Part shown: piece after piece, positions 1 through 64,000 of the stretch | Position numbering within the stretch: the first letter of the stretch is position 1 | How the letters are laid out: every line of letters begins with the position of its first letter | Source of the DNA: an uncultured Methanosarcinales archaeon | GTDB taxonomy: Archaea > Nanobdellota > Nanobdellia > Woesearchaeales > JABIAG01 | Length of the DNA: 64,000 nt | Direction of reading: 5' to 3' | Assembly (NCBI GenBank): GCA_964544335.1 | Contig: CAZJAJ010000001.1 | Span: forward strand, 29,199-93,198 | The notes under the pieces: model-generated | The model's database searches: none | Seen by the model: the letters and a program-made list of their open reading frames with translations, nothing else | What the model was told of the DNA's origin: nothing | Made by a program: the position numbers and the translations under genes

Positions 1-3
1 CTA

Positions 4-219
4 GTGCGAAAAGTTGATTCTTTAGAAAGGCTCAAAAATTATATCACGCGATTTAATGAAATAGAAGGTATTGAACGAAAAATAGGAATTACGTCTCTCT
101 TTGTACTCAAGAAAGTACTCAAAGCATACTATACAGTAACTAATGCATTTGACTATAACCCTGTTTGGGAAGAAACACAGTCTACCAAAGGCCAGATCAT
201 AGATGCAAAAACACACTAG
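4..219 (+). CDS. hypothetical protein (possibly truncated at the window edge)
   Basis: ORF only, no recognisable motif. Confidence 0.3.
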   Translation: MRKVDSLERLKNYITRFNEIEGIERKIGITSLFVLKKVLKAYYTVTNAFDYNPVWEETQSTKGQIIDAKTH

Positions 220-257
220 AAGACAACATTTATAGACAGGAGTGACTATTATGTCTC

Positions 258-911
258 ATGCGCCGTAAACTTGAAGAAGTTGTTGAAGAAAAAATCGAGC
301 CACTACTTGATGAGGCAATGAAAAAGTTTCTTGGCGTAAGAATTTCAGAAATTAAGGGTGACATATCAGATAAAATAATGCGATCTCCTCTTCTGGGACT
401 TCCCATTGCATATCATTTACCTTACAAAGAAGCAAAAGCACAATTTAAACAGGCGTTTCTTAGGCAACTACTCAAAACACACCATGGAAATATTTCTGAA
501 GTTGCTCGAATATCTGGAACGAATAGACGGCATGTGCACAGACTGGTAAATGTTGATGAAGCAAAGAAGATTAGAAAAGAACTTCCAAAGCCGTACTATC
601 TTAAGCAGCAAGAAGTTGAACATATTATTGATGAAGTACTTGATGATTACAAAAACACCATCCATGAAGAAAAAGTAGAACAGATGTATGAAGGCATGCA
701 TGCCATATCAAAAGATATTGTAGATACCTTACCAGAAGAAGAGATGTCTCTTAAAGATGCAGAAAAAGAATTTGATGAGAAATACTTACTGCACGCATTA
801 CAGAAACATCATTTCAATACCAAGGAAACAGCAAAAGCAATTGGTCTTCGATACGAAACATTACTAAGAAAAATGAAAAAATTAGAACTTTCTAGAGAGA
901 TTAGTGAATAA
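258..911 (+). CDS. DNA-binding protein with two tandem Fis-type (HTH_8) helix-turn-helix domains
   Basis: Two copies of an NtrC/Fis-like C-terminal HTH pattern: ...FLRQLLKTHHGNISEVARISGTNRRHVHRLV and ...YLLHALQKHHFNTKETAKAIGLRYETLLRKMKKL. Confidence 0.5.
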   Translation: MRRKLEEVVEEKIEPLLDEAMKKFLGVRISEIKGDISDKIMRSPLLGLPIAYHLPYKEAKAQFKQAFLRQLLKTHHGNISEVARISGTNRRHVHRLVNVDEAKKIRKELPKPYYLKQQEVEHIIDEVLDDYKNTIHEEKVEQMYEGMHAISKDIVDTLPEEEMSLKDAEKEFDEKYLLHALQKHHFNTKETAKAIGLRYETLLRKMKKLELSREISE

Positions 912-1126
912 AATCCTCAAATGCCCATTCCCATTCAAGATCGTCTTCCCACGTTTCCGATTCTTCCATACCTGCCCGTTCGTGCATCCCATATTAAAAG
1001 ACTTAGTATATAGAGCATTTGACCTTCATCTTCTCAAATGACAAAAATGTCTCAATTCTAGCTACCACAGTCTACAACCATATATAAACTCTGCAACCAG
1101 TATAGACGAGAAAGGACATATTTAAC

Positions 1127-1939
1127 ATGTATATGAATCAACCACAAACCTATGCAGGAAGCACGCAAATGCACTACAGCGTAGCTGTGCAACCAAGCAT
1201 GCACACACCTCACTATCATTTCTCCACCATGCCTGCCCAGGAAACATATCATTTAGAAGGACAAATGCACTTCTCAAGCACACAAGCATATACAAAGCAA
1301 CATGCACTATCTAATCAATACGATCTCTATATCGCTCAACCTACAGCAGTCTTTTCTCCTGAAACATTTATAACGCAACCAACGAGGTTTATTGGATCTG
1401 CTGCAGAAATTGAAGAATATGTCAAAGAAGCATTCCTACACACTACAGGAAAAGCACTTCCAGATAACATTGAAATTACGCTGTGCACTAAAGAAGAGCT
1501 CAAAGAAGCAAATGCACGTTGGGGTGGCACATGGAGCGAGGGTATTCAAGGGTTTTGTATTAACAAACACGGGAAAGGCATTTCACATGTCTTTGTTAAA
1601 ACAGGTGAGCTTGCAAATGTGATGCTTACCGTAGGTCACGAGCTAGGTCACGTGCAATCGCCTGCTCTTAAAAATCATGCTGATGAGGAAGCAAAAGCAT
1701 TTGCATTTAGTATGGCGTTTATGAACGCTATTCGAAAAAAGGATATTGCAGGATTAAAAGAGGTGTTTGTAGAGCATCTTCCTGCACACAATGGCATCCA
1801 TGATGTGGGGTATGTGTATGTAGCAAATAAAGTACGATTTGGAGAAGATCCGTTTGATGTATTTAGAACATTAGTAGAGCAAAGTTTAAATACACAGCAA
1901 ATAGGAAGTCTCTATGGTCTACTACAACGCTATGGATAA
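1127..1939 (+). CDS. putative zinc metalloprotease-like protein (HExxH) with a Q/H/Y/T-rich low-complexity N-terminus
   Basis: VGHELGHV motif; N-terminal low-complexity region. Confidence 0.45.
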   Translation: MYMNQPQTYAGSTQMHYSVAVQPSMHTPHYHFSTMPAQETYHLEGQMHFSSTQAYTKQHALSNQYDLYIAQPTAVFSPETFITQPTRFIGSAAEIEEYVKEAFLHTTGKALPDNIEITLCTKEELKEANARWGGTWSEGIQGFCINKHGKGISHVFVKTGELANVMLTVGHELGHVQSPALKNHADEEAKAFAFSMAFMNAIRKKDIAGLKEVFVEHLPAHNGIHDVGYVYVANKVRFGEDPFDVFRTLVEQSLNTQQIGSLYGLLQRYG

Positions 1940-3680
1940 AGAAGAACATGGCATAGGCCTTGATGCACAAGACATCGGGGTAACCACAAATCCGTTTGCA
2001 GACCAACTGCAAGAGCTTCAGGCAAAAATTCGAGGCGGATTTTCTAAGTTAGAATTAGGGTTTGGTGGCGCAGGAAAGGGAAGTGGACAAAATCTTACAC
2101 CAGGTTCATATGGTACTAAACAACGATCTGCCATTAGAGAACTTGCAAAAGTCAATGATATTGAACTGACCACACACGCAAGTTTTAGTATTCCAGGCGT
2201 TTCTGGACTTACACAACAAGGGTATAACGATAGAGCGCAAAAAGCTGCAGTTGATGAAATTAAACGAGCAATTGATTTTGCAGCAGATACTGCTGGAGGT
2301 GGTGCTGTTGTGTTTCACCTTGGGGAACATGCAAGACCAGTTATGGAAGCAGGCATGAGCGAGGAAGAAATCATTAAGCAACGTCTTGAAATACAAAAGA
2401 AAGGGGATGAATACAAACCACAATTCCTTGATTCGAGCCAACAAAGAAATCGAGGACATTTTGGTGTTGTCGATACGCGAACAAATAAAGTAGTAGAAGG
2501 ACCTATTGATACCACACAAGTGTTCTATGAACCTGTTCTTGAAGATGGTGCTGTAAAAACCTACAATGGCGGTGAAACAAAACCAGATGGTTCTATTGCA
2601 GAGCGAGGTGATCCAGTTACTCGAGCATATACATGGGATACGATTGTTGCTGAAACTGAAGAACATAATAGACGAATTAAACAACAAGGCGCAGACAGAG
2701 ATGAACGGTTTCTAAATACAAAATATAAAGATAAACAAATTACTCCAAGTGAGTATTTTAGACTCAAACAAATCAATGATCAAATTTTCCAACTCCGAGG
2801 TCAGGAAGCATACTACAGACAATTCTCAAGACAAGGAGGAAGTGCAAGGGATAAGCAATACTATCTACAAGGCATTGCTCAGGTAGAGGGTCAAATTGCA
2901 GAAGCAAAAGCAGCCCGTGATAGTTTAATGAGCATTAGGGAATTTGCAAATAAAGAAGCGGCAAAATCTATTGCAGAACTTGGCATGCACGCAATAAAAG
3001 AACAACAACGTGCAGAAAGAGAACAAGGACACAAATTCAAGAAAGACTTGTATGTAGCACCAGAAAATGTATTTCCTGAACAATATGGTGGGCATCCTGA
3101 AGAGATGAAACAGATAATCAAAGAGGGAAGGGAAGAACTTGCTCGCCGATTAAAAGCAGAAAAAGATATGTCCTGGGAAGATGCAAAAAAAGAAGCAAAT
3201 AATAGAATCAAGGGAACATTTGATATTGCACACTTTAATTTATTCAAAAAATATCACACCGGAACAAAAGAAGAATATGATAAATGGTATTGGGAGCAAA
3301 TTAAAAACGTAAAACAAGAAGAGACGCTTGGACACATTCACATTTCTGATAACCTTGGGTATAATGATGAACACTTAACACCTGGAGAAGGTTCGCTTCC
3401 CGTAAAAGAACTGGTTGAAGAATTCAAGAAAGGAGACGTTGACTTTGTTGTAGAAACAGGACGTCAAGGTGAAGAATCTTACATTGGTGCATTTAGAGAA
3501 TTTGGAACACCCGTTCATGGACTTTCCAGACCAAATAAAGCCGATCCTTGGAACGTTATTGAACACTCATATTTTGGAAGAACTGCATCACCATACTTTG
3601 TTGTAGGCGAGTATGCGTCGCGACTGGGCATGGGATCGCAAGAGTCATTTAGAACATGGCACGGCGGACCTATGGAATAG
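1914..3680 (+). CDS. xylose-isomerase-like TIM-barrel (AP endonuclease family 2 / sugar-phosphate isomerase fold) protein with a ~300-aa charged helical insertion
   Basis: N-terminal half ...AVVFHLGEH...; C-terminal half HIHISDNLGYNDEHLTPGEG...VVETG, typical of the C-terminal metal-binding strands of this fold. The likely true start is the internal MDKEEHG at about 1932. Confidence 0.5.
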   Translation: MVYYNAMDKEEHGIGLDAQDIGVTTNPFADQLQELQAKIRGGFSKLELGFGGAGKGSGQNLTPGSYGTKQRSAIRELAKVNDIELTTHASFSIPGVSGLTQQGYNDRAQKAAVDEIKRAIDFAADTAGGGAVVFHLGEHARPVMEAGMSEEEIIKQRLEIQKKGDEYKPQFLDSSQQRNRGHFGVVDTRTNKVVEGPIDTTQVFYEPVLEDGAVKTYNGGETKPDGSIAERGDPVTRAYTWDTIVAETEEHNRRIKQQGADRDERFLNTKYKDKQITPSEYFRLKQINDQIFQLRGQEAYYRQFSRQGGSARDKQYYLQGIAQVEGQIAEAKAARDSLMSIREFANKEAAKSIAELGMHAIKEQQRAEREQGHKFKKDLYVAPENVFPEQYGGHPEEMKQIIKEGREELARRLKAEKDMSWEDAKKEANNRIKGTFDIAHFNLFKKYHTGTKEEYDKWYWEQIKNVKQEETLGHIHISDNLGYNDEHLTPGEGSLPVKELVEEFKKGDVDFVVETGRQGEESYIGAFREFGTPVHGLSRPNKADPWNVIEHSYFGRTASPYFVVGEYASRLGMGSQESFRTWHGGPME

Positions 3681-3681
3681 G

Positions 3682-4194
3682 TTATATATGATACTCTCTT
3701 CCGGGAACATCATTGTGTTCTTCAAAACCAAATCGATTCTTTTTCTTCTCTTCTTTATGATGTACGTCTGAGTGGTACGGTCTGTTTTCAGGTTGTTGTT
3801 GATACGAATCTTGTGAGGACGAATCAGATGTTTGGTATGCTCTGGTTTCAGGTGCGTTTTGACTACTACCATACAATTGTTGATGCGTTGAACTTTGATA
3901 GAATTCATCAACAGCAGTTGAATCAGAAGGACGATCAAGCTCAATATCTGAAACAATCTCTTCTATACTTTCTGTTGATGCCTCTTCCACAGTTGCATCC
4001 TCCGTGGTTTCTTTTTTTGTAGGTTTTTCTTCTTTAAGTCTGTGAGATATATCCTCTAATTCTTTTTGCTCTAGTTCTTTTTCAGCAGATGCGATATGAA
4101 TAAGTAATTCAGGATCTTCTTCTTGTTCATAGAGCTCGCGAAGTTTTTTTAATCGCTCCTTAAGAGGAAGTTTAAGTATCTTTTTTAGATCCAT
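3682..4194 (-). CDS. hypothetical acidic low-complexity protein
   Basis: ORF; E/D/S/Q-rich. Confidence 0.35.
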   Translation of the reverse strand: MDLKKILKLPLKERLKKLRELYEQEEDPELLIHIASAEKELEQKELEDISHRLKEEKPTKKETTEDATVEEASTESIEEIVSDIELDRPSDSTAVDEFYQSSTHQQLYGSSQNAPETRAYQTSDSSSQDSYQQQPENRPYHSDVHHKEEKKKNRFGFEEHNDVPGREYHI

Positions 4195-4233
4195 AAGAGA
4201 AGATACACTATTTTACTTTTAAAATAAACGTAT

Positions 4234-5856
4234 TTACCAAGAAATATGCCCATGAGATTTTTTATAGAATCGCGAGAGCAAATAACATTTTTGCATGGAG
4301 TGTTTCTTTGCTTTTGCAAAATCTCCTTTATTTGGCCCTCTTGTCTTAGGTGTAGAAGCAACACGAAATTTAAATGGTTCAACAAAGAGACCAAATCCTT
4401 TTACCACTTCTGTAAATGGACTAAGCACAGAATCATTACTTACTTTTTTTTGCATATCTTGTTGCTTGATCTTCACCACTTTCCCTGTTCGCTTATCTAT
4501 TTTGTATTTTGGTCCAGTGTAGCCAGGAACAACTGGATCAGGTTCATCTTCTTTTTCATCAAGATAGTGCATAATGTCAGCTTTCATAGAATCCATAGCC
4601 TCATGTATACCCATATCAATATCCTTGAGTAATTCCATGTCCTCTTCTTCTTTCATTTTAACATAGTTTTCAATTTGTTCTTTTGTCCATGCATACGACT
4701 TAAGATTCATTTCAAGTTTTCCCATCATTACGGATCGTCGCTCTTGCGAATTTGGAACGTACTCCATGTGCGGAAATGTTCTAAAACTAAAATTAACCAG
4801 CACCACAGAGTTTGCTGTGCCAATAGGACGTACTCCAAGATATTCTATTTCAATAAGTTGATTTTCAAATGCAGAAACAAGTTCTGGGCTTTTTGAAAGA
4901 CTGCTGTTTGGCGTGAGTGTTTTGATATTTTTCAAATAAGGTTTTACCCACTGCATATAGAGTTTAATATTATTGTAATGTTGTTTAAGATAGCTTTTAT
5001 ACAGCTTTCTATACGTCTTTAGTTGGTCATATGTTCTAAATTTCCAACTGTAATACTCAGATAATTTTCGCTCCAAGACATCTTTGAATGTTTTGTTTCC
5101 AAATTTTTGCTTTTGCATAAATGGATGAATGTTCTTTTTTACTTCCTCAAGCGTTTTACCAGGTACTCGTGTTTGAAAAAAGAGTGATGGTAGTGTAACA
5201 AAGTTAAAATTCTGCGCCATACCAAAAATACTTGCCGGATTTTTTGGTCCTCCTTCAACAAGATCTGCATATTGTCCTTTAAGTACAATTTCTCCATCTT
5301 GGGCAGTGTTTGGATCATCGCCAAAAGTTTGTTTATAATATCCTAATTTTTCATCAACAATGTTAAGATCACGAATAAGTTGGAACATAGTTTTAGTCAT
5401 CTCAGCAATAAAACGAAGATATTGTGCTGCTCGATCCTGTTGAATTGATAGACGTTGTGCAGAAACACCCCAGTACGTACTTAATTCAGATGCTGAAAAC
5501 ACATCAGATATCTTGATCATGTCTTTTGCGTTAAATCCATGATCGTGCATCATTTGGCCAAGGATCCAGTAATAACTCTCCTCAACACTGAGTTGATAAT
5601 TTTGATGCACTAAACGATAATTTCTGAGTGACTTAGGATACCCACTAAATTCTGGCTTATATCCTGCATTATTAAAATCAGATTGAAAATGCATGAACTC
5701 AGGATCACTAAAATCCTTTGCGTCAAAGACAAATGACTCGTCTTTTCGTAGCTTTTTTCTCTCTTGCACACTCATGTGACCAAATTTAGCCTTTCCTGCT
5801 GAGTTCAAGAAGCCATAATCAAAGAGGAGCTCGTGCGTAACCATGGGTATTTTCAA
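4234..5856 (-). CDS. large hypothetical protein (540 aa), no recognised domain
   Basis: Long uninterrupted ORF with coding-like composition. Confidence 0.4.
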   Translation of the reverse strand: MKIPMVTHELLFDYGFLNSAGKAKFGHMSVQERKKLRKDESFVFDAKDFSDPEFMHFQSDFNNAGYKPEFSGYPKSLRNYRLVHQNYQLSVEESYYWILGQMMHDHGFNAKDMIKISDVFSASELSTYWGVSAQRLSIQQDRAAQYLRFIAEMTKTMFQLIRDLNIVDEKLGYYKQTFGDDPNTAQDGEIVLKGQYADLVEGGPKNPASIFGMAQNFNFVTLPSLFFQTRVPGKTLEEVKKNIHPFMQKQKFGNKTFKDVLERKLSEYYSWKFRTYDQLKTYRKLYKSYLKQHYNNIKLYMQWVKPYLKNIKTLTPNSSLSKSPELVSAFENQLIEIEYLGVRPIGTANSVVLVNFSFRTFPHMEYVPNSQERRSVMMGKLEMNLKSYAWTKEQIENYVKMKEEEDMELLKDIDMGIHEAMDSMKADIMHYLDEKEDEPDPVVPGYTGPKYKIDKRTGKVVKIKQQDMQKKVSNDSVLSPFTEVVKGFGLFVEPFKFRVASTPKTRGPNKGDFAKAKKHSMQKCYLLSRFYKKSHGHISW

Positions 5857-5895
5857 AATGTTGTGCTATTTATATGTTGTGATAGAAAAAAGAGA

Positions 5896-6174
5896 CTATT
5901 TGCTCTTTTTTTCTTCATCTTCTTTTTTCTTATGAGCCAATTTACCTACCTGAATGGTTGCAATGACTGCAATAAGCGTTACAAGAATTGCATATACCCA
6001 AGGGCCAGTCTCAGAGAGTGAGCAGAGTGGTCCTGCATTCTCAACGCCGCATGGACCTTCAAAAAGTGATTTTATTGCATCATTCCACGCAAGTGCGGCC
6101 ACAAGACCAAATGCCGCAGTTATGAGTGCTGCTAATTTATCTTCAACTTCTGCTTTAACACGAGATACTTTCAT
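5896..6174 (-). CDS. small membrane protein
   Basis: Two hydrophobic helices; K/E-rich C-terminus. Confidence 0.35.
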   Translation of the reverse strand: MKVSRVKAEVEDKLAALITAAFGLVAALAWNDAIKSLFEGPCGVENAGPLCSLSETGPWVYAILVTLIAVIATIQVGKLAHKKKEDEEKKSK

Positions 6175-6254
6175 GCGTTTTTGTTAAAAAAAGAGGTATT
6201 TAAATCTTATGTCTGCACAGAAGATATATAAATCACAAAGAAACACACTACACC

Positions 6255-6599
6255 ATGAGTATGAAACAAACCATCATTATGCGAGCAGATCTTAAGCTTC
6301 CTAAAGGAAAAGCAGCAGCACAGGCAGCGCACGCTTCAGTTGAGGCAACCCTTCGAAGTGATAAAGCAGAGGTAAAAGAGTGGCGATCTGAAGGAATGGC
6401 TAAAATTGTCCTTAAAGTAGCAGATGAGAAGGAGCTGCTTAAATATAATCAACTCGCAAAAGACGCAGGTCTTGTTACTGCTGTCATTACCGATGCAGGA
6501 CACACCGTTGTTGCACCTGGCACGAGAACATGCATGGCAGTTGGTCCTGCAGATGAAGAGAAATTGGATGCATTATTTGGTGAGTTGAAACTGTTGTAA
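6255..6599 (+). CDS. pth2: peptidyl-tRNA hydrolase, archaeal/eukaryotic PTH2 type
   Basis: IIMRADLKLPKGKAAAQAAHASV matches the PTH2 signature (RtDL..gKGKiaAQc.HA). Confidence 0.85.
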   Translation: MSMKQTIIMRADLKLPKGKAAAQAAHASVEATLRSDKAEVKEWRSEGMAKIVLKVADEKELLKYNQLAKDAGLVTAVITDAGHTVVAPGTRTCMAVGPADEEKLDALFGELKLL

Positions 6600-6624
6600 A
6601 GAAAATTCTAAAAAAATAAATCTT

Positions 6625-6894
6625 TTATTCTGTGTGATTATTTTCCATGTGATCATCTTCCATATGGTTCTCTTCCATGTGTTCTTCATCATGGTCATCT
6701 TCCATAGCATGATCTTCATCTGAATGGTTGTCATCCATATGATCACCTTCCATGTGTTCATCATGATCTTCTGCTGCATGGTCACTTATACCATCACCGT
6801 CATGATCATGATTATCAACAAGATCAGTACTACATCCCACTACAAACAATAAAGAAAGTAGCATACCTAACAATAATAACATATATTTTTTCAT
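6625..6894 (-). CDS. His/Asp/Glu-rich secreted lipoprotein, putative metal-binding (zinc) protein
   Basis: Lipobox LLFVVGCST, then repeated H-D/E motifs (EDHDEHMEGDHMDDNHSDEDH...); directly adjacent to a ZIP transporter. Confidence 0.6.
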   Translation of the reverse strand: MKKYMLLLLGMLLSLLFVVGCSTDLVDNHDHDGDGISDHAAEDHDEHMEGDHMDDNHSDEDHAMEDDHDEEHMEENHMEDDHMENNHTE

Positions 6895-6903
6895 TTTTTC
6901 CCC

Positions 6904-7806
6904 CTAATGACTATGCCCAGGTGCATAGATGGTAAGTGCGATAATAATTCCAACACCAAGAAGTATTGCAAATACATGTAATACGGTATCTTTAACTCCA
7001 TGGTGTCTGTGCAGTTGTGGGACTAAACTAGATGCTGCGATATACAGAAAATTTCCAGCAGCAATTGCAAGTATTATTCCTGTTGCACCACTAATTTTTT
7101 CAATAAGCACATACCCCACAATTACCCCCAATATTGCAAAGAGTGCTGAAAAGAAATTGAAGATTAATGCCTTTGTTTTAGAAAGTCCTGCATAGAGTAA
7201 AATGCCAAAGTCTGCTACTTCCATTGGTATCTCGTGAAGTACAATTGAAATAGTGGCTCCAATACCAAGTGGGACGCTCACTGCATAACTTCCTGCAATA
7301 ACTAGTCCATCAATAAAATTATGAAACCCTTCACCTAGAAGATTAAGTGGTGCCAGGTGGTATGCGTGACCATGAACATGGCATTCAACATCATGATCGT
7401 GATCATGGTCGTGGTGATGAATTTCTTTGTCATGATGATGGTGATGCGAATGTACAAATTTTTCAACAATAAACATCAATAAGAATCCTCCAATGATGTA
7501 AAGCACGGTCCCAATAGTGTAAGAATGTGCAAGTAATTCAGGAACAAAATCTATAAAAACAATGGATAAGAGTACACCTACAGAAAGGCTCAGTAAGAAA
7601 AGAAGCAAACGTTCTGAAATTTTCTTTTTAAGAAGCAGTGGAACTATAGCAACCACTGATACTAATGATACAATAATTGCACTACTGATTGATAATATAA
7701 GTGTCATGCATTCATGAGATGGGATATCTTTATAAAGTTTAATGATTCTCATTCTCAATAAGAATGAAAACACGACAGACACGGCAAAAAGAGATACTTC
7801 AAGCAA
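6904..7806 (-). CDS. zupT: ZIP family metal (zinc) transporter, ZupT-like
   Basis: HNFIDGLVIA and HEIPMEVADFGILL motifs; His-rich loop HHHHHDKEIHHHDHDHDHD; multiple TM segments. The likely true start is the internal MTLILS at about 7707. Confidence 0.85.
   Translation of the reverse strand: MLEVSLFAVSVVFSFLLRMRIIKLYKDIPSHECMTLILSISSAIIVSLVSVVAIVPLLLKKKISERLLLFLLSLSVGVLLSIVFIDFVPELLAHSYTIGTVLYIIGGFLLMFIVEKFVHSHHHHHDKEIHHHDHDHDHDVECHVHGHAYHLAPLNLLGEGFHNFIDGLVIAGSYAVSVPLGIGATISIVLHEIPMEVADFGILLYAGLSKTKALIFNFFSALFAILGVIVGYVLIEKISGATGIILAIAAGNFLYIAASSLVPQLHRHHGVKDTVLHVFAILLGVGIIIALTIYAPGHSH
7749..7767. promoter_or_regulatory. candidate Zur/Fur operator (perfect 7-5-7 inverted repeat TCATTCT-CAATA-AGAATGA)
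   Basis: Perfect palindrome in the divergent region between the ZIP transporter and the Fur-family regulator; overlaps the regulator ATG. Embedded in AATGATTCTCATT, resembling the Fur box half-site GATAATGATAATCATTATC. Confidence 0.5.
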
Positions 7807-8120
7807 TCATTGACAAACAAACACACTTTTTTGGTGCAGAAGATATTTATGAGAAGGCAAAGAACGATCAAATAAGTCTTGCAACCATTTATCGTTTTCT
7901 CAAAGAGCAAGAAAAGAATAATGAGCTCTATATGTACCGATGCGAAGGAAGAAGCATTTATAGTAAGCACAAGAAGAGTCACTGCCATTTCATATGTGAA
8001 GAAACAGGCAAAGTAATACACTTTGATATAGATTCACTTGATTTTCTTAAAAATAAAATTCCTGGAGACATTAATAGTTTTCACATTGAAGTAAGAGGAA
8101 TATGTAAGAAGTGTAAATAA
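7764..8120 (+). CDS. zur: Fur family transcriptional regulator (probably Zur)
   Basis: N-terminal wHTH ...ISLATIYRFLKEQEKN...; C-terminal HCHFICEETGKVIHF and CKKCK metal sites. Confidence 0.8.
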   Translation: MKTRQTRQKEILQAIIDKQTHFFGAEDIYEKAKNDQISLATIYRFLKEQEKNNELYMYRCEGRSIYSKHKKSHCHFICEETGKVIHFDIDSLDFLKNKIPGDINSFHIEVRGICKKCK

Positions 8121-8131
8121 TGTATAAATAG

Positions 8132-8548
8132 CTACGCTTTCTTTTCTACACTTTTTTCAGAATATCTGGTTATTTTCTTTGCAATACCACATCGCGGACT
8201 ATCAAGTGCATATTTTACCGTGTTACCAATGAGTTTGCCAGATCTGCCAACAAGACCATTAAGCTCTTTAGTTGCAGTTTTTCTATCCATACTGCCTAAA
8301 AAAGACTTCAGAAATCGAACCGTTACGGGTTTTTTATCTTTCAGAAAATTTTTGATATCAAGTGCAATATTATCACTAATGCCTTGTTTTCCTATTTGAA
8401 CAATAACTGGCTTTTCCATGCATACTTGTAAATAGGCAGAGTATATAAAGGTGCCTTTTATAGCATCATTAACGATACGTACCAGTTGGAAGCAGACGAA
8501 TAATTTCATCGACATCTGCATCAAACTTTTTTGCAAGTTTTTTTGCAA
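8132..8548 (-). CDS. YhbY/CRS1 (CRM domain) RNA-binding protein
   Basis: VIVQIGKQGISDNIALDIKNFLKDKKPVTVRFL resembles the YhbY core; the likely start is the internal MEKPVIV. Confidence 0.6.
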   Translation of the reverse strand: MQKNLQKSLMQMSMKLFVCFQLVRIVNDAIKGTFIYSAYLQVCMEKPVIVQIGKQGISDNIALDIKNFLKDKKPVTVRFLKSFLGSMDRKTATKELNGLVGRSGKLIGNTVKYALDSPRCGIAKKITRYSEKSVEKKA

Positions 8549-9233
8549 TATCGCTTACTTTCTTATCCCCTTGTTTGAGTTCAATGGCATCTTTGTCATA
8601 TGCCTTTACACTAGCACATGGACCTGCCATCACCATGTCATCTTTTCTGCCCATACACACATTCACCTCATTGTCTACATACGTTGTCTTTCCACGAATC
8701 ATAAAAGATCCTTTTGATAAGTACTCACCAGAGTTTGCTTCCTTCGTTACTTGCTCTTTTGTGACATAGAATACTTTTTGTGAAGAAAGACCCATTTTCC
8801 ATGCACGAGAAAAGGTTGCGGTTGCATCAGCCACTTCACGAAGGGTTTGTTCATCTACGTCTTTTCCTTCCGTTTTAAGGACAAAAAAAGGACTTCCTGC
8901 CATATCGGTGTGGAAAATAAGATCATCTTTATCTACGTGTTTTTTAATGACAATTTCATTTGACGTAGCATCTCGCCCACCAATTACTAAGAAGCCGGTT
9001 GAAGTGTAGAACCATCTAAATTTTTCAAACCACTGCTGTTTTCGCTTTTCTTTTATTTCCTGTTTTTGTGGTTTTTTCTTTTCTAGTTTTGCAAGACGTT
9101 TTTTTGCATCCTCTACCGTTTCTGTTGCGCCAACTATTTTACGCTTAGACTTCTTTGCCTGTTCAAAATAGCGCGCAGCATTCTCTTCAAGGCTTTTGGT
9201 AAGGTCTAGAAGTATTTCCATATAGTTAATCAA
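8469..9233 (-). CDS. NFACT-R (DUF814) domain protein, Rqc2/FbpA-related
   Basis: FYTSTGFLVIGGRDATSNEIVIKKHVDKDDLIFHTDMAGSPFFVLK matches the DUF814 core; coiled-coil K/E-rich N-terminus. Confidence 0.55.
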   Translation of the reverse strand: MINYMEILLDLTKSLEENAARYFEQAKKSKRKIVGATETVEDAKKRLAKLEKKKPQKQEIKEKRKQQWFEKFRWFYTSTGFLVIGGRDATSNEIVIKKHVDKDDLIFHTDMAGSPFFVLKTEGKDVDEQTLREVADATATFSRAWKMGLSSQKVFYVTKEQVTKEANSGEYLSKGSFMIRGKTTYVDNEVNVCMGRKDDMVMAGPCASVKAYDKDAIELKQGDKKVSDIAKKLAKKFDADVDEIIRLLPTGTYR

Positions 9234-9320
9234 GTAGTGAAAGAATATAAAGGTTTTTACAGAGATACTTTATTTAGTCTAGTAATTTTTATATAAAATA
9301 ATTTGAAAAAGAATTATCCC

Positions 9321-9563
9321 CTATGTTAAAATTCCAAGACCTTGCCCTACAACCAAAACCCAATCTTTTTTAATGAAACCATGAATAGTCCATAGTGAAT
9401 ATCCAATTACTGCAATAACTATCATTATGGTAGATAAACCATCAGTTGATTTTCTTTTATGATTTTTTCTGATTTGATCAGGAAATCCAATTACCTTAGC
9501 AAGTATTCCAAATACAACAGTTAAAACTGCAATAGTGCTTGCAAATGTAATTTCATAAATCAT
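9321..9563 (-). CDS. SemiSWEET / PQ-loop family small membrane transporter
   Basis: 80 aa, 3 TM segments, PQ-loop-like motif FPDQIRKNHKRKSTDGLS. Confidence 0.55.
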   Translation of the reverse strand: MIYEITFASTIAVLTVVFGILAKVIGFPDQIRKNHKRKSTDGLSTIMIVIAVIGYSLWTIHGFIKKDWVLVVGQGLGILT

Positions 9564-9648
9564 AGTTTTTTTAATTCTTTTTAAGTTATAAATTTAACTC
9601 TTTCTAAAACACTTGAAAATAAGATAATTAATTTAATACAACTAACCC

Positions 9649-10146
9649 CTATTCTACGACAAAGCGTGGGTTTGTTTGCGTAATAGTTACAGAGGAATCT
9701 GAACACGTCAGTAATTCATTACCAGAAAGTTCAAGTGGAATAAGCGTTACTTCATACACCCGTTCTACTTCATCACTATTTACAATGGTTTTTACAATTC
9801 CTACATCAAATGGTGCAAGCTGTTGGCTTACTTGCTGTGTGTATCCTTGTGTGTAGTCGTTATTAAAGAATTTGAGTAAGAATCCATCTATTGCAACACC
9901 TTGATTATCTATGGTAACTAATACAGAATTATCTGCAGTCGTGTATTTTACGGTTTTCACACTATAGGAAAGTGCACTACAAGAGCTTTCAGGAAGTCCG
10001 CCTGCTTGCGTAACATAATCTTGACCAAGACTCATGACAATTGATCCAAGTGCTACAGCAACTGCGATAAGAAAAATGGTTGCAATGAGCGGTGATATTC
10101 CTCTATTATTCATGACGTAATCTCTCCTTTTCGTGAAACAATACAC
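9649..10146 (-). CDS. archaeal type IV pilin-like protein (class III signal peptide)
   Basis: MNNRGISPLIATIFLIAVAVALGSIV N-terminus typical of prepilin-peptidase substrates; the likely start is MNNRG. Confidence 0.6.
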   Translation of the reverse strand: MYCFTKRRDYVMNNRGISPLIATIFLIAVAVALGSIVMSLGQDYVTQAGGLPESSCSALSYSVKTVKYTTADNSVLVTIDNQGVAIDGFLLKFFNNDYTQGYTQQVSQQLAPFDVGIVKTIVNSDEVERVYEVTLIPLELSGNELLTCSDSSVTITQTNPRFVVE

Positions 10147-10309
10147 AACCCATTATTAAAGCTGATGCAAAGATGAATGAAAACACGGTTGTTCCCGTTC
10201 CCATAATTGTTCCCACATTAATGTAGGAGTGAAGAGCAAAAAGCCCTATGACAATAATAAAAAAAGAGAGAAGTGTATTATAGTAGTGCCCTCGAATGTG
10301 TCTACTCAT
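10106..10309 (-). CDS. small membrane protein
   Basis: Two hydrophobic segments. Confidence 0.25.
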   Translation of the reverse strand: MSRHIRGHYYNTLLSFFIIVIGLFALHSYINVGTIMGTGTTVFSFIFASALIMGCVLFHEKERLRHE

Positions 10310-10338
10310 TACTTCTCTCCATATTCTTCAACATATTT

Positions 10339-10713
10339 TTACCGTGTACTTGCAAGGTACCAAATGTGCTTTAGTGCAACAATAATCACTGCAGGTACCG
10401 TAAATACTAAAATTTTACCAAAGATACCAATAAGTAGATCACCAATACTTACACCGGCAACCATGCCAACTGATCGTAGTGCAACATCACTCATACCTAG
10501 TGCAGTTGCAATGATAAGTACTGTTGCGGTAAACAAAAAGTCTCTTGTTTCCTCACCCGTAATATTAACAATTCCTACTATAACGCCAAGAAGTACCAAA
10601 ACTGATGTAAGTACTGCTTGAACAGCTGAAGTAAATGCGCCTGCTGCAAGTCCAAGGACTAGAGCGATAACAACACCAACAGCAAAAGAATAATTTCCTA
10701 ATCGTTCATCCAT
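10339..10713 (-). CDS. membrane protein, hypothetical
   Basis: Four predicted TM helices. Confidence 0.35.
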   Translation of the reverse strand: MDERLGNYSFAVGVVIALVLGLAAGAFTSAVQAVLTSVLVLLGVIVGIVNITGEETRDFLFTATVLIIATALGMSDVALRSVGMVAGVSIGDLLIGIFGKILVFTVPAVIIVALKHIWYLASTR

Positions 10714-10817
10714 ATGAGATCACCTCTATTTTTTAGCACAAAGTATCGTATATAAGTATTTATCATCACTCTTGAATAGTTGCACATGTTTAAATAAGCC
10801 GTTTGTAGAGGACAGCC

Positions 10818-12179
10818 ATGGGAATTTTCGGCGCATACGATGTACGAGGTGTTTTTCCGGATCATATCAATCCACACCTTGCAGAAAAAATAGGATTAAC
10901 ATTTCCCGACATTGTCTCTGCTAAAAAAGTATTAGTGGGATACGATGCACGGAAAAGTTCACCAAAACTCTACAATGCACTTATCAGTGGCCTTAAAAAA
11001 AGAGGAGTACATGTATTTACTCTAGGTAAATGTTCAAAACCACAATTTTGTTTTTCAGCATTCTTTTATGAATTTGATGCAAGTATCTACATTACTGCGT
11101 CACACAATCCAAGTAAGTATAATGGGTTTAAGTTTCTTGGAAGAAATGGTGTACAAATTGGATACGACCAAGGTCTCAAAAAATTACAGCGCCTTATTCA
11201 TCAAGGTGTATGGCACGAATCACGACATGATGGTTTAGTAGTTAATTTTGATACAAGCATCGATTACGAAATGTTTCTTGAGCGATATCTTATTCCCAAT
11301 ACAGAAACAAAAGTAGTTATTGATGCACTTAATGGTGCGGGCGATAGGGCTTCAAAGCTCATTGCAAAATATACTACGGCAACACTGCTCAATCAAAAAG
11401 CAGATGGATCATTTCCACAAGGAAATCCAAATCCAACGGTTGCAAGTGTTCGAAAAAAACTAGAAGATACGGTCAAGAAAAAGAAAGCAGATATTGGTAT
11501 TGCCTTTGATGGTGATGCCGACCGTGTTGTGTTTGTAAATGAAAAAGGAAAAGTGATTCCACCTGACTTTATTCTCGCACTTCTCATAGACCATCTTGGT
11601 GAAAAGGGAGATAAAGTTGTTGTTGATGCACTGCTCAGTAAAGTAAATGATGAAGAGTGTAAGAACAATAAAATGAAACTCTACCGAAGTAAAGTTGGCA
11701 CATCATACATGATCCACAATATGAAAAAGAAACGAGCACGTTTTGGTGCTGAGTGGTCAGGACATTTTTACTTTGATGAAATAAATCATACCGATTCAGG
11801 AGTGCTTTGTGCAATTCACGTACTCAACATTATGAAGAACACAAAGAAAAAGATTTCTGAACTCATAAAACCATACGAACGCTACACCATTAGTGAAATG
11901 CACAACTATGAAGTTGCAGATAAAGAAAAAGTCATCAAGATGGTTAATGAAAATTTCAAGGGAAAGAAGAGTACACTTGATGGCCTGAGCGTTGAGACCG
12001 ACACATACAAATTTAATATTCGTCCGTCAAATACTGAACCACTACTCAGGTGCAGAATCGAAGGTAAAAATCAAAAAGAGATGGACAAAGTACTTCGAGA
12101 AATTGACATCATAATTGCAAATGTGGGAAAAGAGGTGAAACATGGCAACAAAAAAACGAGCAAAAGCAAAAAAAAGTAA
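10818..12179 (+). CDS. phosphoglucomutase/phosphomannomutase family (GlmM/ManB-like)
   Basis: Active-site TASHNPSKYNGFK; Mg site FDGDADR; Lys-rich C-terminal tail. Confidence 0.85.
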   Translation: MGIFGAYDVRGVFPDHINPHLAEKIGLTFPDIVSAKKVLVGYDARKSSPKLYNALISGLKKRGVHVFTLGKCSKPQFCFSAFFYEFDASIYITASHNPSKYNGFKFLGRNGVQIGYDQGLKKLQRLIHQGVWHESRHDGLVVNFDTSIDYEMFLERYLIPNTETKVVIDALNGAGDRASKLIAKYTTATLLNQKADGSFPQGNPNPTVASVRKKLEDTVKKKKADIGIAFDGDADRVVFVNEKGKVIPPDFILALLIDHLGEKGDKVVVDALLSKVNDEECKNNKMKLYRSKVGTSYMIHNMKKKRARFGAEWSGHFYFDEINHTDSGVLCAIHVLNIMKNTKKKISELIKPYERYTISEMHNYEVADKEKVIKMVNENFKGKKSTLDGLSVETDTYKFNIRPSNTEPLLRCRIEGKNQKEMDKVLREIDIIIANVGKEVKHGNKKTSKSKKK

Positions 12180-12477
12180 AAAGGCATTTAGCCTAGGTGA
12201 TATTTTCTTTAGAATCGTGCACGAAGGATTTGATGCACTATTTGAGAATGTACGAAGTAAATCATTTGAAGCATTTCCAGTGCTCATGAAAAGTATGGTA
12301 CACAAACTCCTTAAACGATACATCTACATGATGATCCTTGGGTTTGTTGGACTGCTTCTTGTAGGTATTGGTATTGCAGAATATTTAGTACTTAGTGAAG
12401 TGCCAAAATATCTTGCATACATTGCAGTAGGTTTCTTATTTGGACTTATTGGCGTGTGGCAATTTAAGAAAGAATAG
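12142..12477 (+). CDS. small membrane protein
   Basis: Basic N-terminus plus two TM helices. Confidence 0.3.
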   Translation: MATKKRAKAKKSKKAFSLGDIFFRIVHEGFDALFENVRSKSFEAFPVLMKSMVHKLLKRYIYMMILGFVGLLLVGIGIAEYLVLSEVPKYLAYIAVGFLFGLIGVWQFKKE

Positions 12478-12478
12478 A

Positions 12479-12703
12479 TCAGAGCAAATGTAAAAAATCT
12501 TCACGTGTCAATTTGACATCGTGTTTTATTATTTTATTCATAAGTCCACGATCAAGTTTTTCTCCTGGATGATTTGGTACCACTGTGGTTCTTCCATCAG
12601 GATGTGCAAAAAACATATGACTTCCTTTTTGTCGTTTACATACAAAACCTAATCTCATTAATATACTAGAAAATTCTTTTGCTGTAAGTTGAGGCAGTTT
12701 CAC
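12479..12703 (-). CDS. hicA: HicA family toxin (mRNA interferase)
   Basis: LPQLTAKEFSSILMRLGFVCKRQKGSHMFFAHPDGRTTVVPNHPGEKL matches HicA (YcfA-like). Confidence 0.8.
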   Translation of the reverse strand: MKLPQLTAKEFSSILMRLGFVCKRQKGSHMFFAHPDGRTTVVPNHPGEKLDRGLMNKIIKHDVKLTREDFLHLL

Positions 12704-12958
12704 CTATGCTTCAACGTTAATGTTTTTTATAGCAATAAGTGGACGTTTTGGAGTGTGTTCATGCAAACAAAGAGAAATAGCTTCCTTTGTTCTTGCCATG
12801 AGTTCTTTCATACTCTTTGCTTGAGTATGACATCCAGGTATTTCCACTACTTCAGAGAGCAAATAGCCATCTTCGCCCTTTTCTACAAGTACCGTATATC
12901 TTGCCACAGTGTTCATAACGCAGACCTCCTTAAATACATTTCGGAGATATGTCTTCAT
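12704..12958 (-). CDS. hicB: HicB family antitoxin (UPF0150)
   Basis: YTVLVEKGEDGYLLSEVVEIPGCHTQAKSMKELMARTKEAISL matches HicB; abuts hicA. Confidence 0.7.
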   Translation of the reverse strand: MKTYLRNVFKEVCVMNTVARYTVLVEKGEDGYLLSEVVEIPGCHTQAKSMKELMARTKEAISLCLHEHTPKRPLIAIKNINVEA

Positions 12959-13000
12959 AAGTGCTTTTGAGAAAAAATCGGAATATTTTCGAAAAAGTGC

Positions 13001-13396
13001 CTACTCTTTCTTTTTTAGGACTTCTGTTGTACCATCATATTCAATATACACTCGTTCTTGTTGAAGTGCATTGCCAAGACTAGATGCGTATGAACGAAGC
13101 GCTCTGTGAAAATCATCTTTTGGAATTTGAAGAATAGATCGTGGACTCCATGAGAAATTGCATCGATACACGTCTTCAACATATTCATCGTCTCCTGCTC
13201 TTCCAACCAGTGTTCCTTCTTGTACTATGCAAGGAATTACTAGTTCTTGTGCAGTTGATCGCACTTTATTGATCGTAGATAGTTGATAAACAATATCATT
13301 AAGATGATACGTGAAATCCGAATTATAACCTGGTTTTGAACCAAGCGTAACTATTCCAGAAAGTGTTTTACCCTTTGCTTCAGTTTCATAGATCAT
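13001..13396 (-). CDS. hypothetical protein
   Basis: ORF only. Confidence 0.3.
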   Translation of the reverse strand: MIYETEAKGKTLSGIVTLGSKPGYNSDFTYHLNDIVYQLSTINKVRSTAQELVIPCIVQEGTLVGRAGDDEYVEDVYRCNFSWSPRSILQIPKDDFHRALRSYASSLGNALQQERVYIEYDGTTEVLKKKE

Positions 13397-13427
13397 AAGA
13401 ATAAAAATAAAAAGTTAAGAAAAACAT

Positions 13428-13802
13428 CTACTGAACAATCAGCAGACCTTTATTTTCTTCAATACGATTACCGTATCCATACATGCCTGTTTCCACTGCA
13501 TCAACAGTAAATACTGCAGTTGCCGTTGCTGGAATTTCTTCTTCGTGTAGGCCTTCAACAATAAAGATCATGTCTTCATTACCAAGATTACTTACTTCGA
13601 ATTGTACGGTGTCGCCTTGTTGTACAGTGATTTGATCAAGTTCTGGTACGCTATCTTCCATTCTTAGGATGATATGGTGTACTTGACCTTCTGTTTCAAC
13701 ATCAACTACCTGAGCATGTACGCTAGTATCTGCTTCAGGAACGTATTGTGTACTGCAACCTACAGCAAACAATAGTAGTGCTAAAATTAGGAATTGTTTC
13801 AT
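13428..13802 (-). CDS. secreted lipoprotein, hypothetical (possibly cupredoxin-like beta fold)
   Basis: Lipobox LLLFAVGCST. Confidence 0.4.
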   Translation of the reverse strand: MKQFLILALLLFAVGCSTQYVPEADTSVHAQVVDVETEGQVHHIILRMEDSVPELDQITVQQGDTVQFEVSNLGNEDMIFIVEGLHEEEIPATATAVFTVDAVETGMYGYGNRIEENKGLLIVQ

Positions 13803-13916
13803 TAGTATACCCCCGAGTATACATTACAGGAGTGAAAGAACGTTTTTAAAGATTATCCACATGTTTATAGAAGTAAAAGAAATAAACTAGATGTAAAAAT
13901 AGAAAATGAAACGGAT

Positions 13917-14240
13917 CTATACCATTTCAACTTTCTTCAGACGCATACCACCTGCCTGTACTGCGATTCGACCGCACTTTGAACAGGTGTATCTAAAGTC
14001 AGTTTTCTTTGTAAGCTTCTTACCCGTCATCTTAAACTTGGTAATTGCTTTACGTGAGAATCTTCCTCTGTTGCCCATACCAATACCAACACCACGGTGT
14101 CTTAACTGTTGTCTTTTACGGCTACCACTGGTTTGATGGTGTGTTGCATTAAGACCTTTACGCTTTGCTTGAGCGACTTTATGCTCAGTGTGTGTTTTGC
14201 ACTTAAGGCAGTATCGTTTTTGCAATTTAGGAAATTTCAT
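13917..14240 (-). CDS. rpl44e: 50S ribosomal protein L44e
   Basis: KRYCLKCKTHTEHKV ... KKTDFRYTCSKCG zinc-ribbon pattern of L44e. Confidence 0.9.
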   Translation of the reverse strand: MKFPKLQKRYCLKCKTHTEHKVAQAKRKGLNATHHQTSGSRKRQQLRHRGVGIGMGNRGRFSRKAITKFKMTGKKLTKKTDFRYTCSKCGRIAVQAGGMRLKKVEMV

Positions 14241-14275
14241 AATACTATCACGAAAACAGGGTCTATTTATAAAGC

Positions 14276-14896
14276 TTATTCTTTGAGAATACTCACGCAG
14301 CCACGCTTAAGAAGCATATCTGCCATTTTAGAAGGAAAGGTCTCTGTAGCATCTTTTTCATAGGGACCATACATCTGCATATCCTCGCCAGCAAAGGCTT
14401 CTGTTTGTTCAAGGAATTTTACTTCAACTGCATCATCTTCCTCTTCTTGCTGTATCAACTCTTCCTTTGCAGGGGTAGTTAATGGCAACTTGCCAAGGAT
14501 TACGCGTTTTAGTACCTGCTCGCGAGACTTATCAAGGAACATGATACAATCATCATAAAACATTTTCTCTTCAGGAAGGATAAATTCCTCATCTCCAGGA
14601 GAGCGTCCTGTTTTTGAGCGCATAAGTGCCATGTCAACGAGTTTTTTCTCTCGTGTTTCATAGAGTTTGCGAATCAACTTCTTTATGTGGATGATCTGAT
14701 TTTGTGTCTGCTCACTATCGCCAAACATGTCATCATCAGACGCAGATGAGAGAAGCTCTTTCTTTTGCTCAAGGTACGCAATAGTATTTCGATAGAAGTC
14801 TTTGTCAAGCTGCTGTAGCTCACCGCGGCTTTTTTCTCGTCGTACTAACTCAAAGAGTGTTTCGTACGTAATAACTACAGTTCCCCCCTCGTCCAT
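14276..14896 (-). CDS. putative GINS subunit (Gins51/Sld5-like)
   Basis: N-terminal ITYETLFELVRREKSRGELQQLDKDFYRNTIAYLEQ resembles the GINS A-domain; weak. Confidence 0.4.
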   Translation of the reverse strand: MDEGGTVVITYETLFELVRREKSRGELQQLDKDFYRNTIAYLEQKKELLSSASDDDMFGDSEQTQNQIIHIKKLIRKLYETREKKLVDMALMRSKTGRSPGDEEFILPEEKMFYDDCIMFLDKSREQVLKRVILGKLPLTTPAKEELIQQEEEDDAVEVKFLEQTEAFAGEDMQMYGPYEKDATETFPSKMADMLLKRGCVSILKE

Positions 14897-14953
14897 AGCA
14901 TTAAGATAAGAGAGAGGCTATTTAAATTTTTGTGTAGAAATAGAAGAAGGATT

Positions 14954-15457
14954 CTAACTCACCAAAATGGTTCGCTGTAGTGTTCGTGACACTTCCATAA
15001 CAGATCCAGAAGGTAGCGTATAATCTTCAGAGTTTGACATTACAAGAGCACCCTCACGCGTATTCTGGGCACCACTTCCTGCTACCAGCAAAGACTGGTG
15101 ATCTTCAAACGTAAAAAGTTGAATAAGCGCTGTATTTGGCTTAATTGGATCATAGCATGGCAAAGGAAATGCCAGTAGTGCTGCTGCAACACTATTTGCA
15201 CACGGACCACCCACCACCACAAGATCTTGAGCAGTAACATCATTTATTTCAGATGCAAGGACTGCTTCAACAGAACGCGCTTCAAAACTCAAGTATGTTG
15301 CAATATCAACAGCACCAATCGTATCTGATGCAGCTGCTTGATCGCCCACTACAATCTTAATATCCTTACCTGCAAAGAAGTTGGGGTATTCTGAAAGTGT
15401 GCTTGCAAGTGCGCCTGGCACCAGTACAAGAATCAGTAAAGCAACTAACCATTTCAT
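14954..15457 (-). CDS. small S-layer-domain protein (S_layer_N plus S_layer_C, no central region)
   Basis: N-terminus LSEYPNFF..IVVGDQAAASDTIGAVDIATYL and C-terminus VVVGGPCANSVAAALL parallel the ends of the adjacent large S-layer protein. Confidence 0.55.
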   Translation of the reverse strand: MKWLVALLILVLVPGALASTLSEYPNFFAGKDIKIVVGDQAAASDTIGAVDIATYLSFEARSVEAVLASEINDVTAQDLVVVGGPCANSVAAALLAFPLPCYDPIKPNTALIQLFTFEDHQSLLVAGSGAQNTREGALVMSNSEDYTLPSGSVMEVSRTLQRTILVS

Positions 15458-15545
15458 GAAATAAATAGAAAAGAAGAGCTATATAAGTTTTTTGTGTCAG
15501 AAAAATTGTTTAGAAAAGAGAAAAAAAAAGAAAAAAGAATCAACC

Positions 15546-18059
15546 TTATACGGTTGATACTTGGATGTTGGTAAAGTCTGTACCAGTTACTACAACTTCT
15601 TCACCACTTAGGGTGTAGTCATCATAGTTAGCTAGAACACGTGCAGCTCTTCTGGTATCCATTGCGCCGTACCCGTTAACGAGTAGAGCAACATTTTCTC
15701 CATATTCCTTAAGGGAAACAACTGCTGTGTTTTCTTCTGGTGCACCTTCTAGACAGTTACTTGCTGTAACGCCAAGGAACTCTGCAGCTTTAGCGTTAGC
15801 ACAAGGACCACCTACAACAATGGTGTTTTGACTTTCGAAACTTCCAACTTCACTTGCAAGCTTAGCTGTACCAACTTCGATCTTCTGAACGTTTACACTT
15901 TCAGCTGATTGAGCAGTTACAACGTTAGCACCTACAGGACTAATGAATACATTAGCATATAGTTCGTCACCAGGGAAGGTGAGAACTAGACTTCTCTTGT
16001 CTTCATCATCGTGTACAACTTTTGTACCGTAGTCGGAGTAGTATAACTGATCATCGTCGTTAGAGTCTGAAAAGTCTACTGAACCGTAGGTTGCATCACT
16101 AAATACAGGTGTTCGAACATTCAGTTCTTCATCATCACTGATATCTCTAGTAATGTTAAAGCTGATAGTTCCTCGGGAATCATCTGCACCACTACCGTCG
16201 GTATCACCGTCGCTTTCATCGAAAACAAATTTGAAGGTTGAGTTTCCGTCAATGATGGTGTTGTTGTTAGCACCATTATTTGTACCGTTTCTCTCAATAC
16301 TTAATAGACCTTCATACATGGTTTCCATGTCGTCTCCAAGATTGATGATGTCATCACCAGAATCACTGTGTGTAAAGTTCAGGGACTCGTGACCAATGGT
16401 TAAGTATACATTTGCACCACCAGCAGGTAGGTCTAATGCATCTACAGCACCATCAGGTGTAAAGTCTTCAGTCTTTTCTCCACCGTATGTGATATCTTTC
16501 AAGGTTGTTTCGTTGTCGTTCACATCAATGTCAGAGATTTCAATAACGTGTACTTCATCTCCTTCATTTACAAGGAATCGAGCGCCTTCACAATCTTGTA
16601 CATCACTACTTGCAGGAGCACAACTGTCACCTTCAAAGTAGTATTGTTCATCATCATCTGAATCTGTACCGAAGTAGATGTTATCGTTTGTTGCATCACA
16701 GCTTCCGTCACAGAAGAATGGTAGAACAATTTCTTTACCATCTGAGTTCATGAAGGTTACTGTAAAGTCATCTCCACTTACATCAGCAGTAACTACGTCT
16801 TCTTTAGCAACAAGGCTAGCAAAGGTAATTTCCCAATTTCCAAGAACAGGGTCTGCCCATGTGTCGCCAGGACCTAAGTAGATTTCATCTTCAGGTTCGT
16901 ACCAGATACTGAATTCTTCAAGTGCACCAGCACTACCAATGAATTCAACTTCTGAACCGTCAACTTCTTTACCGTTGATTTCTACTTCGTCACCTTCTTT
17001 TAAGGTAATTTCAGTTGCACCAAGGTTAACTTCACAAACATCGGTATCTTGAGCTTCACTGTGTACAGAGATAGCTTCAGTTACACCAACTTCAACACCA
17101 TTGATAGTTTCAGAACTACCTGTGTCAAGCCATTCTAGTGAACCATCAATTAAGATACCACACTTGTCTTCGTTTTCGTTTACATCAACGAGTTCAACTT
17201 CGTGTTCTTCACCACCGATAATTCGGGTAATTGGGTTATCTTGTTCAAGCCATACGGTTGTGTCACCAGCTTGTAGTTTTAGTTCACTAATTACACTGCT
17301 TGATAATTTTACATTAACAATAGTGTAGGTATTACCTTGGATATCGATCTTTGCAGTTTCGAAATCGTCTTCAGCAGTACTATCACTGGTTGAGTCGTAG
17401 TCAACTTCGTTGTCAAACTCAAGTGTATAATTGTACATCATAGCACTGTTGTCAGTAAAGAGATATAGACCACCATCTGGAGCGTCACTATCATCCTGAT
17501 CTAGCTGAAGTGTACCTGCAGCAGAACCCCAAGTAATTTCTTGGTCGTACTGTTCATCGTTGTCATTTGAACCTTCACTTTCGTCGAATACACCATCACC
17601 GAGAACGGTTGGTAATTCTGAGTTGTCAACATCGCCTTCGATACTTGCGAATGCTTCACCAATATTTAGGTCGTTACCTGAACTTCCTAGGCTTGAACCA
17701 TCGGAAATAGTTACAACAGCACCTGAACCGCTTGAAGCAGTTGTGGAACTGAATTGTAGACCAGTTGCAATATCAATAGCACCAAGAGTATCGGAACTAA
17801 TAGCGTTGTCACCTAATACGATTACACCGTTAAATACACCATCTTGAATTACAAGAGGACTTGGGTAATCACTCAAATCTGCAGCCACTGCACCCATCAC
17901 AGTTGCACCAAGCATTGATGCACCAAGACCGATTGCAGCAACCTTTTTGATTGCCTTTCTTACTTTCATTGTTTTAAACACCTCCGTGTTATGCTTCATG
18001 AATTTTTCATGAAACAAGTTGCGTCCACCTCTGAACGCACATATGTACCAACAGCACAT
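15546..18059 (-). CDS. S-layer protein (archaeal S_layer_N/S_layer_C type), highly acidic
   Basis: Signal peptide MKVRKAIKKVAAIGLGASMLGATVMGAVAA; LSDYPSPLV..SSDTLGAIDIATGL N-domain; C-terminal IVVGGPCANAKAAEFLGV; D/E-rich. The likely start is the internal MKVRK at about 17969. Confidence 0.7.
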   Translation of the reverse strand: MCCWYICAFRGGRNLFHEKFMKHNTEVFKTMKVRKAIKKVAAIGLGASMLGATVMGAVAADLSDYPSPLVIQDGVFNGVIVLGDNAISSDTLGAIDIATGLQFSSTTASSGSGAVVTISDGSSLGSSGNDLNIGEAFASIEGDVDNSELPTVLGDGVFDESEGSNDNDEQYDQEITWGSAAGTLQLDQDDSDAPDGGLYLFTDNSAMMYNYTLEFDNEVDYDSTSDSTAEDDFETAKIDIQGNTYTIVNVKLSSSVISELKLQAGDTTVWLEQDNPITRIIGGEEHEVELVDVNENEDKCGILIDGSLEWLDTGSSETINGVEVGVTEAISVHSEAQDTDVCEVNLGATEITLKEGDEVEINGKEVDGSEVEFIGSAGALEEFSIWYEPEDEIYLGPGDTWADPVLGNWEITFASLVAKEDVVTADVSGDDFTVTFMNSDGKEIVLPFFCDGSCDATNDNIYFGTDSDDDEQYYFEGDSCAPASSDVQDCEGARFLVNEGDEVHVIEISDIDVNDNETTLKDITYGGEKTEDFTPDGAVDALDLPAGGANVYLTIGHESLNFTHSDSGDDIINLGDDMETMYEGLLSIERNGTNNGANNNTIIDGNSTFKFVFDESDGDTDGSGADDSRGTISFNITRDISDDEELNVRTPVFSDATYGSVDFSDSNDDDQLYYSDYGTKVVHDDEDKRSLVLTFPGDELYANVFISPVGANVVTAQSAESVNVQKIEVGTAKLASEVGSFESQNTIVVGGPCANAKAAEFLGVTASNCLEGAPEENTAVVSLKEYGENVALLVNGYGAMDTRRAARVLANYDDYTLSGEEVVVTGTDFTNIQVSTV

Positions 18060-18359
18060 TTAAAGACTGCATCGGTTTGAACCGAGTACAATTCTTCTGT
18101 GCTGTTAGCACAATAGTAGAACAATAACTCCAAGAGTGCTTTATAAACTTTTCGCAAACAATAGGGTCTAAAATAGGGCACAATGCAGGACAAAAGGTAT
18201 ATCTGCAAAATACCCAAAATATAGACGTTCATCACTATTGGATAGTACACTCAAAAGACCCACTTCTTAACAGAATCCTTTATAAACCACAACAATTAAG
18301 TTTATAAAGAGGGAGCAGTATCTGCACGATATTGATCAAATACGATCAAATACCTTTGC

Positions 18360-18443
18360 GCGGGGTTGCCGGAGTGGTCAAACGGGATAGGTTTAGGCCC
18401 TATTAGCTTAGTGCTTACGCAGGTTCGAATCCTGTGCCTCGCA
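18360..18443 (+). tRNA. tRNA-Leu (anticodon UAG), class II with long variable arm
   Basis: Hand-folded cloverleaf: acceptor GCGGGGT/GCCTCGC, 3-bp D stem, anticodon stem ATAGG/CCTAT with loop TTTAGGC, variable arm AGC-TTAGT-GCT, T loop TTCGAAT, discriminator A; no encoded CCA. Confidence 0.85.
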
Positions 18444-18454
18444 TTCTTTATTTT

Positions 18455-18620
18455 TATGAGCTTGAGCGTAGCGAAACTCATCTTGGTGTGCAACTGACAA
18501 TGCAGTGCTTCTGGATCCTGTGCCTCGCATATTTCTTTTTTATTCGTACTACCGAGCATTTAGCGAAGGTGTACAAGGTGTGAAGTGACTTAGCACTTCT
18601 GCCTAGCATTCTTTATCTTT
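18455..18620 (+). repeat. two degenerate tandem copies (~85 bp each) of the tRNA-Leu 3' region
   Basis: 16-nt exact repeat atcctgtgcctcgcat at 18429-18444 and 18515-18530; 17/17 with one mismatch tgcct(c/a)gcattctttat at 18434-18450 and 18599-18615; shared internal tagcgaa...ggtgtg blocks. Confidence 0.6.
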
Positions 18621-18624
18621 AACA

Positions 18625-19329
18625 TCATATGCTCTTTCTCAATAATAATCTAAGAAGTCTTCTCATCTCATGCACAATATACCATGCCACATCACAAAAA
18701 AAATGCATACTACTCATTGGACGTACTTTATTTTTTACTCTGCCTTGCTTTATCGACGAGATGACTGCACCAATAGCAAGATCTGCATCAATAACACAAT
18801 ACTGCCTACCAAAGTTACGCAAGATATGCAAATCTGTTGTTGCAACCAAGGGTTTTCTGAGCACATGTGATGATGCAACCGCATGTTTGTTTGGATTATA
18901 CCACCGCGTGTGAAGTGAACAATACTCAATAGCATCAAAGAGATCCTCATGCTCGATAAATACATCCCGTAAACAAGTAGAACCAGGGTAGAATACATGT
19001 GGTGCAATAACTAAATGATGATCTTGTTTTAGCTTTCTTAAATCTGAAAATGAATTGATGTTTCTTAATTCCTCATCGAAAAAATTATACAGAAGCACAT
19101 GTTTTCCTTCAATGGTCTTTTCAATACCTGGAATGAGTAAAATACCCCTCTTTTTTGCATAAGATTGTAGGGTCAAAGGGTAAAACAATTGATCATGAAA
19201 CGTAAAAGAAAGAACCCGATATCCCCTTTTTGCTGCACGATCAATAACATCTTTTGCACGATACGATACAAGATCAACGACATCTTCTTTTGCATGCACA
19301 TGCAAATCAGCTTTCAATGCTCTTGACAT
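18625..19329 (-). CDS. PHP domain metal-dependent phosphoesterase
   Basis: N-terminal DLHVHAKED... and further His/Asp positions typical of the PHP family. Confidence 0.7.
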   Translation of the reverse strand: MSRALKADLHVHAKEDVVDLVSYRAKDVIDRAAKRGYRVLSFTFHDQLFYPLTLQSYAKKRGILLIPGIEKTIEGKHVLLYNFFDEELRNINSFSDLRKLKQDHHLVIAPHVFYPGSTCLRDVFIEHEDLFDAIEYCSLHTRWYNPNKHAVASSHVLRKPLVATTDLHILRNFGRQYCVIDADLAIGAVISSIKQGRVKNKVRPMSSMHFFCDVAWYIVHEMRRLLRLLLRKSI

Positions 19330-19381
19330 TACCGACGTGAATTACATAATACTTAAATAGGTAATGAACGAGTAATCAATT

Positions 19382-19699
19382 ATGTCAATTCCACACTTTA
19401 AAGACTACATACAACGCATGGTTGACCTTGAAGAAAGAAAAGGGCACGACTATGCATCAGTTGAAGATCCGTTCAAAAATTTTCTTGAGTGCGAAAACCT
19501 AGAAATTTGTTCTGCAGAAAAGGGCATCCTTGTGCGAATGGCAGATAAAATTACTCGAGTCTCAAACCTCATCGATAAACAAGAAGCAGCACATGTTGCT
19601 GATGAGAAACTCGACGACACCCTTATTGATCTTGCAAACTATGCAATTATTTTAGCGTGTTATTTGAAAGTAAAAAGCATGAAAGAAAAGAGTGAATAA
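19382..19699 (+). CDS. small all-alpha protein, possibly MazG-like NTP-pyrophosphohydrolase fold (DUF1599-like)
   Basis: RKGHDYASVEDPFKNF...VRMADKITRVSNL pattern; weak. Confidence 0.3.
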   Translation: MSIPHFKDYIQRMVDLEERKGHDYASVEDPFKNFLECENLEICSAEKGILVRMADKITRVSNLIDKQEAAHVADEKLDDTLIDLANYAIILACYLKVKSMKEKSE

Positions 19700-19721
19700 A
19701 AAACAAAATTATTCTTTAGAA

Positions 19722-19883
19722 TTATTTCTTTTGCCAGCTGTATGAACGTAGCTTAGCAGTTTTACCATAGCCACATGAACTGCAGGTTTTCTTACTGGTG
19801 TGGTAACACATCTTACCGCATCGCCGACACTTTATGGTGTTGGTCTTTCCAGATTTTTTACCAAAACTTGCTGTTCCTTTCAT
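19722..19883 (-). CDS. rpl37e: 50S ribosomal protein L37e (53 aa, below the ORF-track cutoff)
   Basis: Manual translation [53 protein letters not shown] (C4 zinc ribbon). Its ATG overlaps the upstream Sm gene stop (ATGA). Confidence 0.85.
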
Positions 19884-20113
19884 TGTGGTGAAATAAAGAT
19901 GATGGTATCTCCTCGAATGAAGATTTTACCAAGACTTCGCTTGGTCTCACCATCTACCCGTTCCTCAGTATTATCTAGGACGGTATTAATGTGAATATCA
20001 AATGAGACTAAGTTACCAACGAACTGTTTTCCGTTTTTGAGTTCAACTATTACACGCTTGTTTCTTGCAGCGTTTAATGCATCAAGTGGTCTTGAGTTTT
20101 CCATACACGTCAT
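19880..20113 (-). CDS. archaeal Sm-like protein (SmAP)
   Basis: [38 protein letters not shown]....[11 protein letters not shown] gives Sm1/Sm2 motifs. Confidence 0.85.
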
Positions 20114-20146
20114 GAAACAGGGTCGCTTTTTAAAGGTTACTAATTA

Positions 20147-20938
20147 TTACTCACTAGAATCACTTGGATCTGCAGAATCAACTGATGCATTTTCCTTTGC
20201 TTTTTCTAATGCTTCTGCTTCTGCAATTATTTGAGGAAGCTCAAAGGTTCTTCGACAAAACTGCATATTTTCAAACGCACTCATTCGCTTACATGCAGAC
20301 GTATCACCATTCATGGCAACCACCCAAAGACAGTTATCCTTACCTGAAGAAAGTTCATCACACGTTGTTTTATTGACGATATTTCCCTCAGAAGGAGGAG
20401 ATGGTGTGAATCGAAGTTCATCAAATGCATTACGATAGCAAAACTCCTTGCCTGTTACTTGATAAGTGTGATTTGCATCCTCTCTAAAGTTATACACAAA
20501 TTCGGTAGCATTATCACAATAGATAATGGACTCGTCAGTAACATTCTTATCAATGAGATGAATGAGGCACGCATCCCTGAGTATCATGATAGATTCATTT
20601 TCTGCATGATCGATGAAATCACCAAGGCGTGTTGCATTAAATGCATCTTGCTCACTATACGATAAGCAAGATTCAGGAGTGGTAAGTGATGAGAAAAAGA
20701 GATCAAGTGCATCAGGTTCTTTTACTGGTTCTGATGCAGAACATCCTACGAGCAATAGTGCACATATAGCGACGATAACAAGCAGTGTGTGTTTCATGCA
20801 AAAACCTGAATATTTCTCCTTAATAAATATTACGACGATAGGAATAAAAGAATAAGATTTATAAAAGGATCTGGGTTTCAGGAAGACATGATCACACGAA
20901 AACGATCCAATAGAAAAGCTACAACCGGTAGATACCAC
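20147..20938 (-). CDS. Cys-rich secreted lipoprotein, hypothetical
   Basis: Internal start MKHTLLVIVAICALLLVGCSAS (lipobox); many Cys; acidic C-terminus. Confidence 0.45.
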   Translation of the reverse strand: MVSTGCSFSIGSFSCDHVFLKPRSFYKSYSFIPIVVIFIKEKYSGFCMKHTLLVIVAICALLLVGCSASEPVKEPDALDLFFSSLTTPESCLSYSEQDAFNATRLGDFIDHAENESIMILRDACLIHLIDKNVTDESIIYCDNATEFVYNFREDANHTYQVTGKEFCYRNAFDELRFTPSPPSEGNIVNKTTCDELSSGKDNCLWVVAMNGDTSACKRMSAFENMQFCRRTFELPQIIAEAEALEKAKENASVDSADPSDSSE

Positions 20939-21259
20939 AATGGTCGTAAAAAACGACAGTCAGAACTTGGTAGACTTCCTACAATGACTAAAGTAGGAGA
21001 AACCAGAGCTAAGACTGAACGAGTACGTGGTGGAAACGAAAAACAGCGTGTTCTACAATCAAATACAGTGAACTTATTCGACGGTAAAAAATACGTTAAA
21101 GCAACTATTAAACGTGTAGTTGAAAATCTTGCAAACCGAAACTTTATTCGGCGAAACATTATCACCAAAGGTGCCATTGTTGAAACCGACAAAGGAAATG
21201 CAAAGATTACCTCACGACCTGGTCAATCAGGTAGCCTTAACGCAGTTCTTGTAAAATAA
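20888..21259 (+). CDS. rps8e: 30S ribosomal protein S8e
   Basis: RKATTGRYHNGRKKRQSELGR ... NLANRNFIRRNIITKGAIVETDKGNAKITSRPGQSGSLNAVLV. Confidence 0.9.
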   Translation: MITRKRSNRKATTGRYHNGRKKRQSELGRLPTMTKVGETRAKTERVRGGNEKQRVLQSNTVNLFDGKKYVKATIKRVVENLANRNFIRRNIITKGAIVETDKGNAKITSRPGQSGSLNAVLVK

Positions 21260-21304
21260 ACCTCGAAGTAACATTTATATACTTCTTTTTTTAGTTGAAT
21301 TCTT

Positions 21305-21760
21305 ATGTGGAATCCTTTTAAGAAAAAATCCGACTCATTTGATGACGATGGATTAGATAGTCCTTTCTCAGGAGAGGGCAAATACCCACCAGGCGCAGAT
21401 CCAATGCAATCACCATTTCCTTCTAGTAACGATATGGGAAGTTCAGATCCATTCTCAAGACCTGATCCACTTGGAACGCCATCATTTCCACCAAGCATGG
21501 GACAACAAGAACAAATGCCTTCTTTTCCATCTCAAGAACCTATGAGACCTACACCAAATGGGTTTGGAAATCCACGGCCTATTTTATCTGAAGAACGACC
21601 ACTACCATCAGTACCACCTGTGCAACAATCAAATACCGGTGATAAAATGGAAGTAGTTATTGCAAAACTTGATAGTCTTAGATCCATGATGGATGTTATG
21701 AACCAGCGTATTGCGAATCTTGAAAATAAACTGGGTAATAACAACAATAGACAATGGTAA
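21305..21760 (+). CDS. Pro-rich low-complexity protein with C-terminal coiled coil, hypothetical
   Basis: ORF; P/S/F repeats then a heptad-like C-terminus. Confidence 0.35.
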   Translation: MWNPFKKKSDSFDDDGLDSPFSGEGKYPPGADPMQSPFPSSNDMGSSDPFSRPDPLGTPSFPPSMGQQEQMPSFPSQEPMRPTPNGFGNPRPILSEERPLPSVPPVQQSNTGDKMEVVIAKLDSLRSMMDVMNQRIANLENKLGNNNNRQW

Positions 21761-22185
21761 AGAATTTCTGGCACATCATCGTGAGCATAGTTGCACTTGA
21801 TCAAATCACTAAAGCACTTGTTGCAACATATACTCCAAATATTTCACTGCTTCCTTTCTTTTCATTAGTTACCGTAAAAAATTATGGTGCGGGATTTGGC
21901 ATTCTACAAGGACAACAATACATTCTTATTGCCATTTCACTTCTGGTACTTGCAGGTATTGTGTACTTTAGAAAAAGTATTGCAAAAGAAGATCATCTTG
22001 CGTTTGCATTAATCACTGGCGGACTTATTGGAAATCTTATTGATAGAATTTTTCGCAGATATGTGATTGATTTCTTTGATTTTTTTATTGGAACCTATCA
22101 CTGGCCTGCGTTTAATGTTGCAGATATTGCACTTGTTGTTGGTGTTGCATTGTTGATTATTAACGAAATAAGAAAGAAGAAATAG
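21754..22185 (+). CDS. lspA: lipoprotein signal peptidase (signal peptidase II)
   Basis: ALDQITK, NYGAGFG, GGLIGNLIDR, VIDFFDF and FNVADIAL match all conserved LspA blocks. Confidence 0.85.
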   Translation: MVKNFWHIIVSIVALDQITKALVATYTPNISLLPFFSLVTVKNYGAGFGILQGQQYILIAISLLVLAGIVYFRKSIAKEDHLAFALITGGLIGNLIDRIFRRYVIDFFDFFIGTYHWPAFNVADIALVVGVALLIINEIRKKK

Positions 22186-22190
22186 ATCTG

Positions 22191-23057
22191 TTAGTCAATT
22201 AACTTTTCTTCAAGAAATTTTCCCGACTGTTTTTTTAGAAAAGGAAAGTATAACATGGATTGGTAATGGCCACAGGGAAGATATGATGTTTCTGGTTGGT
22301 GAAGAGCTTTTCTAAAAAGTTCGGATTGCCTTGTTGGGACGGTTGTATCTTTTTCTGCAATTATCAAATATACAGATGTAGGGTCAATGTATGGTGCAAA
22401 ATCAATTGGATCAGGCGCAGTGAGTGTGTCAAGATCAATCTTTTTTCTTAGACGGCGCAATATTCCTTCCTCAGATGTTTCAAATATTTTTGGTATATCT
22501 CCACCCGTTAACATAAACACGTGTGCTGAACTCTCAACTCGTCCTGCAATGGTTGAACCAACAATACCACCAAGGCTAAAACCTACAATACCCAGCTTCC
22601 CTTTTTCATATGTTCTTAGCCAAGATGCGACATCACATCCTTCTTGATGAATAGTTGCTGCCCACTGTTCAAGTTCTGATTGCGTAAATGATTCTTCTAT
22701 TTCATCTGACTTTAATACGCATCCATTCATGCCATTTCTTGCATAGTGTTTTGCAAGAAGGTGCGCTAAGATATCGGGTCCTTTGAGCTGCGGGATTACA
22801 AGTACAGAGTTATTTTCCCCGTGTGCATTATACATCGTTATCTTTGAATTACCCAGTGTATATTTTTCAACAATATATGATGATTTTTTTGTAGTTGATA
22901 CGTGTGTTGGCTTTCGCATTGGAATATAGACTTCTTTTTGTAGTGGTTGTGGTTGATGTGTTGCTGCAGGAATAGTTGAAGGTGTTCTACAGCTTGTTGT
23001 AAGTAGCAGTGAAAGGCTAATGCAAGAGAGTAGTTTTTGGCTGCGCATGAAATCCAA
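22191..23057 (-). CDS. alpha/beta hydrolase, secreted or lipoprotein
   Basis: GFSLGG nucleophile elbow; N-terminal signal with Cys (LLLTTSC). Confidence 0.6.
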   Translation of the reverse strand: MDFMRSQKLLSCISLSLLLTTSCRTPSTIPAATHQPQPLQKEVYIPMRKPTHVSTTKKSSYIVEKYTLGNSKITMYNAHGENNSVLVIPQLKGPDILAHLLAKHYARNGMNGCVLKSDEIEESFTQSELEQWAATIHQEGCDVASWLRTYEKGKLGIVGFSLGGIVGSTIAGRVESSAHVFMLTGGDIPKIFETSEEGILRRLRKKIDLDTLTAPDPIDFAPYIDPTSVYLIIAEKDTTVPTRQSELFRKALHQPETSYLPCGHYQSMLYFPFLKKQSGKFLEEKLID

Positions 23058-24510
23058 GCTCCTTTACTTTTTTCTTTACACCCTTTGCAAGAAAATGCAT
23101 CGAGTCACCTTCATTAAGAACCGTACTATGTAGTGTAACTGATTCTGGACTAAGAGCACCTGCATCAATTTTTTTTCTAAGCCACTTAAGAAAATCAAGT
23201 CCATCATTTTTTGCCGTAAATCCACCACCCATAATACTTAAATCCATGTCTGTTAGAATTACTTCTGCTTGTGGTGCAAGGGACTTTGCTTGCGCAAGTG
23301 TTCCTGCTTGCAATACATGATATCCTTGCTGTTCATAGATTTTCACGAGTCTATCTCTGGTGTGTTTTTTATCTTCAACAATTAATGCAACGGGCTTTGT
23401 TGGTTGTTCTTGTTGTTGTTTTTCAGATAATTGTGCAAGATAATACGGAAGAAGGAAATCTATGCCAAAGTACTGTGCTTCACCAGAATTACCCAGATTT
23501 TCTCGTGCGTGAAAGGGATTTTTTTTCCATACATTATAGTGTGTCCCTCTTGCATACACGGGAAGTGGTTCTTTTACTTGATGCTTCCAACCATTCTTCA
23601 CCCACACCATCCGTTGTGTTCTGTGAAGTATTTCTCTGTTCGTATTAAGAAGAGGATATTCGTTGAGTATCTCTAAAGGATCTTGTGAAGGAATACCGTT
23701 GAGTTGTGCTATTGCTTCAAAAAGTGCATTATCTTCATCTGATTGTGTCACATAGTGACGTTCAAGTGCAATTTTGTATTCAGGAGAGGGATTAAAGTTC
23801 ATAAGTGCTCCAAGACGTATCATGAATAACCAATCACTGCTATGTGTTGGTACTTTAACAATGCCTGCATCAATTTCAAGGTTTCTTATTTTTTTAAGAT
23901 AATTTGCCCGAATGCATTCTTGAAGTAGAGCATCTGCTTCTTTAGAGGGTGCCATTTTTTTCAACCCTTCTGCAAGTACCAATGTATCAAGTACCCTACT
24001 ACGAGAGAGTTTCATTTTTGAAACACGAAGGTCGCTATGTGTTCCTGGAAGTTCAAGATCGTTCTCAAAAAGCATTGCACTAATTTCTGATGCATGTGCT
24101 TGTACATCTTCTCTTTCTTGCATAAAACTGTAGGCAAAAAGTAATTGAGAGAGTTTATTTGCAGAAAGAGCTTCAGCAGTAAGTGAACTAAATGTCTGCA
24201 CCATTTCAGCTATGCGTCGACTATCCTTTTCATTTGGATCAGTATGCTGTTTTACTGCAAGTGCTGCAAGATATTGCATGGTTGAGTCAATGTGTGCTTC
24301 ACCACGAGAGTTTTGTGGAACCATCCCTGCATCAAGTGGAACACGTTCTGAGAAATACTGTTCTTTGAAAGATAGATCATACGCTGCCTGTTCTTTTCTT
24401 AGAGCAATGTGCTCAAGAGAACTATCGTATCTATGTTGTTCAATAGAGCTACACCCTGCAACTAATAAGGATGCTACAGATGCGGCTATTGGTTTTACAA
24501 ATCTATTCAT
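23017..24510 (-). CDS. predicted lipoprotein with C-terminal response-regulator receiver (REC)-like domain
   Basis: Lipobox LLVAGCSS; C-terminal VALIVEDKK...ILTDMDL...HST...FLAKG has the REC DD/D/T/K spacing. Confidence 0.45.
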   Translation of the reverse strand: MNRFVKPIAASVASLLVAGCSSIEQHRYDSSLEHIALRKEQAAYDLSFKEQYFSERVPLDAGMVPQNSRGEAHIDSTMQYLAALAVKQHTDPNEKDSRRIAEMVQTFSSLTAEALSANKLSQLLFAYSFMQEREDVQAHASEISAMLFENDLELPGTHSDLRVSKMKLSRSRVLDTLVLAEGLKKMAPSKEADALLQECIRANYLKKIRNLEIDAGIVKVPTHSSDWLFMIRLGALMNFNPSPEYKIALERHYVTQSDEDNALFEAIAQLNGIPSQDPLEILNEYPLLNTNREILHRTQRMVWVKNGWKHQVKEPLPVYARGTHYNVWKKNPFHARENLGNSGEAQYFGIDFLLPYYLAQLSEKQQQEQPTKPVALIVEDKKHTRDRLVKIYEQQGYHVLQAGTLAQAKSLAPQAEVILTDMDLSIMGGGFTAKNDGLDFLKWLRKKIDAGALSPESVTLHSTVLNEGDSMHFLAKGVKKKVKELGFHAQPKTTLLH

Positions 24511-25245
24511 CTACTTTTTCTTTTTAGTTACCTTCTTTTTAGTTGTTTTCTTTTTGGTAGCTTTTTTAGTAGACTTTTTGGATGATTTTTTAGTGGTTTT
24601 TTTTGCAACTTTTTTCTTTGCAGGAGTTTTCTTAGTGGCTTTTTTCTTCGTTACTTTCTTCGTTACTTTTTTTGTTGATGTTTTAGATTTCTTAGCTGCT
24701 TTTTTTGTCACTTTGGTAGGTGCTACTTGTTCTTTCTCAAGTGCAACTGCTGCCTGAGCAGATCCATCCATGACAATAGTACCTTCAAGATCAGTATTCT
24801 CTCTGTTTTTTGCAGCAACATCAAATGCTGCCCGTAGTTTATCAAATGCTGCTTCTGTTGAAATTTTTTCTTCTTGTAGTGTTTTCATTTCTGGTTCGTA
24901 TTCAGCAGTAAATTCATAGGAACTTACACGCTTTACTGTACCTGCAAAAACACATACTATGAAGGAAATTACTTGGAGTACAATAAGCACGAATCGAGTA
25001 ATGGTTGCGCTTTGTACAAACAAGAAGAGCATGTAACTAATAGTAAAGGCAAAGATGATCATGGAAAGAATGTACCCTTCTTTTCTATCGTTGCCCACCA
25101 TGATGAGTGAGACCATTGCAAGAATGGAAAAGAGTGCAAAGATTACAAGGTCACTTGATGTGATCGCCTGTTCTAGTGTAGTGATCAACATATACACAAA
25201 TGAGAGTGCATAGGTAATAAATATAGTTAGGTATGCTCGATTCAT
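24511..25245 (-). CDS. membrane protein with Lys-rich histone-H1-like C-terminal tail
   Basis: Four TM helices then KKxTKK repeats over ~70 aa. Confidence 0.45.
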   Translation of the reverse strand: MNRAYLTIFITYALSFVYMLITTLEQAITSSDLVIFALFSILAMVSLIMVGNDRKEGYILSMIIFAFTISYMLFLFVQSATITRFVLIVLQVISFIVCVFAGTVKRVSSYEFTAEYEPEMKTLQEEKISTEAAFDKLRAAFDVAAKNRENTDLEGTIVMDGSAQAAVALEKEQVAPTKVTKKAAKKSKTSTKKVTKKVTKKKATKKTPAKKKVAKKTTKKSSKKSTKKATKKKTTKKKVTKKKK

Positions 25246-25277
25246 AGAAGAAAAAAGAAAAAAGAGGTTTTTAAATA

Positions 25278-26240
25278 TTATGAGGCTCGAATATCATGCT
25301 TCCCATATGCTCCTGAATACTCAGGAATAGGCATATCTTTGATGTGTCGTTGTTGTAGTTGCGTAATGCAGTACCCGAGCTTTTCGCCAAAGTCAATTTT
25401 GGTTGTTGCTTGTGATGCCTGATGTAAGAGTTGCTGGCTGGTACACAAGGATTGATAGGTGAGTGGAACAAGTTTTGATATTCGTTCAAGATCATCTATC
25501 ACATACGTACCTACTTGATTAAGACGTTCAAGGCATTGTTTGTCAAGTTCTAATTGTATTAGGTCGTTTTGTGCACGGTTGTAGGACATTTTATGTCTTC
25601 CAACAGAGCATTGCAAACTTTCTCTTCTTGGGTGTTGACCTTCGTGCTGTATACGAAGGTCAGATAACTCAAGAAGTATTGCAAGAAACTGAGGCGATGT
25701 TTCATCTACGGCTACAAGTTGTTTTTCAATTTCTGCAATATGTGATTCAAGGTCAGGACTGTCTTGTTCTATTCGCCGTAATGAATCAAGTGCTTTTTGA
25801 TAGGATACTACTTCTTCTTTGAATGTGCGTTGCATGTCACTTGCACATCGATCGGTTCGTTGTATTTGATGACTTATGGTAGATAAATCTTGTTTAAGTA
25901 ATCCAATTTGATCTCGTATTACGGGTTCTACATTTGCAAGAACATCGTGAATACTTTTTGGAGAGGTATCTACATATGTTGCAAGACCAATTGATGCGAG
26001 TCCTTCATAACACATCTTTGAAAACCAATGCATACGTGGTTCTTTTATCGTGAATGTTTTGAGTAATTCTTTGTGCGGAATGTGTTGCCTTAGTGCATCA
26101 ACAACTCGTTGTGATCGATCTGCCATTGTTGATGAATAGATGGCAAGTGAGTTGGCACTACTGCTTCTTAATGCCAAACCACCATCTAGGCCTTTTGCAC
26201 CATACTGTTGTGATAAAAAATAATCAGATGTTTTTTTCAT
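25278..26240 (-). CDS. hypothetical coiled-coil protein
   Basis: ORF; 4-nt ATGA overlap with the upstream gene. Confidence 0.35.
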   Translation of the reverse strand: MKKTSDYFLSQQYGAKGLDGGLALRSSSANSLAIYSSTMADRSQRVVDALRQHIPHKELLKTFTIKEPRMHWFSKMCYEGLASIGLATYVDTSPKSIHDVLANVEPVIRDQIGLLKQDLSTISHQIQRTDRCASDMQRTFKEEVVSYQKALDSLRRIEQDSPDLESHIAEIEKQLVAVDETSPQFLAILLELSDLRIQHEGQHPRRESLQCSVGRHKMSYNRAQNDLIQLELDKQCLERLNQVGTYVIDDLERISKLVPLTYQSLCTSQQLLHQASQATTKIDFGEKLGYCITQLQQRHIKDMPIPEYSGAYGKHDIRAS

Positions 26241-26479
26241 GGTCGCACCTCCGTGTAATCCAATGCATCTTCGAGCGTGCTAGTGTCTAACTGACGGATA
26301 TAACGCATGACATTTACCGGGTCTGCATGCAAGTAGATTTGTCCATTTGTTGAACGTAGTGCATCACAACCCTGATAGTGCAAGTACTCTGGTTCTCGTG
26401 GAAGTGTGTGATAGAGATAATTTCCTGCTGCCACTAGTAATCCAAATGCTCCTGCTCCTGCAATAATTCTCCTCATCAT
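26237..26479 (-). CDS. small membrane-anchored protein
   Basis: N-terminal TM; ATGA overlaps on both sides. Confidence 0.3.
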   Translation of the reverse strand: MMRRIIAGAGAFGLLVAAGNYLYHTLPREPEYLHYQGCDALRSTNGQIYLHADPVNVMRYIRQLDTSTLEDALDYTEVRP

Positions 26480-26970
26480 CGTAATCGTTCCTCCAAGAGT
26501 TGCTGATTGTGTTGTTGCTGTGTTGCTGATGCTGCTTTAGGATCATCTTTTGGTGTAATCAAATATTCTATTGCACTTTCTGCTCGTTTAAATGCAGACT
26601 TTCCTCGTGCAAGTGCTGCTTCTTCAAAGTACTTGTTCAAAAATGCATTACGATCTTTTTCTGAAAGTTCACTTACACCTTGTTGAAGGATGTAATACTT
26701 TTCTTTTTCTGAAAAGAGATTCCATTTTGCTCCAAGACTCATCTCATCTGTAAGGTAAGAACGAAGTTCGTGTACTTGAGATCCTGTTAGGTTACGGGTC
26801 AGAGATTCAGGACTGGTGTAGGTAGTGTGTTCAACTATGCTTCGAGAAATTTCTCGCGGTGATGGCAGCTCTGCAATGTGTTGCGGACGTAAATAACTTC
26901 CAAGAACAAAAGCCCCCACCACTGTTGCTCCTGCCAATGCACATGCTTTTTTCTTAATGATGTATGCCAT
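26476..26970 (-). CDS. membrane-anchored hypothetical protein
   Basis: N-terminal TM; first gene of a three-gene translationally coupled unit. Confidence 0.35.
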   Translation of the reverse strand: MAYIIKKKACALAGATVVGAFVLGSYLRPQHIAELPSPREISRSIVEHTTYTSPESLTRNLTGSQVHELRSYLTDEMSLGAKWNLFSEKEKYYILQQGVSELSEKDRNAFLNKYFEEAALARGKSAFKRAESAIEYLITPKDDPKAASATQQQHNQQLLEERLR

Positions 26971-27099
26971 ACCATATTCTTAATTAGAATCTGTATATGT
27001 TGCTCGATGGAATTGTTGAAATATTTTCGGAAAGGATCAGAATATTTTCAAAAACGTGAATAAGAATTGTAAATTTTTCAGAAAATTAATTTTTAACGT

Positions 27100-27765
27100 C
27101 TATTTACCAAAGTTTCGTGTTCGTTCTTTAAATTGTGCTACAATGTCTGCAATATGTTCATTGGTGAGTGCTGGCCAAAATGTTTCTGGAAAGAACCATT
27201 CTGAGTATGCAGACTGCCAGAGTAAAAAGTTTGAAATTCTTTTTGCACCACCGGTTCGAACAACAATATCGGGATTATCGTTCATGTCAAGTAATTCTGC
27301 AAAAGTTTCTTCGGTTACCTCTTGTCCATTGTTGATTGCTTTGTTACATGCACGAACTATTTCATCTCGCCCACCATATCCAAAACAAAAATTAAGTTTG
27401 AGTGGACCGTGTGATCCTTGTTCTAAATCTGCAATCATCGTTTGCATATCTTTTGGAAATAGTGCAGGATTTCCAAGAAAGGAAATAGTGTATTTTTCTT
27501 TTGTTTCTGGCGTGTTAAATTTTTTGAAATATTCTCTAAAGAGATCAAAGATCACTTTTTTTTCTATTGCTGTTCGATTAAAATTTTCAGTTGAAAAGAG
27601 ATAAAATGTTAATGCTCTTGCTCCTTGTTCTTTGCAATACTCTATGACACGCTCAAGTGTTTTTGCACCTTCAAGATGTCCTTCTAGTTTGGATTTACCA
27701 ACTGAAACAGCCCATCGCCGATTGCCATCGCAAATAAATGCAAGGTGTAGATCTTTACATAACAT
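27100..27765 (-). CDS. uppS: undecaprenyl diphosphate synthase (cis-prenyltransferase)
   Basis: FICDGNRRWA, YLFSTENFNR and RTGGAKRISNFLLWQSAYSEWFF match UPPS. Confidence 0.85.
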   Translation of the reverse strand: MLCKDLHLAFICDGNRRWAVSVGKSKLEGHLEGAKTLERVIEYCKEQGARALTFYLFSTENFNRTAIEKKVIFDLFREYFKKFNTPETKEKYTISFLGNPALFPKDMQTMIADLEQGSHGPLKLNFCFGYGGRDEIVRACNKAINNGQEVTEETFAELLDMNDNPDIVVRTGGAKRISNFLLWQSAYSEWFFPETFWPALTNEHIADIVAQFKERTRNFGK

Positions 27766-27816
27766 AAGAGATAATAGACGATAAGAAGTTTATAAAGGTA
27801 ATGAACTATTGGTCAG

Positions 27817-28848
27817 CTATTGATCAATGTCCTGTACATATCGTACTGTTCCATCTTGCATGAGCATTTTTGAAAAACGCATAAAGACGACATCATTAAC
27901 GCGAAGGGAAAGTGCATCTTTTGCAAAATCAACACGAGAAGTAATTGAGATAGGAAGATTTTTCACCAGATGATATTGTTCTAGAATATGACGTTTGATT
28001 TTATCCATCTCCTCTTCTTGTTCATTAAATGGGAGGCATACAAGATCAACGCCACATGCTTGAAGGTGATGAAATATTCTTTTTGGTCTTGATTTGAGTG
28101 CGCGAAAAGGTTTTCGTCTAAATAACTGTTGTTCATGTGCCATAAGCACATATGTAAATGAAGCAGAGGGGAATAACGTTTGCATGGGTTCAAAAAGTTC
28201 TGTTTGCAAGGAAGGGATGTGCATATCTATTACTCCACATTTACTTTCCATGATAAGAATGTGGTGATTACCGCCATCATGATAATCAAACATACCATCA
28301 ATTTCTTTGATTTTACGATAGGAGAATTGTTCTTTTTCATCTTTTTTAAGAAGTACAAGGTTAGGATACCGTTCTATTTTAAGAATCAAATCATTAGTAT
28401 TTGTTAATACATATCCTTCCCTTTTTTCAGGGTCAAATCCTCTATCAAATATCCCTTTTCTTTTTCCACTATGGAATTGAGTTCTAAGCCAACGCTTGGT
28501 TATTCTTCGTGCAACTTCTTCGGCGCATGCGCCCACTATGTTTCGCATGTGTCCTTCTAGCGACCCATCTTCAGGAGTACACTCAAGTGCAAGTAAGTCA
28601 TCTACACCCACAAGGTCGTAAGAATTACCATTAATTGCATAGGAAAGAACTGCTCTTTCAAGATCTGATTTTTTTGCATTATATGCATCAAATGGCGTAT
28701 GATAGATATACCTTCCAGAAATTGCGTGGGTTGAAGAAACCACAAGATGTTCACTTCCTTGTGCATATGGTCTTGGGGTATAGAGATGAAAAGGTGAGAG
28801 AGAAGAAGGTGCCATGAATGATCCTACGAAAAGGAAGTATAAGAACAC
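27817..28848 (-). CDS. hypothetical protein
   Basis: ORF only. Confidence 0.35.
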   Translation of the reverse strand: MFLYFLFVGSFMAPSSLSPFHLYTPRPYAQGSEHLVVSSTHAISGRYIYHTPFDAYNAKKSDLERAVLSYAINGNSYDLVGVDDLLALECTPEDGSLEGHMRNIVGACAEEVARRITKRWLRTQFHSGKRKGIFDRGFDPEKREGYVLTNTNDLILKIERYPNLVLLKKDEKEQFSYRKIKEIDGMFDYHDGGNHHILIMESKCGVIDMHIPSLQTELFEPMQTLFPSASFTYVLMAHEQQLFRRKPFRALKSRPKRIFHHLQACGVDLVCLPFNEQEEEMDKIKRHILEQYHLVKNLPISITSRVDFAKDALSLRVNDVVFMRFSKMLMQDGTVRYVQDIDQ

Positions 28849-28899
28849 TTCTATCCTCTAGACAAGAAGATTTATAAAATATCAACCCTTCAAGAGTGT

Positions 28900-30159
28900 A
28901 TGGTAAAACCTGGAGATCTTGTTCGTGTAAAGACTGAAAATGATGTCTTTGAGGGGATATATATTGAAAAGCCAACTCTTCTTGGGAGCGACACCATTGT
29001 ACTTAAACTAGAACACGGATATAATATTGGGATTGATAAAAATAAGATCAAAGATATTAAGCTCCTTAAGGAAGGGACAAAGAAAAACGTAAAACACAGT
29101 CCACTTCCGGTTGATGAAAAACTTCCTACAGTACTTATTCTTTCTACGGGAGGGACTATTTCTTCTAAAGTAGATTATACTACGGGCGGTGTTCTTGCAG
29201 AGTATGATGCACGAGACTTTGTTGAGATGTGTCCTGAACTTACATCTATTGCAAACATTCAAGCAGAACGAGTCATGCAAATTATGTCAGAAGATATCAG
29301 CACTGCTGATTGGAGCGCAATTGCTGAGGTGATTGCTGATAAAATCCAGAAAGTGGATGGTATTGTGATGACTATGGGAACAGATACACTTGCATATACT
29401 GCAGCTGCCATGTCATTTGCACTTACACTTGGAAAACCTGTTGTGATTACTGGAGCTCAGCGAAGTATTGATCGTGGTTCTTCTGATGCGTTTTTCAATC
29501 TTATTTGTGCTGTAAAAGCTGCTGCAGAATGGGATGGTGCAGAAGTAGTTACGTGTATGCACGGGACATCTGCTGATGATCACTGTTTACTACTTAGAGG
29601 AACAAAGGTAAGGAAAATGCATGCTTCACGAAGAGATGCATTTAGACCTATTAATACACGACCTCTTGCCAAGGTAACACCTACAAGTATTACTCCTGGA
29701 AATATTCCATATCATAAACGAAGTAAACAAAAATGTAGTGCTTCAAGTGTATTTTCTGCAGATGTAGCACTGGTGTATGCACATCCGGGAATGAAACCAG
29801 ACGTACTTGATACCTACAGATCATACAAAGGGATTATTATTGCAGGTACAGGTTTTGGACATGTACCTATTCAATTATATGATAGAATTAAAGAGCTTGT
29901 TGATACGGGCGTGTTTGTTGGACTCACTACGCAGTGTTTGTATGGTGCAACCTCTGCAACAGTATACAGTCCACTACGACGACTTTCTCTTGAAATAGGT
30001 GTTACGTATCTTGGAGATATGCTTCCTGAAACAGCATTTGCTAAGCTCTCTTGGGCTGCAGGAAAATCAACTACAGACGAAGAAATTAAAAAGATCATGA
30101 CTGATACTATGAGACATGAGTCAAATGATCGCCAAGATTTCAATGACTTTTTGAACTAA
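28900..30159 (+). CDS. gatD: Glu-tRNA(Gln) amidotransferase subunit D
   Basis: N-terminal GDLVRV domain then asparaginase-like ILSTGGTISS and TMGTDTLAYTAAA. Confidence 0.85.
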   Translation: MVKPGDLVRVKTENDVFEGIYIEKPTLLGSDTIVLKLEHGYNIGIDKNKIKDIKLLKEGTKKNVKHSPLPVDEKLPTVLILSTGGTISSKVDYTTGGVLAEYDARDFVEMCPELTSIANIQAERVMQIMSEDISTADWSAIAEVIADKIQKVDGIVMTMGTDTLAYTAAAMSFALTLGKPVVITGAQRSIDRGSSDAFFNLICAVKAAAEWDGAEVVTCMHGTSADDHCLLLRGTKVRKMHASRRDAFRPINTRPLAKVTPTSITPGNIPYHKRSKQKCSASSVFSADVALVYAHPGMKPDVLDTYRSYKGIIIAGTGFGHVPIQLYDRIKELVDTGVFVGLTTQCLYGATSATVYSPLRRLSLEIGVTYLGDMLPETAFAKLSWAAGKSTTDEEIKKIMTDTMRHESNDRQDFNDFLN

Positions 30160-30160
30160 A

Positions 30161-31258
30161 ATGAAAGCTCAATGGTTTATTCGCGTATTTTTAGTAGGAT
30201 ATCATGTACTACTTTTTACATTACTACCTACCTACATCATTCTTTTTGGAGTACCCAGTATTAGTATTGTACTGTGGACCGTTTTCTTGTTTGCAGCATG
30301 TAATTTATCCATTACTACAGGATATCACAGGTTGTATGCACATAGAAGTTATAATGCATCAAAAATCGTTGAGGTTCCACTCTTATTTTTCTCCACATTA
30401 AGTCTGCAGGGAAGCGCTATTGCATGGAGTGCTGACCACAGAACGCACCACAGGCATGTTGATACAGATAAAGACCCATATAATATTGAGCGTGGGTTTT
30501 GGTATGCACACATGGGATGGTTATTTGAAGACCGTGTTGTTGATATTACCAATGTAAAGGATTTACAACAGCAAAAAATGCTCATGATACAGCACAAGTA
30601 CTACATTCTTCTTGCAACACTTGCAAATGTAGTAGTTACAGTTGGGCTTGGAATGATTTTAGGAGAAGTATTTGCCGCTATTGTCTTTATCTTCTTGCTG
30701 CGCCTATTTTTAACGCATCACACCACGTTTTTCATTAATTCACTTGCGCACACATGGGGCTCTAGGCCATATTCAAGAGAGCATAGTGCAGTCAATAACT
30801 TTGTTATTTCTTTGCTTACATTTGGAGAAGGGTATCATAACTATCATCACACCTTTGCAGGAGATTATAGAAATGGCGTTAGATGGTATCAATATGACCC
30901 TACTAAGCTGCTTATTTGGACCATGAGTAAATGTGGTCTTGCACAAGATCTTAAACGAAGCAATAGATATTCTGCAACACTACGATTAATCAACGAAGAC
31001 AGAAAAGAGATGCTCAATGAAATGAGGTTGAAAGGGATTGCTCGCTATAAGGCAATTGAGTCTGACATACAGCATAAATATAAGATGCTCATAGAAGATC
31101 TTCAGGGTTTGCATCGTCAAGTACAGGCGTATAAAGATGCTGCTCAACTAAAAAAGGATGAGAAACGATTGCTTAAAGCACAAATCAGAAGTCAACGTCT
31201 TCGTGTGAAAAAAAGTTTCAAAGCGTGGTCACTTTTGTGCAAACATGTGTTTGGATAA
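30161..31258 (+). CDS. acyl-CoA (stearoyl-CoA type, delta-9) fatty acid desaturase, membrane
   Basis: Three His boxes HRLYAHR, HRTHHRH and HNYHHTF with TM helices; coiled-coil C-terminal extension. Confidence 0.8.
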   Translation: MKAQWFIRVFLVGYHVLLFTLLPTYIILFGVPSISIVLWTVFLFAACNLSITTGYHRLYAHRSYNASKIVEVPLLFFSTLSLQGSAIAWSADHRTHHRHVDTDKDPYNIERGFWYAHMGWLFEDRVVDITNVKDLQQQKMLMIQHKYYILLATLANVVVTVGLGMILGEVFAAIVFIFLLRLFLTHHTTFFINSLAHTWGSRPYSREHSAVNNFVISLLTFGEGYHNYHHTFAGDYRNGVRWYQYDPTKLLIWTMSKCGLAQDLKRSNRYSATLRLINEDRKEMLNEMRLKGIARYKAIESDIQHKYKMLIEDLQGLHRQVQAYKDAAQLKKDEKRLLKAQIRSQRLRVKKSFKAWSLLCKHVFG

Positions 31259-31960
31259 TTAGAACGTAATTTCTCCAAAGTCAAAGAGTTCTTTGTTTTG
31301 TGTAATAGTAATGTGTGCTTTTTTGATGTCTTGTAAAAATGGACTTAGAAATGTATGTTCCTGTATGTCAGTTCCAATGGTGAGTTGCGAGAATGATGGA
31401 AGGACATAGAGTATTTTCTTTTGATAAGTAGTTTTCATAAAGCATTTGTAGAGTTCTCGTTTGTTATCTTCTTCTAATGCAAATGCAGGGTGTTCATGAC
31501 CTATGATTATAGTGGTTGCTTTGGTGAAGTCTTCGTTTTCTTGTAGTGTGTCACCATGACAAATGTAGATGTCATTGAGTAGGAAGTGATCTGTAACTTG
31601 GGTGTGTGTTTTTTCTGCGATGATTTCTGTGACTTTGTCATGATTACCTTTGATCAGTGTGAGTTGTGCATGTTCTTGAATGAGCCTGATGACTTTTTTT
31701 ACTTCTCGCCATTCTTGATCGGAGATGGTTCCAAAGTCATGTTTGAGATCACCATTAATGATGACGTGCTTTGGTTTATGTGTAGTGAGAAGTGATTTGA
31801 TGTCTTTGAGGAGTTGATCTATTTGATGATTGGGAACAAGCGTTCCTTTTTTCCGCATAGATGCTTCCATACCCAGATGAAGATCTGATATGATGAGTGT
31901 GTTATGTACTAAAATTCCTCTATCTACATATTGCAGTTTCATGTGAGTTAGAGTATTCAT
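31259..31960 (-). CDS. calcineurin-like metallophosphoesterase
   Basis: SDLHLG, INGDLKHDF, GNHD and GHEHP motifs. Confidence 0.7.
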   Translation of the reverse strand: MNTLTHMKLQYVDRGILVHNTLIISDLHLGMEASMRKKGTLVPNHQIDQLLKDIKSLLTTHKPKHVIINGDLKHDFGTISDQEWREVKKVIRLIQEHAQLTLIKGNHDKVTEIIAEKTHTQVTDHFLLNDIYICHGDTLQENEDFTKATTIIIGHEHPAFALEEDNKRELYKCFMKTTYQKKILYVLPSFSQLTIGTDIQEHTFLSPFLQDIKKAHITITQNKELFDFGEITF

Positions 31961-31982
31961 GTGTATAAAAAAGTACCTGGAA

Positions 31983-33785
31983 TTATAAGATTTTTTTACG
32001 TTGCGCCCAATCTAATTTTTTCCTTTTTGTTGACCACTCACTCAAAAGAATTGCAGTATTGATGATTGCAATGTGTGTGTATGCTTGTGGAAAATTACCA
32101 AGAAGATGTTTTCCTTTCATGGTGAGATCTTCTGAAAATAATCCTGAATTATTGGCATAGGTTAACATTTGTTCAAAGTATTTTTTTGCTTCCTTGTGTT
32201 TGCCTATATAATGCAATGCATCAATAAGCCAAAATGAACAGATGGTAAATGCACTCGTTGATTTCCCAAAGTCATCTTTGGCATTGTAACGGTGTACCAA
32301 TGGTCCGTTTGCAAGTGTTTTTTTAATTTGCTTAACGGTGCTGATGAGACGTGGATCATCTGGCGGTAAGAATTCATGATAACACATCAAAAGTACTGCT
32401 GCGTCAAGTTCTTCTCCACCGTAATACATCGTGAATGCCTTTGCTTCATCTGACCAGGCGTTGGTGAGAATATCATGGCGAATCTCATCTCGAAGTTTAC
32501 ACCACGCATGTGATTTTGATGTGAGATTACAATAGTCTGCAATTCTAATTGCACGATCGATGCCCACATAACACATGAGTTTTGAGTAGGTAAAGTGTTC
32601 TTTACTTCCACGAAATTCCCAGATGCCGTTGTCTTTTGTTTTCCAGTGTTTTTTTATTTCTCTAACTAATTTTGATAAGTAATTGATGTATCGTTTACTG
32701 AGTTTTTTTTCTACTTGTTGAAATACAAAGTAGATATACATAATATCAATGATATTTCCATAAATGTCATGCTGTTGTTGATCATATGCTGCATTCCCAA
32801 TACGAACGGGAGCAGAGTTTTTGTATCCAGAAAGATGAGGTAAAATTTCTTCGGTAAGCTCAGTTTCACCATGAAGACCATACATGATTTGAAGGTGTAA
32901 TTTTTTCTCGATGCTATGTTCAAAGATAAATTCCATGAGTCGTTTTGCTTCAAAAGAACGCCCTATTTTATTGAGTGCGTCTACAGTGTATGCAGCATCA
33001 CGTACCCAGCAAAATCGATAGTCCCAATTTCTTTCATGCCCTATTTGTTCAGGAAGTGATGTGGTTGCTGCTGCCATGATTGCTCCTGTTTCTGACATGG
33101 TCAAGAGTTTTAGTGTGATTGCAGACCTGATTATTTCTTTTTTGTATCTTTCTGGTGTGTCTAGTGATGCAACCCACTTCTTCCAATAGCGTTTTGTTGC
33201 GGTGAGTAAGTTGAGTGCTCTACGTACTGTGTAATCGCCATCACCATCACCAAAGACAAAATAGGATCGATGTGTTATTTCGATGCATTGTTTTTTGAGT
33301 ATTTGTTTTGGATCAATGTTTGTTTTACAATAGAGTTCTTGTGATGCTTCTTTTGCAAAAAGTCCATCTTCTACTGCAGTGGAAATGGTAATGTTTTTTG
33401 CATAGTTAAGTTTGGGATCAAAGTGAATTTTTACTTTTGGTATTCCTCTGATGGGTTCAAGGATTCGAATCAGTTTATTGATACGATAGACTTTTTGCTT
33501 TTTTTTTGGAAGGATTTTATTGTAGCGTCGAAAAAAATCTAGTACACGAAAAGCATATGCCTTGCAAGTGTACGTTGTTTCTACAATTGCGGTGTCTTCA
33601 ATATACTGTTGCGTTACTGTGCATGCTTGATCTGGTTGTATATGAAATGATCCACCATTCTTTTTATCGAGCAAACGTGCAAAGACACTAGGAGAATCAC
33701 TTTCTGGGTAACAAAACCAATCGATGCTACCCGATGAGTGAACAAGCGCACAGGATTTACAATTTCCTATGATGCCATAATCCAT
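31983..33785 (-). CDS. glycoside hydrolase family 15 (glucoamylase/trehalase-like)
   Basis: N-terminal GIIGNCKSCALV..SIDWFCYPESDSPSVFARLLD is typical of archaeal GH15. Confidence 0.8.
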   Translation of the reverse strand: MDYGIIGNCKSCALVHSSGSIDWFCYPESDSPSVFARLLDKKNGGSFHIQPDQACTVTQQYIEDTAIVETTYTCKAYAFRVLDFFRRYNKILPKKKQKVYRINKLIRILEPIRGIPKVKIHFDPKLNYAKNITISTAVEDGLFAKEASQELYCKTNIDPKQILKKQCIEITHRSYFVFGDGDGDYTVRRALNLLTATKRYWKKWVASLDTPERYKKEIIRSAITLKLLTMSETGAIMAAATTSLPEQIGHERNWDYRFCWVRDAAYTVDALNKIGRSFEAKRLMEFIFEHSIEKKLHLQIMYGLHGETELTEEILPHLSGYKNSAPVRIGNAAYDQQQHDIYGNIIDIMYIYFVFQQVEKKLSKRYINYLSKLVREIKKHWKTKDNGIWEFRGSKEHFTYSKLMCYVGIDRAIRIADYCNLTSKSHAWCKLRDEIRHDILTNAWSDEAKAFTMYYGGEELDAAVLLMCYHEFLPPDDPRLISTVKQIKKTLANGPLVHRYNAKDDFGKSTSAFTICSFWLIDALHYIGKHKEAKKYFEQMLTYANNSGLFSEDLTMKGKHLLGNFPQAYTHIAIINTAILLSEWSTKRKKLDWAQRKKIL

Positions 33786-33828
33786 GTATTTTTTGTAAAA
33801 AAGTAATGATATAAAAAAATTACGATTA

Positions 33829-34341
33829 TTAGAGAATAAATTCTGATTTAAGTTGCTTAAAACTAACTAGTGATTTTGTTTTTCCAATGCCTGGTTTGCT
33901 CAGCACTCGTTTGACAAAATCATAGTAGGTGTGCTGATCTTTTGTTCGAATTTTCATGATGATTTCCCAATCACCGGTGCAAATGTCAACACTTTCTACT
34001 TCTGGTTGTTTTGCAAGCATGGTTGCTATTTTTTCAGGAACACCATATTGATCGGGCGATAGACTAAGAAGTACATACGTACAAAATCCCATGTCAATTT
34101 TACTATAATCAAAGACTGCTTTGTAGGTTTTGATGACCTTTTCAGATTCTAATTTTTTGATATTATAGTGCAGTGTTGCAGAGGGTGCTTTTGTTGCTTT
34201 TGCAAGTTTACTTATCTGCGGCGTGCAGTACCCCTGCATGAATAATTGAATGAGTTTGTTTTTAATGTCTCTCATAATTTGAATAATATTCAATAATTTA
34301 AATATTTTTTGATAAAAAATTGAATAATCTTCAGTCATCAA
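33829..34341 (-). CDS. Lrp/AsnC family transcriptional regulator
   Basis: HTH (CTPQISKLAKATKAPSATLHYNIKKLE) plus RAM domain; the likely start is the internal MRDIK. Confidence 0.75.
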   Translation of the reverse strand: MMTEDYSIFYQKIFKLLNIIQIMRDIKNKLIQLFMQGYCTPQISKLAKATKAPSATLHYNIKKLESEKVIKTYKAVFDYSKIDMGFCTYVLLSLSPDQYGVPEKIATMLAKQPEVESVDICTGDWEIIMKIRTKDQHTYYDFVKRVLSKPGIGKTKSLVSFKQLKSEFIL

Positions 34342-34368
34342 TTAATACATCATTCACCATGTGTACGT

Positions 34369-34776
34369 ATGAAACAAATCAAACCACTGACATTGCTTTT
34401 GAGCAGTAGTGCGTGGGACGGGAGTATTGCAATTATGGCATCACAACACATTATCCAGAAAGAATTGATTTTGACCATTGCGCTGATCTTTATGGCAGGG
34501 CCTGTTGTGCTCATTAGTGCAAGCATGGTTGAAGGGAGCTTGGGCGAGAGGTTGTTTATTGCAGCAGTTGCTGGATGCATTGCAACCTTTGCTGTGATGA
34601 TGGCTGCAGGTTTTGGTCCTGTGTTTTTAGAGTGGTTTCATGCAGGCGTGTTGAAATGGACTGCAGCATTTGCTGTTGTTGCTATTGCATGTATAATCAT
34701 AGAACTACCTATCCCCAGTAGCATGCCAGTGTGGATCATGATTGTTGGTATTGTCATAGGAGGACTCATGAGATGA
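34369..34776 (+). CDS. membrane protein, hypothetical
   Basis: Four TM helices. Confidence 0.35.
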   Translation: MKQIKPLTLLLSSSAWDGSIAIMASQHIIQKELILTIALIFMAGPVVLISASMVEGSLGERLFIAAVAGCIATFAVMMAAGFGPVFLEWFHAGVLKWTAAFAVVAIACIIIELPIPSSMPVWIMIVGIVIGGLMR

Positions 34777-35057
34777 ACCACAGAAATTTAACAGAAGAAC
34801 AAAAATATTGGATTGGTGAAATACAACGAGGTGTACAAGGAAATAATGATGTTGCATACACAGTAGACCCAGAAGGGAATGTGTATGAGCTATTATTTAG
34901 AGGAGGAGATATTCAGGACGAGTTTTTCAAAGTGGGTTCGATTCCAAGAAAAGCAATCCCCTATAAAGAATCACTTGAACAATTGGTAGAAAATAAGGTG
35001 CTTGAAGCATTCCCACTTATTTTACCACAGCACTGGAAATATTTTACCATACTCTAA
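34731..35057 (+). CDS. hypothetical protein
   Basis: ORF. Confidence 0.3.
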   Translation: MDHDCWYCHRRTHEMNHRNLTEEQKYWIGEIQRGVQGNNDVAYTVDPEGNVYELLFRGGDIQDEFFKVGSIPRKAIPYKESLEQLVENKVLEAFPLILPQHWKYFTIL

Positions 35058-35068
35058 TTTTTTTATTA

Positions 35069-35539
35069 TTATATTCCCATCCAATCATCAATCTCTTTTG
35101 CCATATGCATGAGATTTTTCATATTGTCTTCAAGGTCTTTTTTGAGTTCTTCAACAACAGCAGAAAGGTTGTCCTCACGAAGATAATATCTGCCCCGTGA
35201 TCGCACAGCAATTCCTGCATCCATGAGCTTATTTAGATGGTGCACCACAGTTCCTCTGGTGAGGTCAAGTCTAAATGCAAGTTCATCCGAGGTCAGGCCT
35301 GCTTTCATTTTTGCTGCCTTAAGCAATTCCACAAATACCCGATAACAACTTCGATCTTTATCTCGTAGACCAAAGAGTCCAAGAGAGGTACCAAAGTACT
35401 GTAGGTCGTGGTTAACGTCATCCACTTTTGGCGGAGTGATGTTAATGATGGTTATTTTACGGCTGTAGCGCATGGTTGATGTAACGTCAACACCTATATA
35501 TAGCTTTTGGAGAGAAAACTTATATATTCGTTTTTTCAC
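35069..35539 (-). CDS. winged-helix transcriptional regulator, hypothetical
   Basis: LTSDELAFRLDLTRGTVVHHLNKLMDAGIAVRSRGRYY looks like a wHTH. Confidence 0.4.
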   Translation of the reverse strand: MKKRIYKFSLQKLYIGVDVTSTMRYSRKITIINITPPKVDDVNHDLQYFGTSLGLFGLRDKDRSCYRVFVELLKAAKMKAGLTSDELAFRLDLTRGTVVHHLNKLMDAGIAVRSRGRYYLREDNLSAVVEELKKDLEDNMKNLMHMAKEIDDWMGI

Positions 35540-35550
35540 ATGTACTGTTT

Positions 35551-36021
35551 ATGGGTCGCAAGTTAAGAGGAAAAGCAAAGAAACTTGCACGAACACTTGA
35601 TCACATGAATGATTTAGTTACTGCACTCTACGGATGGGTACTTTTCCTTGTCTACGAAGTGGTGGTGAGAACATATGATTTGTATGCACCCATTCCGACA
35701 GTAGATATAGGCGGGCATTTTCTTGCAGGTGTTGCGCTTGGTGCAACATTCTTTTGGATTGGAAAAAAGAAGAAAGTGTACTGGCGTAACTGGTTTGTAA
35801 TTCTTGGTTCTTTTGTAATGAGCATGCTCTGGGAAGGAGTTGAAATTGTGCAAGAGTGGTTTATTCCAAACCCACCACACCTTGTTGATGTGTTCTTTTG
35901 GGACGGCGTAGTAGATGTTATTGTTGCGCTTCTTGGTACGACATTGTATTTACTCATCAAGCACTTTAATAAAGAAGACAAGGTTGAAGAGTTTAATGAA
36001 ACTCCTAAAAACAGCAGATAA
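35551..36021 (+). CDS. membrane protein, hypothetical
   Basis: Three to four TM helices. Confidence 0.35.
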   Translation: MGRKLRGKAKKLARTLDHMNDLVTALYGWVLFLVYEVVVRTYDLYAPIPTVDIGGHFLAGVALGATFFWIGKKKKVYWRNWFVILGSFVMSMLWEGVEIVQEWFIPNPPHLVDVFFWDGVVDVIVALLGTTLYLLIKHFNKEDKVEEFNETPKNSR

Positions 36022-36625
36022 TTCTTATACCTGCCACAATGCTGATTTTGATGAACACTACCATACCAAATCAGGCGCTATTGAAGAGGCATTTGAAAAG
36101 CATGTGCGTCCTCTTGGTGTTCGTGATGGCATGAAAATACTTGATTTTTGTTTTGGCCTTGGATACAATGGAATTGCTGCGTGTCATAGGCATAAGAATA
36201 TGCATGTGATTGCACTTGAGATTGATCCTAAAATTATTACGATGATGAAAGAGATTGAGCCACCAAAAGAAATAGAAAAAGAGTTTATGTTCTTTAGAAA
36301 CATTGGTGATGAGAAAAAAATGTGTGATGAGAACGGCAATTGTATTGAGCTCATCATGGGTGATGCGATGCAAACCATCAAGGAGTTACCCGCAGAGATA
36401 TTTGATGTGTGTTTCTTTGATCCCTTTTCTCCCCAAAAGCATCCTGAAATGTGGGAAGTAAATGTGTTAGCTCAAGTGTTTCGCGTATTAAAGAAAGGTG
36501 GGAAGCTGAGCACATATTCTTGTGCGCGCCGTGTTCGAGATAATTTACGTGAAGCAGGGTTTGTAGTAACTGATGGTCCTGTTGTGGGTAGACGATCCCC
36601 GAGCACTATTGCTGTGAAAGAATAA
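35915..36625 (+). CDS. SAM-dependent methyltransferase, MnmC-like (DUF752) family
   Basis: ILDFCFGLGYNG SAM-binding motif; FDPFSPQKHPEMWEVNV...GGKLSTYSCARRVRDNLREAGFVV resembles the MnmC methyltransferase domain. The likely start is the internal MKLLK at about 35996. Confidence 0.55.
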   Translation: MLLLRFLVRHCIYSSSTLIKKTRLKSLMKLLKTADNSYTCHNADFDEHYHTKSGAIEEAFEKHVRPLGVRDGMKILDFCFGLGYNGIAACHRHKNMHVIALEIDPKIITMMKEIEPPKEIEKEFMFFRNIGDEKKMCDENGNCIELIMGDAMQTIKELPAEIFDVCFFDPFSPQKHPEMWEVNVLAQVFRVLKKGGKLSTYSCARRVRDNLREAGFVVTDGPVVGRRSPSTIAVKE

Positions 36626-37034
36626 TTGTTCTCATGTGCTCTAGAATGTGAGCAATGGTATTTTGCCGTGATGGAACAACGCTTTGGGTAAGGCCGGTTT
36701 CTTGTGCAAAATGAGAAATATGTGCGAGTCCTTTTTCTACGTCTTCTACAGGAAGGTCATTCATGGCGTTGAGGACAATGGCAACATACCCTTTGATGAT
36801 AACTGACGTTGAGGTTCCTTCAAAGTGCATACGGTTGTTGATTATTTTTCCTGTGATGTATACACCAGAGATGCACCCTTGGACTTTATGTTCTTCTTTG
36901 ATAATGGATTGATCTACTTTGAGATGTTTTCCGTAGTCCACAAGCCACTCAAGTTGCTTTCTTTTGTCCGTAAAGGACGCAAGTGCTTGCTGCATCTTAT
37001 GTAGATAGATTTCTAATTCTTCTATAGATTGCAT
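36606..37034 (-). CDS. sufE: SufE-like sulfur acceptor protein
   Basis: EHKVQGCISGVY...IIKGYVAIVLNAMNDLPVEDV...LTQSVVPSRQNTIAHIL matches SufE. Confidence 0.8.
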   Translation of the reverse strand: MQSIEELEIYLHKMQQALASFTDKRKQLEWLVDYGKHLKVDQSIIKEEHKVQGCISGVYITGKIINNRMHFEGTSTSVIIKGYVAIVLNAMNDLPVEDVEKGLAHISHFAQETGLTQSVVPSRQNTIAHILEHMRTIILSQQ

Positions 37035-37105
37035 GTATTTGTGTATGTGAAGGAGTTTAAGAATGTTTAGTGGTTTTTGTTGTTACTTAATAGTGGTTAA
37101 ATATG

Positions 37106-37324
37106 GAAAGATTTATAATGGCTAATTATAGCTACCACTACGTTAAAACGGATAATTTCACCTTTTTAACCAAAAAGCGATTTGGCGTCGTAATGACGCT
37201 TTCCTCGAATCCGTCATAAGCAGATGAATTTTCTGAAAAAAACAGAAAAAAGCGAGCGGAAACTTCAGATGACAGCGGAAAAGTCATTCTCAGGTTATGC
37301 TGTCAAAAGAAAGTGAATTAAGAA
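37106..37324. repeat. R1 copy a, 219-bp non-coding repeat module
   Basis: 100% identical to 39747-39965; begins with the GAAAGATTTATA core (TATA-like); contains hairpins gcgtc-gtaat-gacgc and gacagc...gctgtc with T-runs on the minus strand. Confidence 0.9.
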
Positions 37325-37689
37325 TTTGATGTGAAAGGGGCAATAAATCCTACTAAAATTCCGATAATGAGCATAAAAACTCCAAACCCTGAACTGATAA
37401 ATATGCCTCCGATAAACGCCAGACCTACAGCAATTAATCCAAGCCAACCTCCTAAAAAATAAGAACCAGCAAGAGATCCTAGAGTTGCAATAATTGGAAT
37501 GAGCCAAAAAGCAAAAGAGTAGATTGGGTCTGGAGATAATTCTTGAATTATAGATGCAAATGCTTTGATAATTTCTGATTCTGGATTAACTCCAACATGA
37601 ATCCATAAACCGCTTAGAAAACCAAATCCTAAAACGAATTCTTGAACAAATGATTTTCCTATATCTTCAGCACCCATTTTATACTCCAA
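37318..37689 (-). CDS. membrane protein, hypothetical (cassette 1)
   Basis: Four TM helices; its 3' end runs 7 bp into R1. Confidence 0.35.
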   Translation of the reverse strand: MEYKMGAEDIGKSFVQEFVLGFGFLSGLWIHVGVNPESEIIKAFASIIQELSPDPIYSFAFWLIPIIATLGSLAGSYFLGGWLGLIAVGLAFIGGIFISSGFGVFMLIIGILVGFIAPFTSNS

Positions 37690-38371
37690 AAAATGATTTA
37701 ATTTTATCCCAAATTGAAGATTTCATCTTTTCGTCTGGATTATAAGAACCATCAAAATATCTTTTCAACAAACCAATTGTTCTATTGTATGCTTTTCTAT
37801 TTTTTGCTAATCTCCTATCAAACATTTTTCTCTGTAAGAAATCATATTCTCTTAGAATTTTACCGCCTTTTAGAAGTGTTGCTCTTACAACAATATGTTT
37901 AAAGTTAGGGTGTGGTTTATTTTTAATGTAGTTTTTAACATGACGAAACTTATCTGGGCTTAATTTCATAGCTACAGTGGAATGAAAGTAATATTTTCTT
38001 TCATAGTCAATTGGTTGAAGTGTACAATAAGGTTGTAGTTTTTTTGACAGGTGCCATCTGAATTCATCTAAATTAGAACTTGGATGTATATCAACATATA
38101 CAACTCTATTTTTCTCAAAAGTGTCGAATCCTTTGACGGTGAATTTCATTAAAGATTGCTTTGAACATATAGAATAAAAATCACTGATTAATTTTCTCTC
38201 ATTATTTGTTTGAAACGGTGCAACCAGAGTAATATGTGGGACTGGTCTTTTCTTCTTAGCATTACCTATTCTGCATCTTTTATCAACTTCCCATATCAGC
38301 TTTTTTAATTCAGATTTTGCTTTTCCTTGAAATCTGAATTCAATTAGATAATGAACCATTTTTCCACGCAT
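37679..38371 (-). CDS. 2H phosphoesterase superfamily protein (LigT/2'-5' RNA ligase-like cyclic phosphodiesterase)
   Basis: Two H-x-T/S-x motifs (PHITLVAPF and YFHSTVAMK) with appropriate spacing. Confidence 0.7.
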   Translation of the reverse strand: MRGKMVHYLIEFRFQGKAKSELKKLIWEVDKRCRIGNAKKKRPVPHITLVAPFQTNNERKLISDFYSICSKQSLMKFTVKGFDTFEKNRVVYVDIHPSSNLDEFRWHLSKKLQPYCTLQPIDYERKYYFHSTVAMKLSPDKFRHVKNYIKNKPHPNFKHIVVRATLLKGGKILREYDFLQRKMFDRRLAKNRKAYNRTIGLLKRYFDGSYNPDEKMKSSIWDKIKSFFGV

Positions 38372-38711
38372 AATATTTTTTTATTATATCTTTAGTGCCT
38401 GTTGAAAGCTTAATTGATTTTTCAGGTAAGTAATAATCTATTCGTTTAACTTCGTGTTTTGGTTTTGGAGTGCCTTTAGCTTTTATCAAAACAACTGTGT
38501 GTTCATGGCTGTGACTTTCATGTCTAAATATTATTTTAGCTTCATTTGCCATTAATCCAGTTTCTTCTTCAAGTTCACGAATTGCTGCTCTAAATCTACT
38601 TTCTCCTTTATCTGCTCCACCACCTGGCAAAAGATAAGTTCCACCCATTGAAGTTAAGAGAATGCCTTTGGATGTTTCAACAATAGCAGTTCCTCTTCTT
38701 CTTTTTGACAT
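38340..38711 (-). CDS. NUDIX hydrolase
   Basis: Nudix box GGGADKGESRFRAAIRELEEETGL. Confidence 0.8.
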   Translation of the reverse strand: MSKRRRGTAIVETSKGILLTSMGGTYLLPGGGADKGESRFRAAIRELEEETGLMANEAKIIFRHESHSHEHTVVLIKAKGTPKPKHEVKRIDYYLPEKSIKLSTGTKDIIKKYYAWKNGSLSN

Positions 38712-38713
38712 TT

Positions 38714-39319
38714 CTAATCCTCAAATAATTTTTTTGAGTCGTATTTTTCTTGGTCTCCTTGATTTATCTGATTTCCAAGACTAAGATATTCTAACTCTTT
38801 GAATCTATGAACCCATGCGACAATATTTCTTGGAAAGATATTTACTCTTTCATTGTATTTTTGAACAACTCTGTTGTATGCTAATCTAAAGTTTCTTAAT
38901 TTTGATTCCATTCTTGAGATGCTTCCACGTCCCATAATACTTTTATGCAACGCATCTGCTTTTAATTTGGGATATCTCTCAAAAACTGCTTGGATTTTAA
39001 GGAATGCATTATCTACTTCTTTGAATGTTTGAGCTTTTTCATTTAATGAAGCGTCTTTTGTCCATCGGCTTCTCGCCTCAATAACATCTTTCAATGCTTT
39101 GTATTCATGAATGTCATATTTTTTGATAACTTGTGCAAGTGCAGGCAACATATCTATTCTTTGTTGCATTAAAACATCAATATCTGCAAATTTCCTCTTC
39201 GCTCTATTTATCCAATATTGAAATTTGTTATAAATTACTATCCATCCTTTTATTAGCCAAATACTTGCTAATATCGCAATGATTCCAATTGCCCATTTGA
39301 TTATTGTTGTTTGATCCAT
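38714..39319 (-). CDS. lemA: LemA family protein
   Basis: N-terminal TM then ...RYPKLKADALHKSIMG...AYNRVVQKYNERVNIFPRNIVA matches LemA. Confidence 0.75.
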   Translation of the reverse strand: MDQTTIIKWAIGIIAILASIWLIKGWIVIYNKFQYWINRAKRKFADIDVLMQQRIDMLPALAQVIKKYDIHEYKALKDVIEARSRWTKDASLNEKAQTFKEVDNAFLKIQAVFERYPKLKADALHKSIMGRGSISRMESKLRNFRLAYNRVVQKYNERVNIFPRNIVAWVHRFKELEYLSLGNQINQGDQEKYDSKKLFED

Positions 39320-39330
39320 GTTAAGTCCTC

Positions 39331-39531
39331 CTAAACAGAGAAATAATCTTTCTCATTGATGTTTTTTGGTTTGACTTCTGCCTTGAAGTAGGTAATCATC
39401 TGTTTAATGGCTTCTTGTTTAGTTTTCAAATTATTGACTAATTTGTATATCTCAACAATTCTATCCTCTTCCGATGATAAATCAATTTGAATTTTAACCA
39501 TTATATATCGCCACGATATATGGAAATACAT
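39331..39531 (-). CDS. small hypothetical protein (66 aa)
   Basis: ORF; first gene of cassette 1. Confidence 0.3.
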   Translation of the reverse strand: MYFHISWRYIMVKIQIDLSSEEDRIVEIYKLVNNLKTKQEAIKQMITYFKAEVKPKNINEKDYFSV

Positions 39532-39556
39532 TGAAATATATAAATCTTTCTGATAA

Positions 39557-39758
39557 AAAAAGAAAAAAAGCGATCGTTACTTCGCTCCTTTTTGCCTACC
39601 ACACCCAAAGTATTCGCCTAAGGATGCTAGGTCTCGTTTCTGCTTAAAACGTCTAAAAGTCCAAAATTCCTTAATTTCAGACTTTTTACTCTTTGGTGGT
39701 TTAGTGACGCTTTTTTGAAAATCCGCCATAACTACTACACAATGACGAAAGATTTATA
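39557..39758. repeat. R2 copy a, ~202-bp non-coding repeat module
   Basis: ~96% identical to 41212-41414 (six substitutions, one 1-nt indel); ends in the GAAAGATTTATA core shared with the R1 start. Confidence 0.85.
39569..39594. terminator. hairpin plus T-run (agcga-tcgttactt-tcgct-cc-ttttt), bidirectional terminator-like element inside R2
   Basis: Perfect 5-bp stem; poly-T on the plus strand and poly-A upstream (T-run on the minus strand). Confidence 0.35.
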
Positions 39759-39965
39759 ATGGCTAATTATAGCTACCACTACGTTAAAACGGATAATTTC
39801 ACCTTTTTAACCAAAAAGCGATTTGGCGTCGTAATGACGCTTTCCTCGAATCCGTCATAAGCAGATGAATTTTCTGAAAAAAACAGAAAAAAGCGAGCGG
39901 AAACTTCAGATGACAGCGGAAAAGTCATTCTCAGGTTATGCTGTCAAAAGAAAGTGAATTAAGAA
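39747..39965. repeat. R1 copy b, 219-bp repeat module
   Basis: Identical to 37106-37324. Confidence 0.9.
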
Positions 39966-40004
39966 AATCTATTAATCGTTGAGAATTCAATTAATAATTT
40001 ACCT

Positions 40005-41174
40005 TCAATAAAAGAATCTTCCGTTAGGAGTAGCATTTGGAGTTGGCTCCTTGATTTTGTGAGCATATGCTTTTACAACATCTTCAAATTCTTTAAAATC
40101 AGTAGTTCTAAAATGTTGTAATGCTTCTTCTAAATCTCCTGTAATTACATAAGGTTCTCCTGTGAAAATAGAATTTTTACAATCTTGTTTTCTTCCCATA
40201 GATGTAAAGATAAAAGGAGCTTCTTCAAAGCCTGGAGCAGATGAAGTCCTATATTCGGCTACATTAACAGAACCACTTCCTCTGAACATTGGTTTTTGCA
40301 TATCAAATTTACTCATGTGCCCTAAAAAATTATTTGAAAAGTATAACATTGGCTTTGTAGATGTTGTGTATGTTCCTTGCATATACAATGAACCATCATC
40401 ATCATCTTTAGCAACACCTAATAGATAAACTTCCTCTTTTGATCCAACATAAACAAAATCTCCATGTTCTAAATCTTTAGTTGCTCTTGTCAACCAATCA
40501 TGTGCAACCCACATATTAAAACTACCATATGAAGGTTTTCTTGAATCACCGTTGCTTTTAAATCTATTAATCAATCCAGTGATCATGTTTCCTTTAGTAA
40601 CCCATTTAGGCATTTCTAAATCAGTACCTCTATTCTCAAGAAATGGAACTACATTTCTTTCGAAATATCCAGGTCTAGTAATCTCTTTTAATTTATCAAC
40701 CAATAAACTTTCATCAGCAATAACAGTTACACCATCAACTGTTTTTTCAACACGACCATCTCCAAATTTGTTTGCTAGAGTTAAATATAGGTCGGTGTGA
40801 CTTTCAGCAGAAGGCAGATACAAACCAAATTCCTGATCAAAATCAAAGTCAAGTCTGTGAGTTCCAAGAATTTCTATTCTTGCTTTAGCAGTAATTCTTT
40901 TTGAGGGATCTTTATGAGTATATGGATCGCCTTCTTGTGGCATCAATATATTCCCTATACACATTATGCTTGTATGTCTATTGGCTCGAACTCTCAATGG
41001 ATCGCTAGAACCAATTTCAGCACCTTCATATTTTAACAGAGAAACAGAATCTCCAAACTGAATCAATATATTTTGTCCTTTTTCTAGAGGTTCAACTACT
41101 TGTTTTACTGGAAGTAGCATATTATCTAAAGATTCAACTTCATTACTATTTGTAGTAGCTAATTGTTCCCCCAT
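40005..41174 (-). CDS. hypothetical protein (389 aa), sole gene of cassette 2
   Basis: Long ORF, no recognised motif. Confidence 0.4.
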   Translation of the reverse strand: MGEQLATTNSNEVESLDNMLLPVKQVVEPLEKGQNILIQFGDSVSLLKYEGAEIGSSDPLRVRANRHTSIMCIGNILMPQEGDPYTHKDPSKRITAKARIEILGTHRLDFDFDQEFGLYLPSAESHTDLYLTLANKFGDGRVEKTVDGVTVIADESLLVDKLKEITRPGYFERNVVPFLENRGTDLEMPKWVTKGNMITGLINRFKSNGDSRKPSYGSFNMWVAHDWLTRATKDLEHGDFVYVGSKEEVYLLGVAKDDDDGSLYMQGTYTTSTKPMLYFSNNFLGHMSKFDMQKPMFRGSGSVNVAEYRTSSAPGFEEAPFIFTSMGRKQDCKNSIFTGEPYVITGDLEEALQHFRTTDFKEFEDVVKAYAHKIKEPTPNATPNGRFFY

Positions 41175-41211
41175 AACTACTTGAAAATAGTATTTATATA
41201 TAAATTTAATT

Positions 41212-41414
41212 AAAAAGAAAAAAAGCGATCGTTACTTCGCTCCTTTTTGCCTGCAACACCCAAAGTATTCGCCTAAGGATGCTTAGGTCTCGTTTCTGCT
41301 TACAACGTCTAAAAGTCCAAAATTCCTTGATTTCAGACTTTTTACTCTTTGGTGGTTTAGTGACGCTTTTTTGAAAATCCGTCATAACTACTACACAATG
41401 ACGAAACATTTATA
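41212..41414. repeat. R2 copy b, ~203-bp repeat module
   Basis: See R2 copy a; ends with the core variant GAAACATTTATA. Confidence 0.85.
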
Positions 41415-42438
41415 TACTCACCCAGCTACACAGGCCATAATGACCGAAAAAAAAGAGTCAAAAATAGTAACATTTCTAGGAGCAGCAGCTCTTGCTACAT
41501 ACATTACAGGAGCACTGTATCACGCCATCAGATCAGAGCCAGATACAAAGCCTAGCAGAATTGAACATATTGTAGAAGAACCTAAAGAAAAAAAGGTAGA
41601 GAATATAGAGGTCTCAGTACCAAAAGCATACGAAGCAGTAAAACATCGTGTAGTTAATGGAAAGATTCCAGTTACAGTAAAGTATGGATATAACAAAGTT
41701 GACCTCCAAATCCCACTTGAAGAATATCTTCAATCAGTTGCTATTTCAACTGCCGAAGGTCCAATGAATGAACACTATGAACAAGTTATTCAGCACGTGT
41801 TTGCTAGTAACTACGATAGTCTTGATCCCCTAGTAAAAGAAATTAAGGGAAGATACTATAGGCGAGACGGATTCGAAGATGCCTCACGCATGTTCTTTAA
41901 TGGCAATAATATTAGATATGTGCTTGACCAAGACAATAGATACAATCAAGACGGTAAAAGAGTACTACGAATGGAACTTCCAAAAACACCTATTCAAACA
42001 CTTGTTGATGGTACTGGAGATTGTGAAGATTTCTCACTTGCACTAGGATATACTCTACACAGAACAGGAAAAGACGTATGTATTGCAACCATGTATAGAA
42101 CAGATGAGAATGGTGAAGTAAAGGGACATACAATCATGGGTCTTGAAGAAGATGCACTAGGTATTGAATACGATGAACTACTTGATCAACTCAATGCCAT
42201 TGGAAGCAATCGAGCAAGAACAAAGAGATATGTTAATTCACACGTTACTGCGCAAACAAGCGATGGACCAATTACCTACAGACTTATTGAACCACAGAGA
42301 GAAAATAAGAAGTGGGAAAGTGATACCATTGGCGACTATGTACTGCAAAGTATCTACATTCCAAAACGAAATGAATGGATAAGGGCAGACCACCTTACTC
42401 GAAAAGACGTTGTGAGTGAACACCGTAAAAACTATTAG
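41371..42438 (+). CDS. transglutaminase-like cysteine protease superfamily protein, membrane-anchored
   Basis: GTGDCEDFSLALGYTLHRTGKDVCIATMY matches the transglutaminase-like core (G.C..F......R..GIpaR); TM helix near the N-terminus. The likely start is the internal MTEKKES at about 41443, outside R2. Confidence 0.6.
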   Translation: MKIRHNYYTMTKHLYTHPATQAIMTEKKESKIVTFLGAAALATYITGALYHAIRSEPDTKPSRIEHIVEEPKEKKVENIEVSVPKAYEAVKHRVVNGKIPVTVKYGYNKVDLQIPLEEYLQSVAISTAEGPMNEHYEQVIQHVFASNYDSLDPLVKEIKGRYYRRDGFEDASRMFFNGNNIRYVLDQDNRYNQDGKRVLRMELPKTPIQTLVDGTGDCEDFSLALGYTLHRTGKDVCIATMYRTDENGEVKGHTIMGLEEDALGIEYDELLDQLNAIGSNRARTKRYVNSHVTAQTSDGPITYRLIEPQRENKKWESDTIGDYVLQSIYIPKRNEWIRADHLTRKDVVSEHRKNY

Positions 42439-42630
42439 ATTTTCTTTCATTTTCTCGTCGATAAAAAGACAGCATATAGAAAAGTATTTAAGCAAGTTCA
42501 TACACATTGCATACACCTGTTTAGCAGACGAAAAAGTCTGCAAGTGGTAAGACGAACAACTCGATCAACGTTTGCTAGGTAGGTAGATTATTCTCTTATG
42601 TTTAGAGCTCCATCATATATGTAGTAGACG

Positions 42631-42861
42631 TTGGTCTTGTACGGAGGCCTTAAATTGGCAGCAAAAAAAACAAGTAAAAAAGCGGTAAAGAAATCAACTA
42701 AAAAAGCAGTGAAGAAAGTTGCTAAAAAAGCAACCAAGAAAGCTGCAAAGAGCGTAGCTAAAAAACCTGCTAAAAAAGCAGTAAAGAAAACAGCAAAGGC
42801 AGCAGCACCTAAAAAGGCTGCTAAGAAAGCTGTAAAAAAGGCGAGCAAAAAGAAACGATGA
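42631..42861 (+). CDS. Lys/Ala-rich basic protein (histone H1 / AlgP-like KKAAKK repeats)
   Basis: 76 aa, about 45% Lys; repeats of KKAVKK/AKKAAK. Confidence 0.5.
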   Translation: MVLYGGLKLAAKKTSKKAVKKSTKKAVKKVAKKATKKAAKSVAKKPAKKAVKKTAKAAAPKKAAKKAVKKASKKKR

Positions 42862-42971
42862 GTGAAGCACTTTACTTTGAAGAAAAAATGATCGGCTTTG
42901 GAACATCCTATGACGACAGCGACGATGATGACGACTGGGATGATGACGATGACGACGACGATTACAATTAA
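42858..42971 (+). CDS. poly-Asp acidic micro-protein (37 aa), translationally coupled
   Basis: Manual translation MSEALYFEEKMIGFGTSYDDSDDDDDWDDDDDDDDYN; its ATG overlaps the stop of the basic protein (ATGA). Confidence 0.35.
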   Translation: MSEALYFEEKMIGFGTSYDDSDDDDDWDDDDDDDDYN

Positions 42972-43026
42972 GAAATAAGGAAGTAAACTAACGTACCTCC
43001 TTGGATCATTTTTTTATTTTTTTTCT

Positions 43027-43767
43027 TTATTGTCTTGGAATAATATATGCAACTTCTTTTCCAAGCACAGTACCTGGCACACGTACTTCATCTGGCACAT
43101 AACCATATTGTTCTAGTTGATCAAACATAGATCTTGCTGCAAACTCAGGATCTATTTCTGAGTACAGGTGTGCAAGTTTTCGAGCAGATTCAACTACTCT
43201 TCTTCTAGTAACATTACAGCAAGGATTAAAAATAAGGTTATCTAATTCGGATTGAATAACATCGCGTTTACCAACCACTTCAATTCCATCTTTTTCTATA
43301 CTTTGAATACCATATTTAGGATGATTAAAATTACATACATAGTCAACATATTGTTTCAGGTTTCCTTGTAGAGTAACTGGCCATCGTTCCCTTGAAGGTC
43401 CTTTCCAATCAAGATATCCTGCACACTTCATTTGCGGAATATATGAGGATAGTTGACTAAAATCTTCATTTACAACATACACTTTTGGAAAAATATCTTC
43501 TAGCTCCTGTAAATCAGGGTGTCGCCACACGCCTTCCCCAGTATGACAGAGAGTAACTCTATCCGTAATAAAACGAGTGAAATGATCAAGTGTAATACGA
43601 GCTCTCACATCATCGGTTTTTTCTTCTTCGCGATCGATATACACTCGAGCAAAATCTCCACGCATATTATTTTCAGGATCATGTAACTCGCTTTCACAAA
43701 TATAACTCATTTGAGTTTTTTTTCCAATACGACAATGATGTAAAAGTACAGTAAATGAAGGGAACAT
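43027..43767 (-). CDS. hypothetical protein, paralog A of a tandem pair
   Basis: Shares the FPKVYVVNEDF...KGPS block with 43813-44505. Confidence 0.35.
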   Translation of the reverse strand: MFPSFTVLLHHCRIGKKTQMSYICESELHDPENNMRGDFARVYIDREEEKTDDVRARITLDHFTRFITDRVTLCHTGEGVWRHPDLQELEDIFPKVYVVNEDFSQLSSYIPQMKCAGYLDWKGPSRERWPVTLQGNLKQYVDYVCNFNHPKYGIQSIEKDGIEVVGKRDVIQSELDNLIFNPCCNVTRRRVVESARKLAHLYSEIDPEFAARSMFDQLEQYGYVPDEVRVPGTVLGKEVAYIIPRQ

Positions 43768-43812
43768 AGCGTGCTGAAAACAAGATGGTATTTAAAAAAT
43801 TAATGGAGAAGA

Positions 43813-44505
43813 TTATTCCATCCAATACGCAAGTTCTTTTTCAATACCAATGGTGCCTTTTTTAGGAACTTCTTTGAGGGTAAATCCCATGTGTTCGAGT
43901 TTTGATTGTACTTGGTGTTCAATACCATCAAGGCATTGCCCTGCACCTTTTTTTATTGACTCATCAGCAATAAGTTCAGGAGTAATATTACTTGTTAAAT
44001 TTGATGTTACTGACTTATACACATGCTCTGCAACAATGTCTGAAAAGACTTCATCAGGAAGGAACATCCCCATATACTGCTCATACTTTTCTACTGAAAG
44101 CCAGTGAGTAAACTCACCTATAAAACACTCAGTCCCGGTTACAGGGCTTGGGCCAGACCAAGTATTTTTCCCATAGGCATTTATTTTTGAAGGTGCATTA
44201 AAAAGATACACATTATTATCAACATTAGAAACAAATACTTTAGGAAAGAGGCGTAATAGATCATTATCATCAGCAGAGCGATACTGAACCGCATCTGCAG
44301 AAAATGCACGTGGAACCATAGCACACTGTTTTGCAAAATAGGTAAAACGACCCATGATAAATCCTAATGGATTGTCATAAAAGAACTTTTCAGGAACACG
44401 ATTTCTAAAGATAAGTAATGGAGTTTTCCTGGCATCATATGCCATTACCGATACCACATCATCTAGCACATGACAATCCAATAATACGCCGTTTTCTTCA
44501 TCCAT
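43813..44505 (-). CDS. hypothetical protein, paralog B of a tandem pair
   Basis: LFPKVFVSNVDN...WSGPSPVTG is similar to the neighbouring gene. Confidence 0.35.
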   Translation of the reverse strand: MDEENGVLLDCHVLDDVVSVMAYDARKTPLLIFRNRVPEKFFYDNPLGFIMGRFTYFAKQCAMVPRAFSADAVQYRSADDNDLLRLFPKVFVSNVDNNVYLFNAPSKINAYGKNTWSGPSPVTGTECFIGEFTHWLSVEKYEQYMGMFLPDEVFSDIVAEHVYKSVTSNLTSNITPELIADESIKKGAGQCLDGIEHQVQSKLEHMGFTLKEVPKKGTIGIEKELAYWME

Positions 44506-44854
44506 GAGGTGATGTGTAAGGGTCGTATTTTATATAGATTTGTGATTAAGAAGTGATTCCATACAAGTAGTAAGAACTACGTATTTTAAAACACCAGAGG
44601 AAATAGAAAAATCGCGGGATAAAAAAATTGCTTATTTGCTTGCACTTCTTGGATTAATATTTTTCACAGTACCAAAAGCAATGCTAGAACTAAGAACGCC
44701 TTGGAATGAATAAAAGATTACTTTGTATTATTAGAAAATCAATTTAACACCGATCGATTTAGGCCTTTTCTCCGAAACCTTTATAAAGAAGTGCATCCCA
44801 ACTCATCTTAGTTGATCTTAAGTCAACCAAAAACAATCAAAAAGGTGTACAAAA

Positions 44855-45376
44855 ATGGTCGATAAAAACGAACAATTACAAGAAGAACAAAAGAATGACG
44901 TGCTAGAAGAAGCACTTGATAACGCAAAAAGACAAGCAGAACACAACACCGATGACAAAGTCAAAGAACTCACCTCTACTATACAACACCTCCAAGCTGA
45001 CTTTGAGAACTATCGGAAACGAACAGAAAAAGAGCGAGTAGAACTCAAAAGTCTCTTCAAAAAAGACTTTCTCAAAAATATGCTCCCTACGTTAGATATG
45101 TTTGATCTTGCACTACAGCATAAAAGCAACCATGAAGAATTCCTTAAGGGAGTTGAAATGATTTACGCTCAATTTCTAGGAACACTAGAAAGCGAAGGCG
45201 TTGAAGAAATTAAAGACACAGAAAACTTCAACCCAAGCAAACACGAAGCTGTACTTACCGATGATGGTGAGGATGGCAAGATCCTAGAAGTATTACAAAA
45301 AGGCTACACGCTCAATGGTGAAGTTATCCGATGCACCAGAGTTAAAGTAGGTAAACAACCAAAGGAGACGCAATAA
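44855..45376 (+). CDS. grpE: nucleotide exchange factor GrpE
   Basis: [15 protein letters not shown]... core GrpE motifs; upstream of dnaK. Confidence 0.9.
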
Positions 45377-45377
45377 A

Positions 45378-47207
45378 ATGGCAGAACAAGGAAAAGCAAT
45401 TGGAATTGATTTAGGTACAACGTTTTCTGCAGTTGCAGTAATCGAAGGTGGTAAACCAACCATTATACCTAATGCAGAAGGAGATAGAACAACACCATCA
45501 GTAGTACTTATCAAAGACGGAGAGAGAACCGTTGGTAAGCACGCACGAAATCAGGCAGTAATGAATCCTGAACATACCATTAGATCCATTAAACGATTGA
45601 TGGGTACTGATGAAAAAGTAAACATTGATGGAAAAGACTACTCACCACAAGAAGTATCAGCAACTATTCTACAAAAACTCAAAGCAGATGCTGAAAGCTA
45701 CCTTGGAAGAAAAGTTACTGATGCAGTCATTACCGTTCCAGCATACTTTAATGATGCTGAACGTCAAGCAACAAAAGATGCTGGGAAAATTGCAGGTCTA
45801 AATGTACTTAGAATTGTAAACGAACCAACCGCAGCATCTTTAGCATACGGGCTTGACAAATCACAAGACCACACCGCACTTGTATTTGATTTTGGTGGAG
45901 GTACGTTTGATGTATCTGTACTAGAACTTGGCGATGGCGTCTTTGAAGTAAAATCTACTGCAGGAGATAATAGACTTGGTGGAGATGATGTTGACCAAGT
46001 AATTATTGACAAACTCGCAGAAGACTTCAAGAAAGAACAAAATATTGATCTTAGATCTGATAAGCAAGCACTACAGCGACTTAAAGAAGCTGCAGAAAAA
46101 GCAAAAATTGAACTGAGTTCAAAACCAACAACTGATGTAAACCTTCCGTTCATCACCTCCGATGCAAACGGTCCAAAACACCTTACTCGAACCATTAAAC
46201 GAGCTGAGTTTGATCAATGGATTCAAACAATCCTTGACAAGCTCAAAGGACCAACACAGCAAGCAATCAAAGATGCTGGCGATGTAAAAATTGACAAAGT
46301 AATCCTGGTAGGTGGTTCAACACGAATCCCTGCAGTACAAGACATTGTTAAGAAGATTACTGGCATTGACCCTGACAAATCCGTTAACCCTGATGAGGCA
46401 GTAGCACTTGGTGCTGCAGTACAAGCAGGTATTCTTGGCGGAGAAGTAAAGGATGTATTGCTTCTTGATGTTACACCTCTAAGCCTTGGTATTGAAACAC
46501 TCGGTGGTGTTTTTACCAAATTAATTGAGCGAAACACCACCATTCCTACCAAGAAGTCTCAGATCTTCTCTACTGCAGCAGACAATCAACCTGCAGTAAC
46601 AGTTCGAGTCTTCCAAGGGGAACGATCCATGGCAGCAGACAATAAACTGCTTGGTCAATTTGATCTTGAAGGTATTCCACCAGCACCACGAGGTGTTCCA
46701 CAAATTGAGGTGACATTTGATATCGATGCAAATGGTATCGTAAATGTTAAAGCAGTGGACAAAGGAACCAATAAAGAGCAAAAGATCACCGTGACCGGTT
46801 CTAGTAACCTAAGCGATGATGAGATCAAGAAGATGCAGGAAGCTGCAGAACAACACGCTGAAGAGGATAAGAAAAAAGCAGAAGAAGTAATCCTCTACAA
46901 TGAAGTGGATAACTTGATCTATCAGTCTGAGAAGATGAAAGATGAGTACAAGGATAAACTTGATAAAGCTCAGCTTGAAGAACTCGATAAAGAACTTGAG
47001 GAAATCAAGAAACTTCGTGACGAAAAGAATACAGACGCACTTAAAGCAAAGATGGACGAATTAAACAAAAAGGTCCAAGAGATGGGCGCGGCTATGTATA
47101 AACAGCAAGCAGAAGCTGCTGCTCAAAATCCTGATGAAAAGAAGGATGATGGCGTTGTTGATGCTGAAGTGGTTAACGAAGAGAAGACTGACGATAAAAA
47201 AGAATGA
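45378..47207 (+). CDS. dnaK: molecular chaperone DnaK (Hsp70)
   Basis: [34 protein letters not shown] and EEVD-like acidic tail. Confidence 0.97.
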
Positions 47208-47360
47208 ATGAAGCAATAACTATTGCTGCTCTTCTTCTTATTTTTCTTTTTGTAAGAAGAGTTGTTAAGAATTCGATGATCTCTGCAAAAAAAACGCGAA
47301 TCATCAAAGATGAATTACTTGACATAGTGAACAATCCAAAGTACAAAGTGAGGGGCAAGT

Positions 47361-48431
47361 ATGAGTAAGGACTATTACAAGATTCTTGGTGTTGAAAAAA
47401 ACGCATCTAAAGAAGAGATTAAGAAAGCATACAAGAAACTTGCAAAAAAATACCACCCTGATTTAAACAAAGACGACCCAGAAGCCGAAGCAAAGTTCAA
47501 GGAAGCATCAGAGGCTGCTGCAGTACTTGGCGATGAGCAAAAGAGGCAACATTACGATCAATTTGGCACCGCAGATAATCCTTTTGGCGGTGGACAAGGC
47601 GGTCAAGGGTTTTCTGGATTTGAAGATATCTTCGGAGACATTTTCTCTGGTTTTGGCGGATTTGGTGGAAGAGGTAATCGACGGCCAACACGAGGAAACG
47701 ATCTACAGTACGAATTATCAATTACGCTCGAAGAAGCATACAAGGGCGTTGAAAAACAAATTAAAATTCCTAAATACGATACTTGCAAAGCATGTTCTGG
47801 TTCTGGTGCAAAGTCACCTGATGCAGTAGATACCTGTGGTACATGTCATGGACAAGGTGTGGTGAATAGACAAACACGAACACCGTTTGGTGTGTTTAAT
47901 ATGCAATCCACCTGTCCTTCCTGTAAGGGAGATGGAAAAACAATTACTGATCCGTGTATGGAGTGTCATGCAAGCGGTAGAGTTGAAGTAACCAAAAATA
48001 TCAAAGTTAAAATTCCAGCAGGTGTGCACACCCGTTCACAACTACGTGTTGCAGGCGAAGGAGAGGCAGGAGAACATGGCGTACCACCTGGCGATTTGTA
48101 TGTATTTATCCACGTAGAACAACACGATGTATTTACACGAAAGAATGATGACATCATAATCAAACATCAAATTCCATTTTCCATGGCAGCACTTGGCGGA
48201 GAAATTGATGTGCCAACACTTGATGGCAAAGCAACACTCAAAGTACCTGCAGGGACCACTGCTGGAACTATTCTAAGAATGAAAGGACGAGGTATCCCAC
48301 ACCTTGGCAGGTCATCATCTGGTGATTTACATGTGGTGATTGACATCCAAGTACCTAAGAAAGTGTCCAAAAAAGCACGAAAGCTCCTTGAAGATCTTGA
48401 CAAAGAGATTGAGAAGAAGGGCTGGTTCTAA
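47361..48431 (+). CDS. dnaJ: molecular chaperone DnaJ (Hsp40)
   Basis: J domain with HPD (KKYHPDLNK), G/F-rich region, four CxxCxGxG repeats. Confidence 0.95.
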
Positions 48432-48477
48432 ATACACTCAAAGATACATTTTTATAGTATTATTCTAATATAACACC

Positions 48478-49056
48478 ATGAAGATCTATTCATGGCTTGT
48501 TGCACTGAGTTTATTACTGCTTATTGCAAACTTCACATTTGATAACACGCAAGTGCAAGATTTTCTCATAACCCATCACTCTAACTCTGATAATGCCATT
48601 GAAGAAAATAGAGCAATATTGAATTTTTTACAAACAGGCGAACTTACTGTAACTCTTACGGTTGAAGAATATGAACATATGCAAGATGTACGAAATGTGA
48701 AAAAGACATTTGCAATGATATCCATAGCCATTATTGTATGCACGCTCCTACTATACTGGTTTAAACGACCAGAGATTAATTTTACACCCGTGGTAAACGC
48801 TACTGCAATTATTATTGCGCTCATTGCAGTACTTCCGGGTAAAATATTTGAACTATTCCATGAAGTAGTATTTCATCAAGGTAACTACACCTTTGCAACA
48901 GATTCATTTCTAATAACGCTTTATCCAGGAGAATATTTCTTTGCACTTACCGCATGGATTTTAGGTGTAACATTATTACTCTTAATCAGCGTAGAATGTG
49001 CACGAAAGCATTACTGGCGACGTAATTTTCTAGTAAGACTATTTATCAAAGAATGA
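48478..49056 (+). CDS. membrane protein, hypothetical
   Basis: Four TM helices. Confidence 0.35.
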   Translation: MKIYSWLVALSLLLLIANFTFDNTQVQDFLITHHSNSDNAIEENRAILNFLQTGELTVTLTVEEYEHMQDVRNVKKTFAMISIAIIVCTLLLYWFKRPEINFTPVVNATAIIIALIAVLPGKIFELFHEVVFHQGNYTFATDSFLITLYPGEYFFALTAWILGVTLLLLISVECARKHYWRRNFLVRLFIKE

Positions 49057-49706
49057 GGCAAATCACTTTCTGAAACAAGCTTTGCTGCAGTATTACTTGC
49101 TTCTTCATCTTGCATACGCACAACGGCATTTACAAAAAGTTCAAATTGTGTGGTGATGTGCTTTTGAATGTGTGCTTCTGCATGTGCCAAATCAAGAAAA
49201 TAGTTTTTCTTTAGTTTTTTGAAGATACTTTCTTGTGCTTTCATATCTTTGACAATTCGATGAAATTCAGTTAAAGATAACACACGCTGTTCTTGTCTAT
49301 CCACTTCTTCCATCTTTTCATCAAGCTCTGCAAGTGTTTTAAGCGCAGTTGTTAATTGTTGTACATAGCGCTTAATTTCTTTTGCTTGCTTAATACGATC
49401 TTTTTGAGACATACCTGTTATTCCACGAACAGTTAATTTCTCTCCCCAGTTTAGTTTTGCATCTTCATGAAGGGTTTGATCAACTTGGCCAGGTATCTTT
49501 TCAAGAAGATATAACACCTGTTGAACTTCTTTTGGATCGTCTGCCTGAAATGTAGTCACGATTTGTCCTAGCTCTTTGGTTGTTCGAGTAAGATCTTTAT
49601 CTGCAGCGCTCAGTTCAGAGATGCCGCCATGGGCAGAAAATTGTGTTAAAGCAGCTGCAAGAAGAGATACTATTTTCTTCAAACGTCTTTTTCTAAATAA
49701 ACCCAT
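49011..49706 (-). CDS. hypothetical coiled-coil protein
   Basis: ORF. Confidence 0.3.
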   Translation of the reverse strand: MGLFRKRRLKKIVSLLAAALTQFSAHGGISELSAADKDLTRTTKELGQIVTTFQADDPKEVQQVLYLLEKIPGQVDQTLHEDAKLNWGEKLTVRGITGMSQKDRIKQAKEIKRYVQQLTTALKTLAELDEKMEEVDRQEQRVLSLTEFHRIVKDMKAQESIFKKLKKNYFLDLAHAEAHIQKHITTQFELFVNAVVRMQDEEASNTAAKLVSESDLPHSLINSLTRKLRRQ

Positions 49707-49783
49707 GGGTCATTACAAGAAATAATGCATTTAAATGTTTCGAATGAGAAGGCTTTTTATACTCTCTTTCATCAAAGAAATAC

Positions 49784-51823
49784 ATGTGCGGCATTATTGG
49801 CATTTTCAATAGTAAGAACGTTAGGAAGCAATTAGCTACTGCTCTTGAGGTGATGCAAGCACGAGGACAAGATGCATCCAAGGTTTACACAAAGGGATCA
49901 TGTGGTATTGGACATAACTTACATGCCATTGTCAATTACACACCACAGCCGCTTGATAATAGACTTGTTACGAATTGTGAAATATACAATTGGGAAGCAC
50001 TCAATAAGAAACACAACCTTAATGCAAAAAATGATGCAGATGCACTACTCAAGATCCTTGAAAAGAAAGGAACAAAAGGACTTGATGAAGCCGATGGAGT
50101 GTATGCACTCTGCTTATGGGATAAGGATACTGTAATTCTTGCACGAGATGTTCTTGGAGTAAAGCCATTATGGTATACACATAGCGATGTGTTTGCGTGT
50201 GCATCTGAAAAGAAGGCACTTGAAGCAGCAGGCTTTCTTGACATTCATGAATTAAACCCAAGAATGATTTTGACCTACAACGTCAAAACAAATGAGATCA
50301 CACTCAAAGAACGATCCTTCTTTACACTTGAAAAGACACACAAAGATAAAAAGAAAACAAAAGAGCTTCTTGAAGCTGCGATCAAAAAGAGAATTCCAAA
50401 AGGACAAAAAATTGGACTCTTATTTTCAGGCGGTGTTGATTCTACGTACATTGCAACGATTCTAAAAAATATGAACATTCCATTTACCTGCTACACGGCA
50501 GGAATCAAAGAAGAAGGGATGAAAGAAGCAGATGATGTGGTGTATGCAAAAAAAGCTGCAGAATTACTTGATCTTCATCTCAAAATTTCATCAATCCCCA
50601 TTAGCAAAGTGCCAACGTATCTAAAAACCATTGTTCCACTCATTGAAGATTCTAATGTGGTAAAGGTTGGTGTTGCACTGCCGTTTTATGTGGCATGTGA
50701 AGAGGCAAAAAAAGATGGTGTGCGGGTGATGTTTTCCGGCCTTGGCTCTGAAGAAATATTTGCGGGGTATGAGCGGCACATCAAATCATCAGACATTAAT
50801 GAAGAGTGTTTATTTGGATTAAAACAAATGTATCAACGAGATCTGTATCGGGACGATGTGCTTACGATGCACCACTCTATTGAACTACGATTGCCATTTC
50901 TTGACAAGGCACTCGTGCAAACTGCACTTAATCTTGATCCAAAATTAAAAATCACCAAAGAAAATAATAAAGCAATTCTTAGAACCATTGCACAAGAAGC
51001 AGGAACTCCAGAGATTATTGCACAACGAAAAAAGAAAGCGGCGCAGTATGGGTCTAAGTTTGATAAGGCGCTTGCAAAGCTGGCAAAGAAAAAAGGACTC
51101 ACCAAATCTGCGTATCTGCGAACCTTCTACCCAAAAGCAAATTTGCGTGTGGGTGCACTGTTTTCATCAGGAAAGGATTCAACGTATGCACTCTATATTA
51201 TGCAGAAGATGAATTATGAAGTTTCATGTTTAATTACACTTGAGTCTAAGAACTCATCTAGTTACATGTTCCACACACCAAATATTGAACTTACCAAATT
51301 ACAATCACAAGCACTTGGCATTCCACGCATGGTGCAAACAACAGAAGGAAAAAAGGAAGAAGAGCTTGCAGATCTTGAAGCTGCTATTAGAGAAGCAAAA
51401 AAGAAGTATAAGCTGGATGCTATTGTGACGGGTGCTATTTTTTCAACATACCAGAGAAATAGGATTGAAACTATTTGTGACAAGTTAGGATTAAGTGTCT
51501 TTGCACCGTTGTGGCATAAAAACCAGGAAGAGGAAATGCGAGAACTTATTTCTGCTGGGTTTGAAGTGATGCTCTCATCCATTGCTGCATATGGACTTAC
51601 AAAAGAGTGGCTTGGAAAGGTACTTACACTCAACGATGTGGACAAACTTGCACAACTTGAGAAAAAATACAAGATCAATGTTGCAGGCGAGGGAGGAGAA
51701 TTTGAATCCCTGGTCATCAACGGACCTAATTTTTCAAAGAAAATAGACATTACCAAATCAAAGGTAGTGATGGAAGATGAAAATACAGGAAATTTCATCA
51801 TAGAGGAGGCACAGTTAGTATGA
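49784..51823 (+). CDS. asnB: asparagine synthetase (glutamine-hydrolysing) fused to a C-terminal DUF71/MJ0570 (Dph6-like) PP-loop ATPase domain
   Basis: N-terminal MCGIIGIF (Ntn amidotransferase); SGGVDS PP-loop; second PP-loop domain ALFSSGKDSTYALYIM...AIVTGAIFSTYQRNRIE resembling diphthine-ammonia ligase/MJ0570. Confidence 0.75.
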   Translation: MCGIIGIFNSKNVRKQLATALEVMQARGQDASKVYTKGSCGIGHNLHAIVNYTPQPLDNRLVTNCEIYNWEALNKKHNLNAKNDADALLKILEKKGTKGLDEADGVYALCLWDKDTVILARDVLGVKPLWYTHSDVFACASEKKALEAAGFLDIHELNPRMILTYNVKTNEITLKERSFFTLEKTHKDKKKTKELLEAAIKKRIPKGQKIGLLFSGGVDSTYIATILKNMNIPFTCYTAGIKEEGMKEADDVVYAKKAAELLDLHLKISSIPISKVPTYLKTIVPLIEDSNVVKVGVALPFYVACEEAKKDGVRVMFSGLGSEEIFAGYERHIKSSDINEECLFGLKQMYQRDLYRDDVLTMHHSIELRLPFLDKALVQTALNLDPKLKITKENNKAILRTIAQEAGTPEIIAQRKKKAAQYGSKFDKALAKLAKKKGLTKSAYLRTFYPKANLRVGALFSSGKDSTYALYIMQKMNYEVSCLITLESKNSSSYMFHTPNIELTKLQSQALGIPRMVQTTEGKKEEELADLEAAIREAKKKYKLDAIVTGAIFSTYQRNRIETICDKLGLSVFAPLWHKNQEEEMRELISAGFEVMLSSIAAYGLTKEWLGKVLTLNDVDKLAQLEKKYKINVAGEGGEFESLVINGPNFSKKIDITKSKVVMEDENTGNFIIEEAQLV

Positions 51824-52005
51824 ATGATCACTTTGAACACCTTCTGGCACGTAAGGATCAGCAGATTGCAGAGCTTGAAGAGAAAAACGACACCCTTCTT
51901 GGTACAATATTTAAAAAAGAACAAGAAAACGCTGAATTAAAGCGTAAATTAGAGGATTTACAGCGGGCTTTTCTGAGATCTGAAGACCACATAGAGCGCC
52001 AATAG
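51820..52005 (+). CDS. small coiled-coil protein
   Basis: ORF; ATGA overlap with asnB. Confidence 0.25.
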   Translation: MNDHFEHLLARKDQQIAELEEKNDTLLGTIFKKEQENAELKRKLEDLQRAFLRSEDHIERQ

Positions 52006-52043
52006 GATAAATCGTTATAAATAGAATTTTACTTCCTTTATCA

Positions 52044-52532
52044 ATGCGAAGGCTCAATTTATATCAAACAATAGATATTCTTTCACGAAATGGTTTTGAC
52101 CATAGTGATGTAGGACAAATATATGTAGCTGGTGTAGATGCTGCACACGATAGTTTTCTTTCAAAAAAATGTCCACACGGATTTGAATCAGGCGATTCAC
52201 TACTTCGAAGAACAGCACGAGAATTTCAAAGAAATGTGAGAGGGTACTTTTACGAGGTTAGAACTCAATGTGTTATTAAGAAAAAAGAACGAGCAGAAAT
52301 CATACTATCTATTCCAGAAATATTCCCCTTCATTACTGAATCAGATGATGAAGTGTTTATTGAAGGTACACTAAGAGATTTGCTTTCTGAAAATAATCCT
52401 GAAGTTATGGAATGTATTGGTTGTCGGATTACTGAGGGTGCAAAAGAATATGCTGATGTAACAAGAAGAACGGATCACTATATTAGAGAATATGAAGCTA
52501 TTCATAATGCATTACGGAAGGAACAACAATGA
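52044..52532 (+). CDS. hypothetical protein
   Basis: ORF; ATGA overlap with the downstream PhoH2 gene. Confidence 0.3.
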   Translation: MRRLNLYQTIDILSRNGFDHSDVGQIYVAGVDAAHDSFLSKKCPHGFESGDSLLRRTAREFQRNVRGYFYEVRTQCVIKKKERAEIILSIPEIFPFITESDDEVFIEGTLRDLLSENNPEVMECIGCRITEGAKEYADVTRRTDHYIREYEAIHNALRKEQQ

Positions 52533-53968
52533 CCACTTTTGAGAAGGAGCAATATTTTGTTCCAGATACAAATATTTTTCTTTCAGACCCTACTGCAATA
52601 GATCAATTTAAACCACAGGATAAGAATATAAGAAATACAGTTGTACTTCCGATGCAAGTTATTGCAGAAATTGATGAGAAGAAAAATGAAAGCCACAGTG
52701 ATCGAGGATTTGCTGCACGAGAAACATTAAGACTTCTTAAAGAAAGAATAAGAGAATCGGGATCTAATTTACTTCAAGGAGTTGATTTAGAACCAAATTA
52801 CAGAATAATTGCTTCTACAAACCTTTCACAAGGAACAGATGTAATAGATGCACACGATAACACGCCAGATAGTAGAATCATACAAGTCGTCAGTGATTTG
52901 CAAAGAGCGGGACATAAAACAACTTTTGTAACCAATGATACTGGTGCATATGTTATTGCAAATGCACTAGGTCTTCACACTGAATCATGGAGAGAAAAAG
53001 AAGTAGAAGCTACTGTAGAACCCTACAAAGGTTGGAGAGCATTAGAAATTGATCCTAATTTATTCTTTGATAAAGTACACCACAATCGTGGAGAAGTTGA
53101 AGTAAAACATCTTCCTATGGACGGATTAGAAGGACTACTTCCTAATGAGTTCGTTATTTTCACAGGAAATAGAGTTGAAACAACAGCACTACGGCACATA
53201 GATGGAAGACTTCACCGACTTTATCACTATGAAGGGAGACAATCTAAAGTAAAAGCAAAAAATGTACTTCAACAATGTTACATGGATGTGCTAAGAGATG
53301 AAGATATTGATGTGGTATTTTGTATGGGTGAGGCAGGAACAGCTAAAACATACCTTGCTACAGATGCTGCAATTGAACTCTGTTTTACTGATGAAGTTGC
53401 ACGAAATGCAGGTAAAAGACCAATTGCACACCATACCGGAGATGAATTAAGAGAATTTGCTAAACTACTTATCACAAGACCTGCTGTAAATGAAAATAAT
53501 AGAGATGTAGTAGATCTTGGTGCAATTCCTGGTGACCTCACAGATAAAATGATGCCGTGGGTTGCACCCATTTATGATCAAATTGAACAACTTGCGGAAA
53601 CATATAAGATTGATGCTGATATGATTGAGGATTTAAAAAAAGAAGGGCTACTTGAAATTCTTGTTACTACTCATATGCGTGGTAGAAGTCTTACAAATGC
53701 ATATTGGGTCTTAGACGAAGGACAAAATACATCTTTTTTCCAGCTAAGAACTGCAATGACACGTGTTGGTGAAGGGACAAAAATGGTTCTTACTGGAGAT
53801 CCAAAACAATGTGATCTTAAAGGAATTGCTGATCGCAAAAATAATAGTCTTGTTATTGCAAACGAACGATGGAAATCATACAAAGGTGCAGCAACCATAT
53901 ACTTCCAAGGAAGTGAGTATGTTGTACGTTCAAGACTTGCACAAGAAGCAGTTAATCGTATGCAATAA
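52529..53968 (+). CDS. PhoH2: PIN-domain plus PhoH-like ATPase
   Basis: N-terminal PIN (FVPDTNIFL...VVLPMQVIAEID) and Walker A FCMGEAGTAKTYLA. Confidence 0.8.
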   Translation: MTTFEKEQYFVPDTNIFLSDPTAIDQFKPQDKNIRNTVVLPMQVIAEIDEKKNESHSDRGFAARETLRLLKERIRESGSNLLQGVDLEPNYRIIASTNLSQGTDVIDAHDNTPDSRIIQVVSDLQRAGHKTTFVTNDTGAYVIANALGLHTESWREKEVEATVEPYKGWRALEIDPNLFFDKVHHNRGEVEVKHLPMDGLEGLLPNEFVIFTGNRVETTALRHIDGRLHRLYHYEGRQSKVKAKNVLQQCYMDVLRDEDIDVVFCMGEAGTAKTYLATDAAIELCFTDEVARNAGKRPIAHHTGDELREFAKLLITRPAVNENNRDVVDLGAIPGDLTDKMMPWVAPIYDQIEQLAETYKIDADMIEDLKKEGLLEILVTTHMRGRSLTNAYWVLDEGQNTSFFQLRTAMTRVGEGTKMVLTGDPKQCDLKGIADRKNNSLVIANERWKSYKGAATIYFQGSEYVVRSRLAQEAVNRMQ

Positions 53969-54017
53969 TTCTTTTTTTTTACAAATATTTTTTAGAAATA
54001 AAAGAAGTAATCTAACT

Positions 54018-54539
54018 CTACTTACTTTTTACTTTAGCCTTCACGGCTTTTTCAGAAATGATTGCGCTGTTACCCGTTGGGTCTTCGATGATCAGTTTTG
54101 CTTTTTCTTGACCCCACATGATTTTTTGCAGTTTTTTGAGCATGTTTTTAATTTTCTTTTTCTTATCGTTATCTTCTTCACTCTCTCTTGCGTTTTCAAG
54201 CGTGTCTTTGAAACGATTAAGGATACCTTCAACATTGGTCACATATCCATTTGATGCAGGACCTGGATCAAGAGTAATCATGTGTGGTATTTTAACGGTT
54301 GCTTCAGAACTTCGAACAACACGAACAGTTAAATCTTCTTCTGATTCAATTTCAAGTGTGTACTTAGCACCTTCTTTTTCTTCTAGTGCTTCTACATCAG
54401 ATTTCTTAAATCCGCAGTCGGTGCAGTGCATGCCAAATACTGCAACATGTCCAAAATAGGGGATTTCCTGTTCTCCTTCAGAGAGGGTACAGGTGTTTTT
54501 TCCGCAAATAGGGCATGGTTGATTTTCAAGTGTATCCAT
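54018..54539 (-). CDS. ZPR1-type zinc finger protein
   Basis: CPICGKN...IPYFG...CTDCGFKKSDV then the beta-domain ...TVKIPHMITLDPG...GYVTNVEGIL. Confidence 0.7.
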   Translation of the reverse strand: MDTLENQPCPICGKNTCTLSEGEQEIPYFGHVAVFGMHCTDCGFKKSDVEALEEKEGAKYTLEIESEEDLTVRVVRSSEATVKIPHMITLDPGPASNGYVTNVEGILNRFKDTLENARESEEDNDKKKKIKNMLKKLQKIMWGQEKAKLIIEDPTGNSAIISEKAVKAKVKSK

Positions 54540-54594
54540 ATCTTACTTGAACATAAATTTGTTTAAAAAGATTTCTAAATGTATTCCAGAAAGG

Positions 54595-54972
54595 CTATTT
54601 TCTCGTCGATTTAGTTGTCGATTTCTTTGCTGCCTTCTTCTTTCTATACCGATCATCTACGTGATTGAGCTGAGTAAAGAGCATGTAAATTATAAGGATG
54701 ATCATCATGAGTTCAAAGACTGCGTTAAACCATCGCGGAACCATTTGTTCGGTAATGATATTAAAGAATTTCATGGCAGTAATAAGAGACTCAAGTAAGA
54801 ATATTCCAATAACAGCACAAAGATAATACCATGGGTCTAGATAGATGCTTTTGTGCACATCCTTCATTCTAACCAGTTTAATGATAAGATAGAATGCTAC
54901 AAGAACAAGTGCAATGTTATAGATTGGAGCAATTTGTCCAACGCATGTTGTTGCGCTACATGCTAAGACCAT
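54595..54972 (-). CDS. membrane protein, hypothetical
   Basis: Four TM helices. Confidence 0.3.
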   Translation of the reverse strand: MVLACSATTCVGQIAPIYNIALVLVAFYLIIKLVRMKDVHKSIYLDPWYYLCAVIGIFLLESLITAMKFFNIITEQMVPRWFNAVFELMMIILIIYMLFTQLNHVDDRYRKKKAAKKSTTKSTRK

Positions 54973-55271
54973 TGTTTCTCCTTGACCACTTCAATTTGAC
55001 GCAAGATTGCACCAATCAAAAAGGCCATAATAAAACTTGGAATAATATGACGGAGATAGTTAATACTTCGCATGATGTTAAACGCATCAAGCACACCCAC
55101 TATTTCAACTACTGCAAATAGGATGAGTGCGATGATCATCAGTTTCCATGCACGAAGTTCTTTATTTCTGTGGCTTACTTTGTAGAGCGATGATGCAATG
55201 ATTCCTGCTGCAATTGAAAGAAAGACTACTGTGAGTTGTAGTACACCAATGTAGAACAGCGTATCTGCCAT
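54963..55271 (-). CDS. membrane protein, hypothetical
   Basis: Three TM helices. Confidence 0.3.
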   Translation of the reverse strand: MADTLFYIGVLQLTVVFLSIAAGIIASSLYKVSHRNKELRAWKLMIIALILFAVVEIVGVLDAFNIMRSINYLRHIIPSFIMAFLIGAILRQIEVVKEKQWS

Positions 55272-55346
55272 GCATAAATTACACGAAAACTCCTATTTAA
55301 ATGCTTCGTTCGAAGGTTTTATAACACCTACCACAACAACACTCAC

Positions 55347-55805
55347 ATGGAATATGAAGATGCAGATCTCTACAACACATTAAGAACTGAGGAACAACTG
55401 GCAAAAACACGAATCCTCAGAAGAGAGCTTGGTGATCACAAGACCCTTGATGTAGGGTGTGGCACAGGTATTAGTTCTTCACTCTTCTCAGATGTGGTGG
55501 GTATTGACCCAAAGCAAACGCTGCTTGATGCAAATCCATATCCTCATGTGCGTGCAAGTGCTGAAGAGATTCCATTTGGAGATAACGAATTTGAAGTAGT
55601 TATTGCTGTAACATCCATTCATAATTTTAGTGATATCAAAAAAGGACTTGATGAAATGAAACGAGTAGGGAAGAGATTTGGTTTCTCGCTACTTAATGCA
55701 AGTAAAAGAACAAAAGAATGCATTTCCATGATACAAGAACGCTTTATTGTTGATAAAATCATTGATGAGCAGACTGATACTATCATTATCTGCCATAAAG
55801 AATAG
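55347..55805 (+). CDS. class I SAM-dependent methyltransferase
   Basis: LDVGCGTGI motif I; acidic motif II. Confidence 0.65.
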   Translation: MEYEDADLYNTLRTEEQLAKTRILRRELGDHKTLDVGCGTGISSSLFSDVVGIDPKQTLLDANPYPHVRASAEEIPFGDNEFEVVIAVTSIHNFSDIKKGLDEMKRVGKRFGFSLLNASKRTKECISMIQERFIVDKIIDEQTDTIIICHKE

Positions 55806-55806
55806 T

Positions 55807-57717
55807 CTAGTGCACACTACTGCCATCTGGCACATCAAGTGTGATTGGTTTTCCTTTAATGAGTACAAGATTGCCATCTGCATGCAGTTGTTTACCAGTA
55901 ATTTCTAACTTTACTTTCATGAAGTCATCAAAGAGTATGCGTGATGTTTTTGGTTTTAAGCCTTCAGGAACTGCGTGATCTCCAGGTTTTGCATCAGGTG
56001 CTTCTACAACTACTATGTCCTCACCATGATCTGCTGCAAGAAGCATCCCAAAGCTCTCAACACCGCGAAGTTTTGCTTTTTTAAGATTGCACACGACAAG
56101 CACGTGTTTTCCAATAAGTTCTTCTGGTGTGTAGTATGGCGCAATTCCTGAAACAATTTGACGTTGTTCTGTGCCAAGGTCCACTTGTTCTTTGTAGAGT
56201 TTATCTGCACCTTCAATTTTTTCAACTGCAGTTATTTTTCCTACACGCAAATCAAGAGTGAACTCTTCTTCAATAGTTTCTTCAATTCGCGGGAAAAGAA
56301 TTGGTGACTTTTCAAGTTCATAGAACTCTTCTCCATATTTCCACTCATCAACGGGTGTAATGCGAACGCCAAGGGCAGCTGCAATCTTTTTTGTTGCATC
56401 AGGAATGCAGGGATGGAGTAAAATGATGAGTAATCGAATGTGTTCTAGTACATTATAGAGCACCGTATCTCGTCCTTGTTCGTTTTTCCAAGGTTCTTTT
56501 TCATTCAAGTATGCATTAATTCTATTGGAATATTTGCTGAGCTCTTCTAGCACACGATGATAGGCATATTGATCATAGAGTGATTTAATATGTTCTACAT
56601 CTATACTGATCTCTGATTCACCTGATGGATTTACAACACCACCATAGTATTTTGTGGAAAGTACGGTGATTCGATTCACTAAATTTCCAATATCATTTGC
56701 AAGATCTGCATTATACATCGCAATAAGATCTGATTCGTTAAATTTACCATCATCTCCATGTGTTACACTTTTGAGCAAATAGTACCGTAGAGCATCAACA
56801 CCATATTTTTCTAGCAGTTCTATAGGATCAACACCATTCCCTTTGCTTTTACTCATTTTTTGCCCGTTTTTATCATTGATAAATCCGTGTACAAAGAGTT
56901 TTTTGGGAAGATCATACCCTGCTGAAAGAAGCATTGCGGGCCAGATCACTGCATGAAACCACTGGATGTCTTTACCAACTACGTGAAGATCACAGGGCCA
57001 AAAACCATCTTTTCCTGCTGTGAGATAATTATTCAGTGCATCAAACCACACATAGAGAATGTGTTTGTTATCGCCAACAAATTCAATACCCCAAGGTAAG
57101 CGTTCACGAAGACGAGTAATACTTAAATCATGAAGTGGCTCTTTGAGTCTTGAAAGTAATTCATTTCTTCGTGATTCTGGGATGACATACCCATTTTTGA
57201 TAAACTCAATAATTTGCTCTTGATATTTGGATTGTTTAAAGAAATACGATTCTTCTATGCGTAGTTGTACTTCACGATGACATTCTGGACACATTTCATT
57301 GTCAAGTTCTTTTTCTGTCCAGAATCGTTCACAAGGAACACAATACCATCCCGTGTATTCTCCTTTATAGATATCTCCCCTATCAAGAACCACTTGTGTA
57401 AATTGTTTTACGTGGTCAATGTGATCTTTGACCGTAGTTCGAACAAATCGATCATAGGAGATGGATAGTTTTTTTGCAAATTCGATAAAGATATGTGCTT
57501 GCTCATTCACAAAGTCTTGTGGAGATTTGCCCTCATCACATGCTTTGTCATAAATTTTCTGACCATGTTCATCAAGGCCGGTTGTAAAGAGTACTTCTTT
57601 ACCCAGTAGTCGTTCCCAACGCGCTCTCACATCTGCTAGAATCTTTTCATATGCATGACCAATGTGTGGTTTTGCATTGGGATAGTCAATTGCCGTGGTA
57701 ACAAAGTAAGTTTTCAT
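55807..57717 (-). CDS. metG: methionyl-tRNA synthetase with C-terminal tRNA-binding domain
   Basis: HIGHAYEKI, CPECH zinc knuckle, KMSKS, C-terminal EMAP-like domain (LDLRVGKI...). Confidence 0.95.
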   Translation of the reverse strand: MKTYFVTTAIDYPNAKPHIGHAYEKILADVRARWERLLGKEVLFTTGLDEHGQKIYDKACDEGKSPQDFVNEQAHIFIEFAKKLSISYDRFVRTTVKDHIDHVKQFTQVVLDRGDIYKGEYTGWYCVPCERFWTEKELDNEMCPECHREVQLRIEESYFFKQSKYQEQIIEFIKNGYVIPESRRNELLSRLKEPLHDLSITRLRERLPWGIEFVGDNKHILYVWFDALNNYLTAGKDGFWPCDLHVVGKDIQWFHAVIWPAMLLSAGYDLPKKLFVHGFINDKNGQKMSKSKGNGVDPIELLEKYGVDALRYYLLKSVTHGDDGKFNESDLIAMYNADLANDIGNLVNRITVLSTKYYGGVVNPSGESEISIDVEHIKSLYDQYAYHRVLEELSKYSNRINAYLNEKEPWKNEQGRDTVLYNVLEHIRLLIILLHPCIPDATKKIAAALGVRITPVDEWKYGEEFYELEKSPILFPRIEETIEEEFTLDLRVGKITAVEKIEGADKLYKEQVDLGTEQRQIVSGIAPYYTPEELIGKHVLVVCNLKKAKLRGVESFGMLLAADHGEDIVVVEAPDAKPGDHAVPEGLKPKTSRILFDDFMKVKLEITGKQLHADGNLVLIKGKPITLDVPDGSSVH

Positions 57718-57752
57718 AGGATCAAAAAAAGAGAAATAGTTTATAAAGGTTC

Positions 57753-58184
57753 TTAGGTGTTTAAGGAAAGTACTTGACCTGCGATCAGAATTTCACAAAT
57801 GCCATCTTCTCCATCTGCATGTAATAGGTCTGCTTCAAAAACATGAATACGAATATTTTGGACAACATCATTTGATCCTTCTTTAATCCATGCCGTTTCA
57901 CCATTTACTTTAATGCCACAGGTGTCTGCTTCTCTATTTACACCCACAAGAGAAATGGTAGTTATGCCGCCTTTTTTAGGTTCTGCTGCTTCTTCTGCTT
58001 GTTCTTGTTGCTTTAATTCTTCTACTTCTGCCTTTTCAGCAGAGGATGGGAAGAGTGGTTTTGCGGTAAGATCTGATGCAGAAGGTGGTTCATAATCAAT
58101 TAAACCAGACTGACCAGTAAAACTACAACCGGCACAGATAAACACTGCGTAGATACACACGATGAGAATGGAGAGTCTACCCAT
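57753..58184 (-). CDS. secreted lipoprotein, hypothetical
   Basis: Lipobox FICAGCSF. Confidence 0.4.
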   Translation of the reverse strand: MGRLSILIVCIYAVFICAGCSFTGQSGLIDYEPPSASDLTAKPLFPSSAEKAEVEELKQQEQAEEAAEPKKGGITTISLVGVNREADTCGIKVNGETAWIKEGSNDVVQNIRIHVFEADLLHADGEDGICEILIAGQVLSLNT

Positions 58185-58244
58185 ACATGAATAAAAAGAA
58201 AAGTCAAAGATAAATGTTTCGTTTATGTAGCAGTAAAATCACCA

Positions 58245-58661
58245 TTATTTCATCTTTTTGGTGATAGCAAGCTTTTCATTACAGGATTCACAGTGAAAAA
58301 CCACTGCTTTTGCTGCTTTCTTCTTTTGTTCTTCTTCATCAAAGATTTGAACTGATTTTCGCTTAAAAGGAACAGCAACTTCACCTTCGTGAGCACATTT
58401 TGGACAAACGTATTGAATTTCACACTCAAGGGTGTCTTCATATGCCTCTTTTTCAACATTGTGTTTACATTCAGGACATTCGTATTCTTTTGAACGAATT
58501 TTTGGCTTGCCAGTTTTTTCATCAAGCGGTTTGCCCATCTTTGCCTTGCCACATTCGGGACAAGGTTGTTTGTATACCCAGGCAATAATTTTGCCTTTTT
58601 CGCCTACTGCTCGTCTTGTCATGTATACAAGATCATCCATTGATTCAGGAAAAGTAACCAT
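58245..58661 (-). CDS. multi-CxxC zinc-ribbon protein
   Basis: Four CxxC pairs (CPECG, CPECK, CPKCA, CESCN). Confidence 0.4.
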   Translation of the reverse strand: MVTFPESMDDLVYMTRRAVGEKGKIIAWVYKQPCPECGKAKMGKPLDEKTGKPKIRSKEYECPECKHNVEKEAYEDTLECEIQYVCPKCAHEGEVAVPFKRKSVQIFDEEEQKKKAAKAVVFHCESCNEKLAITKKMK

Positions 58662-58746
58662 ACCCTATCGTTTAGAAGAATTCTTTAAAAAAGTTTTCAT
58701 GGACATTAAAAAGGAATAGAAGAAGAAGAAGAAAAATCAAAAAAAT

Positions 58747-58968
58747 CTATTCAGAGGTACTATTCTCTTCGCTTGCAGGAAGCCAGTCTAATGCAATGGC
58801 ATGACCAACTAACGCCTTCCCATTACCAAACAGGTTTCCTACCCATGATGAGAATTTAAATAAAAATGTACTTTGATCTGATTTATTGTCTAGATCAAGA
58901 TCATTTGTTTTTACGATTAAAAAACTTCCAATGACAAGGAAGATTAGGATTATTACCCACAGTTTCAT
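58747..58968 (-). CDS. small membrane protein
   Basis: N-terminal TM. Confidence 0.25.
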   Translation of the reverse strand: MKLWVIILIFLVIGSFLIVKTNDLDLDNKSDQSTFLFKFSSWVGNLFGNGKALVGHAIALDWLPASEENSTSE

Positions 58969-59603
58969 TGTACTCCTCCTGAGTTCATGATTTCACGAAC
59001 GTTTCTAAATGATGTTTTTGCAAATTTACGAAAATCTTTACCTGCATCTCGCATACTAATGAGCGTGTCAAAGACATGTGTGCTTCCAAGGGGCAGTTTT
59101 TGCCCTGCAATAATTGAGAGTTCTTGCATTTGTTCAAGTGCAAGTGCACGCGCTATAACTGATGCTGCTGCAACTTCAATGTACTTATCTTCTGCTTTGG
59201 TAACCAGTGTTGCACCAGGAACATCAGCACCCGGATATTGATCTACAATAACCTCTTCATCGGTAAATTCAAGTGATTTAATACATTTATGATGGAGTTT
59301 ATTCAAAACAGCCGTAAGACCAAACTTGTCTACTTCTGTGTTGTACTCTTCCGGGTACATGTTCACAAAGTACACTTTTGCAACATCTTTTACTTTCTTT
59401 GCAAGAATTTTGATTTTTTGATCTGAAAGTTTCTTTGAATCACGAATTCCTAGGTCTTCAAGAGCTTTTCTTTCCGTGTCATCTGCTTTTACTGCTGCAA
59501 CAACTATGCCTCCAAAGGTATCTCCTTTAAGAGATTCGTCCGAACCAATACGCGTTGCCATGAAAATAGTGTGTTTTGTAGGTATATAAGCATTTCGAAT
59601 CAT
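58965..59603 (-). CDS. divergent RNase HII paralog
   Basis: RIGSDESLKGDTFGGIVVAAV...LGIRDSKKLSD...VAAASVIARA collinear with the canonical RNase HII at 60015-60668, but the GRGP loop is replaced by LKGD. Confidence 0.6.
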   Translation of the reverse strand: MIRNAYIPTKHTIFMATRIGSDESLKGDTFGGIVVAAVKADDTERKALEDLGIRDSKKLSDQKIKILAKKVKDVAKVYFVNMYPEEYNTEVDKFGLTAVLNKLHHKCIKSLEFTDEEVIVDQYPGADVPGATLVTKAEDKYIEVAAASVIARALALEQMQELSIIAGQKLPLGSTHVFDTLISMRDAGKDFRKFAKTSFRNVREIMNSGGVQ

Positions 59604-59661
59604 CTATTCAAGAAAGAGTAAATAGAAACATTAATTAAGGAGTTTTGAGGATAAAAGAGAT

Positions 59662-60018
59662 ATGATGCTGAGTAATTGGATTAGTTTGTTTAGTAAGACA
59701 CATGACCAAGAGCACGTTTTAGAAGTTTCTAACAATCAAATTAAAGATAGGCTTATTGCAAATGGTGCAATGCAAAAAGGATGGTTTGCAAGTAAAAGGC
59801 TAAGAATGAAATCAACAGATGAAGTAATTAGAGTACTTGATGCTTGTGGTGTAAATATACGAACAGAACACATTATTTTATACGATGGTCACCTTGATAT
59901 TACAAACCACAAAAGCAAAGAGAATGCACTAGATGTAAAGCTAGTACATGATATTCATAATGTGGGACGACTGCACCTTACCGGTGTACAAGATACGCAA
60001 AAACTCTTTAAATTCTAA
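59662..60018 (+). CDS. hypothetical protein
   Basis: ORF between the two RNase HII genes. Confidence 0.3.
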   Translation: MMLSNWISLFSKTHDQEHVLEVSNNQIKDRLIANGAMQKGWFASKRLRMKSTDEVIRVLDACGVNIRTEHIILYDGHLDITNHKSKENALDVKLVHDIHNVGRLHLTGVQDTQKLFKF

Positions 60019-60668
60019 AACGAGTCTAAACTGGTCTGACTCTTCTTTTCTTTCACATTCTTAAACGTAGCCCAAGATTTTCTAATAATATGAGAAACAT
60101 TTGGGTTATCCCAGTGCTCATCTATAAATTTACGGGTGTTGGGGTCTGATGCATACCCTGAACCAAATGCAAGTTTGTGGATTTTGGCAAGTTCTTGCAT
60201 TTTTCTGTCACGAATCACTTTTGCAATAATAGATGCTGCTGCAACAACAGCGTGTTCTTCTGCTTTGTGCTGCACGATGAGTTCTGCTTCGTGGTTGAGA
60301 CGTTTAAAGAGATATTCCTTGTACCCATCAAGATTTCTATCCGGACAATCAATGATCACCTTGCCTGGTGTAAGTGCTTCAATTATTTCAATGGTTTTAT
60401 TGGCTTCAAGTTTATTGAGATTAAGTGTGGAGGATGCAAGTGCATCATCTATTTCTGCAGGATCAATGATCACTACATGATAGTCTTTTACCACTTTAAT
60501 GATACGATCAAAGAGTGCTTCTCTTACTTTTGGTGTGAGATCTTTGCTGTCTTTTACACCAAGTACTTCAAGTTTTGGAAGAAGGGCATCATCTATTACA
60601 ACGCCGCACATGACCAAACTACCAAGCACAGGGCCTCTTCCTGCTTCATCTATACCTGCAAGTAACAT
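60015..60668 (-). CDS. rnhB: ribonuclease HII
   Basis: LAGIDEAGRGPVLGSLVMCGV...GVKDSKDLTPKVRE...AAASIIAKV. Confidence 0.9.
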   Translation of the reverse strand: MLLAGIDEAGRGPVLGSLVMCGVVIDDALLPKLEVLGVKDSKDLTPKVREALFDRIIKVVKDYHVVIIDPAEIDDALASSTLNLNKLEANKTIEIIEALTPGKVIIDCPDRNLDGYKEYLFKRLNHEAELIVQHKAEEHAVVAAASIIAKVIRDRKMQELAKIHKLAFGSGYASDPNTRKFIDEHWDNPNVSHIIRKSWATFKNVKEKKSQTSLDSF

Positions 60669-60822
60669 GTAAAAAAGAAGCGTGAGGTCCTATATAAGTT
60701 TTTACAGACCCTTCTATAGACCTACAATAAAGCTTCCAATAAGGCCACCAATAAGCCATCCAAAGCCCACAAAGACAAGACTACCTACAATAAAATCAAT
60801 ACTCCACAATTGTCCTTTTCTA

Positions 60823-61395
60823 TTATTCATTGAGTGTGATAGTCCCATTTGTTTTTCGTATGGTGTTTGTTCCTTTTAGAGGCTGCCCCTCTGTTTGAAA
60901 GATTATTTTAGAGGATTCAAAACGGCTTGTGCTTGCTATAATGACTGATTCGTTGATAATACTTACCGTATACTCTTTTCCACTAATTTTTTCAGGAAGA
61001 GTAAAATTTCGAGCATACCCTTCACTTACTTGCGTTGCAAGAAGTACTTCATCAAAGAGTGTATCTACCACAGAGCGAAGACCTTCTTGTTCAATTTGGG
61101 TTGTTCGAGAATTCGTATTCACTATAATCACGGAAGTTATTGCAACCATAAGACCAAGTGCTGCAACAAAGTAAATTAACAACTCAATTGTTGCTTGGGC
61201 TTTATGAGACTTCAACATACGTCCCTTTGTTTTCGATCTGTAACACATACGTTCCCCCTTTTGAAGGCAAAGTACCAGTGATATTAATAGATGTTGGTAT
61301 GATGACTTCCGTGTTGGTATTACATACCATGAGCGATATTTCTCTATTAGCAAGAGTTCCTGCATCCATTGATGATGGAAGACGAATGCGCACAT
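60823..61395 (-). CDS. archaeal pilin-like protein (class III signal)
   Basis: Internal start ...KAQATIELLIYFVAALGLMVAIT. Confidence 0.5.
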   Translation of the reverse strand: MCAFVFHHQWMQELLLIEKYRSWYVIPTRKSSYQHLLISLVLCLQKGERMCYRSKTKGRMLKSHKAQATIELLIYFVAALGLMVAITSVIIVNTNSRTTQIEQEGLRSVVDTLFDEVLLATQVSEGYARNFTLPEKISGKEYTVSIINESVIIASTSRFESSKIIFQTEGQPLKGTNTIRKTNGTITLNE

Positions 61396-61597
61396 CAGCT
61401 TTTGATGGGTACCCTAAATAGAAAACGGTTTCTGCGGTGTCTGCAATACGCTGACCTGCAATATATGCATGCTCTTGATCAACACGACAAATAAAATCCG
61501 TGCTTTGTTGAGTATAAATAAGAAATAAAGGAATAAGGACGGCGATCGCAACCCCGATGACAAGCATGTACTCGAGTGCTATCTGTCCCTTATTCAT
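61202..61597 (-). CDS. archaeal pilin-like protein (class III signal)
   Basis: MNKGQIALEYMLVIGVAIAVLIPLFLI. Confidence 0.55.
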   Translation of the reverse strand: MNKGQIALEYMLVIGVAIAVLIPLFLIYTQQSTDFICRVDQEHAYIAGQRIADTAETVFYLGYPSKADVRIRLPSSMDAGTLANREISLMVCNTNTEVIIPTSINITGTLPSKGGTYVLQIENKGTYVEVS

Positions 61598-61601
61598 AAA
61601 A

Positions 61602-62042
61602 TTATTGAACTGTTTTTACAATTCGTCCTTTTGCTGTGTGTGCAAGACCTGAGTCGCTGTTCACATATGAAATGTTCACATCTTCTTGGAATCTTGATCC
61701 AGCTGTTAATGCAGGACTACATGTCACGACAAAAGTATCTTGTTCGCCGTTAACAATTGTTGTGTTTGATACGTTTGTACCACAATCGTTAATTGCAACA
61801 GTTACGTTTTCCATGTCAAACCCTAGTCCATTTAACATAACTATTGTTACTCCTGAAGCAGCTGTTGCTTGTGCGTCTACACAGTTGATACCACTTTGCA
61901 TTGTACATGTCTCAGGTAGGAATCTTTCTGGAGAAAGAACACCAAAGAATGCCAGTGCTGCGATAGAGGCAAGTACTACTAATATTGCCCAACCGTATGT
62001 CATCAAGAACTCAAGTGCTGCTTGACCTCTATTATTTACCAT
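61602..62042 (-). CDS. archaeal pilin-like protein (class III signal)
   Basis: MVNNRGQAALEFLMTYGWAILVVLASIAALAFF. Confidence 0.6.
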   Translation of the reverse strand: MVNNRGQAALEFLMTYGWAILVVLASIAALAFFGVLSPERFLPETCTMQSGINCVDAQATAASGVTIVMLNGLGFDMENVTVAINDCGTNVSNTTIVNGEQDTFVVTCSPALTAGSRFQEDVNISYVNSDSGLAHTAKGRIVKTVQ

Positions 62043-62206
62043 ACATTACACCTCCGTAGCATGATTAGTTAAAAATTGTAATTCTCATATTTAAATGTTG
62101 GCATTTAATATCGAGTATAATAGAGGATATAGGTTGATAAGAAACATATTTTTTCATAAAAGACCAATAAAAAAGATTTTTATATCACCATTTTAATAAA
62201 ACATGC

Positions 62207-62548
62207 ATGGTTGCACTACCACCTTCAAAACAACGCGGAGCTAAAGGAACAGAACATCTTACCATTTACAAAGCACCCGAAGATGATGATGCAAAAGAGC
62301 ATGGGATGCGCGTTGTTGTTCTACAGAGAAAACATGTGCTTACGAGCTATCATGAAAAAGGATACATGCTGCAAAAAGATCACAAAAAATTATTTCAACA
62401 TGCAGATAAAGTAAAAGCAGAAGTAGGTCCTACAGGAAATAAAAAACGTTCATGGCGAGAATGCACCATTCACTACAAAAGCCACAAGTATTCTGTATTT
62501 GTTGAAGAACGACATCTGCCACGACTATTTACATTTATTAAAGAATAG
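62207..62548 (+). CDS. hypothetical basic protein
   Basis: ORF. Confidence 0.3.
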   Translation: MVALPPSKQRGAKGTEHLTIYKAPEDDDAKEHGMRVVVLQRKHVLTSYHEKGYMLQKDHKKLFQHADKVKAEVGPTGNKKRSWRECTIHYKSHKYSVFVEERHLPRLFTFIKE

Positions 62549-62552
62549 AATA

Positions 62553-63452
62553 TTACTCAGTAGTTAGAATCTCGCACCCATCTTTGGTTACAATAACCGT
62601 ATGTTCTGCTTGACTCACAAGCCCTTTACCTGAATCAATCAGTGGCGGGTGTGCATGTAGACAATCTAAACGAAGTAAATTCTTTAGCGCCATCTTTACT
62701 TTAAATACAGGCATTTCTTCAGTAAGATAACGTGTGGTAAATGGCATTCCTTCAAACAACCCAATAGTTTCAAGCACCTTACGATCACCAGGTGTTCGCA
62801 TAGGCTTGATATCAATTTGTGAGAAGATCGTTGGTTCTCCTGCTTCAATGACTTTTCCAGAACCAGATGAGGCAAATGGTTCTATGGCAAAGACCATACC
62901 TTCTTCAATCACTACATCGCTTCCGTTGTTATAGTTAGGAATAGTTGGACGCGTGTGAATCGTGTTATAGTCAAGTCCATGACCTGATAAGTTTACTACT
63001 GGCGTAAATCCTTTTGCAACAATGGCATCTTCAATTGCTTTTCCAATTTGCGTTGTGGTAATGCCTGGTTTAATTATGGCAATTGCTGCGGCAAGTGCAT
63101 CACGTGATGCTTGTACAAGATCTGCATGCTCACCACTAAGATCAACTGTAACTGCATTATCACCAATTGCACCATGTACTTGTGCACCACAATCAAGACT
63201 TACCACATCCTTCTCGAGAACAGTGTTATCTCCTGCTTCAGGACAGAAGTGTGCTGCAATACTATTTCGTGCTATTTGTGTTGGAAATGCTGGCTCTGCG
63301 CCAAGCTCTTGGATTTTTGCGTCAACAGCATCACAGATTTCAAGAACACTTGCACCTTCTTTGATAAGTGATTTACCATACGCAAGTGCTTGTGCTGCTA
63401 TTTTTCCTGCTGCTTTCCAATCGTCAATGTGTTTTGTGTAATGATCATTCAT
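62553..63452 (-). CDS. map: methionine aminopeptidase, type 2 (archaeal)
   Basis: ...CDAVDAKIQELGAEPAFPTQIARNSIAAHFCP...DCGAQVHGAIGDNAVTV... metal ligands in MetAP2 order. Confidence 0.85.
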   Translation of the reverse strand: MNDHYTKHIDDWKAAGKIAAQALAYGKSLIKEGASVLEICDAVDAKIQELGAEPAFPTQIARNSIAAHFCPEAGDNTVLEKDVVSLDCGAQVHGAIGDNAVTVDLSGEHADLVQASRDALAAAIAIIKPGITTTQIGKAIEDAIVAKGFTPVVNLSGHGLDYNTIHTRPTIPNYNNGSDVVIEEGMVFAIEPFASSGSGKVIEAGEPTIFSQIDIKPMRTPGDRKVLETIGLFEGMPFTTRYLTEEMPVFKVKMALKNLLRLDCLHAHPPLIDSGKGLVSQAEHTVIVTKDGCEILTTE

Positions 63453-63924
63453 GTGCTACGTATCCTTTGAGAAGGAGTTTTCCCATCGTGCTAAGAGTAA
63501 TGGATATTTTTCCTTCATGTTCATGGGTTTCTACAACACCCAGGTCTTTTAATCCTTCTGATTTTCTATTCCCATTTACGTGGTAAGAAATAAGTGGAAG
63601 ACTCATTTTTGCTTTTTTTGAAAGTTCATCAAGTGAACTGCAGCAGCTCTCATCTTCGAGTGCTTTAAGTAGGTCCATTTTTTTATCTGTAAGCATTTTG
63701 TAATATGAAAATTTGAGGATAGGAAGCACCATTACGTTTGGTCCATCAACTGCAATTGCTTTAACGCCATTCACAAATGAGGCAGATGTTGCCGCGCATT
63801 GTGTTGTGGAATCACCAGATGAGGTGTTTACAATAAATTGGTGCGGGTTTTGGTCTGCCGTTACTTCTGCAATGGTTTCAAAGAGTTTTTCCCAGATATT
63901 ACCTTCGATGGTAACTACAGACAC
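63445..63924 (-). CDS. hypothetical protein with C-terminal wHTH-like region
   Basis: ORF; ...SLPLISYHVNGNRKSEGLKDLGVV... Confidence 0.3.
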   Translation of the reverse strand: MSVVTIEGNIWEKLFETIAEVTADQNPHQFIVNTSSGDSTTQCAATSASFVNGVKAIAVDGPNVMVLPILKFSYYKMLTDKKMDLLKALEDESCCSSLDELSKKAKMSLPLISYHVNGNRKSEGLKDLGVVETHEHEGKISITLSTMGKLLLKGYVAHE

Positions 63925-64000
63925 CTTCGTATTCTTTTCTTCAAGTTGTTGTTTTATTTCCTCTGCTTTTGCTTTACGTGATACTGGCGTAATGAGAATA

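Follow-up and report, generated by a model that had tools for sequence, protein, structure and literature searches.

The segment at positions 37106-41414 of the window (the whole 64-kb stretch of DNA analysed here) raises the question of how two unrelated blocks of genes came to stand head to tail between copies of the same two modules. The host is a DPANN-type archaeon with a small genome and leaderless mRNAs, and the segment lies where the promoters of sufE and an orphan gene diverge. The first-pass annotation had described the layout as core-R1-cargo1-R2-core-R1-cargo2-R2-core, and the repeats, their identities and their positions all proved to be as it described. The features are as follows.

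36606-37034, minus strand: left flank, sufE (Pfam SufE, E=2e-23), chromosomal, with normal GC of 38-43%.
37106-37117, plus strand: core copy 1, BRE/TATA GAAAGATTTATA facing into R1a; 46th percentile of the promoter matrix, no ORF downstream.
37106-37324, minus strand: R1a, 3' module of cassette 1; 100% identical to R1b, with terminator motifs and an R2-like fragment.
37318-39501, minus strand: cargo 1 operon, assigned with Pfam; GC 30-33%, counterpart in contig L019.
39539-39550, minus strand: predicted cargo 1 promoter, the fourth exact 12-mer; matrix score at the 100th percentile.
39557-39758, minus strand: R2a, 5' module of cassette 1; a repeat with terminators, an outward BRE/TATA and a 50-aa ORF.
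39747-39965, minus strand: R1b, 3' module of cassette 2, joined to R2a through a 12-bp overlap.
40005-41174, minus strand: cargo 2, encoding a conserved 389-aa protein whose function is unknown; promoter of its own at about 41196-41211.
41212-41414, minus strand: R2b, 5' module of cassette 2; ORF frameshifted, outward GAAACATTTATA at 41403-41414 at the 100th percentile.
41440-42438, plus strand: right flank, a leaderless 332-aa orphan gene, with a TATA box at the R2b edge 25 nt before its ATG.

By self-BLAST, R1 and R2 are the only long repeats in the whole window. The R1 copies (37106-37324 and 39747-39965) are 219 nt long and 100% identical (blastn E about 1e-110), and the R2 copies (39557-39758 and 41212-41414; 203 nt) are 96.5% identical, differing by six substitutions and one 1-nt indel (E about 1e-91). 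At the middle junction R1 and R2 overlap by exactly the 12-bp core, which recurs as a direct repeat at the outer ends and the inner junction (12/12 at 37106, 12/12 at 39747 and 11/12 at 41403), and the claim that the same 12-bp sequence marks every boundary therefore holds for these three copies. GAAAGATTTATA is exact at 37106 and 39747, and the copy at 41403 reads GAAACATTTATA. The array is made up of two head-to-tail minus-strand units of 1.7 and 2.6 kb, which share one architecture, with R2 as the 5' module followed by the cargo's own promoter and gene(s) and then by R1 as the 3' module. The cargo blocks themselves are unrelated to each other.

The position of the 12-bp core at each boundary had suggested a dedicated recombination sequence. 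We scored the core against a promoter matrix built from 26 other genes (consensus AAAACATTTATATA); TATA motifs peak 26-30 nt ahead of start codons. The core matches the purine-rich BRE and TTTAWA TATA box consensus of the same genome, and on the evidence of its sequence it is the BRE/TATA promoter consensus of this archaeon. The R2b core and the copy directly upstream of cargo 1 (minus strand, 39539-39550, a fourth exact GAAAGATTTATA) both score at the 100th percentile, with 30 of the 128,000 14-mers in the window scoring as high, and the R1/R2a core scores at the 46th. Including a one-mismatch copy at 1361, the window contains five matches to the 12-mer in all versus 0.99 expected. No ORF lies downstream of the copies that point into R1, and a T5 run follows them after about 45 nt. 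The idea of a dedicated recombination sequence thus gives way to a generic BRE/TATA consensus, the fourth exact copy of which is the predicted promoter of cargo 1. Finding such a strong, generic promoter at all the boundaries could be a matter of function and need not be a trace of recombination.

Within R2a, positions 39563-39592 form a bidirectional hairpin terminator, the central block is invariant and GACGCTTTTTTG at 39705-39716 is a plus-strand terminator, so that terminators serve both strands. The BRE lies within the module and the TATA box at its very edge (39747-39758 in R2a), pointing outward as a top-scoring promoter. Seven R2 variants were found in data equivalent to about 15 billion proteins, and five of these, beyond the two copies here, occur in other metagenomes at 71-95% identity. 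Copies in contigs L010-L018 are 94.6%, 86% and 83.7% identical, and the flanks of these contigs match nothing in the window. In every context the similarity begins at the TATA edge, and in the three other sequenced contexts R2 keeps a constant orientation towards a downstream cargo, the cargos being unrelated. The neighbouring ATG follows the R2 TATA box by 24-25 nt in four of four contexts, namely 25 nt from the R2b core to the orphan gene and 24 nt in L011, L015 and L018, where the three neighbours are unrelated. The 12-mer belongs to the conserved R2 in L011 and L018, and in L015 it carries two changes. No flanking duplications were found around R2 in the other contexts. As judged from these comparisons, R2 is a discrete portable module, and the outward BRE/TATA at its edge is predicted to supply a promoter to any leaderless gene 24-25 nt beyond it. 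The orphan gene of the right flank is apparently driven in this way by the promoter at the R2b edge.

Could R2 instead be an ordinary conserved small gene of the clade, encoding a small RNA or a 50-aa basic protein, that was locally duplicated and seems sharp-edged through poor synteny? Its conservation does span the TATA box to the hairpin and T-run, like a self-contained transcription unit, and the 50-aa ORF of R2a (39577-39729) has full-length homologs at 74-92% identity. We nevertheless rejected a small protein under purifying selection: pN/pS is 0.5-1.3, substitutions are spread evenly over codon positions, R2a and the L011 ORF differ by 0 synonymous and 10 nonsynonymous changes, and the ORF is intact in three of the seven variants and frameshifted or interrupted in four. 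For an RNA gene, neither R2 nor R1 has a relevant Rfam match even at E<=10, and 2/60 predicted pairs in the R2 fold are compensatory (covariation term +2.1), from five sequences and hence with low power. The BRE orientation also favours outward transcription (sense-side score 0.5), and an ordinary gene leaves R1 and the interleaved layout unexplained. We consider this explanation improbable.

R1 was seen only in this lineage and was not found adjoining R2 in any other setting. Read in the direction of the cargo, R1a comprises a hairpin (37271-37304) followed by two CGCTTTTT oligo-T terminators (37247-37254 and 37172-37179). Next comes a stretch resembling R2's 5' part in degenerate form (37154-37219), and the local R1/R2 homology score of 41 compares with a maximum of 38 in 1000 dinucleotide shuffles. 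Because R2 has terminators for both strands and R1 has two in the cargo direction, the modules are predicted to insulate the cargo transcriptionally. The proposal that R2 acts as promoter/leader and R1 as terminator of each cassette largely survives as a statement about function, R2 carrying its outward promoter and R1 its two terminators, and fails where it was tied to an integron.

The cargo and its surroundings differ in composition. The island has a GC content of 30-34% versus 36-43% in the flanks, and no relatives of the flanks were found. By Pfam, the cargo 1 operon encodes a small 56-aa protein, LemA (201 aa), a NUDIX protein (123 aa), a 2H/LigT-type phosphoesterase (230 aa) and a 119-123-aa membrane protein; PHROGs and PADLOC gave weak matches. 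Its stop codon falls inside R1a, and L019 carries the operon together with the start of R1 at 95.5% identity. Homologs of cargo 2 (69-81% identity) occur in unrelated contexts that have neither R1 nor R2, and both cargos have their own BRE/TATA promoter. A search of 5.8 billion proteins with the orphan-gene protein recovered only itself.

Taken as a whole, the best explanation is that 37106-41414 is a 4.3-kb foreign low-GC island composed of two cassettes, themselves non-autonomous, that came to be stacked when they recombined at the promoter core, a reading to which we give slightly less than even confidence. Cassettes with common left and right ends, as the first-pass annotation proposed, are supported by the sharp edge of R2 before different cargo elsewhere and by the low GC of the island. 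There is also a precedent in a related genome, where contig L005 holds tandem inserts that lack an integrase and lie between direct repeats, 138-208 nt long, of the 3' end of the target gene. The sample for the cassette model is the two units seen here. Stacking would be a tandem accretion of small non-autonomous units by recombination at the shared core, most simply by way of a circular form with R2-core-R1 as its closing junction. Catalysis could come from a recombinase encoded elsewhere; alternatively, a one-time short-homology joining could have been followed by spread through homologous recombination between the ~200-bp modules. Insertion at a TATA box would leave the neighbouring gene unsilenced because the R2 end restores its promoter.

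A serious rival, unlikely in our view but well ahead of the others, dispenses with dedicated mobility. R1 and R2 would then be regulatory or insulator modules (promoter and terminators, perhaps a small RNA) that happen to give ~200 bp of portable homology, and host homologous recombination or short-homology joining at the 12-bp motif would swap, duplicate and stack accessory genes between related strains. The array could be a one-off unequal exchange between the alleles R1-C1-R2 and R1-C2-R2 (C1 and C2 being the two cargos), with the 12-bp overlap as the residue of short-homology joining. The generic nature of the core fits this account, as do the lack of a recombinase in the window and the C1-R1 adjacency kept in the 95.5% identical strain. 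The cargo-side boundary of R2 also varies, in that similarity stops at the T-run in the window copies and 84 nt further on in the Bro-N contexts. Between L011 and L015 this 84-nt spacer to the cargo ATG is about 97% identical, R2 itself is 78-86% identical, and beyond the ATG similarity collapses and the proteins barely align, a pattern that also speaks for swapping of cargo at module edges under the cassette model. Because the cargo-side edge differs between contexts, mosaic homologous exchange fits as well as site-specific events. However, the one-off exchange needs two different alleles in one cell and a crossover on only 12 bp, and the rival does not explain why the same TATA edge of R2 stands beside five unrelated neighbours (three contig genes, the orphan gene and R1b) or why the R2 body is conserved well past the needs of a promoter and terminators.

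The assembly bears on whether the stacked cassettes of our preferred reading are truly adjacent. Short-read contigs obtained independently (Logan) stop precisely where the repeats begin and end. Since the R1a and R1b copies, identical at 100%, may represent one collapsed graph node traversed twice, their identity does not date the duplication. A k-mer assembler cannot make the R2a-R1b junction from a 12-bp overlap, and the junction is therefore taken as real, in either a chromosomal tandem or a circular form. The latter form would make the tandem only apparent: the chromosome would read sufE-R1-C2-R2b-orphan gene, and a separate 2,641-bp circle, R1-C1-R2a closed at the core, would have been threaded into it by the assembler via the collapsed R1 node. 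The contrast between identical R1 copies and R2 copies that differ at seven positions is what a twice-used R1 node would produce. In SRR15635848, contigs pass from sufE through all of R1 without the breaks expected of the C1-R2a unit, and the 41 nt common to R2a and R2b are also passed unbroken, whereas two other samples do break; those short-read assemblies have no record of the exact LemA of cargo 1. These patterns hint that the C1-R2a unit is polymorphic between samples, as read from contig ends only, after graph cleaning. That same basis weakens the separate-circle explanation, and a circle of 2.6 kb that lacks a replication gene would probably not maintain itself alone; we give it little credence. 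If true, it would strengthen the cassette model, as the circle is the predicted circular intermediate.

Of the seven ORFs in the two cargo segments (six genes and the small one of R2a), none has a match among integrase or transposase families, which bears out the statement that no such gene lies inside. The same search was negative for roughly 33 other window proteins scanned, and Phage_integrase has no match among about 40 proteins of the 64-kb window. A transposon or MITE was considered and rejected: the outer ends of R1 and R2 do not form inverted repeats, the 12-mer belongs to conserved R2 sequence, no duplications flank R2 in other contexts and there is no transposase. An integron-like array, with cassettes captured at attC-type sites by an integron integrase, would account for same-orientation cassettes with a conserved element between them, and integrons are reported in Archaea (PMC9668308). 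However, no inverted repeat spans the junctions, where single-strand DNA folds reach z -1.0 to -1.75 and -9 to -14 kcal/mol; the junction element is 410 bp rather than the 57-141 bp of attC; each cargo has its own promoter; and the window encodes no IntI. The integron analogy accordingly falls, and we regard such an array as extremely improbable.

The cassette reading may point to portable gene cassettes that are small and possibly of a new kind. A stronger version, which we regard as doubtful, is an undescribed class of miniature non-autonomous archaeal cassettes that would integrate into the TATA boxes of leaderless genes, insulate themselves and use a recombinase in trans, with the ~200-bp modules as arm sites. 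If this is true, DPANN archaea could add accessory or defence genes, stack them and exchange them with one another, leaving the neighbouring genes undisturbed. The insulation would be carried along, as an outward BRE/TATA restoring the interrupted promoter and terminators for both strands.

Among known systems, the closest parallels are elements that accrete in tandem without an integrase (PMC5704250). Like the CIME-type elements beside ICEs and IMEs in Streptococcus described there, the units are small, lack recombination genes and lie head to tail at one site between att-type direct repeats, with a complete 'attP-like' site (R2-core-R1) at the inner junction and half sites at the outer ends. 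Unlike those elements, they reside in an archaeon and are only 1.7 and 2.6 kb long, their junction repeat is a BRE/TATA promoter where those elements have a tRNA-gene or protein-gene 3' end, their ~200-bp conserved arms carry promoters and terminators, and no helper element or integrase was found in the window. Archaeal integrated elements are known with att sites down to 8 bp, intergenic targets and tandem arrays (PMC6563490). The island resembles those of Thaumarchaeota in its intergenic target, tandem arrangement, foreign composition and a 12-bp repeat within their att range of 8-69 bp, but they encode an integrase or casposase and extend over many kilobases, whereas the island has neither gene and ends in shared modules, not only short att sites. 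As in integron cassette arrays, above all chromosomal ones with near-identical attC sites (archaeal integrons: PMC9668308), different genes in one orientation are separated by a conserved repeat and the cassettes lack a recombinase; unlike them, the island has no attC hairpin, IntI or common Pc, and any recombination would have taken place midway along a non-palindromic element of 410 bp. Insertion sequences and MITEs with outward-facing promoters are likewise short portable DNAs that bring a promoter to an adjacent gene, but the island has no terminal inverted repeats or transposase, and its 12-mer is part of a conserved module rather than a target-site duplication. Prophage e14 and phage 21 integrate into the icd gene and carry a replacement gene end, and L005 of the relative has the same footprint. 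Although the island has no integrase and restores a promoter rather than a coding 3' end, it shares with these prophages the property that the element restores what its insertion would destroy, here the BRE/TATA of the neighbour, which the R2 end places 24-25 nt from the ATG.

The repeat architecture described in the first-pass annotation was borne out. The module R1 is present as two copies of 219 nt that are 100% identical (R1a and R1b), and R2 as two copies (R2a and R2b) that align over 203 nt with 96.5% identity, differing by six substitutions and one 1-nt indel. According to self-BLAST, R1 and R2 are the only long repeats in the 64-kb window.

37106-37324: R1a
39539-39550, minus strand: 12-mer, directly upstream of cargo 1
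39557-39758: R2a
39747-39965: R1b
41212-41414: R2b

The 12-bp core motif also lies where it had been placed: GAAAGATTTATA opens R1a and sits at the R2a/R1b junction, where it constitutes exactly the 12 bp by which R2 and R1 overlap, and the variant GAAACATTTATA closes R2b. The 12-mer upstream of cargo 1 is a fourth exact copy that the earlier reading had missed. An alternative core within the modules, TTATGACGGATT, is common to R1 and R2b, and was rejected as the recombination core because it fails to reproduce the middle junction. Short-read contigs from public runs match the window with 100% identity and end exactly at repeat boundaries. We take the R2a–R1b junction to be real because a k-mer assembler is unable to create it from a 12-bp overlap; the perfect identity of R1a and R1b may reflect an assembler passing twice through one collapsed node.

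The proposal that the 12-mer is a dedicated recombination core did not hold. Most genes in the window are preceded by a purine-rich BRE and a TTTAWA box, with a TATA motif peak 26–30 nt before the ATG, therefore indicating leaderless mRNAs. A position matrix derived from 26 promoters elsewhere in the window yields the consensus AAAACATTTATATA. At the top of the matrix score distribution stand the R2b core (GAAACATTTATATA) and the cargo-1 copy, with the R1/R2a copy in mid-range, and the R2b core is 25 nt from the ATG of the right-flank gene. Given this match and this spacing, the 12-mer is the genome's standard BRE/TATA element. Such an element could still serve as a short homology or an att core; att sites down to 8 bp, intergenic targets and tandem integrations are all documented in archaea (PMC6563490).

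The window is ordinary archaeal chromosomal DNA with a GC content of 37.5%, whose genes include GatD, diphthamide synthase, Gins51, an S-layer protein, MetRS and GrpE-DnaK-DnaJ. Within it, the stretch from R1a to R2b forms a compositional island (GC 30–34% versus 36–43% in the flanks), flanked on the left by sufE. Cargo 1, on the minus strand, is an operon encoding a small protein, LemA, a NUDIX hydrolase, a 2H/LigT-type phosphoesterase and a small membrane protein. Cargo 2 encodes one conserved protein of 389 aa and unknown function, for which a structure search found no fold relative. As originally stated, there is no integrase or transposase inside the array, and none was found among the ~40 proteins scanned across the window; a weak integrase-like tblastn match at 10286-10372 is low-complexity noise. 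The 332-aa gene on the right flank has no homolog among 5.8 billion proteins, and a synteny search of species-representative genomes, using the methyltransferase adjoining sufE, returned no relatives. Further features lie to the right of the island:

42631-42861, plus strand: 76-aa lysine/alanine-rich ORF whose AKKA/VKKx units repeat with a 12-nt period, close to the island's right end
43027-43767 and 43813-44505, minus strand: adjacent distant paralogs (24% identity, E=2e-5) with no Pfam match
58965-59603 and 60015-60668, minus strand: two RNase HII-family genes with ~400 bp between them and a small plus-strand ORF in the gap

The lysine/alanine-rich ORF resembles a histone-H1-like or nucleoid protein. 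The paralog pair (43027-44505), together with the 332-aa orphan gene, suggests that the whole sufE-to-grpE stretch is a variable region.

Both modules are rich in predicted transcription signals. The BRE of R2 (CGAAAS) is internal to the module and the TATA is at the edge; the well-scoring predicted promoter therefore fires outward, and in the sense direction the promoter score is poor. At the cargo-side end of R2, a hairpin between A- and T-runs can be read as a terminator in either direction, and a second predicted terminator on the plus strand, CGCTTTTTT, precedes the outward promoter. The window has 10 copies of the 8-mer AAAAAGCG (CGCTTTTT on the transcribed strand), where 3.1 are expected, and eight of these copies are inside the modules:

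37172, 37247, 39565, 39708, 39813, 39888, 41220 and 41364: copies of AAAAAGCG within R1 and R2

Judged from their sequence, these 8-mers are putative GC-clamped oligo-T terminators, and could also be protein-binding sites. In the cargo direction, R1 contains two predicted terminators of the AAAAAGCG type and a hairpin.

There is no sign that the R2 ORF is a protein under purifying selection. Substitutions are spread evenly over codon positions (pN/pS 0.5–1.3), R2a differs from a copy in another metagenome (contig L011) by ten nonsynonymous and no synonymous changes, and the ORF is frameshifted, interrupted or altered in four of seven variants. Nor do the modules match a known RNA family: Rfam searches (gathering thresholds for the whole window, E<=10 for the locus) and a tRNA search found nothing in R1 or R2. 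Covariation gave no support for an R2 RNA fold, with little power at n=5 sequences, and single-sequence folds of both strands of R1 and R2 have z-scores of -1.0 to -1.9. Within R1, R2 positions 27-85 recur in degenerate form and with the orientation unchanged (local score 41, versus a maximum of 38 in 1000 dinucleotide shuffles). Homology of R1 and R2 is only suggestive because this local alignment is its sole support; an nhmmer search with an R2 profile did not detect R1. When R1 and R2 were compared by tblastx with the window and with every locus, neither matched a gene of which it could duplicate the end.

R2 recurs in unrelated surroundings. The 50-aa ORF of R2a has a handful of homologs, and their contigs, from other metagenomes, match R2 DNA with identities of 94.6% (L010–L014), 86% (L015–L017) and 83.7% (L018); four distinct sequenced copies from other contexts are 84–95% conserved. 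Beyond R2, these contigs share nothing with the window. Contigs with R2 come from ERZ24794647/8, ERR13319652, SRR22315505 and JGI 3300042991, among others. The similarity opens at the same TATA edge in every context and, in the window copies, stops at the T-run. Past the TATA edge lies an unrelated gene each time (272, 101 and 202 aa, and the orphan gene in the window), diverging from R2 with its ATG 24–25 nt from the TATA. The other side of R2 faces a downstream cargo in all contexts; elsewhere this cargo is either of two barely alignable Bro-N-domain proteins (L011:2081-2914 and L015:9140-9985), the former type matching the PADLOC candidate defence family PDC-S13 (E=1e-124) and PHROG 15286 (E=3e-100). 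The 84-nt spacer that separates the R2 terminator from the cargo ATG is ~97% identical in L011 and L015; directly past the start codon, the similarity breaks down. This conserved non-coding stretch thus behaves as a fixed platform at whose edges genes are exchanged.

R1 has a narrower distribution. Outside the window it was seen only as a partial copy in a strain with 95.5% identity, there too behind cargo 1, and copies of R2 in other contexts have no R1 beside them. No R1- or R2-like DNA is present next to the cargo-2 homologs (L005–L009) or downstream of the Bro-N genes. Scans with DNA patterns of the R1 and R2 ends, and with a gapped R2 pattern in viral contigs, gave no matches. The gapped pattern and an R2 peptide profile had no confirmed match in JGI metagenome contigs, and the profile none in viral contigs. 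The R2–R1 junction was not matched by blastn in phage and plasmid records, exact look-ups found neither the two R2 ORFs nor the cargo-1 LemA on record in public assemblies, and a degenerate 54-mer fitting both R1 and R2 had no match in species-representative genomes, a collection without the source genome.

Our leading, though tentative, reading is that recombination at a promoter core stacked two small non-autonomous cassettes with shared insulating end modules. On this view two circles, each with R2-core-R1 as its closing junction, would have recombined successively with a promoter core between sufE and the orphan gene, which would leave the footprint core-R1-C1-R2-core-R1-C2-R2-core (C1 and C2, cargos 1 and 2). 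We favour this reading because the island is of foreign composition, R2 breaks at the TATA edge beside unrelated neighbours, cargo is exchanged at the module edges and the R2 end restores the neighbour's promoter. The interpretation first offered is partly supported: the idea of shared-end cassettes gains from foreign GC, the R2 edge and cargo exchange, and an integron-type array does not stand. The core is a generic promoter, the cargo-side edge of R2 varies and the conserved block is a mosaic, as homologous exchange would give; these observations speak against a dedicated mechanism and for homology and host recombination only, a serious but somewhat less likely rival. That the array represents a genuinely new promoter-targeting cassette system is doubtful.

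Short-read contigs of the window from three runs (L001–L004; window 36210-37324 and 39936-43605) end at differing places in R1 and R2. SRR15635848 has a break neither 30 nt into R1 nor within the 41 nt common to R2a and R2b; SRR15635857 and SRR15635858 break at both. This pattern suggests that the population is polymorphic for the C1-R2a unit or that the unit is a separate circle, and that it is absent or rare in SRR15635848 and present in the other two runs. These contig ends would fit a unit gained or lost as well as one in circular form; that the tandem arose from a circular form of the unit threaded in by assembly is improbable.

The genomes of DPANN archaea are tiny and change fast, and little is understood of the ways in which accessory and defence genes are gained and exchanged by them. 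A cassette that targets promoters and brings along promoter repair and terminators, if real, would be a compact means of gene insertion where intergenic space is almost nil, and a natural 'insulated expression cassette' design. Under the conservative reading, portable homology with host recombination, conserved non-coding modules still mark gene-exchange break points. From its sequence conservation, 84–95% in DNA without protein-level constraint, the well-delimited R2 module is a candidate for a new functional non-coding element.

Among known systems, the array is not an integron, because an attC-like palindrome is missing, the element at the junction measures 410 bp, both cargos have promoters of their own and no IntI occurs among the window proteins scanned. 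A MITE or IS was also rejected: there are no terminal inverted repeats, and the 12-mer belongs to the conserved module and is not a target duplication. One cargo-2 homolog contig (L007:1628-2695) has a Fic-domain gene between two 63-nt direct repeats, 83% identical, each of which ends in 10-nt inverted termini (GGTGACYACA...TGTAGTCACC) and contains a TATA-like box; they may represent a different type of repeated module between genes, likewise placed around an accessory gene.

A close relative, GCA_003358065.1 (L005), for which we found no papers mentioning the accession, carries an 81% cargo-2 homolog. At L005:1747-6400, a 625-aa helicase-like ORF has its 3' end repeated in three ~208-nt copies and a 76-nt partial one, 78–92% identical; between them lie small inserts that are unrelated, namely a 129-aa gene and an AAA_14/DUF4143 ATPase. 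Public gene calls miss this ORF, having called the wrong strand. At L005:11621-13916, the 3' end of a radical-SAM gene recurs as a 138-nt copy at a distance of 1450 nt, with an 81-aa gene and a DUF2238 gene in between. The L005 repeats are a classic tandem integration footprint with no integrase inside, and show that tandem pile-up of integrase-less inserts occurs in this lineage. In bacteria, tandem stacking of integrase-less elements is the CIME/accretion pattern (PMC5704250). We place the array with such tandem integrase-less integrated elements, as a variant; the R2 end restores the neighbour's promoter much as some other elements restore the end of a gene into which they insert.

What the first reader, a model, noticed from the sequence alone, without database searches (positions are those of the whole stretch)
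37325..39746. Cassette 1 cargo: 2H phosphoesterase plus NUDIX hydrolase plus LemA plus two small membrane/unknown proteins
A 2H phosphoesterase (the family of LigT, CPDase and phage Acb1-type anti-CBASS enzymes) is co-encoded and overlapping with a NUDIX hydrolase. 2H enzymes open 2',3'-cyclic phosphates and cyclic or 2'-5'-linked oligonucleotides. NUDIX enzymes clear ADP-ribose and NDP-X products. Together, in a mobile-looking cassette, they could be a nucleotide second-messenger clearing (anti-defense) module or an RNA-repair/ADP-ribose salvage module. LemA and the membrane protein suggest envelope association.
Basis: partly seen in the sequence, partly recalled or inferred. Interest (0 to 1): 0.6.

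Follow-up and report, generated by a model that had tools for sequence, protein, structure and literature searches.

The report
Mobile archaeal LemA–Nudix–2H nucleotide-processing cassette
A five-gene operon (small DUF2683 protein, membrane protein LemA, a Nudix hydrolase, a 2H cyclic phosphodiesterase and a small membrane protein) that recurs in many DPANN archaea sits here on a 2.6-kb integrase-less cassette that appears able to move between promoter sites; it probably processes unusual nucleotides rather than blocking host immunity.

Summary
All the genes are present, intact and on the minus strand.

The cargo is not a one-off. The set DUF2683-like ORF, LemA, 2H and Nudix recurs in about 15-17 of 36 stand-alone 2H loci from different archaeal species. 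In 18 other loci the same 2H carries a C-terminal calcineurin-type phosphoesterase and never has a Nudix or LemA neighbour.

By fold, the 2H is closest to YjcG and to plant ADP-ribose-1'',2''-cyclic-phosphate phosphodiesterase. It is not a LigT equivalog and not specifically Acb1-like. No relative was found in IMG/VR.

The cassette looks mobile:
- It has a B-O-P'-c1-P-O-P'-c2-P-O-B' repeat architecture with a 12-nt TATA-like core.
- Its GC content is low.
- A 98%-identical copy in another metagenome joins a different chromosomal flank exactly at the core.

The most likely function is membrane-proximal degradation or salvage of cyclic-phosphate and pyrophosphate nucleotides, either ADP-ribose>p-type or 2',3'-cNMP. 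The substrate is unproven. The anti-defence reading is weakly supported.

The parts
37106..37117 (.). Core O, copy 1 (GAAAGATTTATA), at the junction between chromosomal flank B (SufE side) and arm P'.
   Evidence: The 12-mer (with G or C at position 5) occurs 5 times in the window against 0.06 expected.
37118..37324 (.). Arm P', copy 1. It lies downstream of cassette 1 on the coding strand and contains T-rich, terminator-like tracts.
   Evidence: 100% identical to 39759-39965. Also present after the same cassette in L071, L072 and L005.
37318..37689 (-). Small membrane protein (123 aa; more likely 119 aa from the internal Met) with 3 predicted TM helices. This is the variable end of the cargo.
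   Evidence: L071 and L072 call a 119-aa product here. L005 carries an unrelated 150-aa TM protein at this position.
37679..38371 (-). 2H phosphoesterase (230 aa) with both HxT motifs intact and a roughly 50-aa C-terminal helical extension ending in an amphipathic helix.
38340..38711 (-). Minimal Nudix hydrolase (123 aa). It overlaps the 2H start by 32 nt, consistent with translational coupling that is conserved in relatives.
38714..39319 (-). LemA-family protein (201 aa) with a single N-terminal TM anchor.
39331..39501 (-). Highly conserved 56-aa protein ('orf66'). It is the first gene of the operon and a possible regulator.
   Evidence: It keeps 58-79% identity in tblastn (61-79% in the 16-sequence alignment A2) in loci where the 2H is only 45-80% identical. 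NCBI names a member of its 90%-identity cluster 'DUF2683 family protein'.
39539..39550 (-). BRE/TATA-like promoter of the operon. It has the same 12-mer as core O, in inverted orientation.
   Evidence: (I2); sequence.
39557..39746 (.). Arm P, copy 1. On the minus strand it holds a 50-aa basic ORF (39729-39577) followed by a hairpin and T-run terminator (39590-39557).
   Evidence: 97% identical to 41212-41402. Sequence. The ORF frame is broken by a 1-nt indel in copy 2. Only 3 real homologues exist in 1.8e9 representative proteins.
39747..39758 (.). Core O, copy 2, at the P-O-P' junction between the two cassettes.
39759..39965 (.). Arm P', copy 2.
40005..41174 (-). Cargo of cassette 2: a 389-aa protein of unknown fold, conserved in DPANN archaea.
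41212..41402 (.). Arm P, copy 2.
41403..41414 (.). Core O', copy 3 (GAAACATTTATA), at the junction with chromosomal flank B'. It doubles as the TATA box of the orphan gene starting near 41440.

Best explanation
What is shown:
- The region is a five-gene operon with its own TATA promoter.
- It encodes a small conserved DUF2683-like protein, a membrane-anchored LemA protein, a minimal Nudix pyrophosphohydrolase, a catalytically intact 2H cyclic phosphodiesterase translationally coupled to the Nudix, and a small multi-pass membrane protein.
- The core set (small ORF, LemA, 2H, Nudix) is a recurrent module in DPANN and some other archaea.

Inferred mechanism:
1. The 2H opens a cyclic phosphodiester on a nucleotide. 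The substrate would be ADP-ribose-1'',2''-cyclic phosphate or a 2',3'-cyclic nucleotide.
2. The Nudix cleaves the remaining pyrophosphate linkage. In sister genomes a calcineurin-type phosphoesterase fused to the C-terminus of the same 2H would do this step.
3. The products return to the 5'-NMP and ribose-phosphate pool.
4. The enzymes work close to the membrane, held there by LemA, the small TM protein and the amphipathic C-terminal helix of the 2H.
5. The small ORF probably regulates the operon.

Mobility:
- In this genome the operon is the cargo of a 2,641-bp cassette with no integrase.
- The cassette carries about 200-nt arms (P and P') and a 12-nt TATA-like core.
- It is inserted in tandem with a second cassette that has the same arms.
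- The two lie between the divergent genes for SufE and an orphan protein.
- The cassette was most probably placed there by site-specific recombination at the core, carried out by a recombinase encoded elsewhere.

Conservation of the module:
- tblastn and clustering of 57 species-level loci plus close relatives found the same gene set in Woese-, Pace- and Nanoarchaeota and in Hadarchaeota. 2H plus Nudix alone occurs in Bathyarchaeia and Nitrososphaerales.
- Of 36 stand-alone 2H loci, 17 have Nudix, 14 LemA and 15 the small ORF within 2.5 kb. None of the 18 2H-MPE fusion loci has any of them (Fisher p = 3e-4).
- Fusion and operon forms are interleaved on the 2H-domain tree. They therefore look like alternative partners of one family.

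Fold:
- The AF2 model has pLDDT 89.5.
- The best PDB matches are YjcG 2D4G (7e-8) and the Arabidopsis Appr>p cyclic phosphodiesterase 1JH6/1FSI (5e-6).

Accessory genes inside the module in relatives:
- A uridine-kinase/NRK1-like kinase in 4 loci.
- A marginal Macro domain in one locus.
- PMC9503650 describes 2H, Macro, Nudix and calcineurin-like enzymes as processors of ADPr>P.

Membrane link:
- LemA has one TM helix and the downstream protein three.
- Other small TM proteins, or zf-AN1-TM-CAP proteins, lie next to the 2H in many loci.

Mobility:
- Repeat architecture.
- The core 12-mer occurs 5 times against 0.06 expected.
- Low GC.
- L071 is 98.3% identical over window 39407-37102 and then continues into unrelated genes exactly after the core.
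- L004, L005 and L072 carry the cassette with the same arm ends.
- The exact 2H and LemA proteins are absent from the Logan assemblies that hold the identical SufE, p389 and p355 flanks.
- In other lineages an IS6-family transposase lies directly upstream of the small ORF in 3 loci, and tyrosine recombinases lie nearby in 4.
- The 2H in L071 carries a nonsense and a frameshift mutation, as expected of a dispensable accessory gene.
Against: - No substrate is demonstrated.
- The Nudix is closest to the uncharacterised 3F13 (1e-25). Its next matches are an Ap4A hydrolase and MutT/RppH-type enzymes, not ADP-ribose pyrophosphatases. It also lacks the proline about 15 residues after the Nudix box that typifies ADPRases (my own knowledge of the motif, read against the sequence).
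- The Macro call rests on one locus at 23.6 bits against a 22-bit cut-off, with no PDB sequence hit.
- No Tpt1/KptA, ART, TIR or other ADPr>P source was found in the module.
- The function of LemA is unknown, so the membrane-scaffold role is a guess.
- The regulator role of the small ORF is unsupported. There is no Pfam or PDB hit, and hhalign against CopG and Arc was negative.
- No recombinase was found in the window, and the arms match no known att, attC or dif type.
- The short-read graph also allows cassette 1 to be a separate circle rather than a tandem insert.
Confidence: 0.45

Rival explanations
1. Nucleoside salvage for an auxotrophic DPANN cell. Imported or membrane-proximal RNA breakdown products (2',3'-cNMPs) are opened by the 2H and dephosphorylated by the fused calcineurin-type domain in sister genomes. 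The nucleoside is then re-phosphorylated by the uridine-kinase-like enzyme. The Nudix feeds NDP-X and dinucleotides into the same pool.
For: - 2H-MPE fusions occur in 18 of 54 loci.
- A UCK/uridine-kinase-like gene sits inside the module in 4 loci.
- The neighbours are membrane or extracellular proteins.
- The module is concentrated in DPANN lineages, which typically lack de novo nucleotide synthesis (my own knowledge).
Against: - In the Nudix-type operons no enzyme would remove the 2'/3'-phosphate.
- The family also occurs in Methanosarcina, which is not an auxotroph.
- The cassette is dispensable. The 2H is a pseudogene in L071, and the cassette's proteins are absent from the assemblies that hold the identical flanks.
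Confidence: 0.22
2. RNA end-healing kit. The 2H opens 2',3'-cyclic phosphate RNA ends. The Nudix trims 5'-triphosphate, NAD or ADPr caps to a monophosphate. The P-loop kinase or the MPE found in relatives completes the healing before ligation.
For: - The 2H fold matches LigT/ThpR, ASCC1 and Usb1.
- The Nudix profile hits RppH-type enzymes at about 1e-6.
- PMC9503650 describes 2H, Nudix and calcineurin sets in RNA-repair neighbourhoods.
- L003 places the 2H beside a DEAD-box helicase.
Against: - No ligase, Hen1, Tpt1 or RNA-binding domain is present in any of about 60 neighbourhoods.
- Archaeal RtcB uses 2',3'>P ends directly, so opening them to 2'-P would hinder ligation (my own knowledge).
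- The constant membrane-protein partners are not expected for RNA repair.
Confidence: 0.13
3. Anti-defence module. The cassette degrades immune second messengers of a host or of the cell itself (cyclic oligonucleotides, gcADPR, cOA), as phage Acb1 does.
For: - The cargo sits on a mobile, low-GC cassette.
- 2H enzymes can cleave cyclic oligonucleotides (PMC9503650).
- DPANN archaea live attached to hosts (my own knowledge).
Against: - Acb1 is no closer than generic 2H proteins.
- There are no relatives in IMG/VR.
- There is no specific PADLOC match; only the Nudix gives a generic hit to candidate model PDC-S07.
- The module is chromosomal in dozens of species.
- No link to CBASS, Thoeris or type III CRISPR genes was seen in any neighbourhood.
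Confidence: 0.07
4. The 'cassette' architecture is not mobility. The repeats are a duplicated intergenic segment or an assembly join of strain variants, and the operon is an ordinary chromosomal locus.
For: - The arrangement across the 100%-identical 219-nt repeat rests on one metagenome assembly.
- Logan contigs all stop 30 nt into the repeats, so none of them spans a repeat.
- No recombinase was found in the window.
- The arm sequences were absent from JGI and IMG/VR scans.
Against: - A P-O-P' junction must exist in the reads for the assembly to contain it.
- L071 joins the same cassette, P' and core to a different flank, with similarity ending at the core.
- Four other assemblies show the same arm ends.
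- The region has low GC.
Confidence: 0.13

Closest known systems
Appr>p disposal pathway of yeast and plants (Tpt1, then 2H CPDase/Cpd1, then Macro Poa1, then Nudix Ysa1), and the 2H-Nudix-calcineurin/cREC neighbourhoods of jumbo phages (PMC9503650)
   Same: A 2H cyclic phosphodiesterase is paired with a Nudix. The Arabidopsis Appr>p CPDase is the second-best fold match. A calcineurin-type enzyme acts as an alternative partner, and one relative has a marginal Macro gene.
   Different: There is no Tpt1/KptA, sirtuin or ligase in the module. The Nudix is not ADPRase-like. LemA, DUF2683 and small TM partners are constant here and are not part of those systems.
B. subtilis YjcG-type 2H proteins
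   Same: It is the best sequence and fold match in the PDB.
   Different: Identity is only 22%, and the score of 27 bits is far below the 129-bit equivalog cut-off. The archaeal protein has an extra 50-aa C-terminal extension. YjcG itself has no known function.
Phage Acb1 anti-CBASS 2H nuclease
   Same: It shares the 2H fold and the HxT catalytic motifs.
   Different: The similarity is no more than generic (rank 13, TMq 0.42). This family is not viral, and the protein is larger.
Integron gene cassettes and CALINs, including archaeal integrons (PMC9668308)
   Same: Both are promoter-proximal tandem cassettes that lack their own recombinase, are separated by a repeated recombination element, and carry variable cargo.
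   Different: The repeat is 409 nt, against 55-141 nt for attC (own knowledge). The crossover lies in the middle of the repeat. There is no GTTRRRY core and no IntI. Each cassette carries its own promoter.
Lambda-type attP with long arms, and tandem arrays of integrase-less satellites such as IMEX elements
   Same: The topology is B-O-P' ... P-O-B' with a short common core and roughly 200-nt arms containing short repeated motifs. The insertions are in tandem, and the recombinase would act in trans.
   Different: No integrase is known. No dif-like 11-6-11 site spans the core. The elements are only 1.7-2.6 kb and have no replication or structural genes.
Bacterial LemA-TPM ('phosphatase') gene pairs (own knowledge)
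   Same: A membrane-anchored LemA is encoded next to proposed phosphoesterases.
   Different: The partner enzymes here are a 2H and a Nudix rather than TPM, and the module is archaeal.

Membership tests
2H phosphoesterase superfamily | Two HxT/S motifs on an internally duplicated alpha/beta fold | tested here: met
   H46-I-T and H130-S-T are invariant in 25 homologues. PF13563 scores 60 bits. The AF2 model matches 2H structures with probability 1.0.
LigT/ThpR RNA 2',3'-cyclic phosphodiesterase (TIGR02258 equivalog) | Score at or above the curated 65.7-bit cut-off | tested here: not met
   32.1 bits.
YjcG (PRK13679 equivalog) | Score at or above the curated 129-bit cut-off | tested here: not met
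   27 bits, although YjcG is the nearest solved structure.
Acb1 anti-CBASS | Specific structural similarity to Acb1 and a viral origin | tested here: not met
   Acb1 models rank 13 and 29 with TMq 0.40-0.42. There are no relatives in IMG/VR.
Acb1 anti-CBASS | Cleavage of cyclic di- and trinucleotide signals | not testable with these tools
   This needs a biochemical assay.
Nudix hydrolase | Nudix box GX5EX7REUXEEXGU | tested here: met
   G31-x5-E37-x7-R45-E-L-E-E-E-T-G-L53, read. PF00293 scores 46 bits.
ADP-ribose pyrophosphatase subfamily of Nudix | A proline about 15-16 residues after the Nudix box (own knowledge), or closest similarity to characterised ADPRases | tested here: not met
   Residues 68-69 are S and H. 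The best PDB hits are the uncharacterised 3F13, then an Ap4A hydrolase. ADPRases reach only 4e-6 or weaker.
LemA family (PF04011) | A LemA domain following an N-terminal TM anchor | tested here: met
   107.7 bits. TM helix at residues 4-22.
Ribbon-helix-helix regulator (for the 56-aa ORF) | Detectable similarity to RHH families or structures | tested here: not met
   No significant Pfam hit (only a weak VapB_antitoxin match at E 0.039 in 2 of 16 members) and no PDB hit. hhalign against CopG and Arc gave probability below 1%. Only the beta-alpha-alpha pattern suggests this fold.
Integron gene cassette | An attC of 55-141 nt with R''/R' (GTTRRRY) core sites at the cassette boundary, and IntI nearby | tested here: not met
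   The repeat is 409 nt, the crossover is central, and the core GAAAGATTTATA has no GTT. No tyrosine recombinase was found in the window.
Xer/dif-exploiting element (IMEX) | 11-bp inverted arms with a 6-bp spacer at the junction (PMC2958812) | tested here: not met
   No such inverted repeat is shared by the three junctions.
Site-specific integrative element | An identical short core at every junction, with element-specific arms inside and unrelated host flanks outside | tested here: met
   Junction alignment of the three window junctions plus L071.
Site-specific integrative element | A cognate recombinase | tested here: inconclusive
   None was found in the 64-kb window. The rest of the genome was not available.

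The most novel reading that the evidence does not exclude
DPANN archaea may carry a previously undescribed kind of integrase-less gene cassette. Each would be a 1.7-2.6-kb unit that shares a roughly 400-bp attP-like backbone containing a tiny basic ORF. The units would insert, singly or in tandem, into BRE/TATA promoter cores and rebuild the promoter on both sides. One such cassette would spread a LemA-anchored 2H-Nudix nucleotide-processing module. That would also give the first functional handle on the widespread LemA family.
Probability: 0.25. Interest if true: 0.75.

Novelty: new variant of a known kind. Interest (0 to 1): 0.55.

Why it matters
- LemA and DUF2683 are widespread families with no known function. 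A tight, recurrent linkage to two well-understood nucleotide phosphoesterases gives a testable biochemical context for both.
- The mutually exclusive choice between a Nudix neighbour and a fused calcineurin-type domain narrows the possible substrates.
- The cassette architecture suggests that DPANN archaea exchange small promoter-equipped gene cassettes by recombination at TATA-like cores without an on-board integrase. That would be a new route of gene flow in these reduced, host-dependent genomes.

Tried and rejected
- The first NJ tree used the wrong half of the fusion proteins. Its clean 'two clades' result is invalid. The corrected tree shows fusion and operon forms interleaved.
- A possible third, degenerate backbone copy near 27 kb is not significant.
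- Rfam finds only a tRNA in the window. The backbone folds only moderately better than shuffled sequence (z = -3.2 and -2.2).
- Exact-pattern scans for the backbone in JGI metagenome contigs (two patterns) and in IMG/VR found nothing.
- An empty-site test through the right-flank gene failed because that protein is an orphan.
- RHH assignment of the small ORF is not supported.
- A dif-like site and an integron attC were both rejected.
- The window's stand-alone calcineurin-like gene at 31259-31960 is only generically related to the fusion domain.
- The cargo of cassette 2 gave a confident model but no fold match.
- Literature searches for LemA + 2H + Nudix and for DUF2683 found nothing relevant.
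Full report
**Observation**

The interval 37325-39746 holds a compact minus-strand gene string:
- a 123-aa protein at 37318-37689;
- a 230-aa protein at 37679-38371;
- a 123-aa protein at 38340-38711;
- a 201-aa protein at 38714-39319;
- a 56/66-aa ORF at 39331-39501/39531;
- a 50-aa ORF at 39577-39729.

Pfam assigns three of them:
- the 230-aa protein to the 2H superfamily (PF13563, 2.6e-16);
- the second 123-aa protein to Nudix (6e-12);
- the 201-aa protein to LemA (6e-31).

Supporting details:
- Both HxT motifs of the 2H are invariant across 25 homologues.
- The Nudix box is intact.
- The Nudix stop overlaps the 2H start by 32 nt. The same overlap is seen in relatives.
- LemA has one N-terminal TM helix and the first protein has three.

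**Genomic setting**

The window is an ordinary archaeal chromosome. It carries GatD, diphthamide synthase, an S-layer protein, GrpE/DnaK/DnaJ and MetRS. The closest relatives of its proteins are Woesearchaeota.

The 37-41 kb stretch has GC of 0.32-0.34, against 0.36-0.41 around it.

**The cargo is a recurrent module**

The 2H has 152 homologues with E ≤ 0.001 in the large protein collection.

A scan of one genome per species returned 57 loci. They come from Woese-, Pace-, Nano-, Aenigmat- and Iainarchaeota, Methanosarcinales, Methanoregulaceae, Bathyarchaeia, Hadarchaeota and Nitrososphaerales.

tblastn and clustering of all ORFs in these loci show two recurring gene orders:
- small ORF, LemA, then 2H followed by Nudix;
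- small ORF, LemA, then Nudix followed by 2H. This order is found in the window's clade and in a Hadarchaeota contig.

Of 54 usable loci, 36 have a stand-alone 2H. Within 2.5 kb of it:
- 17 have the Nudix;
- 14 have LemA;
- 15 have the small ORF;
- 4 have a uridine-kinase/NRK1-like P-loop kinase inserted between LemA and the 2H.

One relative (L006) has an extra gene there with a marginal Macro-domain hit (23.6 bits against a 22-bit cut-off, no PDB support).

The other 18 loci encode a protein of about 400 aa. The same 2H domain is N-terminal and a calcineurin-type metallophosphoesterase is C-terminal. None of these has Nudix, LemA or the small ORF nearby (Fisher p = 3e-4).

On a tree of the 2H domain alone, the two architectures are interleaved. 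An earlier tree was wrong and is withdrawn.

The Nudix partner is itself a well-defined orthologous group.

Small TM proteins or zf-AN1-TM-CAP proteins are frequent further neighbours.

**What the enzymes resemble**

The 2H:
- By sequence, its only PDB relative is B. subtilis YjcG (3e-5).
- By fold (pLDDT 89.5), the best matches are YjcG (7e-8) and the Arabidopsis Appr>p cyclic phosphodiesterase (5e-6). AKAP7-like proteins, Usb1, ASCC1 and LigT follow.
- It fails the curated cut-offs for ThpR/LigT and for YjcG.
- Against predicted viral structures, Acb1 appears only at ranks 13 and 29.
- No relative exists in IMG/VR.
- No protein of the cassette has a specific PADLOC match; only the Nudix gives a generic hit to candidate model PDC-S07.

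The Nudix:
- It is closest to the uncharacterised 3F13 (1e-25).
- Next come an Ap4A hydrolase and generic MutT/RppH-type enzymes. ADP-ribose pyrophosphatases are not among the close matches.

The 56-aa ORF:
- It is strikingly conserved. It keeps 58-79% identity in tblastn (61-79% in the 16-sequence alignment A2) in loci where the 2H is only 45-80% identical.
- NCBI calls a member of its 90%-identity cluster a 'DUF2683 family protein'.
- I could not show that it is an RHH protein.

**Mechanism**

Shown:
- an intact 2H and an intact Nudix that are co-translated;
- constant membrane-protein partners;
- a mutually exclusive alternative partner, the fused calcineurin-type domain.

Inferred:
- The 2H opens a cyclic phosphodiester.
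- The Nudix, or the fused domain in sister genomes, cleaves the second phosphoester or pyrophosphate bond.
- Cyclic-phosphate nucleotides are thereby returned to the NMP and ribose-phosphate pool near the membrane.

The published logic for 2H, Macro, Nudix and calcineurin processing of ADPr>P (PMC9503650), together with the fold match to the plant Appr>p enzyme, makes an ADP-ribose-type substrate attractive. The kinase and the fusion architecture fit 2',3'-cNMP salvage about as well. The Nudix subtype does not decide between them.

RNA end-healing and anti-defence remain possible but have less support. No ligase and no immune genes appear in about 60 neighbourhoods.

**The cassette**

Repeat analysis and the junction alignment give this layout:
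- flank B (SufE side);
- core O (37106-37117);
- arm P' (37118-37324);
- cassette 1;
- arm P (39557-39746);
- core O (39747-39758);
- arm P' (39759-39965);
- cassette 2 (a 389-aa protein);
- arm P (41212-41402);
- core O' (41403-41414);
- flank B' (an orphan gene).

The two P' copies are identical and the two P copies are 97% identical.

The core GAAAGATTTATA looks like an archaeal BRE/TATA element:
- It occurs 5 times in the window against 0.06 expected.
- One of those copies is the operon's own promoter.
- It lies about 25 nt upstream of the 50-aa ORF, about 72 nt upstream of SufE, and about 25 nt upstream of the orphan gene.

The insertion therefore rebuilds a promoter on each side. Each cassette also has its own TATA box just inside arm P.

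**Evidence from other assemblies**

- L071 is 98.3% identical to window 39407-37102. That span covers the small ORF (partial), LemA, Nudix, 2H, the TM protein, P' and the core. Exactly after the core it continues into unrelated housekeeping genes instead of SufE.
- L004, L005 and L072 (91-95% identical) carry the cassette with the same arm ends.
- L005 has a different TM gene at the variable end.
- Same-strain Logan contigs reproduce the flanks and cassette 2 at 100% identity. Most (L063, L064, L070) stop 30 nt into the repeats, which fits k = 31 graph breaks; that Logan uses k = 31 is my own knowledge. L069 instead spans the whole P' arm and the core without a break.
- The exact 2H and LemA proteins of cassette 1 occur only in the NCBI source contig, not in those Logan samples.

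Together with the low GC, this makes cassette 1 a polymorphic and most probably mobile insertion.

Caveats:
- No single read-level contig spans a repeat, so a free circle [P'-c1-P-O] is also compatible with the graph.
- No recombinase was found in the window.
- The arms are not attC-like or dif-like.
- The backbone is rare. Only three homologues of its ORF exist among 1.8e9 representative proteins. It is absent from the JGI and IMG/VR scans.

In other lineages the module lies directly downstream of an IS6-family transposase (3 loci) or near tyrosine recombinases (4 loci). In L071 the 2H is inactivated by a nonsense mutation and a frameshift. Both observations fit an accessory gene set that is transferred horizontally.

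**Verdict**

- The 'mobile cassette' impression is supported.
- The Acb1-type anti-defence idea is not supported.
- The nucleotide or ADP-ribose processing idea is plausible but unresolved at the substrate level.
- The finding is a new conserved gene neighbourhood built from known enzyme families, carried on an unusual integrase-less cassette.

Noticed in passing
window 40005-41174 (-): The cargo of cassette 2 is a 389-aa protein with 71 homologues in DPANN contigs, in varied contexts. Its AF2 model is confident (pLDDT 88.5), but it has no meaningful PDB fold match (TM about 0.1) and no Pfam family.
   Followed up: partly
window 41440-42438 (+): The right-flank gene is an orphan; its only hit among 5.8e9 protein clusters is itself. 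It has an N-terminal TM helix and a weak LapG/transglutaminase-like cysteine-protease hit (9e-5, far below the cut-off). Its TATA box is the third copy of the recombination core.
   Followed up: partly
window 39577-39729 (-) and 41206-41409 (-): The shared backbone arm encodes a 50-aa very basic ORF with its own TATA box and a hairpin/T-run terminator. Copy 2 has a 1-nt indel that changes the C-terminus. Whether it is a protein gene, an sRNA or only recombinase-binding DNA is open.
   Followed up: partly
loci L010, L012-L014, L016-L018, L022, L026, L034, L037, L038, L042, L049, L054, L055: The same 2H family occurs as a fusion of about 400 aa with a C-terminal calcineurin-type metallophosphoesterase. 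This form is found in Methanosarcinales, Methanoregulaceae, Aenigmatarchaeota and some Woesearchaeota. It often lies next to zf-AN1-TM-CAP-domain membrane proteins.
   Followed up: partly
L044 4280-5143, L059 3985-4908, L023 8-223: An IS6/IS240-family DDE transposase gene lies immediately upstream of the small ORF of the module in three different species.
   Followed up: partly
L071 1035-1730: In a 98%-identical copy of the cassette, the 2H gene carries a CAA-to-TAA nonsense change and a 1-nt deletion. It is apparently a pseudogene, unless these are assembly errors.
   Followed up: no
window 1361-1372 (+): A fifth exact copy of the 12-nt core (C variant) lies inside or next to an ORF far from the cassettes. 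It could be chance or another potential target site.
   Followed up: no
cluster of the 56-aa ORF (P0203, NJL43714.1): A member of the small ORF's 90%-identity cluster is deposited under Nitrosarchaeum sp. (a 13-kb contig). This suggests either mis-binning or recent transfer across phyla.
   Followed up: no
window 31259-31960 (-): A stand-alone calcineurin-like phosphoesterase lies 5 kb from the cassette. It is only generically related (about 26% identity) to the domain fused to 2H in other genomes.
   Followed up: yes

Follow-up and report, generated by a model that had tools for sequence, protein, structure and literature searches.

A small gene for a Lys/Ala-rich polycation and a 37-codon ORF for an Asp-rich polyanion follow one another on the same strand of an archaeal genome and overlap by four nucleotides, at an ATGA. 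The feature is real and anatomically coherent, and the basic protein gene is very probably genuine. Our best reading of the arrangement, offered tentatively, is that the polycation would be produced together with a translationally coupled, charge-neutralising polyanionic micro-protein. The acidic micro-protein and its neutralising role, which come from a single genome, are plausible but unproven.

The DNA analysed is a stretch of 64,000 nt, referred to as the window, and it is archaeal, encoding GatD, a diphthamide-synthase domain and an S-layer outer domain. The window has a GC content of 37% and contains one tRNA. Most of its genes that stand first in an operon are preceded by a TTTATA-type box 28–31 nt 5' of the start codon, a distance that indicates leaderless mRNAs, while a minority carry GGAGG(T) 6–8 nt before the start instead.

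The two reading frames and their overlap

Two overlapping ORFs had been predicted here, and both were found together with their junction, the ATGA stop/start overlap (-4 nt) at 42858..42861 on the plus strand, in which the ATG of the acidic ORF shares the TGA that stops the basic one. The maximal basic ORF (42631..42861, plus strand) comprises 76 codons open from a TTG. It was originally described as a 76-aa protein of KKAxKK repeats; the Lys repeat ORF is indeed present, but 76 aa is the maximal ORF and a Shine-Dalgarno-like GGAGG (42644..42648, plus strand) favours a product of 68 aa. Three independent gene calls on identical DNA placed the start differently, giving 76, 74 and 68 aa. The 68-aa form (42655..42861, plus strand) is taken as the most likely because GGAGG lies 6 nt 5' of the TTG at 42655, and GGAGG at equal spacing is also found 5' of the window genes at 26240, 39319 and 62042, all three on the minus strand.

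The 68-aa product begins MAAKKTSKKAVKK and ends ...KKASKKKR. It is composed of 31 Lys, 19 Ala, 2 Pro and 1 Arg among its residues, with no Asp or Glu, giving a net charge of +32 and a pI of 11.9. Its sequence follows a (KKxx)n pattern in which Lys-Lys recurs every 4 residues with a strict period throughout the ORF, and TRF run on the DNA returned periods of 12, 24, 36 and 48 nt. Codon log-odds, trained in-frame versus out-of-frame on the longer genes of the window, gave +36 bits for the basic ORF in its own frame compared with -2 to -79 in the five others, and the choice of Ala and Lys codons is like that of the genome (GCA>GCT, AAA>AAG). We are highly confident that this gene is real.

Gene calls in three assemblies include the acidic ORF (42858..42971, plus strand; 37 codons, ATG start). 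Its product, MSEALYFEEKMIGFGTSYDDSDDDDDWDDDDDDDDYN, matches the string first quoted for it and has a net charge of -17, its N-terminal half being aromatic/hydrophobic and its tail rich in Asp. The "about 20 consecutive Asp" first attributed to that tail were an overstatement, as Asp makes up 15 of the last 20 residues and the longest unbroken run is 8. In the DNA the tail corresponds to an imperfect (GAY)n tract (42912..42962, plus strand) with 15 Asp codons, broken by Ser and Trp, which TRF describes as period 3 with 16.7 copies and 68% matches. Nine of the Asp codons in the tract are GAC and six are GAT, a GAC share of 60% versus 24% genome-wide (p = 0.003); the share in the highly expressed S-layer gene, 43%, is nearer to that of the tract than the genome's is. 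This preference fits high expression or an origin from a (GAC)n repeat alike. The 15 GAY codons vary at the third position only, a test that is statistically weak, circular, and equally synonymous in the antisense poly-Ser frame. The AlphaFold model of the acidic peptide, a low-confidence one (pLDDT 61), is devoid of secondary structure.

Intrinsic coding evidence for the N-terminus of the acidic ORF is moderate. The 18 non-repetitive N-terminal codons score +9.0 bits, versus -3 to -26 in the other frames, which places them at the 67th percentile among segments of real genes read in the true frame. Among stop-free windows, 0.4% of those in a wrong frame within genes score at least as high, as do 6.5% of the intergenic (unannotated) ones. 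An open frame of 37 codons is not rare, with P about 0.14 per frame, and no Shine-Dalgarno of the acidic ORF's own precedes its ATG. We place the chance that the acidic ORF is translated at even.

Signals around the pair were examined for a common transcript, which the original prediction had also proposed. A TATA-like element, TCATATATG (42611..42619, plus strand), read from the sequence, is a candidate archaeal promoter of the bicistron and would put the transcription start near 42642, just 5' of the GGAGG. Between the basic and acidic ORFs there is no T-run of at least 5; the first one 3' of the basic ORF is at 43009, where an oligo-T run (T7 A T8 C T3; 43009..43028, plus strand) would serve as an archaeal-type termination signal for the bicistron. 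A hairpin with a 9 bp stem and an 8 nt loop (42977..43002) begins 6 nt past the stop codon of the acidic ORF, lies between convergent units and has a terminator-like score on the minus strand. With no T-run between the ORFs and with hairpin and oligo-T directly after the second, the proposal of one transcript holds up, and these sequence features support a compact transcription unit for the pair. The acidic ORF slots exactly into the interval from the stop codon of the basic ORF to the terminator common to the two convergent units. The acidic stretch is either a second cistron or a 3' UTR of 150 nt in an otherwise compact genome.

The two ORFs are co-directional with an ATGA overlap and no terminator between them, as is characteristic of a -4 overlap pair. 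Overlaps of this type are normal for the genome, and the window contains a second ATGA overlap, at 52529-52532, and none other; TGA, without which the overlap could not form, is the rarest stop codon in the window (10/57). In archaea, -4 ATGA overlaps couple translation tightly through termination-reinitiation, as has been demonstrated experimentally, and subunits of heteromeric complexes are preferentially joined by -4 overlaps (PMC6728339, PMC10666635). Like other archaeal ATGA pairs, the pair described here is co-directional, overlaps exactly and has a downstream gene without a strong Shine-Dalgarno; what sets it apart is a low-complexity downstream cistron of unusually small size, and its coupling is predicted.

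The DNA of the pair is 100% identical in three Logan assemblies (SRR15635848, SRR15635857 and SRR15635858). Because these assemblies come from different runs, the frame offset of the ORFs is not an error of one assembly, such as a homopolymer indel, and an assembly frameshift splitting one gene is ruled out. A structured RNA in the GAY region was also considered and dropped, since no Rfam family matched and the folds were no better than those of shuffles.

Genomic setting and search for relatives

The pair is located in a 5.4 kb island, about 39.4-44.8 kb in the window, that contains only ORFans. On one side the island is flanked by a housekeeping block (AsnC, methyltransferase, SufE, LigT, NUDIX and LemA) and on the other by grpE-dnaK-dnaJ, with grpE at 44918. 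The other members of the island are a 389-aa ORFan gene, a 355-aa ORFan that is the upstream neighbour of the pair and gives a faint LapG/transglutaminase-like cysteine-protease signal, and two tandem paralogues of 246 and 230 aa, ORFans as well, which are 29% identical. The 246-aa gene is the downstream neighbour, convergent to the pair and ending at 43027. The AlphaFold model of its product has a pLDDT of 36 and is unusable.

Searches with the members of the island returned mostly the queries themselves. Among 5.8 and 1.8 billion proteins, neither the acidic ORF nor the two genes flanking the pair had a homologue: the 355-aa neighbour matched only itself, and the 246-aa neighbour matched itself and its tandem paralogue only among 1.84 billion representatives. 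Neither these two neighbours nor the 389-aa ORFan had relatives in metagenome contigs or IMG/VR. The acidic ORF, padded to 41 aa, gave a self-match only among 5.8 billion proteins. The basic ORF had words in common with 8000 candidates, none of them significant, probably on account of composition correction. Pfam, NCBIfam, PHROGs, PADLOC, PDB and Rfam returned nothing for either ORF. No locus homologous to that of the pair turned up in any of the collections covered. That low-complexity products of 37 and 68 aa lack homologues does not count against their function.

The conserved block downstream of the island allowed a comparison with another genome. No GrpE relative above 47% identity was present in 185,000 GTDB species genomes, the matches being mostly to Bacillota, and DnaK had one good relative in metagenomes, with 89% identity, on the marine contig UOXV01000292.1 (UOXV01; locus L084). 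Gene order in this locus follows that of the window from grpE (44918) at least as far as 56334, the proteins sharing 44-89% identity. Collinearity stops exactly upstream of grpE, the 9.4 kb upstream in L084 being unlike anything in the window, and the basic/acidic pair is absent from the retrieved 22 kb of L084. The pair sits in a lineage-specific island, probably one with fast turnover. A prophage or defence island was dropped as a description of the locus after PHROGs, PADLOC and IMG/VR all came back without a signal for it.

The frequency of comparable ORFs was determined by scanning both strands of 2.36 Mb, made up of the window and 160 fetched loci. Among ORFs of 25-200 aa, a single one reached 40% Asp+Glu, the acidic ORF described here, and it abuts the most Lys-rich and most extreme basic ORF of the entire scan. 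The chance of its adjacency to any of 131 basic ORFs, mostly spurious frames, is about 0.01 by a post hoc estimate. Judged post hoc in this way, the pairing exceeds chance expectation.

Comparison with known systems and proposed mechanism

The basic product had been called histone-H1-like. Its composition and 4-residue period agree with that name, but it has no globular domain and no match in Pfam or NCBIfam. The winged-helix domain of linker histones H1/H5 (PF00538) gave no Pfam match at E <= 10, the 68-aa product being all repeat, and the Lys/Ala(/Pro)-rich disordered tail of linker histones is matched in composition only. Models of the chlamydial proteins Hc1 and HC2 (presumably PF07432 and PF07382) likewise gave no match at E <= 10 in full Pfam-A and none in NCBIfam. 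"Histone-H1-like" is a descriptor of composition, not of family membership.

The closest analogue of the pair as a whole is the C-terminal domain of H1 with prothymosin-alpha, which similarly combines a Lys/Ala-rich disordered polycation with a disordered polyanion. Disordered proteins of opposite charge can form complexes of very high affinity that are nevertheless dynamic (PMC7661507, PMC10576128). For H1 and prothymosin-alpha the association is charge-driven, of very high affinity and without folding, the polyanion displaces the polycation from nucleic acid by competition, and H1 is chaperoned by prothymosin-alpha both onto chromatin and off it (PMC7661507, PMC10576128, bioRxiv 10.1101/2020.04.17.046243). 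The two products described here resemble those partners in their large opposite net charges and in being without stable structure, for the acidic one according to the low-confidence AlphaFold model. The net charges are unbalanced, +32 versus -17, and not 1:1. The partners are also much smaller, 68 and 37 aa compared with roughly 200 and 110 aa; the basic protein is without the winged-helix globular domain of H1; and the acidic residues are Asp, whereas those of prothymosin-alpha are mostly Glu. The pair forms an overlapping archaeal bicistron that shares no sequence homology with H1 and prothymosin-alpha.

Several bacterial "histone H1-like" proteins, of which the known examples bind DNA (PMC9239181, PMC3553676), have features in common with the basic product. 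The KPAA repeats of AlgP/PhaF, the PAKKA tails of Mycobacterium HupB and Ku, and Chlamydia Hc1/Hc2 resemble it in low-complexity period-4 Lys repeats, predicted disorder and a very high positive charge, a likeness that for repeats of such low complexity does not establish homology. We know of no report of a co-encoded polyanionic peptide for AlgP/PhaF, HupB/Ku or Hc1/Hc2. The Lys/Ala-rich period-4 repeats of AlgP/PhaF are a DNA- and polyphosphate-granule-binding module and resemble the C-terminal tail of H1 (PMC9239181), and similar Lys-rich tails modulate DNA binding by mycobacterial Ku (PMC3553676). In contrast to KPAA, the repeat described here has 2 Lys per 4 residues (KKxx) and twice the charge density; compared with AlgP/PhaF and the others, the basic protein is almost without Pro, is without a folded N-terminal domain and belongs to an archaeal host.

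A role of the kind proposed for the acidic peptide, occupying the DNA-binding surface of an abundant basic protein, is filled in other systems by acidic antagonists of nucleoid proteins. In the cases known to us, the genes for those antagonists (DMP12, DMP19, MsyB, Gp46 and Gp44) either lie apart from those of their targets or belong to phages. DMP12 and DMP19 of Neisseria, MsyB of E. coli and Gp46 of phage SPO1 are acidic blockers of nucleoid proteins, and SPO1 Gp44 follows the same blocking logic with a disordered segment of 57% Asp/Glu (PMC3643605, PMC5722371, PMC8892312, PMC8208478, bioRxiv 10.1101/2025.02.25.640118). No match to these known DNA mimics (DMP12, DMP19, Gp46, MsyB, Gp44) was found in Pfam, NCBIfam, PHROGs, PADLOC or PDB. 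Most of these antagonists are folded proteins at least 100 aa long, in contrast to a candidate peptide of 37 aa that would be translationally coupled to its presumed target.

If the pair is a polycation with a coupled polyanion, the first cistron would yield an intrinsically disordered polycation of 68 aa, (KKxx)n with a charge of +32, which might attach without specificity to nucleic acid or some other polyanion of the cell, in the manner of the Lys/Ala-rich tails of H1, AlgP/PhaF and HupB. Ribosomes would terminate at the TGA of the ATGA and reinitiate on the overlapping ATG to translate the second cistron, and the Asp tail (-17) of the resulting 37-aa micro-protein would form a disordered polyelectrolyte complex with the polycation. 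Through coupled synthesis the polyanion would be present where and when the polycation is made. It might there buffer the indiscriminate binding of the polycation to RNA, ribosomes and DNA, or tune its release, comparable to the action of prothymosin-alpha on H1. The half of the acidic peptide that contains Tyr, Phe and Met, together with the Trp in the Asp tract, might add specificity or self-association. A chaperone or antagonist function is what charge alone would suggest, and we infer translation of the second cistron, contact between the products and any cellular target in the same provisional sense. Should both products be made, a functional interaction between them is likely. The more specific view, that the pair is a minimal archaeal counterpart of H1/prothymosin-alpha in which a nucleic-acid-condensing polycation is born with its own polyanionic chaperone or antagonist by termination-reinitiation on overlapping cistrons, seems to us doubtful.

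For a genetically hard-wired pair of disordered polycationic and polyanionic peptides, we could find no precedent described in prokaryotes. Provided that the two peptides are produced and bind to one another, they would constitute the smallest natural polyelectrolyte pair known, and a genetically coupled one. Prokaryotes too would then handle a sticky, DNA/RNA-condensing polycation by co-producing a disordered polyanion, a logic so far documented for eukaryotic H1/prothymosin-alpha and only loosely for the folded DNA mimics of HU. Such a pair would let charge-driven disordered complexes be studied in a tractable system made entirely of synthetic peptides, and would illustrate how low-complexity ORFan genes gain function. 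If the acidic ORF is untranslated, the locus would encode an ordinary Lys/Ala-rich low-complexity basic protein in an AT-rich genome.

Alternative readings of the locus

About equally likely as the coupled pair is that the basic gene alone is functional and that the acidic ORF is an accidental frame of (GAY)n repeats in a 3' UTR of about 150 nt, in which case the ATGA would be a coincidence of a basic gene ending in ...CGA TGA. The overlap is, however, made by the rarest stop codon, and the acidic ORF fills the space from the basic stop codon to the terminator hairpin to within 6 nt. Slippage can create GAY repeats, and a period-3 Asp tract with atypical codons weighted to GAC is what a repeat of GAC origin would be expected to leave. 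The non-repetitive half of the ORF argues the other way, scoring as coding in exactly its own frame and poorly in the other five, a result tempered by the 6.5% of intergenic windows that score as high. The lack of any homologue of the acidic ORF and of a Shine-Dalgarno before its ATG are in keeping with an accident, as is a position in an ORFan island where low-complexity sequence can drift freely; the presence of the sole strongly acidic ORF of 2.36 Mb beside the strongest polycation, at a chance of about 0.01, is not. Alternatively, both products may be made and act independently, co-transcription then reflecting common regulation instead of mutual neutralisation. For example, the polycation might have a role in organising DNA, RNA or polyphosphate, and the Asp-rich peptide one in binding divalent cations or some other basic partner. 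This we consider unlikely. It draws on the same evidence for translation as the coupled pair and accommodates the mismatch of net charges, and AlgP-type Lys-rich repeats associate with polyphosphate granules besides DNA (PMC9239181). A second Lys-rich tail in the genome also fits independent action: the membrane protein at 24511..25245, for which the original prediction had correctly noted such a tail, has N-terminal TM helices followed by about 70 aa of KKxTKK, and no acidic partner adjoins it. However, a -4 overlap typically joins subunits of one complex (PMC10666635), and peptides so oppositely charged associate in vitro almost unavoidably (PMC7661507).

It is also conceivable, with a very low probability, that neither ORF is a gene and that the locus consists of low-complexity repeats within an ORFan island that evolves fast, or that the opposite strand is coding. 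Both ORFs are tandem-repeat DNA without homologues or family matches, and a long antisense frame rich in Phe, Ala and Leu is open across both of them, from about 43016 down to 42588. The openness of that frame is due to the AAA/GCN and GAY codons on the sense strand. The antisense hydrophobic ORF was rejected, as its codon score is -2 bits (the antisense frames of the basic ORF range from -2 to -79, against +36 for the sense frame) and it lacks a start codon ahead of TTG 42848 as well as any combination of Shine-Dalgarno and start. The Shine-Dalgarno, promoter-like and terminator signals, on the other hand, all fit the plus strand, and Lys/Ala-rich basic proteins are a well-known type of protein. 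Most improbable of all is a programmed -1 frameshift at an A_AAA_AAG heptamer (42834..42840, plus strand), which lies in the basic frame in phase for a -1 slip. From 42825 the -1 frame runs without a stop into the acidic ORF, with a continuation of 43 codons to the acidic stop, and the heptamer lies 9 nt past the last stop in that frame, such that a slip would read straight into the acidic ORF. A_AAA_AAG is the slippery site of dnaX, and -1 frameshifting at A_AAA_AAT has reportedly been observed in an archaeon, in fucA1 of Saccharolobus solfataricus. No stimulatory hairpin or pseudoknot was found, however, the segment 42841-42910 folding like its shuffles (z = +0.30), and in a gene with 13 Lys-Lys dicodons chance would be expected to produce a heptamer of this kind. 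The acidic frame moreover owns an ATG exactly at the basic stop codon, which a fusion would not need. The hypothetical fusion protein would be 105 aa long with a charge of +10, a polycationic body carrying an auto-inhibitory poly-Asp tail, and in this it would resemble HMGB1 with its acidic tail.

An island of ORFans upstream of grpE

The acidic/basic pair under study lies within a 5.4-kb ORFan island (39400-44800) that holds six ORFs, of 389, 355, 68, 37, 246 and 230 aa. Synteny with the closest relative found, the marine metagenome contig L084, breaks exactly at this island, upstream of grpE. For five of the six ORFs (389, 355, 68, 37 and 246 aa) no homologue was detected in the collections searched for each. 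Four island ORFs were queried against billion-scale protein sets, the search for the 389-aa ORF comprised IMG/VR and the profile libraries only, and the 230-aa paralogue was compared with the profile libraries only. Pfam, NCBIfam, PHROGs and PADLOC gave no match for any of the six, with the exception of one weak NCBIfam match in the 355-aa ORF.

The 355-aa ORF adjoins the pair on its upstream side (41371-42438, plus strand). Its match is to a LapG/transglutaminase-like cysteine-protease family (NF045674, E = 9e-5) and covers residues 186-233, around GDCEDFS. The 355 aa refer to the longest ORF, the start of which falls within a duplicated unit of 203 nt; the NCBI gene call for this locus is 332 aa.

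A duplicated unit flanking the 389-aa ORFan

The duplicated unit, of approximately 203 nt, is found at 39557-39758 and again at 41212-41414 with 97% identity between copies, so that the two copies bracket the 389-aa ORFan gene. Direct reading of the sequence at 39557-39590 shows a hairpin (AGCGAAGTAACGATCGCT) and then a T-run at the minus-strand end of the first copy, and a small Lys-rich ORF (MADFQKSVTKPPKSKKSEIKEFW...) is present in both copies. Rfam gives no match for the unit, and folding yields a z-score of -1.7. The unit may represent a small gene or sRNA that was duplicated, or else a trace left by a local duplication from which the island was built.

Neighboring operon and other features of the window

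The grpE-dnaK-dnaJ operon (44855-48431, plus strand) sits in an archaeal genome, but the closest relatives of its GrpE are mostly from Bacillota, at 40-47% identity. Archaeal Hsp70 systems are known to be of bacterial origin, and these relatives are consistent with that. Also on the plus strand, a glutamine-amidotransferase/asparagine-synthase module and a diphthamide-synthase (PF01902) domain are joined in a single 679-aa ORF (49784-51823), a fusion kept in L084 at 80% identity.

Besides the pair under study, the only ATGA-overlapping pair in the window is at 52044-53968 (plus strand), where a 162-aa ORF precedes a PIN-PhoH fusion protein. A membrane protein encoded on the minus strand (24511-25245) carries several TM helices in its N-terminal part and, at the C-terminus, a KKxTKK Lys/Thr-rich tail of about 70 aa, indicating that Lys-rich low-complexity tails recur in this genome. 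The ATG that opens a lipoprotein-like gene of 497 aa (23017-24510) directly adjoins the stop codon of the membrane-protein gene.
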